Below are positions 1 through 64,000 of a DNA stretch of 64,000 nucleotides, piece by piece (positions within the stretch are counted from its first letter, which is position 1; the number at the start of each line of letters is the position of its first letter). Where the stretch lies: the IMG/VR virus record IMGVR_UViG_3300030103_003222, positions 1-64,000 of that record; one strand, written 5' to 3'. The stretch is from a virus. The notes under the pieces were generated by a model that saw only the letters and a list, made by a program, of their open reading frames with translations, did not search any database and had not been told where the DNA came from. The translations under genes and the position numbers were made by a program.

Positions 1-82
1 CATGAGGTGCAGTGCCGGGTTATAGCCGAGCAGCCTAACGCTACGCGCGCGATGAAAAGCAGCATCGGCCTACGCACGGAGG

Positions 83-254
83 AGCGTGACGCTGCCCCCG
101 GCAGCGTGACGCTCCGGCTCCAATTACGCATGAGCAGGGTGGGCCGCAGTGCGCCGATTACGTGGAGCCGAGCAGCGTTAAGCAACAGCGCCGCAGTGCC
201 CCGATTACGTGCCGCCCCTTAGCCGGAGGGATGCCTATTACGCGCCCGATTACG
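83..254. repeat. Cluster of short direct repeats and palindromes in the non-coding left end
   Basis: AGCGTGACGCT (palindrome around a 1-nt centre) at 83-93 and 103-113. A 22-nt direct repeat GCCGCAGTGC[G/C]CCGATTACGTG at 143-164 and 190-211. ATTACG at 123, 157, 204, 237 and 249. An A-tract follows at ~280-305. Confidence 0.75.
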
Positions 255-369
255 CTTCATTAGCCACGCACAGCGCTCCGAGAAAATTTGAAAAAAAATA
301 AATTGTGACCTCGGTGTTGACCTTTAACGCAGCGACGGTTTCAAAGCCTCTACCCTCCTGTGCCACATC

Positions 370-1017
370 ATGTCGGATGCCTTCGAGGTCGCGTGGACTT
401 TGCTCAAGTCTGATTTCATGGTCCGCAAAAATGTCATCGGCATGCAAGACGGGACGCAATATAACATGCCCCCGGCTATTGCTTCCATGGCTCAGCGACC
501 TCAGCGGCCTGAGATGATGACGCAGCAGATGGAAGTCCAGCAGCAACAACCGGGATTCTTTGGGAGGTTCAGACAACCAACTACTGAAATGCGAACTACG
601 CAAATCCCCACTGGTGCAAACGTAGTAGGGAGGCGTCCCGGCTACTTCGCAAATGTAAATGCTGGCCCAATTCAGACCAACTCACCACACCCAATGGGTG
701 AAATTGCTGCCAGCCCAGCACCGGGTGCTCAAGTGACCCGTATGCCCCGACCGGGACCTTTCCCCGGAGGTTATTCCTCAAATGCGTCGAGGATGCCGTC
801 CTTCAGCAACTATCAAGGACATTACGGCAGTGGGGTAAATCGTAGTGGGTTCGACGGCGATGGCCCCATAGGCACGCAGCCCGCCACCATCCTTGACCTG
901 CCATACCACGGAACCCGAGGAAACATCCACGACGAGGGTGGGCCGGAGAGAAGTTCAGGGCAAATTCAGCAGGACTATTACGGCGACCAATTTGGACCAA
1001 ATCGGTCTTTCAACTAA
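370..1017 (+). CDS. Hypothetical low-complexity (P/G/Q-rich) protein with N-terminal AW-LLK tag
   Basis: 215-aa ORF starting MSDAFEVAWTLLKS; first gene of a tightly packed + strand cluster. Confidence 0.8.
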   Translation: MSDAFEVAWTLLKSDFMVRKNVIGMQDGTQYNMPPAIASMAQRPQRPEMMTQQMEVQQQQPGFFGRFRQPTTEMRTTQIPTGANVVGRRPGYFANVNAGPIQTNSPHPMGEIAASPAPGAQVTRMPRPGPFPGGYSSNASRMPSFSNYQGHYGSGVNRSGFDGDGPIGTQPATILDLPYHGTRGNIHDEGGPERSSGQIQQDYYGDQFGPNRSFN

Positions 1018-1035
1018 GCAGAAAAGGCGAGGCAC

Positions 1036-1761
1036 GTGACCCCTTTTGACCGGGCGTGGTCCTTGCTCAAGATGGCTCGCTATAGAGCAGGGCCATACGA
1101 GATTTGGGACAGCAACGAAAAAGGGGGCTACGCTGATGGGGACGGCGAGTTCGACCATCTCCCTCAAACCTTCAGCCAGCCAAACTACGTGCGCAACGAG
1201 GAAACTGGTGAGTATGAGCAGCAAGGCGTGAGAGAGCACAGGCAGTATTACCCGATTGGGGCGAACTTTGGCTTCAAGTTCAAACCCGGTAAAGCCATGA
1301 TGACGCCCGAGCAGTTTCACGGACTCGTAGCCAGCCCGCAGCCTGAACACCGCACTGGTCAGCAAAAGGGCATTCTTGAGTCCATGAACCGAGGTGCACC
1401 AATTGCTGCGCCGATTCTAAGGGTCAAGCCCGATGGCAGCGGTTTCAGGGTCGAAGAACACGAAGGCCGCCACCGCATGCAAGCGCTTCGTGATGCGGGT
1501 TTGGGCGACGTGCCAGTCCCAATCGAAATACAGGGAGCGGGGTATCAATACCCCTACGACATGAACAACGAAAAGTTGAGAGAGATGTTGGCGGGTGCCA
1601 CCATTCAACCTCAGTATGGGGTCTACACACCCAGTGAAATGGCCCCCGGCACGGCCCTCTCTCCCGACGGCGACCGAGGACTCCACCCTCTCAACCAGCC
1701 CTTCACCATCTCCGACTTCGACCCATATTGGAACCGAGGTGCATATCATGACACCGTTTGA
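1036..1761 (+). CDS. ParB/Srx-like N-terminal-domain protein with AW-LLK tag
   Basis: GTG start after GAGGC. APILRV...VEEHEGRHRMQALRDAG..VPI resembles the ParB/Srx DGxHR motif. Begins MTPFDRAWSLLK. Confidence 0.65.
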   Translation: MTPFDRAWSLLKMARYRAGPYEIWDSNEKGGYADGDGEFDHLPQTFSQPNYVRNEETGEYEQQGVREHRQYYPIGANFGFKFKPGKAMMTPEQFHGLVASPQPEHRTGQQKGILESMNRGAPIAAPILRVKPDGSGFRVEEHEGRHRMQALRDAGLGDVPVPIEIQGAGYQYPYDMNNEKLREMLAGATIQPQYGVYTPSEMAPGTALSPDGDRGLHPLNQPFTISDFDPYWNRGAYHDTV

Positions 1762-2653
1762 CCGAGCGTGGTCCTTGCTCAAGTCTCGTGACTTTGGCTA
1801 TGAACCGGGCGATTCGCTTTACCGCCCACCCGAGGGACAGGGCAAACTACCGCGTTCGGTGCCCTACACCGAGTTTGGTCAGCAACAGACACTCAGTGAG
1901 TTCGACCCATCGTTTTCACCCACCTTCGTTCGCCCCCGGACTCGGGCTGAATTGTTCAGGGCATACAGAGAAGGCCTTACCGGCGGAGAAGAGGGTTACA
2001 GAATAGAGGAAGATGACGACGTTCAGCAGCCCGACAAACCAACGCACGTCAAGCGCATCCACGACCCTGAGCGTCATACCATGCACTACGTTTTGATGGG
2101 TGAGCGTGGCCCTCTTTCAAAATTGAGTGCAGGGGACATGTATGACCAAGAGGGTGGTCTTATCGACTTCAGCAGCGAAACTCACCCAGCACATATGCGA
2201 CAGGGGCACTACGGAACGCTCATCAATTCTCTTGTGCAAGCGGGCTATCCCGTTCACTCAATCAATCGAAACCACATGTCCCACCCCTTCCACACGAGGT
2301 TTCAACGCAATCTCCCAGCGGACATAAGACCCGGCATCACGGACGACAAACAGACCTCCTTTGAATGGGGACTCGACGTGGACGCTGATGACCCCACAAA
2401 TCGCCTTTTCTCATATGAGCGCAAGCCGATGAGGGAACTAACGCCGGAAAACTGGGGTGCGCTGCGCCCAATGAGGAGTGATTTTGTCCCACTCCGTGGG
2501 TTTGAAACCAAACGACCTGACATATCGAGGCCTGATGTGCGCTATTTCCAAGGAGTAGATGACCCTCACCAGCAGGTCCTTTTCAACTACCAAATCAACC
2601 CTCAAAATGAGTTTGTCCTCGCTCCTAACGATGCCTACAGGTATCAGAATTGA
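1748..2653 (+). CDS. Putative GNAT-like acetyltransferase-domain protein with AW-LLK tag
   Basis: Start reassigned to ATG 1748 (GAGGTG SD upstream; begins MTPFDRAWSLLKS). THPAHMRQGHYGTLI resembles GNAT motif A. Paralogous to 57711..58928. Confidence 0.6.
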   Translation: MTPFDRAWSLLKSRDFGYEPGDSLYRPPEGQGKLPRSVPYTEFGQQQTLSEFDPSFSPTFVRPRTRAELFRAYREGLTGGEEGYRIEEDDDVQQPDKPTHVKRIHDPERHTMHYVLMGERGPLSKLSAGDMYDQEGGLIDFSSETHPAHMRQGHYGTLINSLVQAGYPVHSINRNHMSHPFHTRFQRNLPADIRPGITDDKQTSFEWGLDVDADDPTNRLFSYERKPMRELTPENWGALRPMRSDFVPLRGFETKRPDISRPDVRYFQGVDDPHQQVLFNYQINPQNEFVLAPNDAYRYQN

Positions 2654-2694
2654 GGCGGTGCATTGAAATGGTGTTGCCCTATACGCCTGACCAT

Positions 2695-3195
2695 ATGAGT
2701 TACGCTTTCGAGGCCGCTTGGACCCTGCTTAAGCAGGAGCAAGAGGACGAGGGCAATCCCGTGACTCACATGGGTCGACGTGGCCGCGCACGTGCTGAAA
2801 GGCGCGCAGAGCGAGCACGGATGCGCGGCGGCGGTAACTCGCCTTTGATGAACGAAACCGCAGCAGCGCGCCGAGAGGGGCGACGCACGCCGCTTGAAGG
2901 CTCGTTCATTATGGGGCCTCTGCCCCATATCAGGGGGCAGGCTCACCCTCTCGACGCGCTTCCGTTCAGAGAGGACCATCCCGATGTCAAAGTCCATGAC
3001 AGGACCATGGGTCGAATGCGCATGCCCACAACCGGACCTGTGACTGTGCCCGGTCAGGCTGAAAACATGAACACACCCATGAGCGATGAAGAGTTCGAGG
3101 GTCTGATGCGGCATCAGTCCCTGCTGAAACCCCAGCCAAATCCTTTCGAGACAAGGCGTATGCAAATCGGTGACTTCCCAGTCCGACAACGGTGA
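2695..3195 (+). CDS. Hypothetical protein with AW-LLK tag
   Basis: Start reassigned to ATG 2695 (MSYAFEAAWTLLKQ); R/M/P-rich. Confidence 0.75.
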   Translation: MSYAFEAAWTLLKQEQEDEGNPVTHMGRRGRARAERRAERARMRGGGNSPLMNETAAARREGRRTPLEGSFIMGPLPHIRGQAHPLDALPFREDHPDVKVHDRTMGRMRMPTTGPVTVPGQAENMNTPMSDEEFEGLMRHQSLLKPQPNPFETRRMQIGDFPVRQR

Positions 3196-3200
3196 TACAC

Positions 3201-4163
3201 ATGACTGCCTTCGACACTGCATTCACCTTCCTTCGTGATTCCGTCATCGAGAAGAACGCCCCGTCCATCGAACAGATGCGCAATTTCGTTGCAGCAAATG
3301 AAAACCACCCCGACCCTGCTATTCGCGCAAAGGTCGAAGAGGTCTATCAGCACCTTACGTCCATGATGAGCGGTCGTGAATCTCTTCAGCCTCAAATGCC
3401 TGACGTGCACGCCATCGAGGCTGCGCGTCGTGAAGCGATGGCTCGCCGTTCGTTCGATGCTGCACCGCCCATGGCCCAAATGGTGGAGGGTTCGCCCGAA
3501 ACACCGGGTATGCGCATGACCCCCGGCGGTCAAATGGCCCCGATGCCTGTGGAACAAACGCCGCGCGTTGATGCAACGAGGCCAGCCAACCCGTTTAGGG
3601 GCGAGCGCGGGCGAATGAAAAAAGCAGAGCGTGTTCAGCGTCGCGAGCGCCGCACCCAGCCCGGTGAAAACAGCATGCTCACGCCGGAAGAGGCAGAAGG
3701 CGAGCAGATTCAACAAGAGCGAGAGAGCGGCATTCGCCCACTGCCGCAGTTCATGCGCCCCATGAGCCGCGCTCCTCCCCGCCCTGCAGAACCTGACACA
3801 AATGAGCCACCCAACCCATTCCCGATGAAGCGCAAGGGTTCACCCATGGACATCGCGTTTGCGATGCTTAAGTCGCAATACCGCTACCCGGACCCTCAAC
3901 CTCATGAGGAAACAATCGACCCAAATGAGATGCTGCGTCGCATCGAGGCAGACCGTGAAGCCCAGCGGATGAGAATGGAAGTCGGCATGCCCGACCCCCG
4001 CGTTAAGGACGTTTCTCACATTGACGAGATGATGCCCGAATACATGACGCCCGAAGAAAGGTTGGCGCTCGAAGAAATTCTGATGCGCAACCACGCAACT
4101 GGGCAGCCCTCCAACCCATTCAAGGGCGAACGTGGCAAAGCCTATGCCTCTGAAGGCTTGTGA
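3201..4163 (+). CDS. Hypothetical protein with two tag-like motifs and PxNPF repeats
   Basis: GGTGA SD before ATG 3201. N-terminal MTAFDTAFTFLR and internal PMDIAFAMLKS. Confidence 0.8.
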   Translation: MTAFDTAFTFLRDSVIEKNAPSIEQMRNFVAANENHPDPAIRAKVEEVYQHLTSMMSGRESLQPQMPDVHAIEAARREAMARRSFDAAPPMAQMVEGSPETPGMRMTPGGQMAPMPVEQTPRVDATRPANPFRGERGRMKKAERVQRRERRTQPGENSMLTPEEAEGEQIQQERESGIRPLPQFMRPMSRAPPRPAEPDTNEPPNPFPMKRKGSPMDIAFAMLKSQYRYPDPQPHEETIDPNEMLRRIEADREAQRMRMEVGMPDPRVKDVSHIDEMMPEYMTPEERLALEEILMRNHATGQPSNPFKGERGKAYASEGL

Positions 4164-4172
4164 GGGCTGAAC

Positions 4173-5390
4173 TTGCCCGCTCCAGCAGTTGCCGTATTGG
4201 CAGGCGGTGGTGCCGCAGCAGGCGGTGGAGCCGCAGCAGGCGGAACGGCAGCGGCCGGTGGTGCTGCGTCAGGTAGTGCCGCTGGAGCAACAGCCGCTGG
4301 TGGATTCAGCCCCAAGAAGGTTCTCGGCGCGGCGGGCGCTGGTTTGTTGGCTGGCGGTGGCAACAGCACTTCGCGACAGGAAGGGCGCATGAACGACATG
4401 GCTCGCAGCGGCGCGGGCACGGGGCAGAAGTTCGGCGGAGGAGTGGGAGTGGCTAAAGCGCAGCAAACGCTGTTCGGCTACAGCCGACCTCACATCGAGC
4501 AGGCCATGTCGCCCGATTCAAACACGGTCATCATCGCATCAAAACCCGGTGGCCAAGATTTGCCTCTTGACGCGCAGTCGCAGCGGCATGACGAGATGCA
4601 CGGTGAACTGACTGAACTCGCTGCCGCCAATCCTGCACTCCGTATTCTTAGCGGCAAAGGCCGCAGCAAAGAGTGGGGCGACGAAAACTCGTTTGCTTTG
4701 ACCAACGTGCCCGACCATCTGATGCCGCTGATACGTCAAATGGCTGGTCGGTATAAGCAGGACAGCATTCTGCATTCCCCGGTCGGGACGTCGGATGCCT
4801 TCTTCACCAAACCCGGCGGTCAACGGACTGGTGCGCTGACAGACCCGGTTCTATCGAACGAAGAGCCTTCGGATTTCACGCAATTCGGTGGCGGCAACCT
4901 CGTTTTCGGTGGTTATCGCGACATGAAGCAGGCCAGTGAGGCGATGGATGCGGCGTGGCGTATGCTCATCAAAGAGCGCAAGTCTCCAGAAGCCATGCAG
5001 CACAAGCGTGAGTATGACAAGGCCTACGAGTCAACGCCTGAGCGCGTCAAATACCGCGTCGACCTCAACCGAGAGCGCCGACGTCGCGGGATTATGGGCA
5101 GCCGCGACCACATGGACGTCAGCCATACCGAAGGTGGCAAATTGACGCTTGAGCCGGAGCATTCCAACCGAGCGCGGCACTTCAAGGAGCAGGGAACGCT
5201 CCGCAGACTGGCAAAATCGGCCAAAGACGACATCGAACTGCTCCGAAACCTGCTGCAAGGCCCGATGGACGAGCAAGACCGCCTGATTGCGACCAAACTT
5301 GCTGAAAACATCAAGGAAAAGGACGACTCAGAGGCTGAAATGGCCGAAGAAGACACCTATCAGCACCTCGTGCGACCTTCGCATGATTAA
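4173..5390 (+). CDS. Multidomain protein: Gly/Ala-rich N-terminus, SAM-lyase-like domain, tag, HNH-like domain
   Basis: TTG start after GAGGG. VIIAS...QRHDEM...GRSKEWGDENSF...RQMAGRYKQDSILH recalls T3-type SAM lyases. DVSHTEGG...HSNRARH recalls a minimal HNH. Confidence 0.6.
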   Translation: MPAPAVAVLAGGGAAAGGGAAAGGTAAAGGAASGSAAGATAAGGFSPKKVLGAAGAGLLAGGGNSTSRQEGRMNDMARSGAGTGQKFGGGVGVAKAQQTLFGYSRPHIEQAMSPDSNTVIIASKPGGQDLPLDAQSQRHDEMHGELTELAAANPALRILSGKGRSKEWGDENSFALTNVPDHLMPLIRQMAGRYKQDSILHSPVGTSDAFFTKPGGQRTGALTDPVLSNEEPSDFTQFGGGNLVFGGYRDMKQASEAMDAAWRMLIKERKSPEAMQHKREYDKAYESTPERVKYRVDLNRERRRRGIMGSRDHMDVSHTEGGKLTLEPEHSNRARHFKEQGTLRRLAKSAKDDIELLRNLLQGPMDEQDRLIATKLAENIKEKDDSEAEMAEEDTYQHLVRPSHD

Positions 5391-5393
5391 ATC

Positions 5394-5454
5394 TGTAGTG
5401 TATTGAGTTCTATCATATTTAATAGTAATAAAAGATAGAACACAACACACTACA
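5394..5454. repeat. 21-bp imperfect inverted repeat around an AT-rich 19-nt loop
   Basis: TGTAGTGTATTGAGTTCTATC (5394-5414) pairs with GATAGAACACAACACACTACA (5434-5454) with 2 mismatches; loop ATATTTAATAGTAATAAAA. Confidence 0.85.
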
Positions 5455-5491
5455 CACTTAACTTAACGCCTGCTCGGCCCGCGCAACCCTT

Positions 5492-6100
5492 ATGTGGACC
5501 TCAGATGTGGACAAGCCAGTGGTCAACATGGATGACGAGCAACACGACGCTGAAATCCGCCTCATGGGCCTCATTTTGGCTCAAAGTGCCCTCGTGGGCG
5601 TCGCCGTCGGCGTTTTTGACGCCGATGTGTGGCTGAAGAACGACACAACTTGGCTGAACGGCTTCACTTACGCGATGGGGGCGTTTTTCGTGCAGGGAAT
5701 CGCCTATTACGTGTTCAAAATGTTCTTTGAGCAGTCCATGAGGGAGCGAGCGCGTGCCAGTCAAATCGACAGGCAGCGCACCAACAAATACCGCTCCATG
5801 CAGCAATCTTTCGACTCTCGACGCTCTGAGATGGAAATCCGCATGCAGGAGGCCCAATTGGAGGCCGAATTGCGCTGGATGGAGGCAAATCCGGGCAAAA
5901 TGCCGCCTTCATGGGGCGTTCACGGTGGCTCACCCTCGATGGTGACGTCCTATGACCAGCAACGTCAAGACAACCTGCGCATTCCCACTCATCAAGCGCA
6001 AACCCAGCAACCGCTGTCGCTGGGAGCAGCAGAAGAGGGCGAAATCCCACTCAAAAAGGACGGCACGCCCGACAAGCGCTATCAGAAGAAGAATGAGTGA
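5492..6100 (+). CDS. Membrane protein with two TM helices, coiled coil and C-terminal KKDGTPDKRY motif
   Basis: Hydrophobic segments LMGLILAQSALVGVAVGVF and GFTYAMGAFFVQGIAYYVF, followed by a charged helical region. Confidence 0.8.
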   Translation: MWTSDVDKPVVNMDDEQHDAEIRLMGLILAQSALVGVAVGVFDADVWLKNDTTWLNGFTYAMGAFFVQGIAYYVFKMFFEQSMRERARASQIDRQRTNKYRSMQQSFDSRRSEMEIRMQEAQLEAELRWMEANPGKMPPSWGVHGGSPSMVTSYDQQRQDNLRIPTHQAQTQQPLSLGAAEEGEIPLKKDGTPDKRYQKKNE

Positions 6101-6105
6101 CAATC

Positions 6106-6360
6106 ATGGGTCGCATCTTCAAAACGGTGTCCGACAACGCAACTGAAGAGACGCTACGCGCCATTCACCTTGCGAACACGGTCGACACCACCTATGAGCG
6201 TGCTTGGGGTTGGGTGAAAACGCTTCTTGCCTCACTCATCACGGCGTTGACGGTTAGCGGTATCGAGTTCTTCAACCCGGAAGTCAGTTTCTATGAATCT
6301 TCAGTGGACTGGCTCGTGGAAAAACTCAGGGACTTCGCGAACTGGCTGAAATGGTGGTGA
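6106..6360 (+). CDS. Small membrane protein
   Basis: One hydrophobic helix (TLLASLITALTVSGIEFF) and an amphipathic W-rich C-terminus; directly follows the upstream gene. Confidence 0.7.
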   Translation: MGRIFKTVSDNATEETLRAIHLANTVDTTYERAWGWVKTLLASLITALTVSGIEFFNPEVSFYESSVDWLVEKLRDFANWLKWW

Positions 6361-6370
6361 AGGTGGCGTC

Positions 6371-7096
6371 ATGGTTGAGCCTGCAGGGACGGCACTGGTT
6401 GGCGCTGCCGTGTGGGGACAAGCCCTCTACCACTCGTGGCGACCAAGACGAGTCGGAATCTACGGAGCGCCCCTCGTCGGAAAAACAACCCTCGACCGAT
6501 ACATGACAACGCCCGGTGAGATGGAAGCCATCTCTGATGAGGACCGGACAACGCACGGCCGACTGCTCGGCGTTGCCGGCCCTTACCGTATGCCCAGTCC
6601 GACGCGCAAGCGCATCTCGTGGAATGGCGATAAGCGAGTTGTCTTTTCAGCCGACATTGGTGGACAAGAACGATTTTGGAATCTGTGGATTGAGGATGCA
6701 GTCACTCGGCGCGTCGAAGCCATCGTCTACATGTTTGATGAGCGGGCTTTCAAGGGCGGAGAAAGCGGACTACAGCAGGTTGGCGGCTTTCGTTTCCTCG
6801 TTGACCGTTTGATAACGCGCGACTACCGCTACCGCTCGCTCAGAGCACGGCTGAAGGGTAAGCGGTATCATCCCAAACTTGTCATGCTCGTGGCCAACAA
6901 AGCCGACCGCTTCTTTGACGACACGGCATCGAAGTTGTGGCATGACGGGCGTATTGGTGAACACAAAGTCTTCGACCCTTTCAGAGACGACCTCATTCGT
7001 TTGCAGAAAGCCGGCATCCCGACCAAGCGCTCGTTCATGGCAACGCGCATCGGGTGGAACGTTGAGAAGACCATGCTCGACGTGCTGACCTCATAA
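6371..7096 (+). CDS. Small Ras/Arf-like GTPase
   Basis: G1 GAPLVGKTT, G2 RTT, G3 DIGGQ (ERFWNLW), G4 NKAD, G5-like MAT; hydrophobic N-terminus; AGGTGG SD. Confidence 0.85.
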   Translation: MVEPAGTALVGAAVWGQALYHSWRPRRVGIYGAPLVGKTTLDRYMTTPGEMEAISDEDRTTHGRLLGVAGPYRMPSPTRKRISWNGDKRVVFSADIGGQERFWNLWIEDAVTRRVEAIVYMFDERAFKGGESGLQQVGGFRFLVDRLITRDYRYRSLRARLKGKRYHPKLVMLVANKADRFFDDTASKLWHDGRIGEHKVFDPFRDDLIRLQKAGIPTKRSFMATRIGWNVEKTMLDVLTS

Positions 7097-7109
7097 GTGA
7101 CCTCAATCC

Positions 7110-7118
7110 TTTTATCAA
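7110..7118 (+). promoter_or_regulatory. Archaeal TATA-like box (probable leaderless transcript)
   Basis: TTTTATCAA in a short intergenic gap 20-28 nt upstream of ATG 7138, which lacks a clear SD. Confidence 0.5.
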
Positions 7119-7137
7119 GAGCGACGGTGGACAAAAC

Positions 7138-7335
7138 ATGGCGGCAAAGCGAAAGACGACCTCACTCACTCCAACCAGTGAGCAGTCGCGCACGCTTCGC
7201 ACGACCATCCCGATTTGGATTGTCGACCATTTCGGATTGGAGGCAGGCGACCGCGTCGAGTGGTCGTTTGAGGTGAAAGACGGAAATATCATCGTCGTCA
7301 TGTCTCCATCAGGGGGCGAAGACATTGATGCTTAG
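7138..7335 (+). CDS. AbrB/MazE/SpoVT-family DNA-binding protein
   Basis: SRTLRTTIPIWIVDHFGLEAGDRVEW is the swapped-hairpin signature. Confidence 0.85.
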   Translation: MAAKRKTTSLTPTSEQSRTLRTTIPIWIVDHFGLEAGDRVEWSFEVKDGNIIVVMSPSGGEDIDA

Positions 7336-8251
7336 ACCGCAACAAGCGCAAGTGCCACTTTACGGGGCAAATGAAGGACACCTTGCCGCTTTGGCACAAC
7401 AGGGTAATCTGCAGTTGACGCAAGCCGCGCTTGCTGAAATGATGTCCGCACAGCAGGGTATGCAGCAAATGGCTGCTCAAAAAAATCTCGAAGTGCCGAA
7501 AGTCAACTTCTACCCAAGTAAGCACGCCGACCCACACAAGGCTCGTAAGCGTGACATTCGCCAAGCCTACCGTCTTCTCCAGCCTGCGAAGCGGTCATGG
7601 TTTAGTCCGATGCGCTGGGCCGGTAACAAATACCGGTATAACAAGGACACAGGCGTCTGTGTTGTCGACGGCTGCGACTGTGCTGAACTCATCCGCCACG
7701 AAAACCTGTATGAGCGCATTTGTGACGAGGAAACGGGGCGCAGTCTCTACGAGATGTATTGGCAAAACCCGGTGACTGGGCAGGCTGAGGCCTTCATCGC
7801 GCGTGACAAAGTGACAAGCGGCAAGAAGATGCGAGGCACCTATTGTCCTGAACATCTTCATCTCTTCCATTTGCTGAAGAAGTGGGAGGCTGAAGAGGAC
7901 AAGCAGAACGAGATGAACCCTCGCCGTCTGCGCGACAAGGTCAAGCGCGGCGTGTCCATCGTGACTGTGCCTGTGGCTGCGGTTAGGTCAAAGGAAGTAA
8001 TCCCCCCTCTCTTCGTCAAATATGAGTCGTGGTTCGATGAACTGGCTCGTGATGCCGGTCGCACCAAGGCCATCCGCATCACTCGCGACATCGACCCACT
8101 GACAGGTGAAAATGACGTGGTGCGAGTGACCTTCGATAGCCGCTACATGCGGTGGGAAATGGAGCAAGCCAATCTACCGACTCCGCAATTTCAGGCCATG
8201 ATGCAGCAGCAGAACCTTGATGTCTCCATGGTCCCTCCGATGGGTGAGTGA
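7328..8251 (+). CDS. Hypothetical protein, probably Zn-binding
   Basis: CVVDGCDC and YCPEHLH motifs; Q-rich N-terminus; overlaps the upstream stop. Confidence 0.75.
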   Translation: MLRPQQAQVPLYGANEGHLAALAQQGNLQLTQAALAEMMSAQQGMQQMAAQKNLEVPKVNFYPSKHADPHKARKRDIRQAYRLLQPAKRSWFSPMRWAGNKYRYNKDTGVCVVDGCDCAELIRHENLYERICDEETGRSLYEMYWQNPVTGQAEAFIARDKVTSGKKMRGTYCPEHLHLFHLLKKWEAEEDKQNEMNPRRLRDKVKRGVSIVTVPVAAVRSKEVIPPLFVKYESWFDELARDAGRTKAIRITRDIDPLTGENDVVRVTFDSRYMRWEMEQANLPTPQFQAMMQQQNLDVSMVPPMGE

Positions 8252-8252
8252 C

Positions 8253-8849
8253 ATGTTCAACTTCGGCGGTCAGCGCCCTCAATCCGGTTTGAACCTCTCA
8301 GCCACCGGTGCTCCTCAGCAGCAGTGGCAGCAACAGCCACAGCAGGGCTATGGCGTGTTTGGCGCACAGCAGCCGCAGTGGCAGCAACAACCACAGCAGC
8401 AAGCACCCCCGCCTCCCAGTGAAATGGAATTGATGAACGCCCTTCTGCAGTCCCAAAACCCAATTCATCGCTTCATCGCCAGCGGTGGTCTTGCTTCAGT
8501 CATTGACTTGGTCGCAACGGCCACGTCTCTTTCTGTTCTGAGCGTTCTCAAGGACGCCACGTTTGTGCTCGATGATGACGAGGGTGCGATGAAACTTGAC
8601 ACCGCTTCTCTGCCTGACAACCTCAAGACGCTGAGCGCTGAAAACGTCGGCATGTTGCTCAATCAGATGGTCAACAACAGCCAACAGACCATCCAGCAAG
8701 CCGAAATGCAACGTCAGCAAATTCTCGCCATGAGTCAACAGTCGGCCATGGGGGCAAAACTCAGCGCCGCTCTCGCTGACGAAAACACGTTGGAGAAGGC
8801 GGGCAATTTCTTCGGTAACGTGGCCGGACGAGCCTTGGGAAGTCGGTGA
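8253..8849 (+). CDS. Q-rich hypothetical protein
   Basis: GGTGAG SD before MFNFGG; QQQW/QQPQQQ low-complexity N-terminus and helical C-terminus. Confidence 0.75.
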   Translation: MFNFGGQRPQSGLNLSATGAPQQQWQQQPQQGYGVFGAQQPQWQQQPQQQAPPPPSEMELMNALLQSQNPIHRFIASGGLASVIDLVATATSLSVLSVLKDATFVLDDDEGAMKLDTASLPDNLKTLSAENVGMLLNQMVNNSQQTIQQAEMQRQQILAMSQQSAMGAKLSAALADENTLEKAGNFFGNVAGRALGSR

Positions 8850-17800: not shown

Positions 17801-18111
17801 GCGACCGCTGCACCTGCCATGATGTTCTCGTCATCAAGAACTTGAACCGCTGGTTCAAGGAAAAGTGGGTGGACGTCAGCCGCAAAGACAAGGACGGTAA
17901 GCACCCGCCCTGTGGCCGTTCCAAAGCCAAGAAGGGCAGCAAGGGCTACCCCAAGTGCCGTCCGTCTGTCAAGGTCAGCGACAAGACACCGAAGACCAGT
18001 GGCTCGATGAGCGAAGGTCAGAAGCGTGCAGCCACCAAGCGCAAGCGTGCGAAAAAGCAGGGCGTCGGCGGCAAGCCAACCATCGTCAAAGGATGGGTCG
18101 GTGTTAAGTAG
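17797..18111 (+). CDS. Small basic protein (DUF5872-like pattern)
   Basis: LNRWFKEKWVDV...CGRS...YPKCRP...KTPKT; very K/R-rich. Confidence 0.75.
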   Translation: MSDRCTCHDVLVIKNLNRWFKEKWVDVSRKDKDGKHPPCGRSKAKKGSKGYPKCRPSVKVSDKTPKTSGSMSEGQKRAATKRKRAKKQGVGGKPTIVKGWVGVK

Positions 18112-18133
18112 AGGTCACAGGAGAGGTCAAATT

Positions 18134-19360
18134 ATGTGGGGGTCGGCGCTTATCGAAGTCGAAGACATCCCTCACGACACCGTGTTTGAAGAAAAAATCT
18201 CAATCATGCAGAAGTCCTACTCATTTGCCCCCAACGGTGACGGTTGGTTTGAAGCAAAGACGGGCACGACTGCGGACGCCATGGTCAAGCGACTGCGCAA
18301 AGCACGTCGTCACAACAAAGACGCAAAAGACGACATCGACGCGCTCATTGGTGACATCCGCATGATGAAGGCCTTAGAAGCGGAAATGACCATCCGCAAT
18401 CTCTCATGGGGCATTGGGAAAGAAGATGCCATCAAAGGGCTGGGTTTGTCTGACCGCTCGTTGAAGCACTTGCGCCAGTTTGGCGAGTCGCGTAGCGTAT
18501 CTCTGCAGAAGGCTTGCTTGCTATGGCAAAAAGCCGAGTCTACGTTGAAGATGCTCGATGAGCACGAAGACGTGTGGGGCGCTGAAGAGCAACAGGCGTG
18601 GGCAAATGCGATGCGTGACCGTAGCGATGCGCGAAAGATGTGGCGCACGGCCTTGTTTCAGGCCGACAAATTGTCAAAGAAGGAGCAGGACTACCTCTCA
18701 TTTGCGGCTGAAGAATTGCTGCAAAAGGGACCGATGAAGGCTGCTGAGATTCGCATTAACATGAATGATGCGGGCATCGTGAAAAAGTCCTACACGGACA
18801 AGAAGTTCTCCATGCTACTCTCACTCTATGGTGAGGAATACGACATCATCAAAGGCGCTCAACGTGGGACATACGTTCGCATCACCACCGATGGACTGGT
18901 GATGAAGGATTCGTGGGCCTACGGCGCTGGCTTTCTCGATGCTGACGGCTACATCACCATCACCGAAAGAGGCGAACCTCGTGCGGGCTTGATTGCTACA
19001 GGCGACCGTGGTAGGACACACTGCGAAGACCTCTATAAAACGCTGGACTGCGGGGTGCTTCAGTTGGACAGCAAGGTGTATCACAAAGCCTCGCAGCGAA
19101 GTCAACACCGTCTTCAGTTCTATTCCAAAGCCGACCTACGGAAGTTCCTTACCGGGGTCCTACCTCACCTGCGTATGAAGTCGACGCAGGCAAAGGCCGT
19201 CCTCGCCTTCATTGACGAGAAGGACGTCACTCGAAAGCAGGAACTCAAACGCCTTGTGCGCTATGAAAACTGGAAAGACCACACGAAGAAGTCTGCTGAA
19301 CTTCTGAGTGGTTGGGGTATTGACGCTGACACTGTCGGCACTTACGCGGAGGGTCTGTGA
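18134..19360 (+). CDS. Protein with helical N-terminus and a single C-terminal LAGLIDADG endonuclease-like domain
   Basis: AYGAGFLDADGYITI...LPHLRMKSTQAKAVLAF; GAGAGGT SD before ATG 18134. Confidence 0.8.
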   Translation: MWGSALIEVEDIPHDTVFEEKISIMQKSYSFAPNGDGWFEAKTGTTADAMVKRLRKARRHNKDAKDDIDALIGDIRMMKALEAEMTIRNLSWGIGKEDAIKGLGLSDRSLKHLRQFGESRSVSLQKACLLWQKAESTLKMLDEHEDVWGAEEQQAWANAMRDRSDARKMWRTALFQADKLSKKEQDYLSFAAEELLQKGPMKAAEIRINMNDAGIVKKSYTDKKFSMLLSLYGEEYDIIKGAQRGTYVRITTDGLVMKDSWAYGAGFLDADGYITITERGEPRAGLIATGDRGRTHCEDLYKTLDCGVLQLDSKVYHKASQRSQHRLQFYSKADLRKFLTGVLPHLRMKSTQAKAVLAFIDEKDVTRKQELKRLVRYENWKDHTKKSAELLSGWGIDADTVGTYAEGL

Positions 19361-21102
19361 TGGCTGAAGAAGAACGAGGACCAGTCAGCCGATTTTTGTC
19401 GGCCATCGCCAGCCCATTTCGACGTCGCACGACGCCGCAGCCGCAAATGCCCCTCTACACCACGGGCATTCAGGAACCTGTGCTCGCACAGGGTATCACC
19501 ATCCCATCGCTGTATGCGGTCAGTCACGAAAACCTGATTCTACGCACGGTTCAATCCAAACTCCAGCAAGAGGTCTTCAGGCGTGGCTACTACTGGGAGA
19601 AGCGTTTTGAGTCCAAGTGCATCGAATGTGAAGAGGAGTTCAATCACTCAGTCGACGTCTGCAAGTCCTGCGGTGGTGAGGTTCGCAAGCCTGACCCTGA
19701 GCAAGTCATTTACGCCAAATGGCTGCTAAATCAAGAGAACTCGATGGAGCAGTCCTTCATGCAAGTCTTGCGTGAAGTTGAAAACGACCTCAACATCGTG
19801 GATGACGCCTTTCTCATTCTTATCAAGGAGTATTACGTTGACCCTGAATCGGGCGATATTGCCTTTTTCCGCGTCAAGGAAATCATTCGAGGCGACCCTA
19901 TCTTCATGCGCATCATCGCAGACAAGCGTGGTGTCCGTGGTGGGCGGTATAAGGTGTGCCGCATCCATCGCGACCAAGTCGCATACCCCGGTCAAGAATC
20001 GAAATGTCAGACCTGTGGCTCACGCATGGTTGACGCACACTACGTCAACATGGCTGGGAGCGGTAAGAACCAGTATTTCACCAAGGGCGAAGTCATCCAC
20101 ATCAGCAAGTATAACCCGTCCAAACTCTACGGGCGCAGTCCTGTCAACACCATGTGGCGACAGGCGATGAGCCTCACGGCCATGGACAACTACATCTACA
20201 CCGCGTATCAGAAGCGACGCACGCCAAAAGGCATCATTTCCGTCACCACTGATAATCTTGAGTCGATGAAGTCGTTTTGGAAATCTGTCGATGAGAAGAT
20301 GGAGCGTGACCCGCACTACGTGCCGAAGGTCGGTATCGAAAGTCAGACTGGGCGCGGTGGTGTGAACTGGGTCAAGTTCATGGACACGTTGGAAGAGATG
20401 CAATACATCGCTGTGCGCGACGAGATTCGCAACCGTATCGCGGCGTATTACGGTGTCTCGTCCATCTTCATGATTGACAACGGTAAGTCTGGTGGCCTCA
20501 ACAACGAGGGGTTGCAGATTCTTGTCACCAACCGCGCAGTCGAGTTTGGTCAGAAGGTCTACACCGACGTTCTGTTCCCCCGTATGTTGCGTGAGATGGA
20601 TGTCTCAGATTGGAAACTCACTCTCTATCCCAATGAGGAAGAAGACGAAATCACTCGCCTGCGACGCGACGAGATGGAGGTCAACCTCGCTCAGCGTATG
20701 GCTATGCTCGGCTATAAGCCGGAATTGCTTGAAGAAGGCGACCGCGACATTCGCTTTGTCTACAAGCAACAGGAAGAGCAACAGGGTGGGCAACAGGGTG
20801 GGCAACCCGGTATGCCTCCGGGTATGCCTCCCGGTATGCCTCCGGGTATGCCACCGGGTGGTGCAATGCCTCCGGGTGGTGCAATGCCTCCGGGTGGCGC
20901 GATGCCGCCCATACCTCCCTCTCAACCGGGCGGTGAAGGTGCGGGCATTCGCACACCGCGTTCACCGGCTCGGCCGCAGGCTCGCGGTAGTCCGGGTGCA
21001 GGCTCACCTGTAACCAGCGTTCAGCAGCGAGGTCCAGCACCCACGCAGGGGATGCAGAACTCAAGAGCGATTGGCGATGCGCGACGACTTCGCGGGGCTT
21101 AA
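19360..21102 (+). CDS. Portal protein with Zn-ribbon insertions and Pro/Gly/Met-rich tail
   Basis: EVIHISKY...LYGRSPV, IAAYYGVS, GGLNNE; position after TerL and before the protease; CIEC/CKSC and CRIH/CQTC. Confidence 0.9.
   Translation: MAEEERGPVSRFLSAIASPFRRRTTPQPQMPLYTTGIQEPVLAQGITIPSLYAVSHENLILRTVQSKLQQEVFRRGYYWEKRFESKCIECEEEFNHSVDVCKSCGGEVRKPDPEQVIYAKWLLNQENSMEQSFMQVLREVENDLNIVDDAFLILIKEYYVDPESGDIAFFRVKEIIRGDPIFMRIIADKRGVRGGRYKVCRIHRDQVAYPGQESKCQTCGSRMVDAHYVNMAGSGKNQYFTKGEVIHISKYNPSKLYGRSPVNTMWRQAMSLTAMDNYIYTAYQKRRTPKGIISVTTDNLESMKSFWKSVDEKMERDPHYVPKVGIESQTGRGGVNWVKFMDTLEEMQYIAVRDEIRNRIAAYYGVSSIFMIDNGKSGGLNNEGLQILVTNRAVEFGQKVYTDVLFPRMLREMDVSDWKLTLYPNEEEDEITRLRRDEMEVNLAQRMAMLGYKPELLEEGDRDIRFVYKQQEEQQGGQQGGQPGMPPGMPPGMPPGMPPGGAMPPGGAMPPGGAMPPIPPSQPGGEGAGIRTPRSPARPQARGSPGAGSPVTSVQQRGPAPTQGMQNSRAIGDARRLRGA
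20779..20910 (+). repeat. Coding tandem repeats (QQGG x2, PGMP x4, PGGAMP x3) in the portal C-terminus
   Basis: CAACAGGGTGGG x2, CC[CG]GGTATGCC[TA] x4, CCGGGTGG[TC]GC[AG]ATGCC x3. Confidence 0.9.
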
Positions 21103-21144
21103 TGCTTTAAGCAGGAGCGTTCTACGGGGAACAGAGGGACTTCG

Positions 21145-21495
21145 ATGGACCTACTCAAAATGCACCCGATGGCTCGAAAAATGGCTGTTCACAGCGAAGC
21201 CTTTGCGAAGGCGCTGGAAAGCGGTAACGCACAAGATGCGCAAGACCACATCAACGAGGTGTTGAAGTTCGCCGGCTTCCTTTCAGACGACATTCACGGC
21301 GCCATTGTCAAGGCTGAAACCGACAAGCACAACGAAATCGCCGGCAACATGATTCAGAAGATGAACGTGACCGGGCAGAAGTTCGATGTTGCTCAGCGCG
21401 CTGATGTTCTTCCCGGCACCATCATCGCCGCTCGCACGCACAACCGTGCTCGCGTTCACCGTGGCACCTTTGGCCGTTTCGTCCCCGACTCGTGA
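21145..21495 (+). CDS. Hypothetical head-module protein
   Basis: 116 aa; TTTAAG box and GAGGG upstream; LLK|M and IVK|A motifs. Confidence 0.75.
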   Translation: MDLLKMHPMARKMAVHSEAFAKALESGNAQDAQDHINEVLKFAGFLSDDIHGAIVKAETDKHNEIAGNMIQKMNVTGQKFDVAQRADVLPGTIIAARTHNRARVHRGTFGRFVPDS

Positions 21496-21504
21496 GGTGA
21501 GCAG

Positions 21505-21840
21505 ATGACGGAGGAAGTGTCCACGACAGAGCGCTTGATGAACGCGCTCATTTCCAAAATGGAAGCCATGGACAGCGATGTGCAGGCGTTGAAGGCTGAA
21601 AATGCCAATCTCCGAAAGGCACTTCGCGACCCTTCAGCCATGCTCCGCAAGGCAGGATTCGTCTCCGCAACCACCCCATTGAGCGAAGACGTCCCCCAAG
21701 ACCCCTTCCGTGCCGATAGTGGTGCGCTGCTCAAGGGTGAGCAGGGAGGCTTCCCCTCAAACGCTGAGATTCATCAGATGTCTTGGGACGATATTCACGA
21801 AATGGCCGAGCAGGCTCGTTCCGTGGAGGTGGTGCCTTGA
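21505..21840 (+). CDS. Small coiled-coil scaffold-like protein
   Basis: GAGGTGA SD; C-terminal MSWDDIHEMA matches the protease/scaffold C-terminus MSWDEVHSLA. Confidence 0.7.
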   Translation: MTEEVSTTERLMNALISKMEAMDSDVQALKAENANLRKALRDPSAMLRKAGFVSATTPLSEDVPQDPFRADSGALLKGEQGGFPSNAEIHQMSWDDIHEMAEQARSVEVVP

Positions 21841-22646
21841 AGCCGATTCCCAGCCCAGCATCCCGCGAAGCCATGGACCTGCTCAACAAGGCGATGCGCC
21901 TGCTTCAAAAAGCCGAAGAACTCGACATGGTCGAGCACGAGGGCGAAGAGGTCCCCGCTTTTGCTGCTGACGGCAAAGGCCCCAAGGACAAGAAGAAGGG
22001 CAAAAAGTGCCCTGAGTGTCAGGGTGAGGGCGACGACTGCGAATGTGACGATGAAGACGAAGGGCCTCAAGACGAGGGCGACGACGACATCAAACTGGAA
22101 AAAGGCAAGTGCAAGTGCAAGAAGGGCGAATCTTGTCGCGATTGCGAAAAGTGCCCTGAATGTGGCGGGGCCATGAACAAGGGCAATTGCATGAAGATGA
22201 ACTGCGGTGGGCCAACTAAGATGGCTAAGGCCAAGTGCGACTGCAAGAAGGGCGAATCTTGTCGCGATTGCGAAAAGTGCCCTGAATGCGGTGCTAAGAT
22301 GGTAAAGGGCGCTTGCATGAAGATGAACTGCGGTGCAAAAATGCAGAAGGCCCAACCCGGTTTCTCGACCACGTTTGGTTTTGAGCCTCAGAACATCATG
22401 TTCGCATCCGAGTCCGGTGGGCAGACGCGCAACGCGTATTATTCCACCAACCAGTATGTCATCAACTCGCAAGATGTTACCAACAAGGGCGGTCAATCGT
22501 CTTCTATCAACTTCGACGGACTTTCTGCTCAATTGAATCCACATGATGGTGGCGGCGTTGACCGACAAGTGCAGGGTGAGACACTCACCAAGCAACAGAT
22601 TGTCAAAATCCGCGATATTGTCAGGAAGTCAGGGCTTCAGGGGTGA
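21837..22646 (+). CDS. Cys/Lys-rich protein with duplicated 42-aa metal-binding repeat
   Basis: GGAGGTGG SD then TTG 21837; CKKGESCRDCEKCPECG...CMKMNCG twice. Confidence 0.8.
   Translation: MKPIPSPASREAMDLLNKAMRLLQKAEELDMVEHEGEEVPAFAADGKGPKDKKKGKKCPECQGEGDDCECDDEDEGPQDEGDDDIKLEKGKCKCKKGESCRDCEKCPECGGAMNKGNCMKMNCGGPTKMAKAKCDCKKGESCRDCEKCPECGAKMVKGACMKMNCGAKMQKAQPGFSTTFGFEPQNIMFASESGGQTRNAYYSTNQYVINSQDVTNKGGQSSSINFDGLSAQLNPHDGGGVDRQVQGETLTKQQIVKIRDIVRKSGLQG
22116..22337 (+). repeat. 126-nt-period direct repeat in the Cys-rich gene
   Basis: TGCAAGAAGGGCGAATCTTGTCGCGATTGCGAAAAGTGCCCTGAATG is identical at 22116 and 22242. Confidence 0.9.
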
Positions 22647-22652
22647 GCCTGT

Positions 22653-25600
22653 GTGGAGGAAGACCCAGCGGAGGTCTACATTCGCGCCCGTAATGACCTG
22701 CTGAAAAGCGCGGTTGATTTTCACGATTACGAAGACAACATCGCGAACTACGCGTTTGCGAAACTCAGTCTTGAGCACCACGGTATCGAGTTCGAGCCGC
22801 TGTGGGAAGACCGTCTTTGTGAGTCCATCCTCAAATCTGCTTTCAGGACTAAACTCGATGCAGAACCAGCCCTCTCTGAGAACGCTCTGCTCGACTTGCA
22901 GGTCAACAACCCTGAACTTGCTCGGGAATACGCGGAGGCGTTGGGCGAACTCAAAGATGCGCGTAACGCAATGAGTGGTAGCGTTAGTGTCGATGAGATG
23001 TTGAGTTTCGGCAAACTTTCTGACCGCGTCGCTGCGCTTGAAGCACAGGTAACTGGACGCAGCACTGAGCAGCAGAAAGAGGAAGGAGCGCTCGGTGGAA
23101 ACATCAGCGATGAGGCTGCTCGAATCCCCCAGCATACCTTCTCTGACCGCATCGTGGAACACTCTCTACGCGACATTCATCGAATGTGGCCTCAAGTCAA
23201 ACCTATCGGTCGCTATGACGAGTCTTTCCTGAGTGACGGTCACGGTTTGCTCTCCTATGACCCGACAGACCCGACAGGTCGTCCCATGTGGGCGCGTTTG
23301 CTTCGTGGTTTCTATCTACCTCAACCCTATCAGAAGGGCGACAAGAACTTGCGAATGTCGCTGGCCGAACGATACGCCTCCGCTGAGTTGGCGCACCTCA
23401 AGGCCAACAAGGGCAAGCGAGCCTTTGAGCCTCGAAAGCGTAGCGGTGCTGAAGATGAAGAGCATATCCCTCACTTTGGGCCACTGATGTCCACCTCGCA
23501 CGCCGTCTATGAGCAAGCGTATCAGGCGTGGCGTCAAAGTCGCGGCGGAAAACTGTCTGAACTGATGGTCTTTGCAGATACCGAAAACCCAGTCGAGCGA
23601 GACTATCGCATGCGTGAAGAGCACTTCAAGGCGGTTGAAGACCACGCTTGGTTCAGCACTGGTATCGGGGGTAACGTCGACCCCAAAAGCACCATGAGTC
23701 AAGAGGAAATCGCGGAGCGTGGTATCAACGACCCCGAGTCATTGGAGGAATATGACATTGACCATGGCTTTGGGATTTGGCCGTATCTTCTTGGTTTGGA
23801 CTTTTTGCCACCTGCCGACATGCACCGTGTCTTGAAACACATTGACGAACACGGCACCGATAAAGCAGACCAGCAAATTGTGAAACTCAGCGGCCCGGTT
23901 CCTTTTATCGACATGGGGCGTGTGAAGCGTGACTTCGCTCAGCGTTTCACCCCTCTTTTCCACGCTGCGGCGCGGAACGCACATCACCCCGGAGCCACCA
24001 TGCGCAAGCGCAACGAAGGGTCGAGGTTGACCGACGCTCGTGGTTTTGAAGGCCTCGAAAGGGACAACCTCTTCTACGCTCTCAGTCACACTCCTCACCC
24101 AAGCAATCCTGACAGGACGTTGCGCGATTTCGTCAACGAGCGCTTTTCACGTTATATGAACCCCGGAGATACAGAGGACGATGTCGTTGACGAGAACTAT
24201 CCCATTCCCAACATCACTGCTGCACTCGCCAAGAATATGGAGGGTAACACACCCGAGGAGAATCGGGAATTACTCGGTAGACTGAAACCCGCATACGCAC
24301 ATTCTGAACACAGCGTGAACTGGTTCCTCGGGAGAGACAAGGACGGTGCGCTCATCAATGACCACCCCCTCTATCCTGATGCTACCGATGCAAACCACCC
24401 TGCTGGGCAGGAAGATTTGATTGAGCGTCTGCACGATGCCTCTGACGAACTCACTGATGCTGTGATGTCTTCCAAGTTTTCACGTGACATTGACGCCTTC
24501 TATCATCTCGGGAACAACGTCCCATCGCTTGACGACATCCCCGAGTCTGAGCGAGAATCGTGGCTACGCGCCGATGACGGCTCTTTGCTCGGTCTTGCAC
24601 ATTACTGGGGCAAGCCGTTCCACTACGAGGGTGGTTATGGGAAGCATCCCAAGATGCTGATTGAAATGCTACATCAGATGTGGCCCGGTGAGCGTTCTCC
24701 TTTCGGTCAACTCGAAGGCGGTCGCATTACGCCGAACGAGGATGCACTCGGCCTCACCAGCCGCTACATCTCAATGGGTTTTGCACCTGAAACACAACAC
24801 GCGGGCAGTCCACGTGTTCAGTTGTCATTCTTCAACGCCTCTCAACCAAGGAGTGAAACGGCAAAGCGTCGCTCTCGCACTCGAAATCAGGCAGCATTCC
24901 ACGGCAAAGTCAGCACTTCACCGGCATATTCCAATTCGGTTGCTGGCAAAAGCGACGACGAGATTCGTCAAGTCACTGGCGGTAAGGTGCAGAAATTTTC
25001 TCTTGATAATACCGGATGGACCACGGGCGACTCCTATGGCGCGATTGGCTCCAAGCAACGCTTCACGATGCGGGAAAGGGCATCTCGTTGGTGGCACTGG
25101 TTGGCTACGCGAATGCGCACTGGCTCAGGTGAAATCCCCGACAAGTTTCATTCGCAGCAAGAGATGGAAGCCGGTAACGTTGAGCGCACTCGTGGCACAA
25201 AGCGTGAGTTTGACCGCTTGCAGGGGTGGGCTGATAAGGACAAGACTTCATCGAAGAAGTTTGCTGAAATGCTGGATGAGGCGGGTCATGACGAAGCCGT
25301 TGACGAAATCACCCTCAATCACTTGTCCGACACACAATTGGCTTTGGAAGAAGCACTTCAGGAAGAGTTCTCTTCCTCGTTCAAAGATGAAATCGGCAAC
25401 GCTTCTTCTGAAGAAGTGCAAGCGCTCATTGCAGGTGTTGAAGACCCCAACAAGCGCGCTGACATGATGCGTCGCTTCCGTGAAATCTACGACTCCAGCG
25501 GAATCGTTGACGCCCATCGCGAGTTCGATGAGATGATGGAGTCCTACGAGCGGGTCGGTGAAAGCGAGTTTGACCCATCGAAAGATGACTTCAGCAGACG

Positions 25601-28454
25601 CGCGCATGTGAACAAGAAGTTCGACATGGACATGGCTGCTGTGACTTCTCGCGCTCGTCAGATGTTTCAGTCTGCGCTCAAGACGCATCCTGAACACTTC
25701 AACCCAAACAACCCACAGTTCATCCCTAACGTCGTTCAGTTGTTCCATGCTGCTGAGAAGGACCTTCTCATGAACGGAGGTGAACAACATGGACTCAAGA
25801 CGTGGGGCTACGCAGTCGGGGAAAAGCCGGGTGCCTCGCTTGAAGAAGAGATTGGTGGCGACCTTTCTTCTTCACCTGCGAAGGTGTTGGCTCACGGACT
25901 GAATCTCGTCAACGAAGATATGCGCATTAACATGAACTCCTCGAACGCTCGCATTCTCGACGTGCTTCGGATTCCCGAGGACCAGCGCGACCAAGCCCAT
26001 ATCGAAATGGCTGAGCGCATCAAAGAGCAGTTAGAAGGCCACACTGAGAACGCCGTCATCATGACTGTCGGTGAGGCACTTCGACAGGGCATTTCACCAA
26101 AGGTGCAGACAAGTCGAGGCGTTCAAACCATTCCTGCCCCTTACGACATGGAGACTCCTGACGCTGAAGGTCCTGTTGACCACTGGGCAGCCAGCAAGGC
26201 ACACTACCGTGGCCTCATCCCATTGAAGAAAGAAGTCGGGGAGACGGCGTATAAGCGAGCGCGGCGTCAGGCAGACGCTTGGGCGAAAGGCGCCGCTCGC
26301 AACATCCCTCGATATTTCACTGAGCATCGACAACTTGGTTTGTTTGGTGATGACCGCAAACAGGAAGCGGAGCAGCATGGCCTCATGATGGTGCCACTCG
26401 AACGCCAGTTTCAAGGCACGGACAGAACGGGAATTGCGCTCGCGCAGCATGAGATTGAGAACGCCATGCACGCCGTGCTGATGTTCTCACCCGGACATCC
26501 CGGCTTCGACCCCGCCGTGATGCAGGGAGCCAAGAAGGCCACCATGGGCAACGTGAAACACGCTGAGTGGCAAGAAGTCCCAGTCGGTCCTGTGCACCCT
26601 GATTCACAAGGCGTCATCAACACTCATTACACGGGCGGTCTGATGGACCGAGGTGTTGTCATCGCTCCCCCGTCCATCGGTTTCTCTGTAGGGAAGGGAC
26701 GAGAGCCGACCGTTGGCACCAACATCGTGGGCGATGTCCGCCGCGTTCTTCCCAGTAAGGAGCAGATGGCGATGGTCACTGGAGCCGAGATGACCGAGAC
26801 GGCTCTCAACAATGGCTTCCCATATGTGCAGCAACAAGCCCAGCACTTCTCTGTCGACCCGTTCACAGGCACCGCGCCCGTAGACGGCGGCTATGACCTC
26901 ATTCACACCAGCGACCCTGTCGAGACACTGATGGTGCTTCTTGACCCTCAAGCCCTGCTGAAGAGTGATGAAAGCCGGCCACCGCCTGTGTTGGCGATGC
27001 ACCGCATTTTTGCTCTACGCGACCTCGACTCGTTGCGTGGCTTCAGCGATGACTGGGCTGTTTCGGGCCTTCCCCGTGGTGAGCGCCTTATCGTCAAGCG
27101 CGAAAGTGACGATGTCACAGCGTATGACGAAGGTGGGGAGGATGTAAAACTCAAGCCTGCTGACGTCAAGCAGTTCAAGGCCTTGGCCGACAGCGACTAC
27201 GTGATTGACGTTGTGCGGGCAAAGAAGGAGTTCGTCGTCTATGACCTGCTGTCCTATGACGACAACAATGTGTCGGACATGCTGTTGCGTGAGCGCATCA
27301 AACTCTTGCGCGCTCAATTCGACAGCCACGAGCACGTCATTGTCCCCGGCCCGCACAATTTCCGCATGACCGACCGTGAAGGGCTTGAAGCCGTGGTCGA
27401 GGCCTTGTCACCTGACCACGATTACCTGATGCTACGCGATGCGACTTCGACTTACATGAAGGGAGAGCGACGCCATCCGAAGTGGTTTATGCTCCGCAAA
27501 GACAAGGTCTTGTCCTTCATGGTGCTCGACGCTCGTGGGAAAGGACCGTTCGTCTATCGCCTCGGTGCTGGACCTGTCGACGCTGAGGACAGCGGGAACC
27601 GTGTGGTCGAACACGAAGGTAAGCACTACGTTGACGTCGGCACGGTGCGCAGCCCCAAGCCATTCAATGAAGGCGACGTCATCCAAGTCCGCGTGTCTGG
27701 TGTTCGCGTTAAGCGCGACAACAAGACCTACGACGTCACCGTGTCCAATGTGAAAGGCACGAGTGAGGACGAGTCCCCCGCTTCGCTGGAAACACTCAGT
27801 CTTCTGACCAAGTCCCATCCCATTATCGCCGTGCCCTTCGACGTCACCATGGGTAGCGAACGGCTAACGCTGGACATCTCCGAAGTGGACAGCATCACGT
27901 ATCGCTTGGAGAAATCACAACACGGTGTGTGGGCCATTGAGGGGCGTGCAGCGCTCGGTGCTGTGCAAAAGAGCGACTACGCCATGCGCCTCGCAGAAAG
28001 TCTGCGACCTCTGTGGATGGAAGCAGCGGCTCTCATCTCAAAGGGAACAGAGAAAGTCCGTAGCATGACCGAACCCAAGAATCAACGGCAATCGGCCAAA
28101 GAGTCTGCGGGTATCATCGAGGAAGACGATGAAGAGGCCATCCTCAAGCCAAAGAAGGTCGAGGTGATGGCTAAGACGCTGATGCGAATTGCCGACTTGA
28201 TGGACCGCATCGAGAAAGAGCGCATGACTGGCGGTCCCGGTGCCCGTGGCTTCTCGTTTGACGCAGGGAGTCAGGTTGAGTCGCCTCGTGGACCCACTCG
28301 TTTGACCTCCGAAGAGTCGCTACCTGACTGGGACATGAAGGAGCGCCCCACTGAGGACCCCGAGGAAGAATACCCTGAAGCGCGTCGTAAGCGTCTGAAA
28401 GACAAAAATGAGCGGCAGTCTACCGATTTGGAAGAAAACGTCGACTCATATTGA
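22653..28454 (+). CDS. 1933-aa head-module protein with a C-terminal degenerate ATP-dependent DNA ligase-like (adenylation + OB) region
   Basis: WAVSGLPRGERLIV, FVVYDLL, RERIKLL, LMLRD..STYMKGERRHPKW, YRLGAG, YVDVGTV follow ligase motif order, but the KxDG lysine is absent. Confidence 0.75.
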   Translation: MEEDPAEVYIRARNDLLKSAVDFHDYEDNIANYAFAKLSLEHHGIEFEPLWEDRLCESILKSAFRTKLDAEPALSENALLDLQVNNPELAREYAEALGELKDARNAMSGSVSVDEMLSFGKLSDRVAALEAQVTGRSTEQQKEEGALGGNISDEAARIPQHTFSDRIVEHSLRDIHRMWPQVKPIGRYDESFLSDGHGLLSYDPTDPTGRPMWARLLRGFYLPQPYQKGDKNLRMSLAERYASAELAHLKANKGKRAFEPRKRSGAEDEEHIPHFGPLMSTSHAVYEQAYQAWRQSRGGKLSELMVFADTENPVERDYRMREEHFKAVEDHAWFSTGIGGNVDPKSTMSQEEIAERGINDPESLEEYDIDHGFGIWPYLLGLDFLPPADMHRVLKHIDEHGTDKADQQIVKLSGPVPFIDMGRVKRDFAQRFTPLFHAAARNAHHPGATMRKRNEGSRLTDARGFEGLERDNLFYALSHTPHPSNPDRTLRDFVNERFSRYMNPGDTEDDVVDENYPIPNITAALAKNMEGNTPEENRELLGRLKPAYAHSEHSVNWFLGRDKDGALINDHPLYPDATDANHPAGQEDLIERLHDASDELTDAVMSSKFSRDIDAFYHLGNNVPSLDDIPESERESWLRADDGSLLGLAHYWGKPFHYEGGYGKHPKMLIEMLHQMWPGERSPFGQLEGGRITPNEDALGLTSRYISMGFAPETQHAGSPRVQLSFFNASQPRSETAKRRSRTRNQAAFHGKVSTSPAYSNSVAGKSDDEIRQVTGGKVQKFSLDNTGWTTGDSYGAIGSKQRFTMRERASRWWHWLATRMRTGSGEIPDKFHSQQEMEAGNVERTRGTKREFDRLQGWADKDKTSSKKFAEMLDEAGHDEAVDEITLNHLSDTQLALEEALQEEFSSSFKDEIGNASSEEVQALIAGVEDPNKRADMMRRFREIYDSSGIVDAHREFDEMMESYERVGESEFDPSKDDFSRRAHVNKKFDMDMAAVTSRARQMFQSALKTHPEHFNPNNPQFIPNVVQLFHAAEKDLLMNGGEQHGLKTWGYAVGEKPGASLEEEIGGDLSSSPAKVLAHGLNLVNEDMRINMNSSNARILDVLRIPEDQRDQAHIEMAERIKEQLEGHTENAVIMTVGEALRQGISPKVQTSRGVQTIPAPYDMETPDAEGPVDHWAASKAHYRGLIPLKKEVGETAYKRARRQADAWAKGAARNIPRYFTEHRQLGLFGDDRKQEAEQHGLMMVPLERQFQGTDRTGIALAQHEIENAMHAVLMFSPGHPGFDPAVMQGAKKATMGNVKHAEWQEVPVGPVHPDSQGVINTHYTGGLMDRGVVIAPPSIGFSVGKGREPTVGTNIVGDVRRVLPSKEQMAMVTGAEMTETALNNGFPYVQQQAQHFSVDPFTGTAPVDGGYDLIHTSDPVETLMVLLDPQALLKSDESRPPPVLAMHRIFALRDLDSLRGFSDDWAVSGLPRGERLIVKRESDDVTAYDEGGEDVKLKPADVKQFKALADSDYVIDVVRAKKEFVVYDLLSYDDNNVSDMLLRERIKLLRAQFDSHEHVIVPGPHNFRMTDREGLEAVVEALSPDHDYLMLRDATSTYMKGERRHPKWFMLRKDKVLSFMVLDARGKGPFVYRLGAGPVDAEDSGNRVVEHEGKHYVDVGTVRSPKPFNEGDVIQVRVSGVRVKRDNKTYDVTVSNVKGTSEDESPASLETLSLLTKSHPIIAVPFDVTMGSERLTLDISEVDSITYRLEKSQHGVWAIEGRAALGAVQKSDYAMRLAESLRPLWMEAAALISKGTEKVRSMTEPKNQRQSAKESAGIIEEDDEEAILKPKKVEVMAKTLMRIADLMDRIEKERMTGGPGARGFSFDAGSQVESPRGPTRLTSEESLPDWDMKERPTEDPEEEYPEARRKRLKDKNERQSTDLEENVDSY

Positions 28455-28462
28455 TGCCGCCT

Positions 28463-28472
28463 TATTTATGTA
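28463..28472 (+). promoter_or_regulatory. Archaeal TATA-like box of the protease-capsid operon
   Basis: TATTTATGTA about 30 nt upstream of GTG 28499 in an intergenic gap. Confidence 0.55.
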
Positions 28473-28498
28473 GGTGAACACACCAACGGGGGATTAGT

Positions 28499-29875
28499 GT
28501 GCTACTCCGAAGCAGCAATCAGTCCGGCCTCACTCTCCTCAAGGGGAGCAGTGACCTCGTCGTTGCTGGCTATGCTTCAGTAGAACTCGTAGACAAACAG
28601 GGGGACTTGATTACACGGTCGGCGCTTAAGGACGCGTTCAAGAAGTTCATGTCCGACCCCAAGTATTCAAACGTCCAATTAGCACACTCAAACATTCAAG
28701 TCGGAGAAGTAATACCGTCATACACAGACAACGAAGGGAGGTTTTGGAAGAGCGAGGTTGATGATGCGGGAATGTTCGTCGTCGTCAAACTGAGAAATGA
28801 CATCGAGAAAGCCCGAGAAGTGGCCGCCGAGATTCGTAAAGGAAACCTTGCAGGATTCAGCATCGGGGGACAAGCGTTCAAGCGAGTTCACAAAGCAGAC
28901 GCGAATCACGGCTCATATCAGGAAATCTCCAAACTCGAACTTCACGAAATCACAATCTGCGAAAAAGGAATCAACCCCGAAGCCACATTCAAAATCCTAA
29001 AGGAAGACACTGAAAACAACAAGGTGAGTAAAATGACTGACGATGTAATGAACCAAATGAACAGCGTGTTGGAGCGACTGGAAGGTCGCCTCGATGACAT
29101 GGAAAAGGGCATGCCTCCTCAACTGAAGGAGCACATGGAAGACAAGAAGTCCAAGAAGGACGACAAGGAAAAGGCCGCATATAAGGCTGAAGCCGAAGAG
29201 GACGAGAAGGAGAAGAAGGACGAGAAGAAGAAGTCCGAGTTCTCCGACGTCATCACGGCCGAATACCTCGACTGGATGGAGAACACCCTCAAGTCCGCTG
29301 GTGTGGACACTGATGGTGCTCGCGCCCACTTCGACGGCATCACCAAGGCCAACCTCGGCTCCACCCCCGAGTCCATCGGTGACGGCGCTTCCTACTTTGC
29401 TGGGCAGGTCAACGGCCGTGCTCAGGAAGGCGGCTCCCCGTCCACCAACGCTCTTGCTCGCGCCGGCCTCTCTCGTGGCGGCGGCGGCGAAGTCAGCAAG
29501 GGTGACTTCCTCACCTCCATTGACCCCGTCAGCGCCGAAGAGGCCTACGAGGTCTTCAAGGCCGCTAAGCAGGAAGAAGAACTCCGCAAGGCCCTTGAAG
29601 GAAACTTTGAGCAGCGCTACACTCATGAGCGCACGGTCGAAGTTCAGAAGGCTCAGGCCCAAGCGTTTGACCCTCGCGGTCCCCTCGATGAAGTCATGAA
29701 GGCGCTCGGCGCCCTCAATGAGCGCATCGACAACCTGTCTACCGGCGGCGGCACCACGCTCGCCAAGTCGGCTGACGCTGCCCCGACGGTCGCTGTCCCT
29801 GAGACGGCTGACCTCGCCAGCATGTCATGGGATGAGGTCCACTCGCTCGCGAACCGAGCGATTCGTGGAGAGTGA
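28499..29875 (+). CDS. HK97-family prohead protease fused to a scaffold domain
   Basis: VAGYAS..VDKQGD, LAH, GFSIGG, LHEITIC..GINPEA; charged coiled-coil C-terminal half. Confidence 0.92.
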   Translation: MLLRSSNQSGLTLLKGSSDLVVAGYASVELVDKQGDLITRSALKDAFKKFMSDPKYSNVQLAHSNIQVGEVIPSYTDNEGRFWKSEVDDAGMFVVVKLRNDIEKAREVAAEIRKGNLAGFSIGGQAFKRVHKADANHGSYQEISKLELHEITICEKGINPEATFKILKEDTENNKVSKMTDDVMNQMNSVLERLEGRLDDMEKGMPPQLKEHMEDKKSKKDDKEKAAYKAEAEEDEKEKKDEKKKSEFSDVITAEYLDWMENTLKSAGVDTDGARAHFDGITKANLGSTPESIGDGASYFAGQVNGRAQEGGSPSTNALARAGLSRGGGGEVSKGDFLTSIDPVSAEEAYEVFKAAKQEEELRKALEGNFEQRYTHERTVEVQKAQAQAFDPRGPLDEVMKALGALNERIDNLSTGGGTTLAKSADAAPTVAVPETADLASMSWDEVHSLANRAIRGE

Positions 29876-29911
29876 GCAATCACCAAACACACAAAATGAG
29901 GAGTGAATAAT

Positions 29912-31090
29912 ATGGCACGAAACTACGTCCGAACTGTTACCGACATGGAGCGCTATTACTACGGCGCCGGAAACGCGATGGGATATTCCTACAGCGGCTC
30001 TGAATTGCTCAAGGCTGACGCACCGATGCTGTCCACCACTGGTGGCACCTATCAGGCCATCTACGGCCGCAAAGTGTGGTCCCAATTGAACCAAGAGTTC
30101 AACGCCTTCTCCATCCTTCCCAAGAAGCCTTGGGAGCGAAGTGGATGGCGCGTCATCACCGCCAAGCCTAACGGCGGCTCTCTGAGCGGCGGAATCGCTG
30201 AGAACGGCACCCTGCCGGAAACCATCAAGCCTACCTTCCAGCACGTTGCTGCGAAGCCCAAGACCATCGCTCACACCTTCGACCTGAGCGAAGTCGCCAT
30301 CTTCTTGTCCGACAAGGACGACGGCCTCGGTGACATGCGCGCCGTGATGAAGGAAGAGATGGGTAAGCACCACGCTGAGATGGTGAACCTGATGCTCACC
30401 ACCGACGTCAGCACCGTTGCGGGCAACAACTTCGAGTCCCTCGACCGCATTACCGCTGCCGACGGTGGCTCCAGCCCCTCCAACAACGCTGGTCTGAAGA
30501 CGGCTGGCGGCAACCAACACGTTGACGCCGCCTCCGACCTCGACATCTACAGCATCGCCCGCGCCTCAAACTCGTGGTCCCACGCTGAGATGAACTGCGC
30601 CAACGACACCACGGCGGGCAACAAGCGTGTGCTCTCCCTCGACTTGCTCGACACGATGTTCCAGCAGATGTGGGAGCGCGGTGGCAACCCCAAGGTCATC
30701 CTGACGGGCTACGACACCCTGATGCGCCTCCAGCAACTCTTGCAGGCGCAGCAGCGCTTCATGGAAGAGAAGCGTGTGACGCCCACCTACAACGGTGTGA
30801 AGGGTGTTCCCGGTATCGAAGCCGGTTTCATCGTCGCTACCTACAACGGTGTGCCCATCATCCCCTCGAAGGACGTCAACGACGACGATGGCCTCGCCCG
30901 CATGTATTTCCTCGACACTGACTACCTCTACTTCAGCACGGCCATCCCCACGCAATACTTCGAGTCCGGCATCGAGACTGGCGACCCATTCGCCATCAAC
31001 CGTCTTGGTCAGGAAGGCCTCTACCGCACGATGGGCGAGGTTTGGACGACTTTCTTTGGAGCGCAGGGCCAAATCCGCGACCTTAAGTGA
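29912..31090 (+). CDS. Major capsid protein (HK97 fold)
   Basis: Follows the protease; GAGGAGTGA SD; strongly biased codons; GGIAENG, PKVILTG, TYNGVPII, MYFLDTDYL. Confidence 0.92.
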   Translation: MARNYVRTVTDMERYYYGAGNAMGYSYSGSELLKADAPMLSTTGGTYQAIYGRKVWSQLNQEFNAFSILPKKPWERSGWRVITAKPNGGSLSGGIAENGTLPETIKPTFQHVAAKPKTIAHTFDLSEVAIFLSDKDDGLGDMRAVMKEEMGKHHAEMVNLMLTTDVSTVAGNNFESLDRITAADGGSSPSNNAGLKTAGGNQHVDAASDLDIYSIARASNSWSHAEMNCANDTTAGNKRVLSLDLLDTMFQQMWERGGNPKVILTGYDTLMRLQQLLQAQQRFMEEKRVTPTYNGVKGVPGIEAGFIVATYNGVPIIPSKDVNDDDGLARMYFLDTDYLYFSTAIPTQYFESGIETGDPFAINRLGQEGLYRTMGEVWTTFFGAQGQIRDLK

Positions 31091-31121
31091 ACACAAAAAA
31101 AACAACACGGAGTGATTAAAC

Positions 31122-31544
31122 ATGGAAGAACTTACACTGTCTGGAACTGCAACTGCGACCCTTGTGGGCGCATGGGAACTTCGCGCTGGCTCTCAGTCCA
31201 CCACCGAGTGGCAAGACGGAGCCGCTGACACCTCCTACCCCGGAGGCGGTCCCGGCACCTTTAGTGCTGTGAACAGCGACGGAGCGAACGGCTACGACCC
31301 CGCCCCGAAGATGGCTCTGATTTCCCTCACTGGAGTGGCGGACAACGAAACCGTCATCCTTGGAGGAGGAATCTCCTCTATCTACGCGGCCTTCATCCAA
31401 GAGAACGACGCTACGCCTGTCAACGACGCTCACGGGAGCAACAACATGGCGCTTGACATCTCGCGGAGTGGAACCACCGTCACGCTTCACGTTGTTGGCG
31501 GAGCCGCTGACATCATCGCTGACTTGATGGTCCTCTATTCGTGA
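31122..31544 (+). CDS. Virion structural protein (possible capsid decoration)
   Basis: Directly after MCP; GGAGTGA SD; small-residue, beta-rich composition. Confidence 0.7.
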   Translation: MEELTLSGTATATLVGAWELRAGSQSTTEWQDGAADTSYPGGGPGTFSAVNSDGANGYDPAPKMALISLTGVADNETVILGGGISSIYAAFIQENDATPVNDAHGSNNMALDISRSGTTVTLHVVGGAADIIADLMVLYS

Positions 31545-31554
31545 GGTGGGCTGA

Positions 31555-31959
31555 GTGCCGACCATTACCTACATCGGTAGGCGCTTCCAAAAGCGCTGCG
31601 TCGACCCGTCGCATCCAAACTGGATTCGTGGCGAATCACGTGAGGTCACGGCTGCTTGGCTTGACCGCTACATGCCGAGGGTCGACATGACCCATTACGT
31701 CATCGAAGGCTGGGAGCCGAAGGTTCCCGAGGCTGAAACGGTTGACGCTGGCAACGACGGCGTCCCTGACGAGGGCTGGAACCGCAAGGACATCGCTACG
31801 TGGCTCGCTGGCTACGACATCAAGCCCAAGGGCTACGCAACCAAATCCACACTGCTCGAACTCGTCGCTACTGTTATGAGTCCTGACGGTGTGGCCGAGA
31901 CTGAAGAGATGGTGGCCGAGTCCGCTGAATCTGAAGAAGAATCCACAGAGAGTGAGTGA
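31555..31959 (+). CDS. Hypothetical protein with HeH/LEM-like motif
   Basis: PDEGWNRKDIATWL...ATKSTLLELV; GAGGTGG SD. Confidence 0.65.
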   Translation: MPTITYIGRRFQKRCVDPSHPNWIRGESREVTAAWLDRYMPRVDMTHYVIEGWEPKVPEAETVDAGNDGVPDEGWNRKDIATWLAGYDIKPKGYATKSTLLELVATVMSPDGVAETEEMVAESAESEEESTESE

Positions 31960-31961
31960 AC

Positions 31962-32273
31962 ATGACGACGCTAACGATTGACCCCCGACCAACCTACTTT
32001 GGCGACCGCATGATTGTGACCGGCTCCTATGCTGCCGGACGCACTGAAATCGCTCTTGGCAGCCTTCTCGCAAGCATTGACGCGTTCATCCTGAACCCGT
32101 CCGCAGTCACCGCTCAGGTGGTTGACACGACGCCTGCTGACGACGGCGGCACTGCCGGCACCCTGAATCTCTTGGACGTCGCGACCGTTGACGGGACCAC
32201 TGTGACCATCGCCGGGGCTGCGGCAGGAACGACTGTTGCTGGCACTTTCCTTGCTATCGGTCGCCGCTCCTGA
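31962..32273 (+). CDS. Small virion structural protein
   Basis: T/A/G-rich beta composition; in the capsid operon. Confidence 0.7.
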   Translation: MTTLTIDPRPTYFGDRMIVTGSYAAGRTEIALGSLLASIDAFILNPSAVTAQVVDTTPADDGGTAGTLNLLDVATVDGTTVTIAGAAAGTTVAGTFLAIGRRS

Positions 32274-32286
32274 AGGCGGTGATTGA

Positions 32287-32460
32287 TTGGCAAAGACCGT
32301 GACCATTCTCGGCCCCTTCGCGCAGAAGGACTTCAACAACTCCACTGCACGCACGGTTGTCGAGACGGCCATTAGCACCGCTATTGGCTCCAACACCTGC
32401 GTGTCGGCTGACCCACATCTCATCCTCGGGAACATCTACATCTTTGTGACGACTTCCTGA
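32287..32460 (+). CDS. 57-aa hypothetical protein (absent from the ORF track)
   Basis: GGTGAT SD then TTG: MAKTVTILGPFAQKDF...GNIYIFVTTS; fills the gap between neighbouring genes. Confidence 0.7.
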   Translation: MAKTVTILGPFAQKDFNNSTARTVVETAISTAIGSNTCVSADPHLILGNIYIFVTTS

Positions 32461-32465
32461 GTGTG

Positions 32466-32768
32466 ATGGGTATGGGCTTTGAACTGGCGAGCATCGACTT
32501 CGATGACATCAGCCGGATGCAAAAGCAAGCCGTCCGCTCCGACGTGGCTCTTGCACCTGAGATGGTGAACCCTGAAGACCCTCTCAAGGGCGTAGTCAAA
32601 GAACAGCGCAACCGCAACAGCGAGATTGGCGATGTTCTCAACATCGGCTCAGGGACGCGCTGCAAGCACTGCGGCATGCTGCACTTCATGTGGCGTGAGA
32701 ACTGCGGCTCTTGCGGCAAGCCCATGGAGTATAACCTCGGCCACCGTGATGAGGGGGCAAGAGAGTAA
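32466..32768 (+). CDS. Zn-ribbon protein
   Basis: CKHCG...CGSCG. Confidence 0.75.
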   Translation: MGMGFELASIDFDDISRMQKQAVRSDVALAPEMVNPEDPLKGVVKEQRNRNSEIGDVLNIGSGTRCKHCGMLHFMWRENCGSCGKPMEYNLGHRDEGARE

Positions 32769-34360
32769 TGCCTGTCGTCTTCAACCCCGGTGAGCCTGAG
32801 ACTCGCCCTCTTGACCCCACCGCGATGGTCTACACGACGCCGCAGAAGGTGGCTGACTACCTCGGTATTGGGCCACAGGAGCCTGTGCTCGCATCTGCTG
32901 ACTCTGTGAGCGACGGCGTGTTCATCACTGGCGAAGACTACCGCCGCTGCGGCACCGAGGTTGGCGACACCATCCTCATCTACAGCGACGCCAACCCTCT
33001 TGGCGTTGAGAAAGAGATTACCGGCATCAGCAACGGTGGCACCAGTGGTGTGAAACTGGAGTTCACCGGCTCTTTCACTCACGCTGATTTTGAGGCGGCA
33101 GACAACGCCTACGTGCAGAATCTCGCATCGTTCACCAACGCCAAGGTGGGTCGACAACGCGGTGTCACCAAGGCGATTGTGCAGGCACGTATTCGTGAGG
33201 TGCAAGACAAAATCGACAACATCACGCACACAGCGTGGCGTCCCTACATTGTCGCTGCAGAGTTCATCAATTTTGACACGTATAAGCCATACAGGCGTCG
33301 ATATTACACCGATTATGTCGGCACTACACCGCTTCTGTTCCGCAGCGTGCAACAGGTTCTGCGATTGGAACTGTGGCAGGGTGACGACTACCGTGAGATT
33401 TGTGGTGCTGAAGCCCGACTGCAGATTCCTGAAGACGTGCGAGCCATCAGTGGCTCTATTGTTCTGTCACCCGGAAACGGGACCTCCGTGACGTTGACTG
33501 CGGAGAAGGACTCTGCTGCCACGGCCACCACCACCAAGTGGCGCACGGACTTTGACGCCACGACCACTGCGCAGAACCTCGCGGACCTCATCAACAAGGA
33601 AGACCGCGTCAGCAAGGCGTCTGTTGAGTTCAGCCCTGCCTTCACCCTCGAAGGCTCTACGTCAAACGTGGCCGTCCACAACGAGTTCCTCGCCTCAGCC
33701 AATGCCGAATACGGCACGGGAATCGTCAAACTCTCCAGCATGCGTCAAGCGAAGGGCGGTGAAGTTTGCAGCCTCGTCTGCACTGACAGCACCATCGGCA
33801 TCTCACAGACTGCGCAGCAGACCACCGCCTTCAGTGCTGTTGTGGACACCGATGACGTGCAGGTCACTTCGACTGGGGGCTTTGCCAAGGCGGGTGTTGC
33901 GACAGATGGCACCAACGTCTTTCGCTACACCGCAGTGTCCGATACCAAGTTTCTGAACTGCACAGCGGTCATCGGCTCGCTCGGCTCACTGAGCGGCAAC
34001 ATCAGTCAACACTTGCTGCAACTCGACTTGCAGGGTGGGAGCGCCAGTGGCGACAACGCCCGTTTCAAGGACTGGTGGCTCGACCACGACATGGGTATCA
34101 TTTACTTCAACAACTCATACCCCTTCTTCGAGTGGAACGCCGTCAAGGTGTCCTACATCTACGGTGAGCGCTATTTGGAGAAGGCCATTGAGGAGGTCGC
34201 CACGAAGATGGTGGTCATTGACCTGCTCATGTCTGATGACCGCAGCGTGCTGCTGCCTGAAGGGACCAACAACATCGACCTCTCAGCCAAGGTGCAGTTG
34301 CTGCAGTCTGAGATTGACCGCATTCTCCCACGGTATCAGGAAATCGTCCTGTTCGAGTGA
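32768..34360 (+). CDS. Head-tail adaptor-like protein with large inserted beta domains
   Basis: N-terminal YTTPQKVADYL and C-terminal VKVSYIYG...AIEEVATKMVVIDLL are typical of adaptors; position fits. Confidence 0.6.
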   Translation: MPVVFNPGEPETRPLDPTAMVYTTPQKVADYLGIGPQEPVLASADSVSDGVFITGEDYRRCGTEVGDTILIYSDANPLGVEKEITGISNGGTSGVKLEFTGSFTHADFEAADNAYVQNLASFTNAKVGRQRGVTKAIVQARIREVQDKIDNITHTAWRPYIVAAEFINFDTYKPYRRRYYTDYVGTTPLLFRSVQQVLRLELWQGDDYREICGAEARLQIPEDVRAISGSIVLSPGNGTSVTLTAEKDSAATATTTKWRTDFDATTTAQNLADLINKEDRVSKASVEFSPAFTLEGSTSNVAVHNEFLASANAEYGTGIVKLSSMRQAKGGEVCSLVCTDSTIGISQTAQQTTAFSAVVDTDDVQVTSTGGFAKAGVATDGTNVFRYTAVSDTKFLNCTAVIGSLGSLSGNISQHLLQLDLQGGSASGDNARFKDWWLDHDMGIIYFNNSYPFFEWNAVKVSYIYGERYLEKAIEEVATKMVVIDLLMSDDRSVLLPEGTNNIDLSAKVQLLQSEIDRILPRYQEIVLFE

Positions 34361-34369
34361 GGTGGGTGT

Positions 34370-34711
34370 GTGGTTAGCGACATCCTCGATGACCTCTTTA
34401 ACGCAGCAGCGAAAGACATGGCCGACCCCAAAGTGCAGTCTGAACTCCAGCAGTTCGTCAAGGAGCACGATGGAAACTACCGTCGTGCCGTTGAGCAGCA
34501 GGAACTGGGGATGGACGGTATCAACCGCAACGAGTCGGGCGATTATGAGCAGCGTGGACGCAAACCGGAGGAGAGCGTTCTTAACGCAGCGCTGGGTAGG
34601 GTCGATAAGCGGATGCTGACGGAGTCTCCTGACCTCGTCAAGCAAAAACTCACAGTCAGTGCAGGTAATGTCACTCTTGACAAGAAGGCGTATCGAAGGG
34701 AGGTGGAGTGA
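34370..34711 (+). CDS. Hypothetical neck-region protein
   Basis: GAGGTGG SD; 113 aa. Confidence 0.65.
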   Translation: MVSDILDDLFNAAAKDMADPKVQSELQQFVKEHDGNYRRAVEQQELGMDGINRNESGDYEQRGRKPEESVLNAALGRVDKRMLTESPDLVKQKLTVSAGNVTLDKKAYRREVE

Positions 34712-35157
34712 TGGTCGCAACGTGGACTGAAGGCCTCGATGTAGTCATCGCTGTGCTGGAGGATTGGAACCGCGCCAACACGAGCAACATCAAGCCGGTC
34801 ATTGCTGACATCGCCACCGTCAACCCTGAGCGTGGGAAGCGCCTCGACATGAAAAAGTCGGACTACGTCATGTGCTACGAGACGGCGCACAACGAAGAAG
34901 CGCCTGAATTGCTCTATGACTTCGTCACGACGCGCATCAACATCACTGTTGACATGCGCACGATGCGTGGGCGTAAGCACATGCAAGCGATGGAAAACGA
35001 GGTGCGTCGCCTCATTCACACCAAGCGCAAGGGCGACGGAGTGTCGTTCGACCGCTTGGTTTTCAAAACGCGGACAGACCTGTCTGACCGCACCAAGAGC
35101 CTATTCCGCATGACCTTTCAAATCGAGGTTGTTATATTCGCGGAACTCGTGCCATAA
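34711..35157 (+). CDS. Putative tail terminator/completion protein
   Basis: Immediately before the tail tube; INITVDMRT...EVRRLI...FRMTFQIEV pattern. Confidence 0.6.
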   Translation: MVATWTEGLDVVIAVLEDWNRANTSNIKPVIADIATVNPERGKRLDMKKSDYVMCYETAHNEEAPELLYDFVTTRINITVDMRTMRGRKHMQAMENEVRRLIHTKRKGDGVSFDRLVFKTRTDLSDRTKSLFRMTFQIEVVIFAELVP

Positions 35158-35168
35158 GGTGAGCCAAC

Positions 35169-37127
35169 ATGCCGTCGACTGTCTACAAGGGTGACTTGAC
35201 CGAGGTGTCCTTCGGACACGAGACTGCACTTCGGTTGGACCACGACTACGCTGGCTCCTTCGGTTTCCAACTCACGACCGTGACCGCTGCCGACGAAACG
35301 TCGGTCATTACGTTGTCCAACGGGGCATCCGGCACGCCCGTCAACGGCGGTATTCTCAAAGTGCCCATCGGTATGCTGGTCGGTGTCAAGGTCAGCATTA
35401 TTGGCGGTGGGAACTTCACTGACGACAATGGGCGACTCTTCACGGTCATCGCTCAGACCAAGAACACGTTCACGGTGACGCCTGCTCTCAATGAAGCCAA
35501 CTTGACATCCAGCGCTGCCGGCGATGCGCTCATCTTCCACTCGCTTGCGATGCCCAGCGTTGACGTGAACTCCGGGCACAACGACAACGCAAATGCTTCG
35601 ACAGAGCGTTCGCTGCTCGACCAATTCGTCGGTCTGACGGCTACTGTGACGTTGCCCGAGACGAAGGTGGACCTCAAGCGCTATCACGTCGTTGGCCTTG
35701 GCCGCGACGTCGCTGTGCAGGTGCCGGGTCGTTTCGTCAACCAAGGTGGCTCGTTTGAGGTCAACATGCATAACCCACGCTGGCTCTATTACTGCCTCGG
35801 TATGGAGTCTGTGGACGTCGGCACGACGTATGACGCATTGTGCGACAACAACAACTACACGTTGAATGGCGCCATCAAGGCGGGTGCGACGGTCATCACC
35901 TTTGCTGGCACTGGCACTCCTGATTTCGCCAGCGTCTCTTCTCCCGTTGGAGCGGGTGATTACGTTATCATCAAAGACACGACTTCTGCTGACATCATCA
36001 CGTATCGAGAGGCTGACAGTGGGAAGAAGTTCGGTGATGCCGGCACCGCCATCAACGATTACTTCGACACCACCGAAACGAGTGAAATCCGCCGTATCGT
36101 GGCCATCACTGGGTCCAACAAAATCTTCCTTGACGGCGCTCTGCTCTTCCCCCATGCCACGGGTAAGTCGATTCGCTTTGCTCGCTTCAACAGCGATTCT
36201 ACGCAGGGAAGTCCCGACCGTGCCAGCACGGGCGCGTTGACCAACGGTGTGACCCGTCTGCTCTATTCCCGCTCTCATGTGCCATCTTTCGCCATGGAGG
36301 TCAGCATCCGACGCCGCGATAGCGATGGTGGTGACGGTGCTGGCGTGACGGACGGGGTATCGGAAACCGACGTGACTGACGAAGCCGTTGACGGTGGGAG
36401 CACCGACAACAAGCAATTGACGCGTGTGTTCCGTGGCTGCAAGGTCAAGGACTTCTCGCTCACGGCTGATACAGACGCCGCGCTGCGGCTCAACGTCAAC
36501 TTTGACTCGACGCTCTGCTACACGGACACTGGGCGGCTTGAGGCGTCCAACAAGGGCGACCGCTACGACACTCACCGCATGTTTGAGGACACGGCCAACA
36601 CCGACGCCAAGCGCAAGGAGAGCGGCATCGCTCCGGGCACGCAGAAGCCCTTCATGTTCTATAACGGGACCGTCACCTTTGCCGGTCGCCGCATTGGGCA
36701 GGTTGTCTCTTTCACACTCAACGGTAGCACGGGTGTGCAGCAGTTCTACACCATCAACGGTGCGGCTGTGACCGACGCTGCAACCGACCAAACGCCGTTC
36801 GCTGGTTCGCGCAACGCCTCGTTGTCTGTTGAGGGCAAGACCGAATACAGCATGGACATGGAAATCATCGTGGAAGACCCAGTCTTCTACCACGAGATGC
36901 GCCGCGCAGTCGGCCGCGACCCAACGACCGCTGACATGATTCGCCTGTCTTTCACCAAACCCGGCACGGCAAGCGGGCGTGAGTCGCTGGACATCATGCT
37001 GGACGACTATTACATCACGGAAGCGGGTCTGCCGATTCCTGAAGACAAGGGACCAATCCGTGCACCACTCAAGGTGCTACCCAAGGCCATTCGCGTGGTA
37101 TCGACGGACACGCTCTTCCACTGCTGA
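35169..37127 (+). CDS. Major tail tube protein with inserted domains
   Basis: YKGDLTEVSFGHE, VPSFAMEVS, RVFRGCKV, PFMFYNG; followed by chaperones and tape measure; no sheath gene recognised. Confidence 0.75.
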   Translation: MPSTVYKGDLTEVSFGHETALRLDHDYAGSFGFQLTTVTAADETSVITLSNGASGTPVNGGILKVPIGMLVGVKVSIIGGGNFTDDNGRLFTVIAQTKNTFTVTPALNEANLTSSAAGDALIFHSLAMPSVDVNSGHNDNANASTERSLLDQFVGLTATVTLPETKVDLKRYHVVGLGRDVAVQVPGRFVNQGGSFEVNMHNPRWLYYCLGMESVDVGTTYDALCDNNNYTLNGAIKAGATVITFAGTGTPDFASVSSPVGAGDYVIIKDTTSADIITYREADSGKKFGDAGTAINDYFDTTETSEIRRIVAITGSNKIFLDGALLFPHATGKSIRFARFNSDSTQGSPDRASTGALTNGVTRLLYSRSHVPSFAMEVSIRRRDSDGGDGAGVTDGVSETDVTDEAVDGGSTDNKQLTRVFRGCKVKDFSLTADTDAALRLNVNFDSTLCYTDTGRLEASNKGDRYDTHRMFEDTANTDAKRKESGIAPGTQKPFMFYNGTVTFAGRRIGQVVSFTLNGSTGVQQFYTINGAAVTDAATDQTPFAGSRNASLSVEGKTEYSMDMEIIVEDPVFYHEMRRAVGRDPTTADMIRLSFTKPGTASGRESLDIMLDDYYITEAGLPIPEDKGPIRAPLKVLPKAIRVVSTDTLFHC

Positions 37128-37136
37128 GGTGACAAC

Positions 37137-37667
37137 ATGACCGACCGATTGACTGCTTTCCATTACCGCCGCAAGACCCCTGTTGATTACGCGCACTGGT
37201 TTGCGGAGCACATCGGGGTGGAGGGTATCGTCCTCGACAGGGTGCCTCGTGAGAAGGAGCGCATCGAAGACCTTGTGTTGACCCTGACCGCCCCGCACGA
37301 GTCGGAGATTCAGCCGACCACTGAGTCGAATGACCCGGAGAACATCCCCGACACCGAGGTTGAAGACATCCCCAACAGCGAGGACTTTCCCGCTGAACTT
37401 TCCTACGATGCCATGACGCTTGTTGAACTCCGCGAAGAGTGCAAGCGCCGTGGTCTTCCCTACTACGGCACCAAGGCTGAGATTGCTCTCCGCCTAAAGC
37501 GTGACGATGAAGGGATTGAAGAGTCCACACCGACGCCGGAGGCCCCCGATGAAGAATCGGCTGCCGAGGAAGAAGTGGACGCCCCCGCTGATGAAGCGGC
37601 TGCGACCGAGGTGGAGATGAATGAAGACAGTGAGCGACAAGACCAAACTGCTGAGACAGAAGAATGA
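37137..37667 (+). CDS. Acidic protein with SAP domain
   Basis: YDAMTLVELREECKRRGLPYYGTKAEIALRL matches the SAP consensus. Confidence 0.8.
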   Translation: MTDRLTAFHYRRKTPVDYAHWFAEHIGVEGIVLDRVPREKERIEDLVLTLTAPHESEIQPTTESNDPENIPDTEVEDIPNSEDFPAELSYDAMTLVELREECKRRGLPYYGTKAEIALRLKRDDEGIEESTPTPEAPDEESAAEEEVDAPADEAAATEVEMNEDSERQDQTAETEE

Positions 37668-37992
37668 GAAGATGCACGAGATTCCTGTAGACCCCGATGA
37701 CCCAAATGTGGTCATGCGGGTGTGGGTCAGGGACATCTCATTCTTTGACATGCAGCAGGCCGCTCAAGCCATGCTCGATTTCGAGTCTGACGGTTCATTC
37801 AACATCAACCTCGCCGCCTACTGGCGCCACGCTTTCACGCACTGGATTGTCCGCTCTGAACCGGAGATGACCAGCAGCGAACTGCTTGACCTCAGAGGCG
37901 ACATCGGCCAGCGCATTTCGTCGCTGCTACCTTCGCCCAACGCGCTTGCGGAGGCGATTCAGGGAGATTTTACGCAAGGCGACAGTCAGTGA
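37621..37992 (+). CDS. Tail assembly chaperone (gpG-like)
   Basis: Position between tube and tape measure; GAGGTGGAG SD. Confidence 0.65.
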   Translation: MKTVSDKTKLLRQKNEKMHEIPVDPDDPNVVMRVWVRDISFFDMQQAAQAMLDFESDGSFNINLAAYWRHAFTHWIVRSEPEMTSSELLDLRGDIGQRISSLLPSPNALAEAIQGDFTQGDSQ

Positions 37993-38264
37993 TTGAGGCC
38001 TTCCTCAGTCGAAAGACGGTCGCCACTGCAGAAGACATGCAGATGCAATTGGAATTGTGGGCCTACATCATCGCCAAACACTACGGTATATCGTTGAAGG
38101 AAGTGCATGAGATGAGTCCTGAGACGTTCCAGCAGTCGTTGACTTGGGCCTTCGTTGGAAGGAGTCAAGAGGAAAAGGACATGAAGAGGCAGCGCCAAGA
38201 AGCAAACAGCGGGGGCCGTGAGACGGTCAGCCTCGACTATGATTGGCTCAGTGAGGACTTCTGA
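37989..38264 (+). CDS. Tail assembly chaperone, second part (gpT-like)
   Basis: IAKHYGISLKEVHEMS motif; lies in the -1 frame relative to the upstream ORF. Confidence 0.65.
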   Translation: MIEAFLSRKTVATAEDMQMQLELWAYIIAKHYGISLKEVHEMSPETFQQSLTWAFVGRSQEEKDMKRQRQEANSGGRETVSLDYDWLSEDF

Positions 38265-39601
38265 TGGTGGGACTTTCAGCGATTGCCAGCCTTGGGGCCA
38301 GCGTAGGTGCGCTTGGCGGTGCTCTGAGCAGTGCCTCATCTCTACTCGCGGGTATTGGGCAAAGCGTGAAAAAAGCGGGGCAGGCAATTAAGCAATCATT
38401 TGGCGAGGCAAAGGACTTCATCATCGAAAAGTTTGAGGGCATCAAGACGTGGTGGCAGGACAACGTCGTGCCAATTTGGCAGACACTGTCTGACGCGGCT
38501 ATGCCCATCATTCAGTCTGTCGTTGACTTCTTCACCACTACGTTCGGCTCAGGTTTTGATTTACTTAAGGCAGCATGGGAATCAGTCACCGGAGTGCTTA
38601 GCGTCACATGGAATGCTGTTGTCCAGCCCCTCATCGAACTCTTCACTGGTTCATTCACGGGCGGCATGGCGCTGCTGCAGGGTGATTTCAGCGGTGCGAT
38701 GGAGGCAGTAAAGGGCATTTGGGACAACGTCGTGATGCCGCTTATCCAGCCGTTTGTTGACTCGTTCAAGACAGGTTTGGCTCTCGTTAAGGGTGACTGG
38801 GATGGCGTCATTACGGGCCTCAAGGCCGTGTGGGATGGCACCATCGGTCCCTTGGTCAGTGCGTTTGTCGACCCGTTCCTGAACGCTCTGAGCAGCATTC
38901 GTGAGCGATGGAGTGAGATGACTAAAACCATGCGTGAGCGGTTCGGTTTTATTGACGCCATCTTCACCAAACTGGAAGAGTTCAAGGCCAAGTTCGACTT
39001 CATTCGCGACAACTGGTCACTCATCATAAACGCCATGAAAACGCGTTTTGAGAAGTTCATTGAACCCCTCAAGGACAAACTCGCAGGGCCTGTTGAGAAA
39101 CTGAAAGACAAGATGGAGATTGTCAAAACGCGCTTCAGCGAACTCAAGACCAGCATGGAAGATTTTCGAGATACGCTTGTGGATGCCTTTGAGACTCACA
39201 TTCAACCGAAGTTCGAGAAACTCAAGGAACTGATTGACGACATCAAAACGGGTTATGACAACATCAAGGGCTTTGTTGGCGATACCAAGGACAACATCTT
39301 GGGAAGAAGCGAAGGGGGTGGCGGCGGATTCTCTGCTGGAGGTGTCGCTTCAGGGCCAACAAGTGGCTACACTGCTACACTTCACGGCACAGAAGCCATC
39401 GTTCCTCTACCGAACGGGAGGTCCATTCCAGTGGAAATGAAGGGTGATGCCGCAGGTTCGCAGACGTTCAACATCACCGTCAACGCCAGCGGCATCACAG
39501 ACCGCAGCGACAAACGCCAGTTGGCGCGTGAAATTGGCAACATGTTGCAGCAAGAAGTCGCCCGTGCCGTGGGCGGTAGCACCACACGAGGGAGGTTCTG
39601 A
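38264..39601 (+). CDS. Tape measure protein (short, 445 aa)
   Basis: W/F-periodic amphipathic helical repeats; C-terminal FSAGGVASGP...LHGTEAIVPL. Confidence 0.85.
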   Translation: MVGLSAIASLGASVGALGGALSSASSLLAGIGQSVKKAGQAIKQSFGEAKDFIIEKFEGIKTWWQDNVVPIWQTLSDAAMPIIQSVVDFFTTTFGSGFDLLKAAWESVTGVLSVTWNAVVQPLIELFTGSFTGGMALLQGDFSGAMEAVKGIWDNVVMPLIQPFVDSFKTGLALVKGDWDGVITGLKAVWDGTIGPLVSAFVDPFLNALSSIRERWSEMTKTMRERFGFIDAIFTKLEEFKAKFDFIRDNWSLIINAMKTRFEKFIEPLKDKLAGPVEKLKDKMEIVKTRFSELKTSMEDFRDTLVDAFETHIQPKFEKLKELIDDIKTGYDNIKGFVGDTKDNILGRSEGGGGGFSAGGVASGPTSGYTATLHGTEAIVPLPNGRSIPVEMKGDAAGSQTFNITVNASGITDRSDKRQLAREIGNMLQQEVARAVGGSTTRGRF

Positions 39602-39603
39602 AC

Positions 39604-40863
39604 ATGAATCAACCAGTGCGTATTCTGTTCAGCAATCAGAAGAAGATGGACGAGCACTATCCCGGTGGAATGGAACTCATGGCGACGTCCATTCAGATGG
39701 ACGTTGAGCGGAAGTTCAACCCAATTCCCATTCCGCTTGGGGGTGGCGCTCGATTCGGCATTGACATGAACAGCGTCAACAGTGCCATTCAGATTGAGGG
39801 CGTTCTGACTGACGATGACCCAGCAGGGCGCACCGTTAGTGGAACCAAAGCCGTGGCTGAAATTGACGTTGCATTCGACTCTTCAAGCAAGGTCGCGGTT
39901 GGTGCCCTACAGGCCGTCACAACATCGAATTATGCTTCTGCAAAAGGCATTGGAATCAGCGTAGGTGGAGTGGAGTGGAGAATCTTCCTCAGCGAAACAC
40001 ATGGCTCCGCCAGCATTGGTGACGTCAGTTTCGAGTCACTCACTCTTGGAACGTCTGCACGCACAGCAAACGTGCGTATTTTCGTTAGTTCAGGCCCAAC
40101 ATACGCCACTGCCCCGCAGGTAGCAACGGCTATTGCATCCGCCATCAACAACACAACTCAAAGCGGTTGGGAAATGCCCTTCACTGCCTCAGTTCTGACG
40201 TCAAAACTCAAACCGTCTGTGGGTGCCACGCTTGTCTCAATTGAATACGACGAAGTCGGGAGCGCTGGAAACGACGCCGTCCTCTCTCAATCTTCGTTGA
40301 CTTCCCGAGCCTTGGGTTCGCCTTTTAAGTTTCAGAGCAGAGACTTTAGCGGCGGTCGAGACAAGTCCAGTGCTTTTGCCCGCTCTGCTGGTGACAAACT
40401 GCAGGACCTCTACGGTATCGTCCACAATACGCAGAAGCCCGGCTCTTCTATCGTCGCTGGTGCGGCTATTGGAGCCGGTGCTGCTGCCTTGACAGTCGCT
40501 ACTGGTGGGGCTGCGGCTATTGCTGGTGCAGCCTTATTCGGTAGTAGTGCGGGTTATTTGGCGGGTGGAGGACTGGCTCTTTTCGTAGATGGCGACTACC
40601 CCAGTCAACTCATCATTCCGTATAATTCGATGCTTACGGCAGACAGCGGTGAACTGTATTCGGTGCGCCATCTTCGTCTTGCTCTTGGGCTTGGGAAGAG
40701 AAGAGAAGACAAATTGTCAACGACAAACACGAGCACGAAGCAAAATGATGGAGACGACATTGCCATCCGTGGGGGTATCAAGAGCCTGACGTTGGGCCAT
40801 CAGGCGGGTGAAACCATTTACTCCTTCCGTATGACCTACCTGCCCGTCAACATTCTACTGTGA
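39604..40863 (+). CDS. Distal tail/baseplate-like protein
   Basis: Follows the TMP; IQIEGVLTD and YSFRMTY; internal Gly/Ala hydrophobic stretch. Confidence 0.55.
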   Translation: MNQPVRILFSNQKKMDEHYPGGMELMATSIQMDVERKFNPIPIPLGGGARFGIDMNSVNSAIQIEGVLTDDDPAGRTVSGTKAVAEIDVAFDSSSKVAVGALQAVTTSNYASAKGIGISVGGVEWRIFLSETHGSASIGDVSFESLTLGTSARTANVRIFVSSGPTYATAPQVATAIASAINNTTQSGWEMPFTASVLTSKLKPSVGATLVSIEYDEVGSAGNDAVLSQSSLTSRALGSPFKFQSRDFSGGRDKSSAFARSAGDKLQDLYGIVHNTQKPGSSIVAGAAIGAGAAALTVATGGAAAIAGAALFGSSAGYLAGGGLALFVDGDYPSQLIIPYNSMLTADSGELYSVRHLRLALGLGKRREDKLSTTNTSTKQNDGDDIAIRGGIKSLTLGHQAGETIYSFRMTYLPVNILL

Positions 40864-40872
40864 GGTGATACC

Positions 40873-43800
40873 GTGCCCATCATGCTCCAGTCCAATCACG
40901 CGCTGTTGTTTGACGGCGTGACGGATTCGGTCATCATCCCACAGGGGCGCAACAGCCGGGTCGGGGAGAAGTCAGAGCAGGGCGACATCGTTTCGACCAA
41001 CCTGCTTGGTGAAGACCTCAGCGGAGAACGGGGGCAAGGGCTGATTGGCGACTTGTTCGACCGAGGCTTCGCGATTGAGGCGTGGGTCACGCCTGACTGT
41101 GGTGGACGTGTTGTGCAGAAAGACGGTCAGTTTCTCCTAAGCGTTGGTGACGTCGACACGCCCGGACCAGCGGTGTTTGAACTCAACGTGGTAAGCGATG
41201 TTGGGCTTGAGAAGGTCATTCTCCGAACAGCCGTGGAGACAACTGCTGGTTATGACGGCACCGTCTATCCTGTCAACACGTTTGGTGGAGTTGACGATGC
41301 CTTCAATCGCTTCAACAGTGATGATGATGGCACCGCGCTGACGTTGTCGCAGCGTCCGCTTTTGCATCTCGTCGCTGGTGTTCGTGAGGGCAAGGTTGTG
41401 CTTTTCGTCAACGGTGTGTTGATGGCCTCGCAGGAATTGTCACAGGAGTTTGTGCTCAACAGCAGCAACGAGCCAGTCTTCATCGGCGGACACGGCGGGC
41501 AGTTTCGCGGCATTATCGAATCGCTGCACATCTCATCAGCGTTTTCTGATGAGATGACGACCCGCAGTGCACCATTGGTCAGTAGTAGAACGGCCTGTTT
41601 GATGCGCTTTGAAGAGCCGATTTCGCCTATCAGCGGCACCTATACGTTCAGCAGCATCGGTAGTTCCAGCGGTCTTTCAACGCTCAACATCGGCACCACA
41701 ACGGCTGCCTCATTGGCCAGTGCTCTGACAGGAAAGACACAGACATCAGGCACGGTTGATTTCACCAAGACCCCCTATTCGACAGGTGACTACAGCGTCG
41801 TTGACTTCACGACTTCACCGGGCACAAAGCGCACGCACCTTGTCCCCCATGTGCCGTTTAACCTCCTCATCAATCCCGGTGCTGTCAAGCGCAGCACCAT
41901 GAAGCCGAACCAATCTCCGCCTGAGCGCGTCCGGCTGCTCTCAATCGACCTCGGTGCTGGCACAGCACTGGTCAGTAGCGTCCACCTCGATTTCGTCAAC
42001 AGCACGCACGACAGTCGCGATGTCCCGTCGCTGCATGACGGATTGCGACCAGTGCTTCACAGCCGTAGTTCTGCGACGGGCGATGATTACTTCGTCGTCA
42101 TCACTGGTGACAGCCTCATTGAAAACGGCTCAGGGCGCCCCTATCAGCCGCCTCATTTTTCCACTCAGATTGTCGACCGCACAGGTCAGATGGTGCTCGA
42201 TGAGGGGCATTTCGAGCAACACGGTATTGTGTATTCCGACCGCATGGCCACGACAGCAAGTGACAGCGACAACCCGTTCGCTGTGACGTGGCCGAGCACG
42301 CTTGACGCGTCGTTTCAAGTCGGGCACAGCGGACGCCACACGCTAAACCACGTCCAAGGGCACCACTACCTACGTCAGATGGCCGACCCGCAAGAGGAGA
42401 TTCTCGACCAGCGTATTGACGCCGCCGATGTGCTGACGTTGATTTATGACGCAGCATCGAAGGGCATTGACAAGCAGTTCCCGATGAACTCACGCGTCGA
42501 CTATTACCGCGAACTGGGCACTCTACCACTTCTCACCGTCGTTTCTTCTTCCACCGCCTATGAGGAGGTGGATAACGGTTTGACGGGCGCATCTCGCGAC
42601 CTTATCGCCATCGGTGGGCTAAGCGGAGGGTTGAGGTTTGACCCTTCGCCGTTCTTCCTCAAAGGCCCTGTGCCCGAAGATTACGCGAACGTCGATGCCG
42701 AACTGCGCAAGCATCACTTGAGGCCATCAGCGACTTCGCGTATTGCGGTGTTGGAGGTCAGCGGTCTGTCGAGTTACGGCATGTCCCCATACGTTGAGAT
42801 TCACTATAACGCCATTGACCTCACTGGCGCGAGCATGGGCAAGACAGCGCCTATGCTGATGGTGGAGAAGACTATACCAGCGGCCAACACGTTGCTCTCA
42901 GGTTCGACGTATGTGCTTGACGTCATCGAAACTGCGTTGTCATCAGGCGCTACGTTGCACGCTCCCGGTGGCGTCATTTCCTTTGGCGCACCAAGTGACA
43001 GCGCGATGTCCCAGTTCTTTGCTTCAAATACTCTGATGGGTGACAACAGCGAAGGTTTCGAGAGTGACGATGAATTGGATGAGCGGTTCACGCCTCAAAA
43101 TTACTCGACCATCGTTGCCAATCAACCGCGTAAGCCACCTCAAAACATCGCTGCATCGCACACCACAGCAACCCATGAGTCGCAGTTCAACAGGCTTGTG
43201 ATACAGCAAATCGACGCCCCAACCGAGACGTTCACCAATCGTCGTGCTGTCCACACTGACCACACCTCTCCAAGCAACGGTCAGTTCGACGTTGGGCGCA
43301 CAGCAAGCGCGAGCAACGTGCACGAGATGTTCGACATCATCGACAACCACGCTGTGCTCTCTCCAAACGTCAAAGCGCGGTATTTCGTTCAGCCCTCAAA
43401 TCGCACGCGCACGCGACAACTGACGTATGCCCGTGGCGCTTTCACTCGTCCTGACGACTTCAACGTGGCCAAGGTCATGTTGCTTATGTCCCCCATGCGA
43501 CTCCGCTCTGTCGCTGAAGATGAGAGCGATGAGGGTAGCCGCGCCACCATTGTTCGCTGCGTGGGTATGAACGCTGACGCGATGACCCGTGATGTCAGTG
43601 AGATTGGCTCAGGTAGCCCCAACTCGCATGTCGTCAAGGAAATTGAGCCAAACGCACCCGTCGTCACTGTGACGCTCGGTGGGGTTGGTCAAGGAGCCTA
43701 TGACACCAAACCTACGTTCGACCCAAGCCCAATGGCTCGTCTGCCCTACAGCACGAGGCGTGGTTATTCGGTGTATGCGACTTCGGCTCGTGTTGATTTG

Positions 43801-46800
43801 AGCGCTTCGCCACAGAACTTCCTGAACGTCGTGGCGCTCAACAACGACACAGACGACCTCAAAACTTGGGCGACATACCCCTTCCCGAAGAAGGGACGCA
43901 TCTATCTGAAGACGGGCGCCAGTGCAGAATACGCCAACAAAACGGGTGTCTCGTTCCACTTCGCCAACGCTTCAATCGGCAGTGGCACCTACGTCTTGTC
44001 CGATGGGCGCGAGGTGGCATCGTTCCACGAATGGGTCGTTGGCTCGGGCCTCATCCCTCAAGCATCTTCTCTGTCGGGCACGAACAGCGATGTCTACCCA
44101 CTGGGCGAGGTCATCCTTGGCGACGGTCACTTCTTTGCTGAGAATGCCGCAGACGATGGCACGACAGTCAACGACCGTATGTTCCAGTCCATGGATAACG
44201 TCACGCACGATTATCAGTTGGGCACGCAGTTTGCCAGCACCCGTGCGTTGGTGGAGATTCCGCTGTTCAACGCGCAGTTTTTTGAGAACGTGAGCGAGGG
44301 CGTTCTACCCGGTCCCGATAACTCGTTGAAACTCCACGTCGACCCGACCATGACGGCGCACACGTGGAATCCGTCACCAGTCGGTCGCCGCTTCCCTGAG
44401 AAGGCACCAAGCGACCGCTCCGCCCGTGGTGCCTACGCCTATGCTGCCGAGAACTCGGAGCAAGTGCGTGGTGCGACTATCATCCACAAAGCGGAGATTG
44501 TCAGCGGCAAATACCGACTATACGTCGACAAGCCGGAAATCTTCCCTGCAGCCGTCACGTCGGCAGGTGCGTTCTCTTACGTCACCAACGTCGTGCGCTA
44601 CCGCCGTGCCTTCCTCAGCAACGGTGAGTGGGTTATCTATGAGAACGACCCGGCTGCGAATGGTTTTCTCCGATTTGAGGACGAAGACTGGTCTACGTCT
44701 GAGAACTTCCTGCGCGACTACGAGGTAGGACACTCGCTGATGACGGCGGGCGGTTATGAGTCTGAAGCACTCGTGCCAATGGAGAGTGACATCCTCACCT
44801 CGTCCTCAGCCATGGAGCGGCGCAGCGAATATTACCACGACTCTGCAAGCGTCAAGACACAGGGTGGCAACGTCGATTACGGGCTACGCCAATACGTCAG
44901 CGCTGTTGAGTTCAAGGCCGGTCCAAAGTCAAACCCACACGCAAATCGAACGGTGGCTAAACGTGCCAGTGGGACTGTGCTGTCGGTCACGCCGCTGGGC
45001 ACAACGGCAAATTTCGGTGGCCTCGTTCTGCTGACGTTCTCCGAAGAGGACTTCGCAAAGTTCCCCAAGGTGCCCGTGCCTACCGACACGAACAATCTCA
45101 TCACATTCACGACTGGCGACTACCACTACGAACTAACGGTGCCGTCGCCCGACGGTAGCATTCGTCGCTTCATCTATTGGGGCAGTGCGGCGAACGTAGG
45201 ATTGCGGTCATCCGACATGACGCCTGAAAATCTCGGCACGTCAATCGTTGTGCAGCCTGTTTTCACGGCATTGGCTGCGACGACACCAAACTACCTACTC
45301 GCAACATCAGCCGACTTCATCGCGGGTGAAAAGGCCACGCTCACCAAGCGTTCGTTTGACATTGGCTTCAGCGTGAACCCAGTCGATGTTGCCTTAGAAA
45401 CCACACTCAACATCAGCGACTCATTCCGACCGGGTGGCACAGGTGTTCGGAAATCATGGACAGTCGCAAACGTCGCATCGACGAGCAGCATGACTGTGAC
45501 TAACACCAGTTCGCTGTTCCTACAGTCCAACACCTTGGGGCTGACAGTGAAAGTCAACGACTACCTCTACGCTGAAACCAACACCGGTAGCGCTGTGACC
45601 GTAGTGCGCTACCTTGGTCGAGTGACGGCGATTGCTGACTATTCGGCTTCATCCTCTCTACCTCTCACCATCACGCTCGATGGCAGCATGACGTCAGCCA
45701 CGCAATCCAACATCAACAGCGAGATTGCAGGTGGAAGCCTCACCATCCACCTCAGAGTCGGATGTCACGACGTGATGAAGAATGACGATGAGGCTGTGCT
45801 CAACCGTCAGTGGCTGTCTCCATATGCGCAGGGTGGTCTGCGCCATGGGGACACCGTGTGGGCGAACATGACGTATAACAACCCGCACGCCGTAGAGGGT
45901 ATGTTCGCCAAGAGCCGTGGTGTCTTCAACGAAGCCTTGGTGTGGACCGGCTTCAACGACGGCGACGGCTCTTTGACAACCAGCGCACGCACAAGCATTC
46001 CGCTTGAGAACTTCTTGATTGGTGACTCTTGCCTTGAGACAGCGCAGAATTATGCGCAGCACGTCAACAAGACAATTGAACTGAACTACACCAATCTCGG
46101 CTTGTCGACCGACCTTGCACCCAAGGTCGCGTTTGTCGACCCTTACCTTGCCAACGAAGAGCACGCTCGGGTGTTGCTCTACGACGTGGCGCACGACCGA
46201 GAGTTCGTCGCTTTCCAAGACCTACACATGCAAGTGCAAACCAGCGCCAAAGTGGCAGAGATTGGTTGGCAGCGCGAGTTCACAGCCACCAATATTGTTG
46301 ACTCCAGCACGGAGATTGACCTTGTGCCTTATTCGATTGGCTTTAACGGAGCCAGTCAACACGCCTTCCTGACGCAAATTGACGTTGCCGCTGGCTTCCT
46401 TTCGCAGAACAAATACGCACGCTCGACAATTCGTTCTCGCTTCATGGAGAGCGCCTATGCCCACGACATCGCGAATCACGTCGCAATATCGCTGCTCAAC
46501 CCCATCGCAAGTGGGACTGCGCCGACAAACATCGTCCGTAGCCTGACCAACGTGACGCGTATCGCTCAGTTTGGCAAGGCGCATGGACACTTTGTGCACA
46601 CTGGCTACCACAAGGCAGGCCCATTCGGCAACCGCTCGCTTGGTGACAGCATTCTCCCACGCACCACAGATGGCTCTGCTATTCCGTATTGGGCTGACAA
46701 GATGCACACCTACACGCGCACGTCATTCAGCGACACGGGTAGTTTCTTGCTCAAACTACGTGAGCATCGAGAGAGCGTCACAGGTGCATCTTTCCGCGAC

Positions 46801-49800
46801 CCATCCACTTTGTTCGATACACCCGATGGCACGCGAGTCGTGCCTGCATTCCTTGCTCTCAAGGGCATTCGCTCAGAGGCACTCAGCCTCACCACACATG
46901 ACGAGGCTCGCTTGCAGCATCTGAAGCAGTGGACTGACATGGACTTTACGCGACGTTTGACCATCGACCTTGGTGAAGTCGGTGCGCGTATTGGTGGGAC
47001 AAGCATCCTCGCGGCTGCGAACGAGGTAGTGCGTCTCATCAATCAGGCCGGTGCAAAGCAAGGTCGCACACATGCACGTCGTCCATCCGAGCAATACCCC
47101 GGTGAATCAGAATCACTCGATTTGACTCGCGTTGGCGCTCGTGCTGCCGATGGCATACGTGACCCAGCGTCCTCGCACATCAACGCCGATTTCGCAGCGA
47201 CTGGTTCGACCCATGACCCTGCGGTATGGTGGGACGAAGACAAGGCGTTCGAGTCGCATGACAAGGGCACACACATGGGCTATGTGCGCGCTCACATCGG
47301 ACGTATCGTGCAGGACACCAACGGCAACGAAGGCTTCAGCATCGTTGTTCACAGCACAGTGCCCGGTGCGACTGGGCGAAACTTCTGTGTATGGCTCGAC
47401 AACAGCAAAGGTCAATCGCGCTACACGCCGAAGTTCCTGATTGGTCACGGTGGACGTTATCGCACGTTCTGGTGCCAACCCGATGAACTCAGTGGAGAGA
47501 ACATGCACCCCGCGCCGATGCCGCTTAATAAGCACGGTCGTCCGTTTGCACCAGTCACCACCCTGCAAGGCTATGTTGTTCCTGACGACAGCGGTGTTGA
47601 GTTCAAAGCGAGCAGCGACTTTGCACCCCGTGGTGATGAAACCTCTGACCCAGTTATGCGCGCCGTCTCTATGGCCACTGGCTCAGGACAGTCGCATAAC
47701 ACAGTGAACACAGAATCACTGGAGGTCGAGGGCTTCAACACGTCCTACGTCACAGGTCTGCGCACGGGAACCAACGCGGTCGCTCGCGTCAATTTTGGCG
47801 GACTTGCCGCTTCCGGTGTTCCGGGCTTTGCTCCTGACGCCGGTAAGTGGGGTTTCGGTCGCAAGGGCGATGTGCGAATCGCTGAACGCTATGGTCCAGC
47901 CAAAGACACCAGTGCTTCATCGACTGCTGCAACGACCTATTCCAGTTATGTGCCCTCTACTGATGTGCGCGAAGAAGCCATCGGTAATGCACCGCTCTAT
48001 GCTTTCCGTTTCATTGACCATCGTGGTGTCGGACACGGCATTCGCTTCATCTACCGTAGCATGGGAGAGTCATTCGCTTTAGACGAAACACTATTGCCGT
48101 CAACGATTGATGATGAAATTGCAGTCTTCATTGACGACCGAGACGTTGGGCAAGGCGGCTTCACCATCGGCAAGCACATGCACGGTATTGGTGATGCTAC
48201 GGGCCGTTTTGGCGCAGCGGGAACCAACACGTCGCTCATGTCGTGGAGGGGGAACCGTTGGAACCCCGTGCCTTCGCCAAGCGCCGCGTATGACTGCAAC
48301 GCAGCCTACGATTCATCAAGCAACAAAATCACTGTCACGCTACAGGCTCCGTATAACGCGTGCCCTCATTTCGACGTCCTCGGCTACATGGGCTTCCCGC
48401 TAAGCCAAGGTTTGCTCCAACTCTCTGACCCGTTTGTGGATAGCAGCATGAACGGTAGCCAAGGCCACGTTTTTTCCTACACTCACCGCACACGAGAGGG
48501 AAGCAGCGGCACACACGTCTTCCACGGCATCCAAGGCTCGACATTTACACCGAGTCACACGCACTCAGGCGGCTCAGTTTCAGCAAACTCTTCGTCAGTG
48601 TTCGGAACTGGGAGCATCAACATTCGCGCACTCATTTCTTCGACGGTCAATTGGACGACGCTTGTGACCGACGAACTGCTTGCTGCCATCACAGCCGCAG
48701 CCATCAACCTTGCAGACCCTAACGTCGATGAGGGCGTGCCCTTTGACTGCCGCGACATGTTCGCTTCAGATGGGCGGACATTTGGTGAGTGGGGTGTGGC
48801 GGAGGACGCTATTCGCATTCGTGCGTTCAACACCGCTGGTGGCGGCATCCGACCCCTTTCGGACTTTTTTTCTGCGTCTCTGCATCGAGACTTTGCCATT
48901 CAGTCTGCTCACGTTGAGTTTGGTGACATTGAGGAAATCGAAGTCGACAATGGTGGCATTAGCCTCCCCAGCACTTCACGCGCTGCGACTGACGCCAGCA
49001 TTGACAACGGTTTGAGGGCAGAGTGTGGGTATTTGCCATTCACCGTTCTGCAAGTCTTCACCAAGAGCAAGGGTAGCAACAGCAATACAGCCTCACCAGT
49101 TCTCGTTGACTCTCGCAACAACCCGGTAGACCCTGACGAATGGCACCGTCGACTTATCGGCTACACTTTCACTGCAAACGCGGGGGACCATGTTCTACCG
49201 CGCGTCGACAACCCATCGGTCCTTCTATTGGCTGCCGAAGTGACCAGCGACCCAATTCAACTGACCACGAATCAGGTGTGGCACTTTGCTCAACCTGCCG
49301 GTGAAGAAGGCACAAGCATCAGCAGCAAGACCAAGATTGCATCTTTTGGTAGTGTGAGCAACCTGCATGTGCAGAATGGTGACGTCTTGGTGACAAGTCA
49401 AAACGGTGCCAACAGCAAGACGCATCTTTCACTGGTGACTGGCACGAAGACCTCAACTTTCCCTGCAAGTGACCCTGCCAGCAACGCTGTAGCGCAGCGC
49501 TTTGGTGACACTGCGCGAGCATTCCGCACTGCTGGGAGCCGCGTCTTGGGTAGCGTGTTCTCTCGTCCCATGCTCTTCTTCCGTGGTGGGCGCGACAGCA
49601 TCGACCACTCAGTGCCACTGTTCTTCGGCGGTGGTTTCAGTGGCGTCACACTCGACATCAACGACGGCACCAAGAACGACTACAGCGAGTTCTTCACTCA
49701 TCCATACGCGGCTGGACCAACCGGTGTCGCTGGTGTGCAGCACGCCAACGAGTTCCTCTCGTCCTACTCAATGCTCGACTGCAACGCTATGATGGCGTTT

Positions 49801-52800
49801 TTCCCCGGCACCCCGCTTTTGAACCAACATCGCGGCAACATCAATCCGCCGTTCTTCAACTCTGAAAACATGCTAACGCCTGACCTGAAACGCGGCACGC
49901 AGGGGCATCACAGCGACTACCCTGCCCCGTATTCAAGCGGTGTTAAGGTCCAAGTGCCAATTCCATTGGTGTTGCGTTTCGCACACCCCACTGCTCGATA
50001 CAGCGACCACAGTGGGACCACAGATAGCAAAACCACCTACCTGATTTTCGGTCCCGGTCAAGCCTTCCCATTCACGGCTCAAACCGCTACCCCAGACAAC
50101 AGCAGCGAACCACATCCCGGTCGTGCTTTGACTGTCGGCAACACATGGTCGAAGGTGCCAACACACACCAGCGGTAAGCAGTTCCTGCACAACCACATTA
50201 CCAATTCAACCGTCGGTTTCCTTCCCGAACTTCACTCCACGCAGGTCAACCGCTACCGGACACACTGGCGACAAACGATGAACTGGGAGCCTGCGCAGGG
50301 CAAGTCCAATGCCACGCGATTGTTTCAGCGTCCTGAGTCCGGCCGTTTCTATGGTGAGATGTTCACGTCAAACGGCGTGCTCAACAGCACCTCACTCGCT
50401 GACTACAGAACCGCTCATCCACTTCGGCATGCTGTGTTTATGGGATTCGGTATGGCCAGCAATTCTGATTGGTGTTTCCACATGGACGGCGGTTATCACC
50501 CCGGTGGCTCGTGGTTGGACAATCAACTGACGTTCAATCCACCACACCCCAACGACAACAGCCGCGTAGCAAAAAGCGGCGTGGCTGGTAACGAACTACA
50601 CCCAAGCGCATTCCGCGTAGCAGCGCCGTTGGCCAACCGGGTGCTCTACGGCTCATCTGCATCTTTTGCCAGCGACACCATCGAGAGCGACGACGTCGAA
50701 CTCGAATACATCGCTGTCGACGCCACGAAATGTCAGAATGGGGAGGAAATGGCTGCCCTGCTCGGCTCTGCCATCAACTCATTCCCCGGTGCTGGTGCAC
50801 TGAAGGCTATGGGTGGGACGTTCCTACCCAGCATGGGGACCAGCAACCGGCAAGACCGCTACGGTTGGGTCGAAGTCACGGGAGTTGTCGCCTATTTCCT
50901 CAGTGGAGAAGACACGGCTGCGAACGTCAAGACCAACGCCATCAAGGACAACTTCATGACGCTGGCCTTTTCCAGTCAGATTTTGGCTGAGCAAGTTCCT
51001 GAAAGCGGTTGGTTGCGAACAAGTGCCGACTTTGACAACGGGGTAGACAGCAACAGCGATTCTGCTGCTTTCGCACCCTATCACAGTCGAATCGTCAAAC
51101 TTGACACGAGTTCGAGCCAATACCACGTCACCTTCTATCTCGGTAGCAATCGCATCGCTGGTTCAAAGGCCTTTGAGTCGCTTAAGACGTGGAAGGACTA
51201 CCTCGACACAGGTGTTGCTGCAGGCAATGAGGTTGTTCCCAATGTAAGCAGTGCAACCAAGGTCTACGTGTGGACCAAAGCAGGTGTGCACCGATGGGAC
51301 AACTCGGGTCGGCTTGAGGGCTATTCGCAAGTGCACTTCAGCGGCTTGGTCGACGCCATCGACAGAACGCGGCCAGTTGGGCTACCGGGTTGGCACGGTG
51401 AACGCTATTCTTACCTGAACACGTTGGCCGTGTCCGGCGCGTATTCTGCCGGCCTTGGTGCATGGCACCCATCCCTCGGCTTCTCTCCGTTCGGAGGTAG
51501 CATGGGTTGCGCGTCTGTGCTTGGTCACTTGCCTCACATCGCTCCCATGCCCAACAGTCCCGAAAGTGGTTTGCCCAACGACGGGAGCAACGGTGCTGCC
51601 GACTTCCCCGATGCCGACACACCCAATGGCCCGAACTATGACGCTGACGACGACGGCGACCAATCCTACAGCGCGAGTTTCGTTGACGGTAGTGGTAACA
51701 ATAGCCCACCACTCACCACGTTTGACGAAAACGTGCACAAGGACTTACAGCACGCTCAAGGCGTATATGCCCGAGCCATGTTGGTCGTCGCTCACGAGTC
51801 AGAACTGGCTTTGGTGGCCAAGCGCGACCGTGACGGTATCAAGTGCGTTGGTGACTGGTTGCGCTCCAAAGATGCGAGCAGCATCACGTTGGCCGGCACA
51901 ACACGTTGGGACGACCGGATTCACGGTCAGGACCGGTTTATCGCAACAGCAAACGCAGGTCCCAACATTGAGGCTCTCATCGTTGATGACACGGCTTTGC
52001 CAACGGTAAGCAGCCCTACAGCAGCCAGTGGTTTGGTGGCCTCACCGTTCAACGCTGAGTTCTTCTTGCACACGGCCGTTTCAGCAGACACTGAACTCGA
52101 AAATGCCGAGCCGTGCCGCAAACCAACTGGTGACTTGTTCCTCGACATTGACAAGAGCATCGGCTCTTTCTATTCCGCAAGCGCTGGCGCGCAGCGCAAC
52201 ATCATGGACCATTTCTATGAGGCAGGGAGCAACAACCCAATGGGTGGTTTGTGGGGCGGTAATACGCAGAAAAACTCCTACTGGATGGGTGACGTCAACG
52301 GTTATGAGATGTTCAAGCGTTCGCCGGCCAAGAACTTCAGCATCGAGCACATCGTGTGGAAGCGCATGGACGGAGGTAGCCTGTCGCTACCCGCCATGAA
52401 CGCGCGTGGGCTTGGTGCTGTGCCATGGGTCAGTCGCGTTGACGGTAGCAACGCCTACACGACCGGTGAGAAATTGCTCGGTAACGTGCGCTTCTCGTTT
52501 GAGACGACGAACTCAGCGATGATGCCAATTATGCGAGCGCATGAACTCGGCCATCCTCAATTGGCTGTTGACCCACCTGTCGAACTCCGTGATGTGTTGG
52601 AAATCCCCAACGAAGAAATGCAGTTTGACGACATGGTCGTTGTCGATGACACGGGACAATCGCATACGTTGAACGGTGGTTCACCGCTGGGTGTCGTCAT
52701 TCGCGCCTTCCGCTCCAGCGGTGAACGACTCGCAAGTGGCCTCGCCCCATCTGTTGCAGGTGCTGGGCTTGAGCCAAACATGACCATCCGGCTACCCGAC

Positions 52801-55800
52801 TCCAACGCGATTCCCGGCAACATTCTTGTTCGCAGTGGTTTTGACCGTGTGCAAGCCTATCAGACAGAAACCATGGGCGACGGGGGTATGATGAGCAACC
52901 CACAGGGCCTCGGTCAACTGTTTGATGGTTTGACTGGGCCGTTCGGCGCACCTGTGTTGTCTGAAGCAGGGTGGGAACACATCGACAAGGCAGGATTGGA
53001 CAGCACCAGCAGCAAATGGGATGCAGCGACGAGCGACAAACCTCTGAGCAGCGCGTATGAACTTCACGACCGCACTCTGTTTTTCCACGTCACGAAGATG
53101 GGACACAGTCACACCGACCGCTACCCAACGACCTACACGCACAGCGGAGGTCTGCAAAATCAAGCGCTAACGGTGTCTTCGTATGCGAGCAGCACTGCGA
53201 TTTTGACCGCGTCCGCATCAATCACGACTGCGATTTTTGACGCCGACTTCGCCACGAAGGAAGTCATGGACGAAGGGTCGGGTAAGCGACGTAGGTTCCT
53301 ACGTCTCGCCACCGCAACAGACAGCGTCGTCGTTTCCTACACAGGCATCAGTGGGGCTACGTTCACAGGAGTGGTTGGTGACATTGACTTCGACCAGTTC
53401 TTGCTCGACAACCCACCCGCTTCGTCCACCATCAACGTCACTCCGTCCTATTACGTGCCTGCTGGTAGCACCCGTTTCTTTGCAGCACGACGTTTGCGTG
53501 ACCACGCGGAGGTCAGCGGTAACAGCCCCGACATGGCGCACACGCACTACTTGAACGGGAACGCTGACACGACAGGCTATGCCCGCTATAGCGTGCCGCG
53601 TATGACCCCCATGCCCTACCCACGTATGGGCCACCATTTCGTCAACGCCACCATGCCGATGCTACCCGGACACTGGGCACACCCTGCCTATCAGGGCCTC
53701 TATTCAGGACATGAAGCGGAGCGACGTGCAACGTTGCGCGACCCTGACTACATTCGTCTGTTGGACCATACCGACCTTGACGACGCCACCTTCGACAGCA
53801 ACGTCTCAGACTACCTCCACCCCCTCAATCCGCAAATCCGCATTGGGAGTCTGACCGCTACACCAAGCGGACCCAGCGATATTCACGGTGGTGCCTTCAC
53901 TTTGATGTTTGAGACGAAGGTGCGCTTCGACGGCTACGGTGTTCTTGCCTCAAAGGGCACGGCAGGGGACATGAACAAGTTAGGAGGTCACTCGATTGTG
54001 TTGGAGGCTGGTGGAAACTACACGCAAGACGGTCACTTCCCTGACCCCGCTGAGGTCGGTGCCTACCAGATTGTCATTCAACCCAATCTACACGAGACAC
54101 AGATTGCTGGTTTCCATCACAACAACAGCACGACTACCGCTTTGCCAAACGGTAGCAAGCGTGCGCTCACAGCCCAGCAGATTCACCTCGTGGTCGGTAT
54201 CAAATATGACAGTGAGCGAGGTGGCTCGCCCATTGGTGGAGCAACGCTAATTCTTGCCGAGGCGACGTTGGCTGACGTGAGAGGTTGTGAAATCTTCGTG
54301 AATGAGGTCATCCTCGACCACGACCCCGACCACGGTAGTCACTTCACAAACATCCCACCGATGCTGCTCTATAACCCACTGGGTGTGCAGGGCAGCGAAT
54401 CCCCGACATTCACACGTCGAACTCAACCGTATCATCCGGGCATGTTTGAGGACAGCACGCCCGGACACACGCTAAACATCCCGTGGTGGAGCATTTTCCA
54501 CAAAGTGGCACCTGACGACTCCTCGTCTACCGGTTTCAGGCATTTGGCGCTTTATCGCATTGACAACTTCTACCAGTTCTGCCGAGCGTCATCGGGCGCA
54601 GTGGCAGCACAACTGACGCTGGCTGGCTATCCCTCCATCAGTCCCGACATCTATTCTGACGTGATGGCTAACGTCTCACTCAGTCCTAAGTGCACCGTTA
54701 CCGGTAGCGGCTCGGGCTACATCGAGGTTGACGATGCGTCGTTCTTCCCGAACAAACCAGCCTATGGGGAGCGTCTGCACTACGTTGACGCAAGTGGGAA
54801 TGACAAGTTCATCACCTACACTCAACGTAGCGGCACGACGGCGAATGCGGCGACGATGAACCAACCTGACCGCTTCGTCACCAGTGCAAGTTCACCCGGT
54901 GACGGAACGGTTCTGCGGTTGACGCGACCTTACAGTGAGCGCATGACCGACACGCTGTTCACTCATTCCAAGAGCAGTGTGTTGACGCGCATCATGCCGC
55001 AAATGTTGCCGGGTTCACGCGACACGAACAGCCTCTATACGGCTGACGCGTTCTTGTGCATGTGGCACCACAACCTCGGTCGTCCTCACACGTTCTATTC
55101 CGACAGTCCGAGGACATGGGGTGGCACAACAACAGACCGCGCTATCAACAAAGCAGCGTATAACGGCATGCCCGAGCACTTCGAGACTGTCCATTACCAC
55201 GCGGTGAACTACGCGGCAAGCCATGGCCCGTTCCATCTTGACTTCAAGACGCCCAAACCCGCGCAGCACTTGTCAGGCACCTTCAGTTCGGTCAGCGGTT
55301 CACCCTCTACACTGGTGTTTGGTGCAGACGTTTCAGGCGACGGTTTGGTCGGTAAGGTGCTGTTCACCGATGGGCGAGTCATTGGAACGGTTGCATCTGT
55401 TTCAACCACCGACGTCACGTTGACCGGTGACATCCTCTACACCCCCGCTGCTTCAACGACCGTCTACGTCGGTGCAGATGGTTCGGTTGACACGGCGGCC
55501 AACATTCACGCCATGACCGGTTATCAGGCTCAGGGTGGCACTTCAACGATGCTGACTCATTACTGGCCGTGCGGTAGTCGAGGTGGGCCGCTGGTCAGCC
55601 GACTCGACGGCTATGCGGCTTGGGCTGCCGGGTGGCATGTGCCTCGCCAATATTCATCCGGTGGCGGTAAGCACTGGGTCGATGATGACGACAGCGGCTC
55701 ATATTCTGTTTCAAGCGGCTTGAGTGACGGCTCGTTGGTTGCGTCTCGCACCTATCCGTTTGGCTATCGCTTTGGCCTACGCCAACCGTGGAATCGACCG

Positions 55801-57714
55801 CAGTGGGGCTTCTACGGTATGCGTGCACATCGTGAGGAGGGCCTGTTCAGTGGCTCACCAGCCAACGCCAATTATGCTGTGGGTAATGGCACTGGACCAT
55901 TGGTCGCGTATGAGACTCAGACGTTGATTGCGAAGGGTGGAAGCAACAGCGACCAAACGCTGAAGCCGACATACGCCGGTATCATGGAGCGACAGACCAA
56001 CTTCAGTGCCATGCTCGGTCCCGACAAGGCTGAGTGGCAGGTTCGCTACAGTGACGGTCGCCGCATGACTCGCTCATTCGGTTGCCCTGTGCGCACCATT
56101 CGCAACGGTAGCGGCGCTCCGCGCGATTGGTGGGGTGACAGTGCCGGTTTGGGCATCTCCACGATTGATGCTGCTGTCGGGTATTACCTCGTTGACTGGT
56201 GGGGCAACACGCGTGGTGAAGACATTCGACGTGCCCCGGTGCGAGGCTTTGGTATTCGCCCAGCATGGGACGCGGGTGATGCGTATGAGTATGACCGCAC
56301 CAACGGCCGCACGCCCTACGCTCGGCTCTATAACAACGGCAAACCGATTGTCAACCTCAAGGGTATTGCTGACAGCAGCGGTGACGTGCTGAGCAGTCCT
56401 ACCGCCGTCGTGCCTCGCTTTGGCGGTCGAGTCAACAACACCAACAACAAAAGCACAACAACGCTGGTTGACGTTTTCGCTCCCACCAACGCACTACGCG
56501 TGGGTGATATGGGTGGTGGTCGTGGTGTCCGTTATCCAACGCAGTTTAACGAAGACGTGCTGGTCGAAATCAGCGACGTGTATCAAGCGTCAGGTGTTGT
56601 CTTGTCAGGTAACACTGCTGAGCCTGCCTTTGGTCAAGGACTCATCCGTCCGCTTGACAGCGTGGTGCAACCTGACGAAATCAAGCGCGGCATCAGCCGT
56701 CGTCTTGGTGTTGACGAGGATGGTTTGCTGAAACCCGATGCCGTCGTCAGCGACCGAGTCGAAAGCGTCACTGGCACCAGCGTCCACAAGGATGCGGTGT
56801 CGCGCTCATCTCCTCGCATCGGTATTGACGGTGAGACGACTGAATCGCTGTTCAACGGTGTTTCGACAGACATGGTCGCCATTAACAGCGAAGCCCACAG
56901 CCTACACACTGACCTCGGCGTGGGGCAGCGAATTGTGCTTGAAGGCGGTATGCAGGCTGGCTCACAGACGCTTGGCGACTATGACCTGACGGCTCTGTCC
57001 TTCGCTGGTCAACCGCATGGTGGTGTCATGCGATTTACGCACACAAGCAACATCAAACCAAGTGGCGGCACCTATGTCCTTGAGTCGCGCTCTTTCGCTG
57101 CGCCGTTTGATGACACAGGATGGGGACGCTCAGGCTCCGGTAGCACCAGCAACCCGTTCCAAACCACAACTGCGACGTCTGCTCCGCACAACCTGACAGC
57201 CACCAAGGTCACGTTCATGCTGCGCCCAGTTCGACTGCTTGACAACCAACACGTTGCTGTCTTCCGTAGTCCACGTAATCTCGGCGGCTCGACACCTCAA
57301 GACGGCGGCACGGCTTACGGCGCGACTGCGGGTGGAAAATATGGTCTGTTCACGTATGAGGCGACGGACGCGACATCAACGAACTACGTGCGCACGACCA
57401 TGCCTGACGGTGACGCTCCGTATCACCCGGTCTACTTGATGGAGAGTAGTAGCGACACGGTGCCTGTCTCCAAGGGTCCGAAACTACCGGGCACTGCTGT
57501 CGCTGGTTTTGACAGCGACTCGCTCAAGAGCGTGGTCACACGACTCGTTGTCAGTGAGAACACGCTACAGCACTTCCGTAGCGACGCACCTCGTCGCAGC
57601 CTTTCCAAGAAGGACTTCTCAGTCAAGCCTCGGTTCAGTCAATCGTTGCACAGCAAGGGGCATAAAGGAGATGTGGACTACGGTGCATCAGACCACAGCG
57701 GTGACGCATCATGA
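40873..57714 (+). CDS. Giant 5613-aa tail/adhesin protein with N-terminal LamG/ConA-like domain
   Basis: ALLFDGVTD, FAIEAWV, LHLVAG..VVLFVNG, FIGG..QFRGIIESLHIS; uninterrupted ORF rich in S/T/G. Confidence 0.85.
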   Translation: MPIMLQSNHALLFDGVTDSVIIPQGRNSRVGEKSEQGDIVSTNLLGEDLSGERGQGLIGDLFDRGFAIEAWVTPDCGGRVVQKDGQFLLSVGDVDTPGPAVFELNVVSDVGLEKVILRTAVETTAGYDGTVYPVNTFGGVDDAFNRFNSDDDGTALTLSQRPLLHLVAGVREGKVVLFVNGVLMASQELSQEFVLNSSNEPVFIGGHGGQFRGIIESLHISSAFSDEMTTRSAPLVSSRTACLMRFEEPISPISGTYTFSSIGSSSGLSTLNIGTTTAASLASALTGKTQTSGTVDFTKTPYSTGDYSVVDFTTSPGTKRTHLVPHVPFNLLINPGAVKRSTMKPNQSPPERVRLLSIDLGAGTALVSSVHLDFVNSTHDSRDVPSLHDGLRPVLHSRSSATGDDYFVVITGDSLIENGSGRPYQPPHFSTQIVDRTGQMVLDEGHFEQHGIVYSDRMATTASDSDNPFAVTWPSTLDASFQVGHSGRHTLNHVQGHHYLRQMADPQEEILDQRIDAADVLTLIYDAASKGIDKQFPMNSRVDYYRELGTLPLLTVVSSSTAYEEVDNGLTGASRDLIAIGGLSGGLRFDPSPFFLKGPVPEDYANVDAELRKHHLRPSATSRIAVLEVSGLSSYGMSPYVEIHYNAIDLTGASMGKTAPMLMVEKTIPAANTLLSGSTYVLDVIETALSSGATLHAPGGVISFGAPSDSAMSQFFASNTLMGDNSEGFESDDELDERFTPQNYSTIVANQPRKPPQNIAASHTTATHESQFNRLVIQQIDAPTETFTNRRAVHTDHTSPSNGQFDVGRTASASNVHEMFDIIDNHAVLSPNVKARYFVQPSNRTRTRQLTYARGAFTRPDDFNVAKVMLLMSPMRLRSVAEDESDEGSRATIVRCVGMNADAMTRDVSEIGSGSPNSHVVKEIEPNAPVVTVTLGGVGQGAYDTKPTFDPSPMARLPYSTRRGYSVYATSARVDLSASPQNFLNVVALNNDTDDLKTWATYPFPKKGRIYLKTGASAEYANKTGVSFHFANASIGSGTYVLSDGREVASFHEWVVGSGLIPQASSLSGTNSDVYPLGEVILGDGHFFAENAADDGTTVNDRMFQSMDNVTHDYQLGTQFASTRALVEIPLFNAQFFENVSEGVLPGPDNSLKLHVDPTMTAHTWNPSPVGRRFPEKAPSDRSARGAYAYAAENSEQVRGATIIHKAEIVSGKYRLYVDKPEIFPAAVTSAGAFSYVTNVVRYRRAFLSNGEWVIYENDPAANGFLRFEDEDWSTSENFLRDYEVGHSLMTAGGYESEALVPMESDILTSSSAMERRSEYYHDSASVKTQGGNVDYGLRQYVSAVEFKAGPKSNPHANRTVAKRASGTVLSVTPLGTTANFGGLVLLTFSEEDFAKFPKVPVPTDTNNLITFTTGDYHYELTVPSPDGSIRRFIYWGSAANVGLRSSDMTPENLGTSIVVQPVFTALAATTPNYLLATSADFIAGEKATLTKRSFDIGFSVNPVDVALETTLNISDSFRPGGTGVRKSWTVANVASTSSMTVTNTSSLFLQSNTLGLTVKVNDYLYAETNTGSAVTVVRYLGRVTAIADYSASSSLPLTITLDGSMTSATQSNINSEIAGGSLTIHLRVGCHDVMKNDDEAVLNRQWLSPYAQGGLRHGDTVWANMTYNNPHAVEGMFAKSRGVFNEALVWTGFNDGDGSLTTSARTSIPLENFLIGDSCLETAQNYAQHVNKTIELNYTNLGLSTDLAPKVAFVDPYLANEEHARVLLYDVAHDREFVAFQDLHMQVQTSAKVAEIGWQREFTATNIVDSSTEIDLVPYSIGFNGASQHAFLTQIDVAAGFLSQNKYARSTIRSRFMESAYAHDIANHVAISLLNPIASGTAPTNIVRSLTNVTRIAQFGKAHGHFVHTGYHKAGPFGNRSLGDSILPRTTDGSAIPYWADKMHTYTRTSFSDTGSFLLKLREHRESVTGASFRDPSTLFDTPDGTRVVPAFLALKGIRSEALSLTTHDEARLQHLKQWTDMDFTRRLTIDLGEVGARIGGTSILAAANEVVRLINQAGAKQGRTHARRPSEQYPGESESLDLTRVGARAADGIRDPASSHINADFAATGSTHDPAVWWDEDKAFESHDKGTHMGYVRAHIGRIVQDTNGNEGFSIVVHSTVPGATGRNFCVWLDNSKGQSRYTPKFLIGHGGRYRTFWCQPDELSGENMHPAPMPLNKHGRPFAPVTTLQGYVVPDDSGVEFKASSDFAPRGDETSDPVMRAVSMATGSGQSHNTVNTESLEVEGFNTSYVTGLRTGTNAVARVNFGGLAASGVPGFAPDAGKWGFGRKGDVRIAERYGPAKDTSASSTAATTYSSYVPSTDVREEAIGNAPLYAFRFIDHRGVGHGIRFIYRSMGESFALDETLLPSTIDDEIAVFIDDRDVGQGGFTIGKHMHGIGDATGRFGAAGTNTSLMSWRGNRWNPVPSPSAAYDCNAAYDSSSNKITVTLQAPYNACPHFDVLGYMGFPLSQGLLQLSDPFVDSSMNGSQGHVFSYTHRTREGSSGTHVFHGIQGSTFTPSHTHSGGSVSANSSSVFGTGSINIRALISSTVNWTTLVTDELLAAITAAAINLADPNVDEGVPFDCRDMFASDGRTFGEWGVAEDAIRIRAFNTAGGGIRPLSDFFSASLHRDFAIQSAHVEFGDIEEIEVDNGGISLPSTSRAATDASIDNGLRAECGYLPFTVLQVFTKSKGSNSNTASPVLVDSRNNPVDPDEWHRRLIGYTFTANAGDHVLPRVDNPSVLLLAAEVTSDPIQLTTNQVWHFAQPAGEEGTSISSKTKIASFGSVSNLHVQNGDVLVTSQNGANSKTHLSLVTGTKTSTFPASDPASNAVAQRFGDTARAFRTAGSRVLGSVFSRPMLFFRGGRDSIDHSVPLFFGGGFSGVTLDINDGTKNDYSEFFTHPYAAGPTGVAGVQHANEFLSSYSMLDCNAMMAFFPGTPLLNQHRGNINPPFFNSENMLTPDLKRGTQGHHSDYPAPYSSGVKVQVPIPLVLRFAHPTARYSDHSGTTDSKTTYLIFGPGQAFPFTAQTATPDNSSEPHPGRALTVGNTWSKVPTHTSGKQFLHNHITNSTVGFLPELHSTQVNRYRTHWRQTMNWEPAQGKSNATRLFQRPESGRFYGEMFTSNGVLNSTSLADYRTAHPLRHAVFMGFGMASNSDWCFHMDGGYHPGGSWLDNQLTFNPPHPNDNSRVAKSGVAGNELHPSAFRVAAPLANRVLYGSSASFASDTIESDDVELEYIAVDATKCQNGEEMAALLGSAINSFPGAGALKAMGGTFLPSMGTSNRQDRYGWVEVTGVVAYFLSGEDTAANVKTNAIKDNFMTLAFSSQILAEQVPESGWLRTSADFDNGVDSNSDSAAFAPYHSRIVKLDTSSSQYHVTFYLGSNRIAGSKAFESLKTWKDYLDTGVAAGNEVVPNVSSATKVYVWTKAGVHRWDNSGRLEGYSQVHFSGLVDAIDRTRPVGLPGWHGERYSYLNTLAVSGAYSAGLGAWHPSLGFSPFGGSMGCASVLGHLPHIAPMPNSPESGLPNDGSNGAADFPDADTPNGPNYDADDDGDQSYSASFVDGSGNNSPPLTTFDENVHKDLQHAQGVYARAMLVVAHESELALVAKRDRDGIKCVGDWLRSKDASSITLAGTTRWDDRIHGQDRFIATANAGPNIEALIVDDTALPTVSSPTAASGLVASPFNAEFFLHTAVSADTELENAEPCRKPTGDLFLDIDKSIGSFYSASAGAQRNIMDHFYEAGSNNPMGGLWGGNTQKNSYWMGDVNGYEMFKRSPAKNFSIEHIVWKRMDGGSLSLPAMNARGLGAVPWVSRVDGSNAYTTGEKLLGNVRFSFETTNSAMMPIMRAHELGHPQLAVDPPVELRDVLEIPNEEMQFDDMVVVDDTGQSHTLNGGSPLGVVIRAFRSSGERLASGLAPSVAGAGLEPNMTIRLPDSNAIPGNILVRSGFDRVQAYQTETMGDGGMMSNPQGLGQLFDGLTGPFGAPVLSEAGWEHIDKAGLDSTSSKWDAATSDKPLSSAYELHDRTLFFHVTKMGHSHTDRYPTTYTHSGGLQNQALTVSSYASSTAILTASASITTAIFDADFATKEVMDEGSGKRRRFLRLATATDSVVVSYTGISGATFTGVVGDIDFDQFLLDNPPASSTINVTPSYYVPAGSTRFFAARRLRDHAEVSGNSPDMAHTHYLNGNADTTGYARYSVPRMTPMPYPRMGHHFVNATMPMLPGHWAHPAYQGLYSGHEAERRATLRDPDYIRLLDHTDLDDATFDSNVSDYLHPLNPQIRIGSLTATPSGPSDIHGGAFTLMFETKVRFDGYGVLASKGTAGDMNKLGGHSIVLEAGGNYTQDGHFPDPAEVGAYQIVIQPNLHETQIAGFHHNNSTTTALPNGSKRALTAQQIHLVVGIKYDSERGGSPIGGATLILAEATLADVRGCEIFVNEVILDHDPDHGSHFTNIPPMLLYNPLGVQGSESPTFTRRTQPYHPGMFEDSTPGHTLNIPWWSIFHKVAPDDSSSTGFRHLALYRIDNFYQFCRASSGAVAAQLTLAGYPSISPDIYSDVMANVSLSPKCTVTGSGSGYIEVDDASFFPNKPAYGERLHYVDASGNDKFITYTQRSGTTANAATMNQPDRFVTSASSPGDGTVLRLTRPYSERMTDTLFTHSKSSVLTRIMPQMLPGSRDTNSLYTADAFLCMWHHNLGRPHTFYSDSPRTWGGTTTDRAINKAAYNGMPEHFETVHYHAVNYAASHGPFHLDFKTPKPAQHLSGTFSSVSGSPSTLVFGADVSGDGLVGKVLFTDGRVIGTVASVSTTDVTLTGDILYTPAASTTVYVGADGSVDTAANIHAMTGYQAQGGTSTMLTHYWPCGSRGGPLVSRLDGYAAWAAGWHVPRQYSSGGGKHWVDDDDSGSYSVSSGLSDGSLVASRTYPFGYRFGLRQPWNRPQWGFYGMRAHREEGLFSGSPANANYAVGNGTGPLVAYETQTLIAKGGSNSDQTLKPTYAGIMERQTNFSAMLGPDKAEWQVRYSDGRRMTRSFGCPVRTIRNGSGAPRDWWGDSAGLGISTIDAAVGYYLVDWWGNTRGEDIRRAPVRGFGIRPAWDAGDAYEYDRTNGRTPYARLYNNGKPIVNLKGIADSSGDVLSSPTAVVPRFGGRVNNTNNKSTTTLVDVFAPTNALRVGDMGGGRGVRYPTQFNEDVLVEISDVYQASGVVLSGNTAEPAFGQGLIRPLDSVVQPDEIKRGISRRLGVDEDGLLKPDAVVSDRVESVTGTSVHKDAVSRSSPRIGIDGETTESLFNGVSTDMVAINSEAHSLHTDLGVGQRIVLEGGMQAGSQTLGDYDLTALSFAGQPHGGVMRFTHTSNIKPSGGTYVLESRSFAAPFDDTGWGRSGSGSTSNPFQTTTATSAPHNLTATKVTFMLRPVRLLDNQHVAVFRSPRNLGGSTPQDGGTAYGATAGGKYGLFTYEATDATSTNYVRTTMPDGDAPYHPVYLMESSSDTVPVSKGPKLPGTAVAGFDSDSLKSVVTRLVVSENTLQHFRSDAPRRSLSKKDFSVKPRFSQSLHSKGHKGDVDYGASDHSGDAS

Positions 57715-58928
57715 GTCAAGAACCCATGACCGATGCTGAATATCAGCAGTGGTTGCAGGGGCAAATTGCCTCTACCATGCGGCCGGGGTTCCAAATGCGT
57801 GAGGGCCAGCAATTAACGCTCAATGATTTGTTTGGTGTGCAACCGGCTGACGACAATTTCAATCTGAGAACATTTGCGAGTGGGGAAAATCCTAACGCGT
57901 GGTGGTTTGACAACCGACCTCCTAACGCTCAGAGTTCGCGAGGACCTACCGACCACAGGGGGAAAATCGCACAAGCCATGCGGTCCTCCATGTATGCTGA
58001 AAACGCCACAAGAGTGCCCACCGCTCAACCAGTGGAAAACACGCGCAGACCCGTCGCCATTGTGGAGCGCAGAACCCCGAAAACACTCAGCCCCCGTGAC
58101 CATGACGGTGTGAGGCATGCTTGGAATCCTGACCAATACATTAGGAGTTTCAGACTGGTGGACGATGATGGAAAAACGCTGTCTGTTATTGATGATGGTG
58201 GGTATAGGCAACCGGGACGCGGACATCAAGAAGCGATTCGGGGCTTTAGCGGTCAAACGTTTGGTCCCATGCGTAGAGGCCACTACCGCAATTTGATGGA
58301 AGGTTTGATTCGTCACGGACTCAATGTTCGCTCAAATGACCGCAACTCGATGTCGCATCCGTTCCACACCAAGTTGCAGCGAACACTCCCTCCTGACATG
58401 ACCGTTGAAGCGAGAATGTTTCGCGGCGACGGAGATGTCGAACACTATGATGAAGGAGAATATGACCCTTCAGATGTAAGCACAGATGACGTTTTGCTCT
58501 ATGAACGAATCATCCCATCCTCACCTGAAAACTGGGGCGACCTGAGCGGCCCAACACGCAGCCAATTCCCGCTCTTTGTGCAACACAGAGAGCGTCCGCC
58601 TTATCATGAGCACCCCGAGTCGGAGAAATCGCAACAAACGCAGTTGTTTGCCCCGAGACGACCAATCGGCGTATCACCGTCTACGTGGGCGGCCACAAAT
58701 CGAACTGAGCGTAGGAAACAGGCTGAGCGCGATTTGAGAGAGCGCATGGACAGATGGTTTAGCCGGCAACAGCAGGGGGAGCAGGCGCTACGGCAGGGCG
58801 GCGTCTCGCTGGACGAAACATTGGATTTGGGTCTGTTGCCCGGAATAAGCCAACCACCGATGCCTCGAATGGAGTATGAAACAAACCCTCGCTTCGTAGG
58901 TGTTAAATCTACACCTGATGTGATGTGA
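57711..58928 (+). CDS. GNAT-like domain protein, paralogue of 1748..2653
   Basis: MRRGHYRNLM...NDRNSMSHPFHTKLQRTLP...YER...PENWG is shared with the earlier gene. Confidence 0.7.
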   Translation: MSQEPMTDAEYQQWLQGQIASTMRPGFQMREGQQLTLNDLFGVQPADDNFNLRTFASGENPNAWWFDNRPPNAQSSRGPTDHRGKIAQAMRSSMYAENATRVPTAQPVENTRRPVAIVERRTPKTLSPRDHDGVRHAWNPDQYIRSFRLVDDDGKTLSVIDDGGYRQPGRGHQEAIRGFSGQTFGPMRRGHYRNLMEGLIRHGLNVRSNDRNSMSHPFHTKLQRTLPPDMTVEARMFRGDGDVEHYDEGEYDPSDVSTDDVLLYERIIPSSPENWGDLSGPTRSQFPLFVQHRERPPYHEHPESEKSQQTQLFAPRRPIGVSPSTWAATNRTERRKQAERDLRERMDRWFSRQQQGEQALRQGGVSLDETLDLGLLPGISQPPMPRMEYETNPRFVGVKSTPDVM

Positions 58929-58930
58929 CC

Positions 58931-59776
58931 ATGCGCGTGACCATCTACGAAGTCGGACCTCGTGATGGGCTACAGTCGCTGCCACATGTCGTGCCTGTTG
59001 AACAGCGGCGGCAACTCATTTCATCGCTCTATAACGCAGGCTTGCAGCACGTCGAAGAGGTGTCTTTTGTCCACCCCAAATTGCTACCGCAGATGGCTAA
59101 TGCAGAGGACGTCTACAGCGGTAAGGGCGATGCCCTTGTGCTCAACAAGCGGGGTCATGAGCGAGCCGTCGCTGCGGGTGTTGAGCGCATCAACATCGTG
59201 CTTTCGCCTTGTGAGTCGTTCTGCATCAACAACATGGGTCGCAGGTATGACGAATTGGTGTTGAACTATCGGACGTTTATGCAAGACGTTCCGAAGGACA
59301 AGGTGCGTGTCTACCTATCCATGGCGTTCGGCAGTCCTGACAGCGGCGTGTTTGATGCTCGCACGCTGCGTCGCTGCATCAGCGATGCCAAAATGTTCGG
59401 TGACACCATCGTGTTCGCAGACACCGTCGGCGTGGGCACAGCCAACGACGTTTGGGAAATGTCGCGCTTAGCGCAAGACTACGGTATGCGTCCCGCCTTG
59501 CATCTGCATCATCGTGGTGATGAGGGTAAGCCGCTCACGCTCGTGCGTGCGGGGATTCTCGCAGGTATCAGCGAGTTTGACGCCAGTATCGGTGGGCTGG
59601 GAGGATGCCCATTCGCAAGGGGAGGTGGGGCAAACATCGCCACTGAATCATTGGCTCGTCATCTTCACGCTTGGGGTCTTGAGACTGGTCTTGACAGTCG
59701 GGCATTGAGGAGTGCAGCGGCTCTTGCCTTTACCATGAAGCATCCACAGCCGCAGATAACAGAGGCGCACTGCTAA
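58931..59776 (+). CDS. Hydroxymethylglutaryl-CoA lyase (DRE-TIM family)
   Basis: IYEVGPRDGLQ, VSFVHPK..PQMA, ADTVG, LHLH, GGLGGCPFA..GANIATE. Confidence 0.9.
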   Translation: MRVTIYEVGPRDGLQSLPHVVPVEQRRQLISSLYNAGLQHVEEVSFVHPKLLPQMANAEDVYSGKGDALVLNKRGHERAVAAGVERINIVLSPCESFCINNMGRRYDELVLNYRTFMQDVPKDKVRVYLSMAFGSPDSGVFDARTLRRCISDAKMFGDTIVFADTVGVGTANDVWEMSRLAQDYGMRPALHLHHRGDEGKPLTLVRAGILAGISEFDASIGGLGGCPFARGGGANIATESLARHLHAWGLETGLDSRALRSAAALAFTMKHPQPQITEAHC

Positions 59777-59802
59777 AACGCACCACCGCTTGGGGTGAAG
59801 TG

Positions 59803-61185
59803 ATGGCTTACCTTGGCAGCAAGCGCAGGTCCAGCGACTATAACGCTGTGATGAAGCAAGTGCGCAAGCCGGTGTTTGTCGACAACGCCCTACACCTCGG
59901 TGAGTTCACTGCTCAAGGCGTTGACAAAACCAAGGTCACGGTGCGGCAGCGTAAGGCTGCAAACTACCCTATTGCGACAGAGCGCACCTTCACCATCGAA
60001 GAGGGACAGGACGAGATTACGCTCACGCACACTGGTGCACCGGGTCACTCGACGACCACTGCACGATATGACGACACAGCACCCATGCTCTACAGCAGTG
60101 AAAACCCATCGCAACGCCTACGCCTCGGCTCTACGCTCAGCACCACCGACGGTCTACGCATGTCGGTGCGAAACAAGCGCGGCATGACGTTGAGCGAACT
60201 TGGCTTTGAAGGCGACACAGGACACGTCGCTTTCCCGTGCGATGCTGGCTTAAGAACTACGGACATGGCAATGCGACTTGGGCAGGACATTGACTCGCTC
60301 ACGTCGGTCAACCTGACCGGTCCCCGCACTGCTCAGTCAGGTAACGCGCGCCGTCGTCACAGCACGACCTTCGTTGCGAAGAACTTCAAAGCCGTGAACC
60401 TGCTCACTGCGTTGCGTTTCCTCGGTCGGCACGACAACCGCGTTGCTTTGTTCGACCGCTTCGGCAACCTCATCTATGCGCCGTTCACTTACGGTGGACC
60501 CGGTCGCATCGTTGAGGCCAGTTTGCGCTCAGGCGGAGCCAACACTGACCCAACCGACGAAAGCGTCACTGCTGTAGCGGTTGTCGGTATTCCTTTGGCT
60601 GTGAACGAGAGAGCCTTTGCCAAAGTGCGAGACTCAGAGCGAGAAAGCGGGCGTGGAGCCAACATCATCGAAGAACCGCAGCGCATCGAGGACTTCACCG
60701 TTAGCAGCAACGAGGGCGCCCGTCGTGTCGCGCGTGCGGTGCTCAAGGCCAACAACCTGAGCGCTGGCAAGAAGACCAGTGCAGGCCATCCTGACGCATT
60801 CGATTTGCGACCCGGTAGCGTCATCGAATATGAGAACGTCAAACGTGTGTTGACTGAAGTGAGGCACCGCCTGAGTTCCAACGAATCTGACCTCGTTTTC
60901 CTCAATGTGGACATCGGTATCGAGGGTGTGCTGCAGGGCATCAGTGAGGGTATAGGGAACGTCGACCTTGAGCCTGAGACGCAGGAGCAGGTCCGCGAAC
61001 ATGTGCTGTCACTGTTCGGAGATGTCAAAATTCGCTCCATTGCCATCGTCACGCTTAGGGGGCATGGCGATTCAGGTATGCTTGTGGGGCGTGCTATGGG
61101 TCGTGGCATCATCGGTGGCACGTCGTCATCGCAGACCATTGGTGGTAGCAAGACGCAGGCCATTGTGTTGAGAGGTGAAAACTGA
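59803..61185 (+). CDS. Putative baseplate hub/tail protein
   Basis: FDRFGNLIY, ARRVARAVL, FDLRPGSVI..VLTEVRH resemble hub-family motifs. Confidence 0.55.
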   Translation: MAYLGSKRRSSDYNAVMKQVRKPVFVDNALHLGEFTAQGVDKTKVTVRQRKAANYPIATERTFTIEEGQDEITLTHTGAPGHSTTTARYDDTAPMLYSSENPSQRLRLGSTLSTTDGLRMSVRNKRGMTLSELGFEGDTGHVAFPCDAGLRTTDMAMRLGQDIDSLTSVNLTGPRTAQSGNARRRHSTTFVAKNFKAVNLLTALRFLGRHDNRVALFDRFGNLIYAPFTYGGPGRIVEASLRSGGANTDPTDESVTAVAVVGIPLAVNERAFAKVRDSERESGRGANIIEEPQRIEDFTVSSNEGARRVARAVLKANNLSAGKKTSAGHPDAFDLRPGSVIEYENVKRVLTEVRHRLSSNESDLVFLNVDIGIEGVLQGISEGIGNVDLEPETQEQVREHVLSLFGDVKIRSIAIVTLRGHGDSGMLVGRAMGRGIIGGTSSSQTIGGSKTQAIVLRGEN

Positions 61186-61526
61186 TGCCAGTGAGCGACC
61201 GACTGAAGCGTATGCTGCTTGAAACCATTGAGTCCAACATTGATGAAATGGTCATCGGCTTTGATGGCACACCGTCAACCAGTCAGGACGGGGCTGCGGG
61301 GCGACCTGCCATCGTCATCACACCCACAGTGCGTATCACCAGCGACAGCACTATTCTTGTCGAAGGCTTCATACCAGCGACCGAGTCATTCACGGACACG
61401 CTGAAGGAAGTCTTCGTTCAACTGCGCGGCACCAACCCCATCCCAATCGCTCGCCACACTATCGCTCCAATCTTCAAAACGACCGGCAACGAAATGCGGA
61501 TTCAAGTCATCATCGAGGTGAAGTGA
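61185..61526 (+). CDS. Small tail-associated protein
   Basis: IDEMVIGFDGT...IARHTIAPIFKT...IQVIIEV resembles fibre-attachment domains. Confidence 0.6.
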   Translation: MPVSDRLKRMLLETIESNIDEMVIGFDGTPSTSQDGAAGRPAIVITPTVRITSDSTILVEGFIPATESFTDTLKEVFVQLRGTNPIPIARHTIAPIFKTTGNEMRIQVIIEVK

Positions 61527-61527
61527 C

Positions 61528-64000: not shown

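What the first reader, a model, noticed from the sequence alone, without database searches (positions are those of the whole stretch)
4458..4935. SAM-lyase (T3 SAMase)-like domain embedded in a tagged polyprotein
The segment between VAK|A and the tag follows the motif order I recall for T3 SAMase: VIIAS (VLVSA), QRHDEM (SRHRHM), G..KE..DENSF (G.YRE..EEKT), RQMAGRYKQDSIL (RLA..WEQDCVL), FTQFG (FTID.FG). Phage SAM lyases deplete SAM and counter type I R-M and BREX. A virion-delivered version in an archaeal virus would act at the moment of DNA entry.
Basis: partly seen in the sequence, partly recalled or inferred. Interest (0 to 1): 0.8.

Follow-up and report, generated by a model that had tools for sequence, protein, structure and literature searches.

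The report
SAM-lyase-like cargo domain in archaeal-type virus
A marine tailed virus carries a divergent copy of the phage T3 enzyme fold that destroys S-adenosylmethionine, built into a modular protein that looks made for loading into the capsid, so it may be delivered ready-made with the viral DNA.

Summary
They belong to the SAM-lyase (PF23780)/DUF3293 superfamily.

- **Fold.** An AlphaFold2 model made without templates (pLDDT 78.6) has nine strands and two long helices. In an all-against-all search of 48,161 PDB chains, only T3 SAM lyase reached Z>=8 (Z 13.1, 132 residues, rmsd 3.0). The runner-up scored 7.0.
- **Conserved residues.** The three residues reported as strictly conserved in active SAMases (T3 G55/E68/Q94) are present as G163, E171 and Q196. 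They are invariant in 62 of 62 aligned domain instances.
- **Differences from T3.** The active-site Tyr is replaced by Ser165, and an invariant Trp168 sits three residues before the Glu. The window sequence is below both Pfam cut-offs. Sequence profiles alone do not reach any solved SAM lyase.
- **Context.** The domain is one exchangeable module in tag-delimited ("...A[FW]xLLK|") multi-module proteins. These are encoded just left of the head genes of a magrovirus-like virus with an S78 prohead protease.

SAM cleavage, protease processing and virion delivery are inferred, not shown. The T3-type fold is a monomeric barrel, not a PII-like trimer. Other first-reader notes on this genome describe the same tag/cleavage system. 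I rate this a new variant of a known kind, interest about 0.6.

The parts
4173..5390 (+). Whole ORF, 405 aa plus stop. It has a TTG start with GAGGG 7 nt upstream; a gene call in the database starts at Met73 instead (P0001, 333 aa). The order of parts is leader, SAM-lyase-like domain, tag, conserved C-terminal module, acidic tail.
   Evidence: Homologues P0002 and P0003 keep the 'MPAPAV...' N-terminus, which favours the upstream start.
4173..4457 (+). N-terminal leader, residues 1-95, rich in Gly and Ala (28 G and 27 A of 95). It ends in GVGVAK, directly before the domain.
   Evidence: There are weak leads to internal-virion-protein families only: phrog_342 E 1.9e-5 and PF24072 T7_gp14 in 2 of 17 homologues at E 0.056.
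4458..4922 (+). SAM-lyase/DUF3293-superfamily domain, residues 96-250. The predicted fold is T3-SAMase-type: nine strands and two long helices.
   Evidence: Model m6388b6dc1b2a, pLDDT 78.6, pTM 0.74. Foldseek PDB top three are all T3 SAM lyase, E 1.4e-4 to 9.8e-4. VIA-align Z 13.2/13.1 against the next best 7.6. The wide search found one chain of 48,161 with Z>=8. Pfam.
4659..4691 (+). Loop G163-R-S165-K-E-W168-G-D-E171-N-S173. G163 corresponds to T3 G55 / Svi3-3 G56. S165 stands where T3 Y57 / Svi3-3 Y58 is. W168 is invariant in this family. E171 corresponds to T3 E68 / Svi3-3 E69. S173 corresponds to Svi3-3 S71.
   Evidence: Alignments; column counts; roles of the residues from Guo 2021 passages and the T3 mutants.
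4758..4766 (+). Q196-D197-S198, corresponding to T3 Q94-D95-C96 and Svi3-3 Q104-E105-S106 (the loop that binds the methionine moiety).
   Evidence: literature.
4938..4973 (+). Tag EAMDAAWRMLIK: an amphipathic motif ending in hydrophobic-hydrophobic-Lys, and a putative targeting/cleavage signal. Compared with P0002, P0003 and P0005, a module is missing here, so the tag is fused directly to '...LIK|ERKSPEAM'.
4974..5207 (+). Highly conserved basic C-terminal module (residues 268-345, phrog_6437). It is shared by more than 100 otherwise different modular proteins. The predicted order of elements is helix-helix-hairpin-helix. Its function is unknown, with only an HNH-like lead.
   Evidence: (73% mean column identity); no PDB fold match.
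370..4163 (+). Five upstream genes. Each starts with, or contains, the same tag (M..F[DE].A[WF].LLK). With the ORF above they form one cluster of tag-bearing genes.
   Evidence: Tags at 391, 1054, 1766, 2716, 3219 and 3855; sequences.
28499..31090 (+). Prohead serine protease (S78) and HK97-type major capsid protein. Both have N-terminal '...LLK|' sites (TLLK|GSS, SELLK|ADAP). They are the presumed processing and loading machinery.
   Evidence: Pfam; sequences.

Best explanation
Residues 96-250 of the protein encoded at 4173..5390 are a real but divergent member of the SAM-lyase (PF23780)/DUF3293 superfamily. They have the T3-SAMase type of fold: a nine-stranded barrel with two outer helices.

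The domain keeps the residues that hold SAM in its reactive conformation in the characterised enzymes: G163, E171 with S173, and Q196-D197-S198. I therefore think it most likely binds SAM, or a close sulfonium derivative, and cleaves it into 5'-methylthioadenosine plus homoserine lactone. The invariant Trp168 would take over the aromatic role of the missing Tyr.

The domain is one exchangeable module of a leader-cargo-tag-C-module protein. This protein is encoded in a cluster of tag-bearing genes at the left edge of the late/structural region of a magrovirus-like tailed virus. The most likely life history is as follows. The amphipathic tags ending in hydrophobic-hydrophobic-Lys direct the protein into the procapsid. 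The S78 prohead protease cuts after the Lys, which would free the domain starting at A96. The enzyme then leaves the capsid with the DNA and lowers host SAM before SAM-dependent defences act.

Shown here: the fold, superfamily membership, residue conservation, modular architecture and synteny. Inferred: catalysis, substrate, cleavage, packaging, ejection and host. My odds are about 0.9 for homology and fold, about 0.5 for SAM lyase activity, and about 0.45 for capsid packaging and delivery.
For: **Fold.**
- The AF2 model was made without templates, from 10 sequences: pLDDT 78.6, 9 strands and 2 long helices.
- Foldseek against the PDB gave 3 matches at E<=0.001, all T3 SAM lyase chains (7ock_K 1.4e-4, 8bb1_E 4.6e-4, 7ock_J 9.8e-4). 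Svi3-3 followed at 3.4e-3 and 5.1e-3.
- VIA-align gave 7ock_J Z 13.2 (132 of 149 residues, rmsd 3.0) and 8bb1_E Z 13.1; the next entry scored 7.6.
- The search that does not depend on Foldseek covered 48,161 chains. Exactly one had Z>=8: 7ock_L at 13.1.
- BFVD gave 32 matches at E<=0.001. These include proteins annotated as S-adenosyl-L-methionine hydrolase and a DUF3293 protein.

**Sequence.**
- PF23780 hits 14 of 17 homologues and DUF3293 hits 9 of 17, at E<=1.
- Relatives pass the curated cut-offs: the L008 domain scores 29.2 bits on PF23780; L001, P0147 and P0145 score 25.3, 30.9 and 29.1 bits on DUF3293.
- A profile of the family, searched against 1.84 billion proteins, gave 60 hits at E<=1e-3. 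I scanned 10 of its 20 weakest hits. All 10 pass the PF23780 and/or DUF3293 cut-offs, 8 of them PF23780.

**Residues.**
- G, E and Q are the only invariant columns in a 20-sequence alignment that includes T3.
- They are 62/62 in 62 domain instances from 56 proteins. Ser at E+2 is 56/62 and D/E at Q+1 is 47/62.
- In the literature these are the three strictly conserved residues (Guo 2021 passages). T3 E68Q/Q94A is catalytically dead.
- An aromatic residue stands either at G+2 (21 instances) or at E-3 (39), never at both.

**Context.**
- 22 of 37 family representatives have the helix tag directly before the domain, 4 more have hydrophobic-hydrophobic-Lys, and 8 have a Lys.
- P0147 is simply tag plus domain.
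- Relatives are giant ORFs with up to 8 or more tag-separated modules.
- There are seven tags in the six consecutive genes at 370-5390.
- The MCP and the protease carry LLK| sites, and an S78 protease is present.
- In 16 of 20 related IMG/VR loci the gene is followed by the same neighbours leading to the terminase.
Against: - The window sequence itself is below both Pfam gathering scores: 17.2 vs 28 bits for PF23780 and 19.1 vs 25 bits for DUF3293.
- Sequence searches do not reach any solved SAM lyase: phmmer found 0 hits, profile A3 found 0 hits at E<=10, and the wider profile A6 without T3 found none at E<=1.
- hhalign to T3 alone is weak: probability 0.5, E 0.11; probability 5.6, E 0.0069.
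- The Tyr that packs on the gamma carbon and sulfonium is a Ser here. Svi3-3 Y58F has 5-fold lower activity and a destabilised trimer.
- The Gly-to-Glu loop has 7 residues between the Gly and the Glu, against 12 in T3.
- The Trp-for-Tyr swap may be a single clade-level event, and I could not inspect the model's coordinates.
- The closest Pfam neighbour by score for the window domain is DUF3293, whose function is unknown (0 papers).
- A shared fold does not show function.
- There is no direct evidence for cleavage, packaging or ejection. The tag pattern count in the genome (11) is only about twice that of shuffled sequence (mean 5.15); it is the clustering and register that carry the argument.
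- tblastn of the domain against 50,697 GenBank phage records found nothing, so no cultured system is available.
- The host is unproven. The chaperonin scan was uninformative.
Confidence: 0.55

Rival explanations
1. The domain is a DUF3293-type relative of SAM lyases that does something else. It might bind or cleave a different adenosyl or sulfonium compound, for example the CRISPR signal SAM-AMP, acting as an anti-CRISPR. Or it might only bind a nucleotide-like ligand without catalysis.
For: The window domain scores slightly better on DUF3293 than on PF23780 (19.1 vs 17.2 bits). The catalytic-site Tyr is absent and a Trp lies in the loop before the Glu. In C. botulinum SAM-AMP lyase a T-loop Trp (W64) stacks on the extra AMP, and only the Glu and Gln are structurally shared with SAM lyase (sections read). 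The SAM-AMP lyase 9gab appears in the Foldseek list at E 0.11.
Against: By far the best structural match is T3 SAM lyase (Z 13 against 6-7 for everything else). The E-x-S and Q-[DE]-S motifs match the SAM-contacting residues of Svi3-3. The paper itself says W64 is not conserved among SAM-AMP lyases, and it sits 7 residues before the Glu, not 3.
Confidence: 0.25
2. The domain is an active SAM lyase, but the protein is not a capsid cargo. It is made late and works inside the infected cell, for example to keep progeny DNA unmethylated or to shut down host methylation. The tags would then be linkers or interaction motifs rather than targeting/cleavage signals.
For: There is no experimental link between the tags and the capsid. 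The classical T3 SAMase is a free early protein (passages; T3 gene order). Some family members lack a helix tag: 8 of 37 have only a Lys, and standalone forms such as P0131 and P0139 exist.
Against: The domain almost always starts right after a Lys that ends a conserved amphipathic motif (26 of 34 N-terminally complete representatives). The same LLK| ending precedes the mature parts of the MCP and the protease. The genes lie on the structural-gene strand upstream of the terminase with conserved synteny. Structural look-alikes occur inside large 'structural' and ART-PolyVal-like phage proteins, a class proposed to be packaged (Iyer 2017 passages).
Confidence: 0.3
3. The similarity is a chance match of a common alpha/beta sandwich, and the segment is an ordinary structural or linker part of an internal head protein.
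For: Direct sequence comparison with T3 is weak. PDB sequence searches are negative. Ferredoxin-like folds are very common: many Z 5-7 hits appear.
Against: Z 13.1 over 132 residues, with no other chain above 7.0-7.6. The family profile reaches bona fide PF23780 members in a 1.84-billion-protein library. G, E and Q are invariant at exactly the published catalytic positions.
Confidence: 0.03

Closest known systems
Bacteriophage T3 SAM lyase (SAMase, gp0.3; PDB 7OCK, 8BB1; Pfam PF23780)
   Same: It is the best structural match: Z 13.1-13.2, 132-133 residues aligned, spanning T3 residues 3-153. It has the same element count, nine strands and two helices. T3 G55, E68 and Q94-D95 correspond to G163, E171 and Q196-D197.
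   Different: Identity in the structural alignment is about 11-12%. T3 Y57 is Ser165 here, and a Trp168 is added. There are 7 rather than 12 residues between the Gly and the Glu. The T3 N-terminal MetK-binding residues have no evident counterpart. Here it is a module of a 405-aa late-region protein, not a free 152-aa first early protein. The window sequence is below the PF23780 cut-off.
Svi3-3 SAM lyase (PDB 6ZM9/6ZNB; Guo et al. 2021)
   Same: It shares the ferredoxin-like core (Z 6.2-6.4, 95 residues). It also shares the ligand-binding pattern G...E-x-S...Q-[DE]-S (passages compared).
   Different: Svi3-3 is a PII-like trimer with active sites between subunits. The model here is a T3-type closed barrel. 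The Tyr58 equivalent is missing.
DUF3293 (Pfam PF11697)
   Same: It is the best-scoring Pfam family for the window domain (E 0.002). Relatives L001, P0147 and P0145 pass its cut-off. The DUF3293 members I looked at (P0152, P0153) share the small-residue-plus-Trp loop.
   Different: DUF3293 covers only about 73 positions of the core and has no known function (0 papers). The window sequence is below its cut-off.
SAM-AMP lyase of type III CRISPR systems and its phage homologues (PDB 9GAB; Chi et al. 2025)
   Same: It belongs to the same superfamily, with the catalytic Glu and Gln conserved and a Trp in the loop before the Glu.
   Different: It is trimeric. Its Trp is at a different spacing and is not conserved. 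The structural match is weak (Foldseek E 0.11).
Virion-packaged anti-defence and host-modifying proteins: polyvalent proteins (Iyer et al. 2017), T4 internal proteins with a capsid targeting sequence, P1 Dar proteins
   Same: These are multi-domain phage proteins encoded next to head genes and predicted or shown to be packaged and injected with the DNA (passages). Processing by a head protease at short motifs is what I recall for T4 and phiKZ-like phages (see also the listing). A Foldseek look-alike of this domain lies inside an 'ART-PolyVal-like' protein.
   Different: The tag here (…[DE]xA[FW]xLLK|) and the Lys-specific sites differ from the T4 and phiKZ motifs. The virus is magrovirus-like. 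SAM-lyase or DUF3293 domains are not mentioned in the main text of the polyvalent-protein paper (supplements not seen).

Membership tests
SAM lyase family (Pfam PF23780, T3 SAMase type) | Score at or above the Pfam gathering cut-off (28 bits) | tested here: not met
   The window domain scores 17.2 bits, E 0.005; the whole protein scores 15 bits. The relative L008 domain scores 29.2 bits and T3 gp0.3 scores 143.2 bits.
SAM lyase family (Pfam PF23780, T3 SAMase type) | T3-type fold: nine-stranded barrel with two outer helices | tested here: met
   The model has 9 strands and 2 long helices. Z is 13.1-13.2 to 7OCK/8BB1, and this is the only chain of 48,161 with Z>=8.
SAM lyase family (Pfam PF23780, T3 SAMase type) | Strictly conserved Gly, Glu, Gln (Svi3-3 G56/E69/Q104; T3 G55/E68/Q94) | tested here: met
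   G163, E171 and Q196. These are the only invariant columns in A4 and are 62/62. Literature.
SAM lyase family (Pfam PF23780, T3 SAMase type) | Aromatic residue two positions after the Gly (Svi3-3 Y58, T3 Y57) packing on the sulfonium and gamma carbon | tested here: not met
   Ser165 stands at that position. The family has S/A/G/T there and an invariant Trp three residues before the Glu instead. Whether Trp168 reaches the same place could not be checked.
SAM lyase family (Pfam PF23780, T3 SAMase type) | Cleaves SAM to MTA and homoserine lactone | not testable with these tools
   Needs an enzyme assay.
Svi3-3-type SAM lyase (PII-like trimer) | Homotrimer with active sites at subunit interfaces | not tested
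   No oligomer prediction was run. The monomer model closes into a T3-like barrel, and Svi3-3 matches only the core (Z 6.2-6.4).
DUF3293 (Pfam PF11697) | Score at or above the Pfam gathering cut-off (25 bits) | tested here: not met
   The window domain scores 19.1 bits, E 0.002. Relatives L001 (25.3), P0147 (30.9) and P0145 (29.1) pass.
Capsid-targeted, protease-processed head cargo (T4 internal-protein / polyvalent-protein kind) | Encoded with head genes in a virus that has a prohead protease | tested here: met
   The S78 protease, portal, terminase and MCP are on the same strand. Synteny is conserved in 16 of 20 related loci.
Capsid-targeted, protease-processed head cargo (T4 internal-protein / polyvalent-protein kind) | Short conserved targeting/cleavage motif at module borders, shared with the capsid protein's own maturation site | tested here: inconclusive
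   The tag stands directly before the domain in 22 of 37 representatives, and hydrophobic-hydrophobic-Lys in 4 more. The MCP and protease have LLK| sites. The cleavage itself is only inferred.
Capsid-targeted, protease-processed head cargo (T4 internal-protein / polyvalent-protein kind) | Protein present in virions and ejected with the DNA | not testable with these tools
   Needs virion or procapsid proteomics; there is no cultured virus.
Magroviruses (viruses of Marine Group II / Poseidoniales archaea) | Caudoviral head module plus own replication module (PolB, clamp loader, etc.), often a chaperonin, and a genome of about 65-100 kb | tested here: met
   The contig is 82,761 bp. The description of the group is in the passages.
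Magroviruses (viruses of Marine Group II / Poseidoniales archaea) | Phylogenetic placement with named magroviruses, or a host link to Poseidoniales | tested here: inconclusive
   No tree was made. The terminase's best named hits are Bacteroides phages at 27% identity. The chaperonin scan gave only a 50% match on a 9.6-kb contig of a 'Parvibaculum' MAG and a 37% match to an Altiarchaeales MAG.

The most novel reading that the evidence does not exclude
Magrovirus-like archaeal viruses load their capsids with a changeable set of enzymes by means of a short address tag (…A[FW]xLLK). The tag doubles as the prohead-protease cut site. One of these cargos is a ready-made SAM lyase with a rebuilt active site (Trp in place of Tyr), which is ejected with the genome and strips the host of SAM before SAM-dependent restriction or BREX-like systems can fire. 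This would be the first pre-packaged SAM-depleting counter-defence, and a natural, programmable capsid-loading code.
Probability: 0.3. Interest if true: 0.85.

Novelty: new variant of a known kind. Interest (0 to 1): 0.62.

Why it matters
- **How SAM lyases are deployed.** The known phage SAM lyases are free early proteins that must first be expressed. A version carried in the capsid would act from the moment of DNA entry, and would extend SAM depletion as a counter-defence to viruses of abundant uncultured marine archaea.
- **Enzymology.** The family shows that the SAM-lyase active site tolerates moving its aromatic residue (Tyr after the Gly, or Trp before the Glu). This is a testable point. 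It also links DUF3293, a family with no known function, to a known chemistry.
- **The tag system.** The tag-delimited architecture around the domain may be a general capsid-loading code with uses in protein delivery. It deserves its own test.

Tried and rejected
- **Sequence searches against solved structures found no SAM lyase.** These were phmmer of the whole protein (0 hits at E<=10), profile A2 of 7 domain sequences (0 hits at E<=10), and the wider profile A6 of 21 sequences without T3 (no SAM lyase at E<=1). In one search the listed 'Bagel' designed-propeller hits come from summed repeats of about 2.5 bits each, and I treat them as spurious.
- **One search is not evidence.** That profile (A4) contained T3 itself, so its hit to 7OCK is circular.
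- **hhalign of the family against the single T3 sequence was weak**.
- **GenBank phages.** tblastn of the domain against 50,697 phage records gave no match at E<=0.01.
- **The conserved C-terminal module could not be identified.** There was no Pfam hit for the window protein at E<=1. DUF5872, seen in P0100 and P0103, turned out to be a different N-terminal module. The AF2 model has pLDDT 70. Foldseek against the PDB gave nothing better than E 1.6. The protein atlas gave only a sub-0.9 lead to HNH families.
- **Upstream tag-bearing genes** gave no Pfam hit at E<=0.1. The GNAT-like part of the L008 fusion is below cut-off (17.5 vs 20.7 bits).
- **Host assignment through the chaperonin failed**.
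- **Trp168 in the model.** I could not see the model's coordinates, so whether Trp168 occupies the place of the Tyr is untested.
- **Literature.** 'DUF3293' is held by 0 papers. 'SAM lyase' together with 'internal virion protein' is held by 3 papers, seen as a listing only; by their titles all three are genome descriptions of T3/T7-like or Vibrio phages. The main text of the polyvalent-protein paper has no 'SAMase', 'S-adenosyl' or 'DUF3293'. Three magrovirus papers have no 's-adenosyl' or 'polyprotein'. Supplementary files were not consulted and could hold domain lists that bear on this.
Full report
**What is there.** The finding lies in one ORF, window 4173..5390 on the + strand (405 aa). 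It has a TTG start with GAGGG 7 nt upstream. The database copy of this gene is called from Met73 (P0001), but close homologues keep the 'MPAPAV...' N-terminus, so I take the long form as real. The parts are:
- a Gly/Ala-rich leader (residues 1-95) ending in GVGVAK;
- the segment in question (96-250);
- a short amphipathic motif, EAMDAAWRMLIK (256-267);
- a very conserved basic module (268-345);
- an acidic tail.

Its recollection of the T3 motifs agrees with T3 gene 0.3 as I fetched it (NC_003298, L012:901-1356).

**Is it a SAM-lyase-like domain? Sequence evidence.** Taken alone the sequence evidence is real but weak.
- Pfam PF23780 (S-AdoMet_lyase) hits the whole protein at E 0.024 (15 bits, cut-off 28).
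- The isolated domain hits PF23780 at E 0.005 (17.2 bits). DUF3293 (PF11697) hits the same stretch at E 0.002 (19.1 bits, cut-off 25).
- Among 17 aligned homologues, 14 hit PF23780 and 9 hit DUF3293 at E<=1.
- Some relatives pass the curated cut-offs: the L008 domain scores 29.2 bits on PF23780, and L001, P0147 and P0145 score 25.3, 30.9 and 29.1 bits on DUF3293. T3 gp0.3 itself scores 143 bits on PF23780.
- A profile built only from the window and nine IMG/VR loci (A3) was searched against 1.84 billion representative proteins. It found 60 proteins at E<=1e-3.
- Of the 20 weakest hits I scanned the 10 shortest single-domain ones. All 10 pass the PF23780 and/or DUF3293 cut-offs, 8 of them PF23780. 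The family is therefore linked to bona fide SAM-lyase family members through significant intermediate hits.

Results against this reading:
- phmmer and two profile searches against all PDB sequences found no SAM lyase.
- hhalign against the single T3 sequence is weak (probability 0.5, E 0.11; probability 5.6, E 0.0069).
- The hit is circular, because that profile contained T3.

**Fold evidence.** The fold evidence is strong.
- An AlphaFold2 model of residues 94-250 was made from the 10-sequence alignment without templates. It has pLDDT 78.6 and pTM 0.74, with nine strands and two long helices.
- T3 SAMase is described as a nine-stranded barrel with two outer helices (passages).
- Foldseek against the PDB gave three matches at E<=0.001, all T3 SAM lyase chains (1.4e-4 to 9.8e-4, TM 0.52-0.66). 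The Svi3-3 SAM lyase followed at 3.4e-3 and 5.1e-3.
- VIA-align gave Z 13.2 (7ock_J: 132 of 149 residues, rmsd 3.0) and Z 13.1 (8bb1_E). The next entry scored 7.6.
- In the search that does not rely on Foldseek, exactly one of 48,161 representative chains reached Z>=8. It was T3 SAMase at 13.1, and the runner-up scored 7.0.
- Against predicted viral structures there are 32 matches at E<=0.001. They include proteins annotated as S-adenosyl-L-methionine hydrolase and a DUF3293 protein. They also include segments of large proteins named 'structural protein' and, at E 3.3e-3, 'ART-PolyVal-like'.
- As far as I recall, the AF2 weights predate the release of the SAM-lyase structures (2021), so the model is not a memory of them. 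That point is recalled, not tested.

**Catalytic residues.** According to passages of Guo et al. 2021 (PMC7877911):
- Only three residues are strictly conserved among active SAMases: Svi3-3 G56, E69 and Q104.
- E69 and Q104 hold the amino group of SAM. S71 contacts the ribose. The backbone of E105 and S106 holds the carboxylate. Y58 packs on the gamma carbon and sulfonium.
- E69Q/A nearly abolish activity, while Y58F costs five-fold.

In T3, E68Q/Q94A is catalytically dead (preprint 10.1101/2023.02.27.530186, passages).

In a 20-sequence alignment of the window family, the intermediates and T3, the only invariant columns are G163, E171 and Q196 (protein numbering). They align with T3 G55, E68 and Q94. 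In 62 domain instances from 56 proteins aligned to a profile, G, E and Q are each 62/62. Ser two residues after the Glu is 56/62, and D/E after the Gln is 47/62. That alignment is fitted to a profile built from 21 of these sequences.

The window has E171-N-S173 and Q196-D197-S198, which reproduces the Svi3-3 pattern.

The difference is the Tyr. The window has Ser165 there, and its family has S/A/G/T. An invariant Trp168 lies three residues before the Glu, in a loop with 7 rather than 12 residues between the Gly and the Glu. Across the 62 instances an aromatic residue stands at G+2 (21 instances) or at E-3 (39), at neither in 2, and never at both. This fits a relocated aromatic residue. It could also be one clade-level change, and I could not inspect the model's coordinates.

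A Trp in the equivalent loop of the C. botulinum SAM-AMP lyase stacks on the extra AMP (sections 20-21 of PMC12255297). A different substrate therefore remains a live rival.

**Oligomeric state.**
- Svi3-3 is a PII-like trimer.
- T3 SAMase is reported as a monomeric barrel bound to MetK, or as a dimer when free.
- The model here is T3-type, and Svi3-3 matches only its core (Z 6.2-6.4).
- I ran no oligomer prediction.

**Architecture and context.** The domain is a module.
- In relatives it sits in ORFs of up to 1,200 aa or more. These are made of unrelated modules separated by a repeated motif such as GEPMDIAFQLLK.
- Of 37 family representatives, 22 have this helix tag directly before the domain. 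Four more have hydrophobic-hydrophobic-Lys, 8 have a Lys only, and 3 are N-terminally truncated.
- P0147 is just tag plus domain. P0131 and P0139 are free-standing.
- Three AT-rich contigs fuse the domain to a weak GNAT-like region next to the terminase and portal.
- In the window the same tag begins, or lies within, the five preceding genes (positions 391, 1054, 1766, 2716, 3219 and 3855) and follows the domain (4938).
- The window protein lacks a module that P0002, P0003 and P0005 carry between this tag and the C-terminal module.
- The contig (82,761 bp) encodes a large terminase, a portal, an S78 prohead serine protease and an HK97-type capsid protein on the same strand. The capsid protein and the protease have '...LLK|' near their N-termini.
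- In 16 of 20 related IMG/VR loci the gene is followed by the same membrane-protein and GTPase genes leading towards the terminase.
- The right arm has PolB, a clamp-loader-like ATPase, ERCC4, a PD-(D/E)XK nuclease and a Cpn60/TCP-1 chaperonin. This fits the description of magroviruses (PMC5434244, passages).
- Placement and host are not proven.

**How it most likely works.** The fold, the residue set and the modular, tag-bounded setting next to head genes are shown. The rest is inferred, in four steps.
1. The tags take the protein into the procapsid.
2. The S78 protease cuts after the Lys. HK97's own capsid protein is cut after a Lys, as I recall.
3. This frees a domain of about 17 kDa starting at A96.
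4. The domain leaves with the DNA and cleaves SAM.

A rough estimate of my own uses the Svi3-3 turnover of 9.5 per second and an assumed pool of 10^4 to 10^5 SAM molecules per small cell (recalled order of magnitude). On those numbers about 100 packaged copies would empty the pool in tens of seconds, while a few copies would need many minutes. High copy number would therefore be required for an effect at entry.

The closest concept in print is the 'polyvalent protein' class and the T4/P1 packaged anti-restriction proteins (PMC5512222, passages). That paper's main text does not mention SAMase or DUF3293. Three magrovirus papers mention neither S-adenosyl compounds nor polyproteins. Supplements were closed.

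**Verdict.** Because the Pfam cut-offs and the Tyr are not met, I file it as a divergent member of the SAM-lyase/DUF3293 superfamily with a T3-type fold, not as a proven SAM lyase. I rate it a new variant of a known kind. Other first-reader notes on this genome (the Lys-site and tag notes) describe the same tag and cleavage idea. I saw the sites they name but did not test cleavage.

Noticed in passing
window 370-5390 (+): Six consecutive genes carry seven copies of one amphipathic tag (M..F[DE].A[WF].LLK). Five copies are at N-termini (391, 1054, 1766, 2716, 3219) and two are internal (3855, 4938). None of the five upstream proteins has a Pfam hit at E<=0.1.
   Followed up: partly
window 4974-5207 (+); also L002, L004-L007, L009, L014-L022: The C-terminal module (KERKSPEAM...DVSHT.GGKLTLE.EHSNRARHFK..GTLR) has 73% mean column identity across 11 viral loci. 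It ends more than 100 otherwise different modular proteins. The model (pLDDT 70) is helix-helix-hairpin-helix. The motif looks HNH-like, but there is no PDB fold match and only a sub-0.9 atlas lead.
   Followed up: partly
window 4938-4980 compared with P0002/P0003/P0005: The window protein lacks a module of about 130-150 aa that its closest relatives carry between the tag and the C-terminal module. The junction (…AWRML|IKERK) looks like a deletion between two tag-like ends, which points to module exchange by recombination at the tags.
   Followed up: partly
L001:1-3615 (IMG/VR contig of 108,650 bp): An open frame of more than 1,205 aa has at least eight tag-separated modules. One of them is the SAM-lyase-like domain. 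Others, by eye only, look ParB-like (…IIAGHHRM…) or GNAT-like (Pfam E 0.071, below cut-off).
   Followed up: partly
L008, L010, L011 (AT-rich IMG/VR contigs): Here the domain is N-terminal and has no helix tag. It is fused to a weak GNAT-like region (17.5 bits, cut-off 20.7). It lies about 2.3 kb upstream of terminase and portal genes that are 37% and 46% identical to the window's.
   Followed up: partly
BFVD matches of model m6388b6dc1b2a: The same fold appears as a segment of large phage proteins: a 1,231-aa 'structural protein' of a Flavobacterium phage, a 1,477-aa 'ART-PolyVal-like' protein and a 769-aa cyanophage P-TIM40 protein. SAM-lyase-like modules in big virion-type proteins may therefore be widespread in bacteriophages too.
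   Followed up: no
window 5492-15113 and related loci: The block of membrane protein, Ras-like GTPase and four more genes between the cargo cluster and the terminase is conserved in order in 16 of 20 related loci. The GTPase is 62-88% identical.
   Followed up: partly
window 16621-17454 (+): A basic protein with a DUF6321 C-terminus (E 2.1e-16). The same C-terminal part (about 75% identical) sits right after the polyprotein gene in L004, L016, L017, L019 and L020, so its position is variable.
   Followed up: no
L013 (contig 63001-82761), minus strand: The replication arm holds a Cpn60/TCP-1 chaperonin (E 2e-114), ERCC4 with HhH, a PD-(D/E)XK nuclease, PolB and a clamp-loader-like ATPase. The chaperonin's best cellular match (50%) is on a 9.6-kb contig binned as 'Parvibaculum sp.', which may be a mis-binned viral contig.
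   Followed up: partly
L012 (phage T3, NC_003298: 901-1359): The RefSeq record names the T3 SAM lyase gene 'SAM-dependent methyltransferase', which is a mis-annotation of gene 0.3.
   Followed up: no
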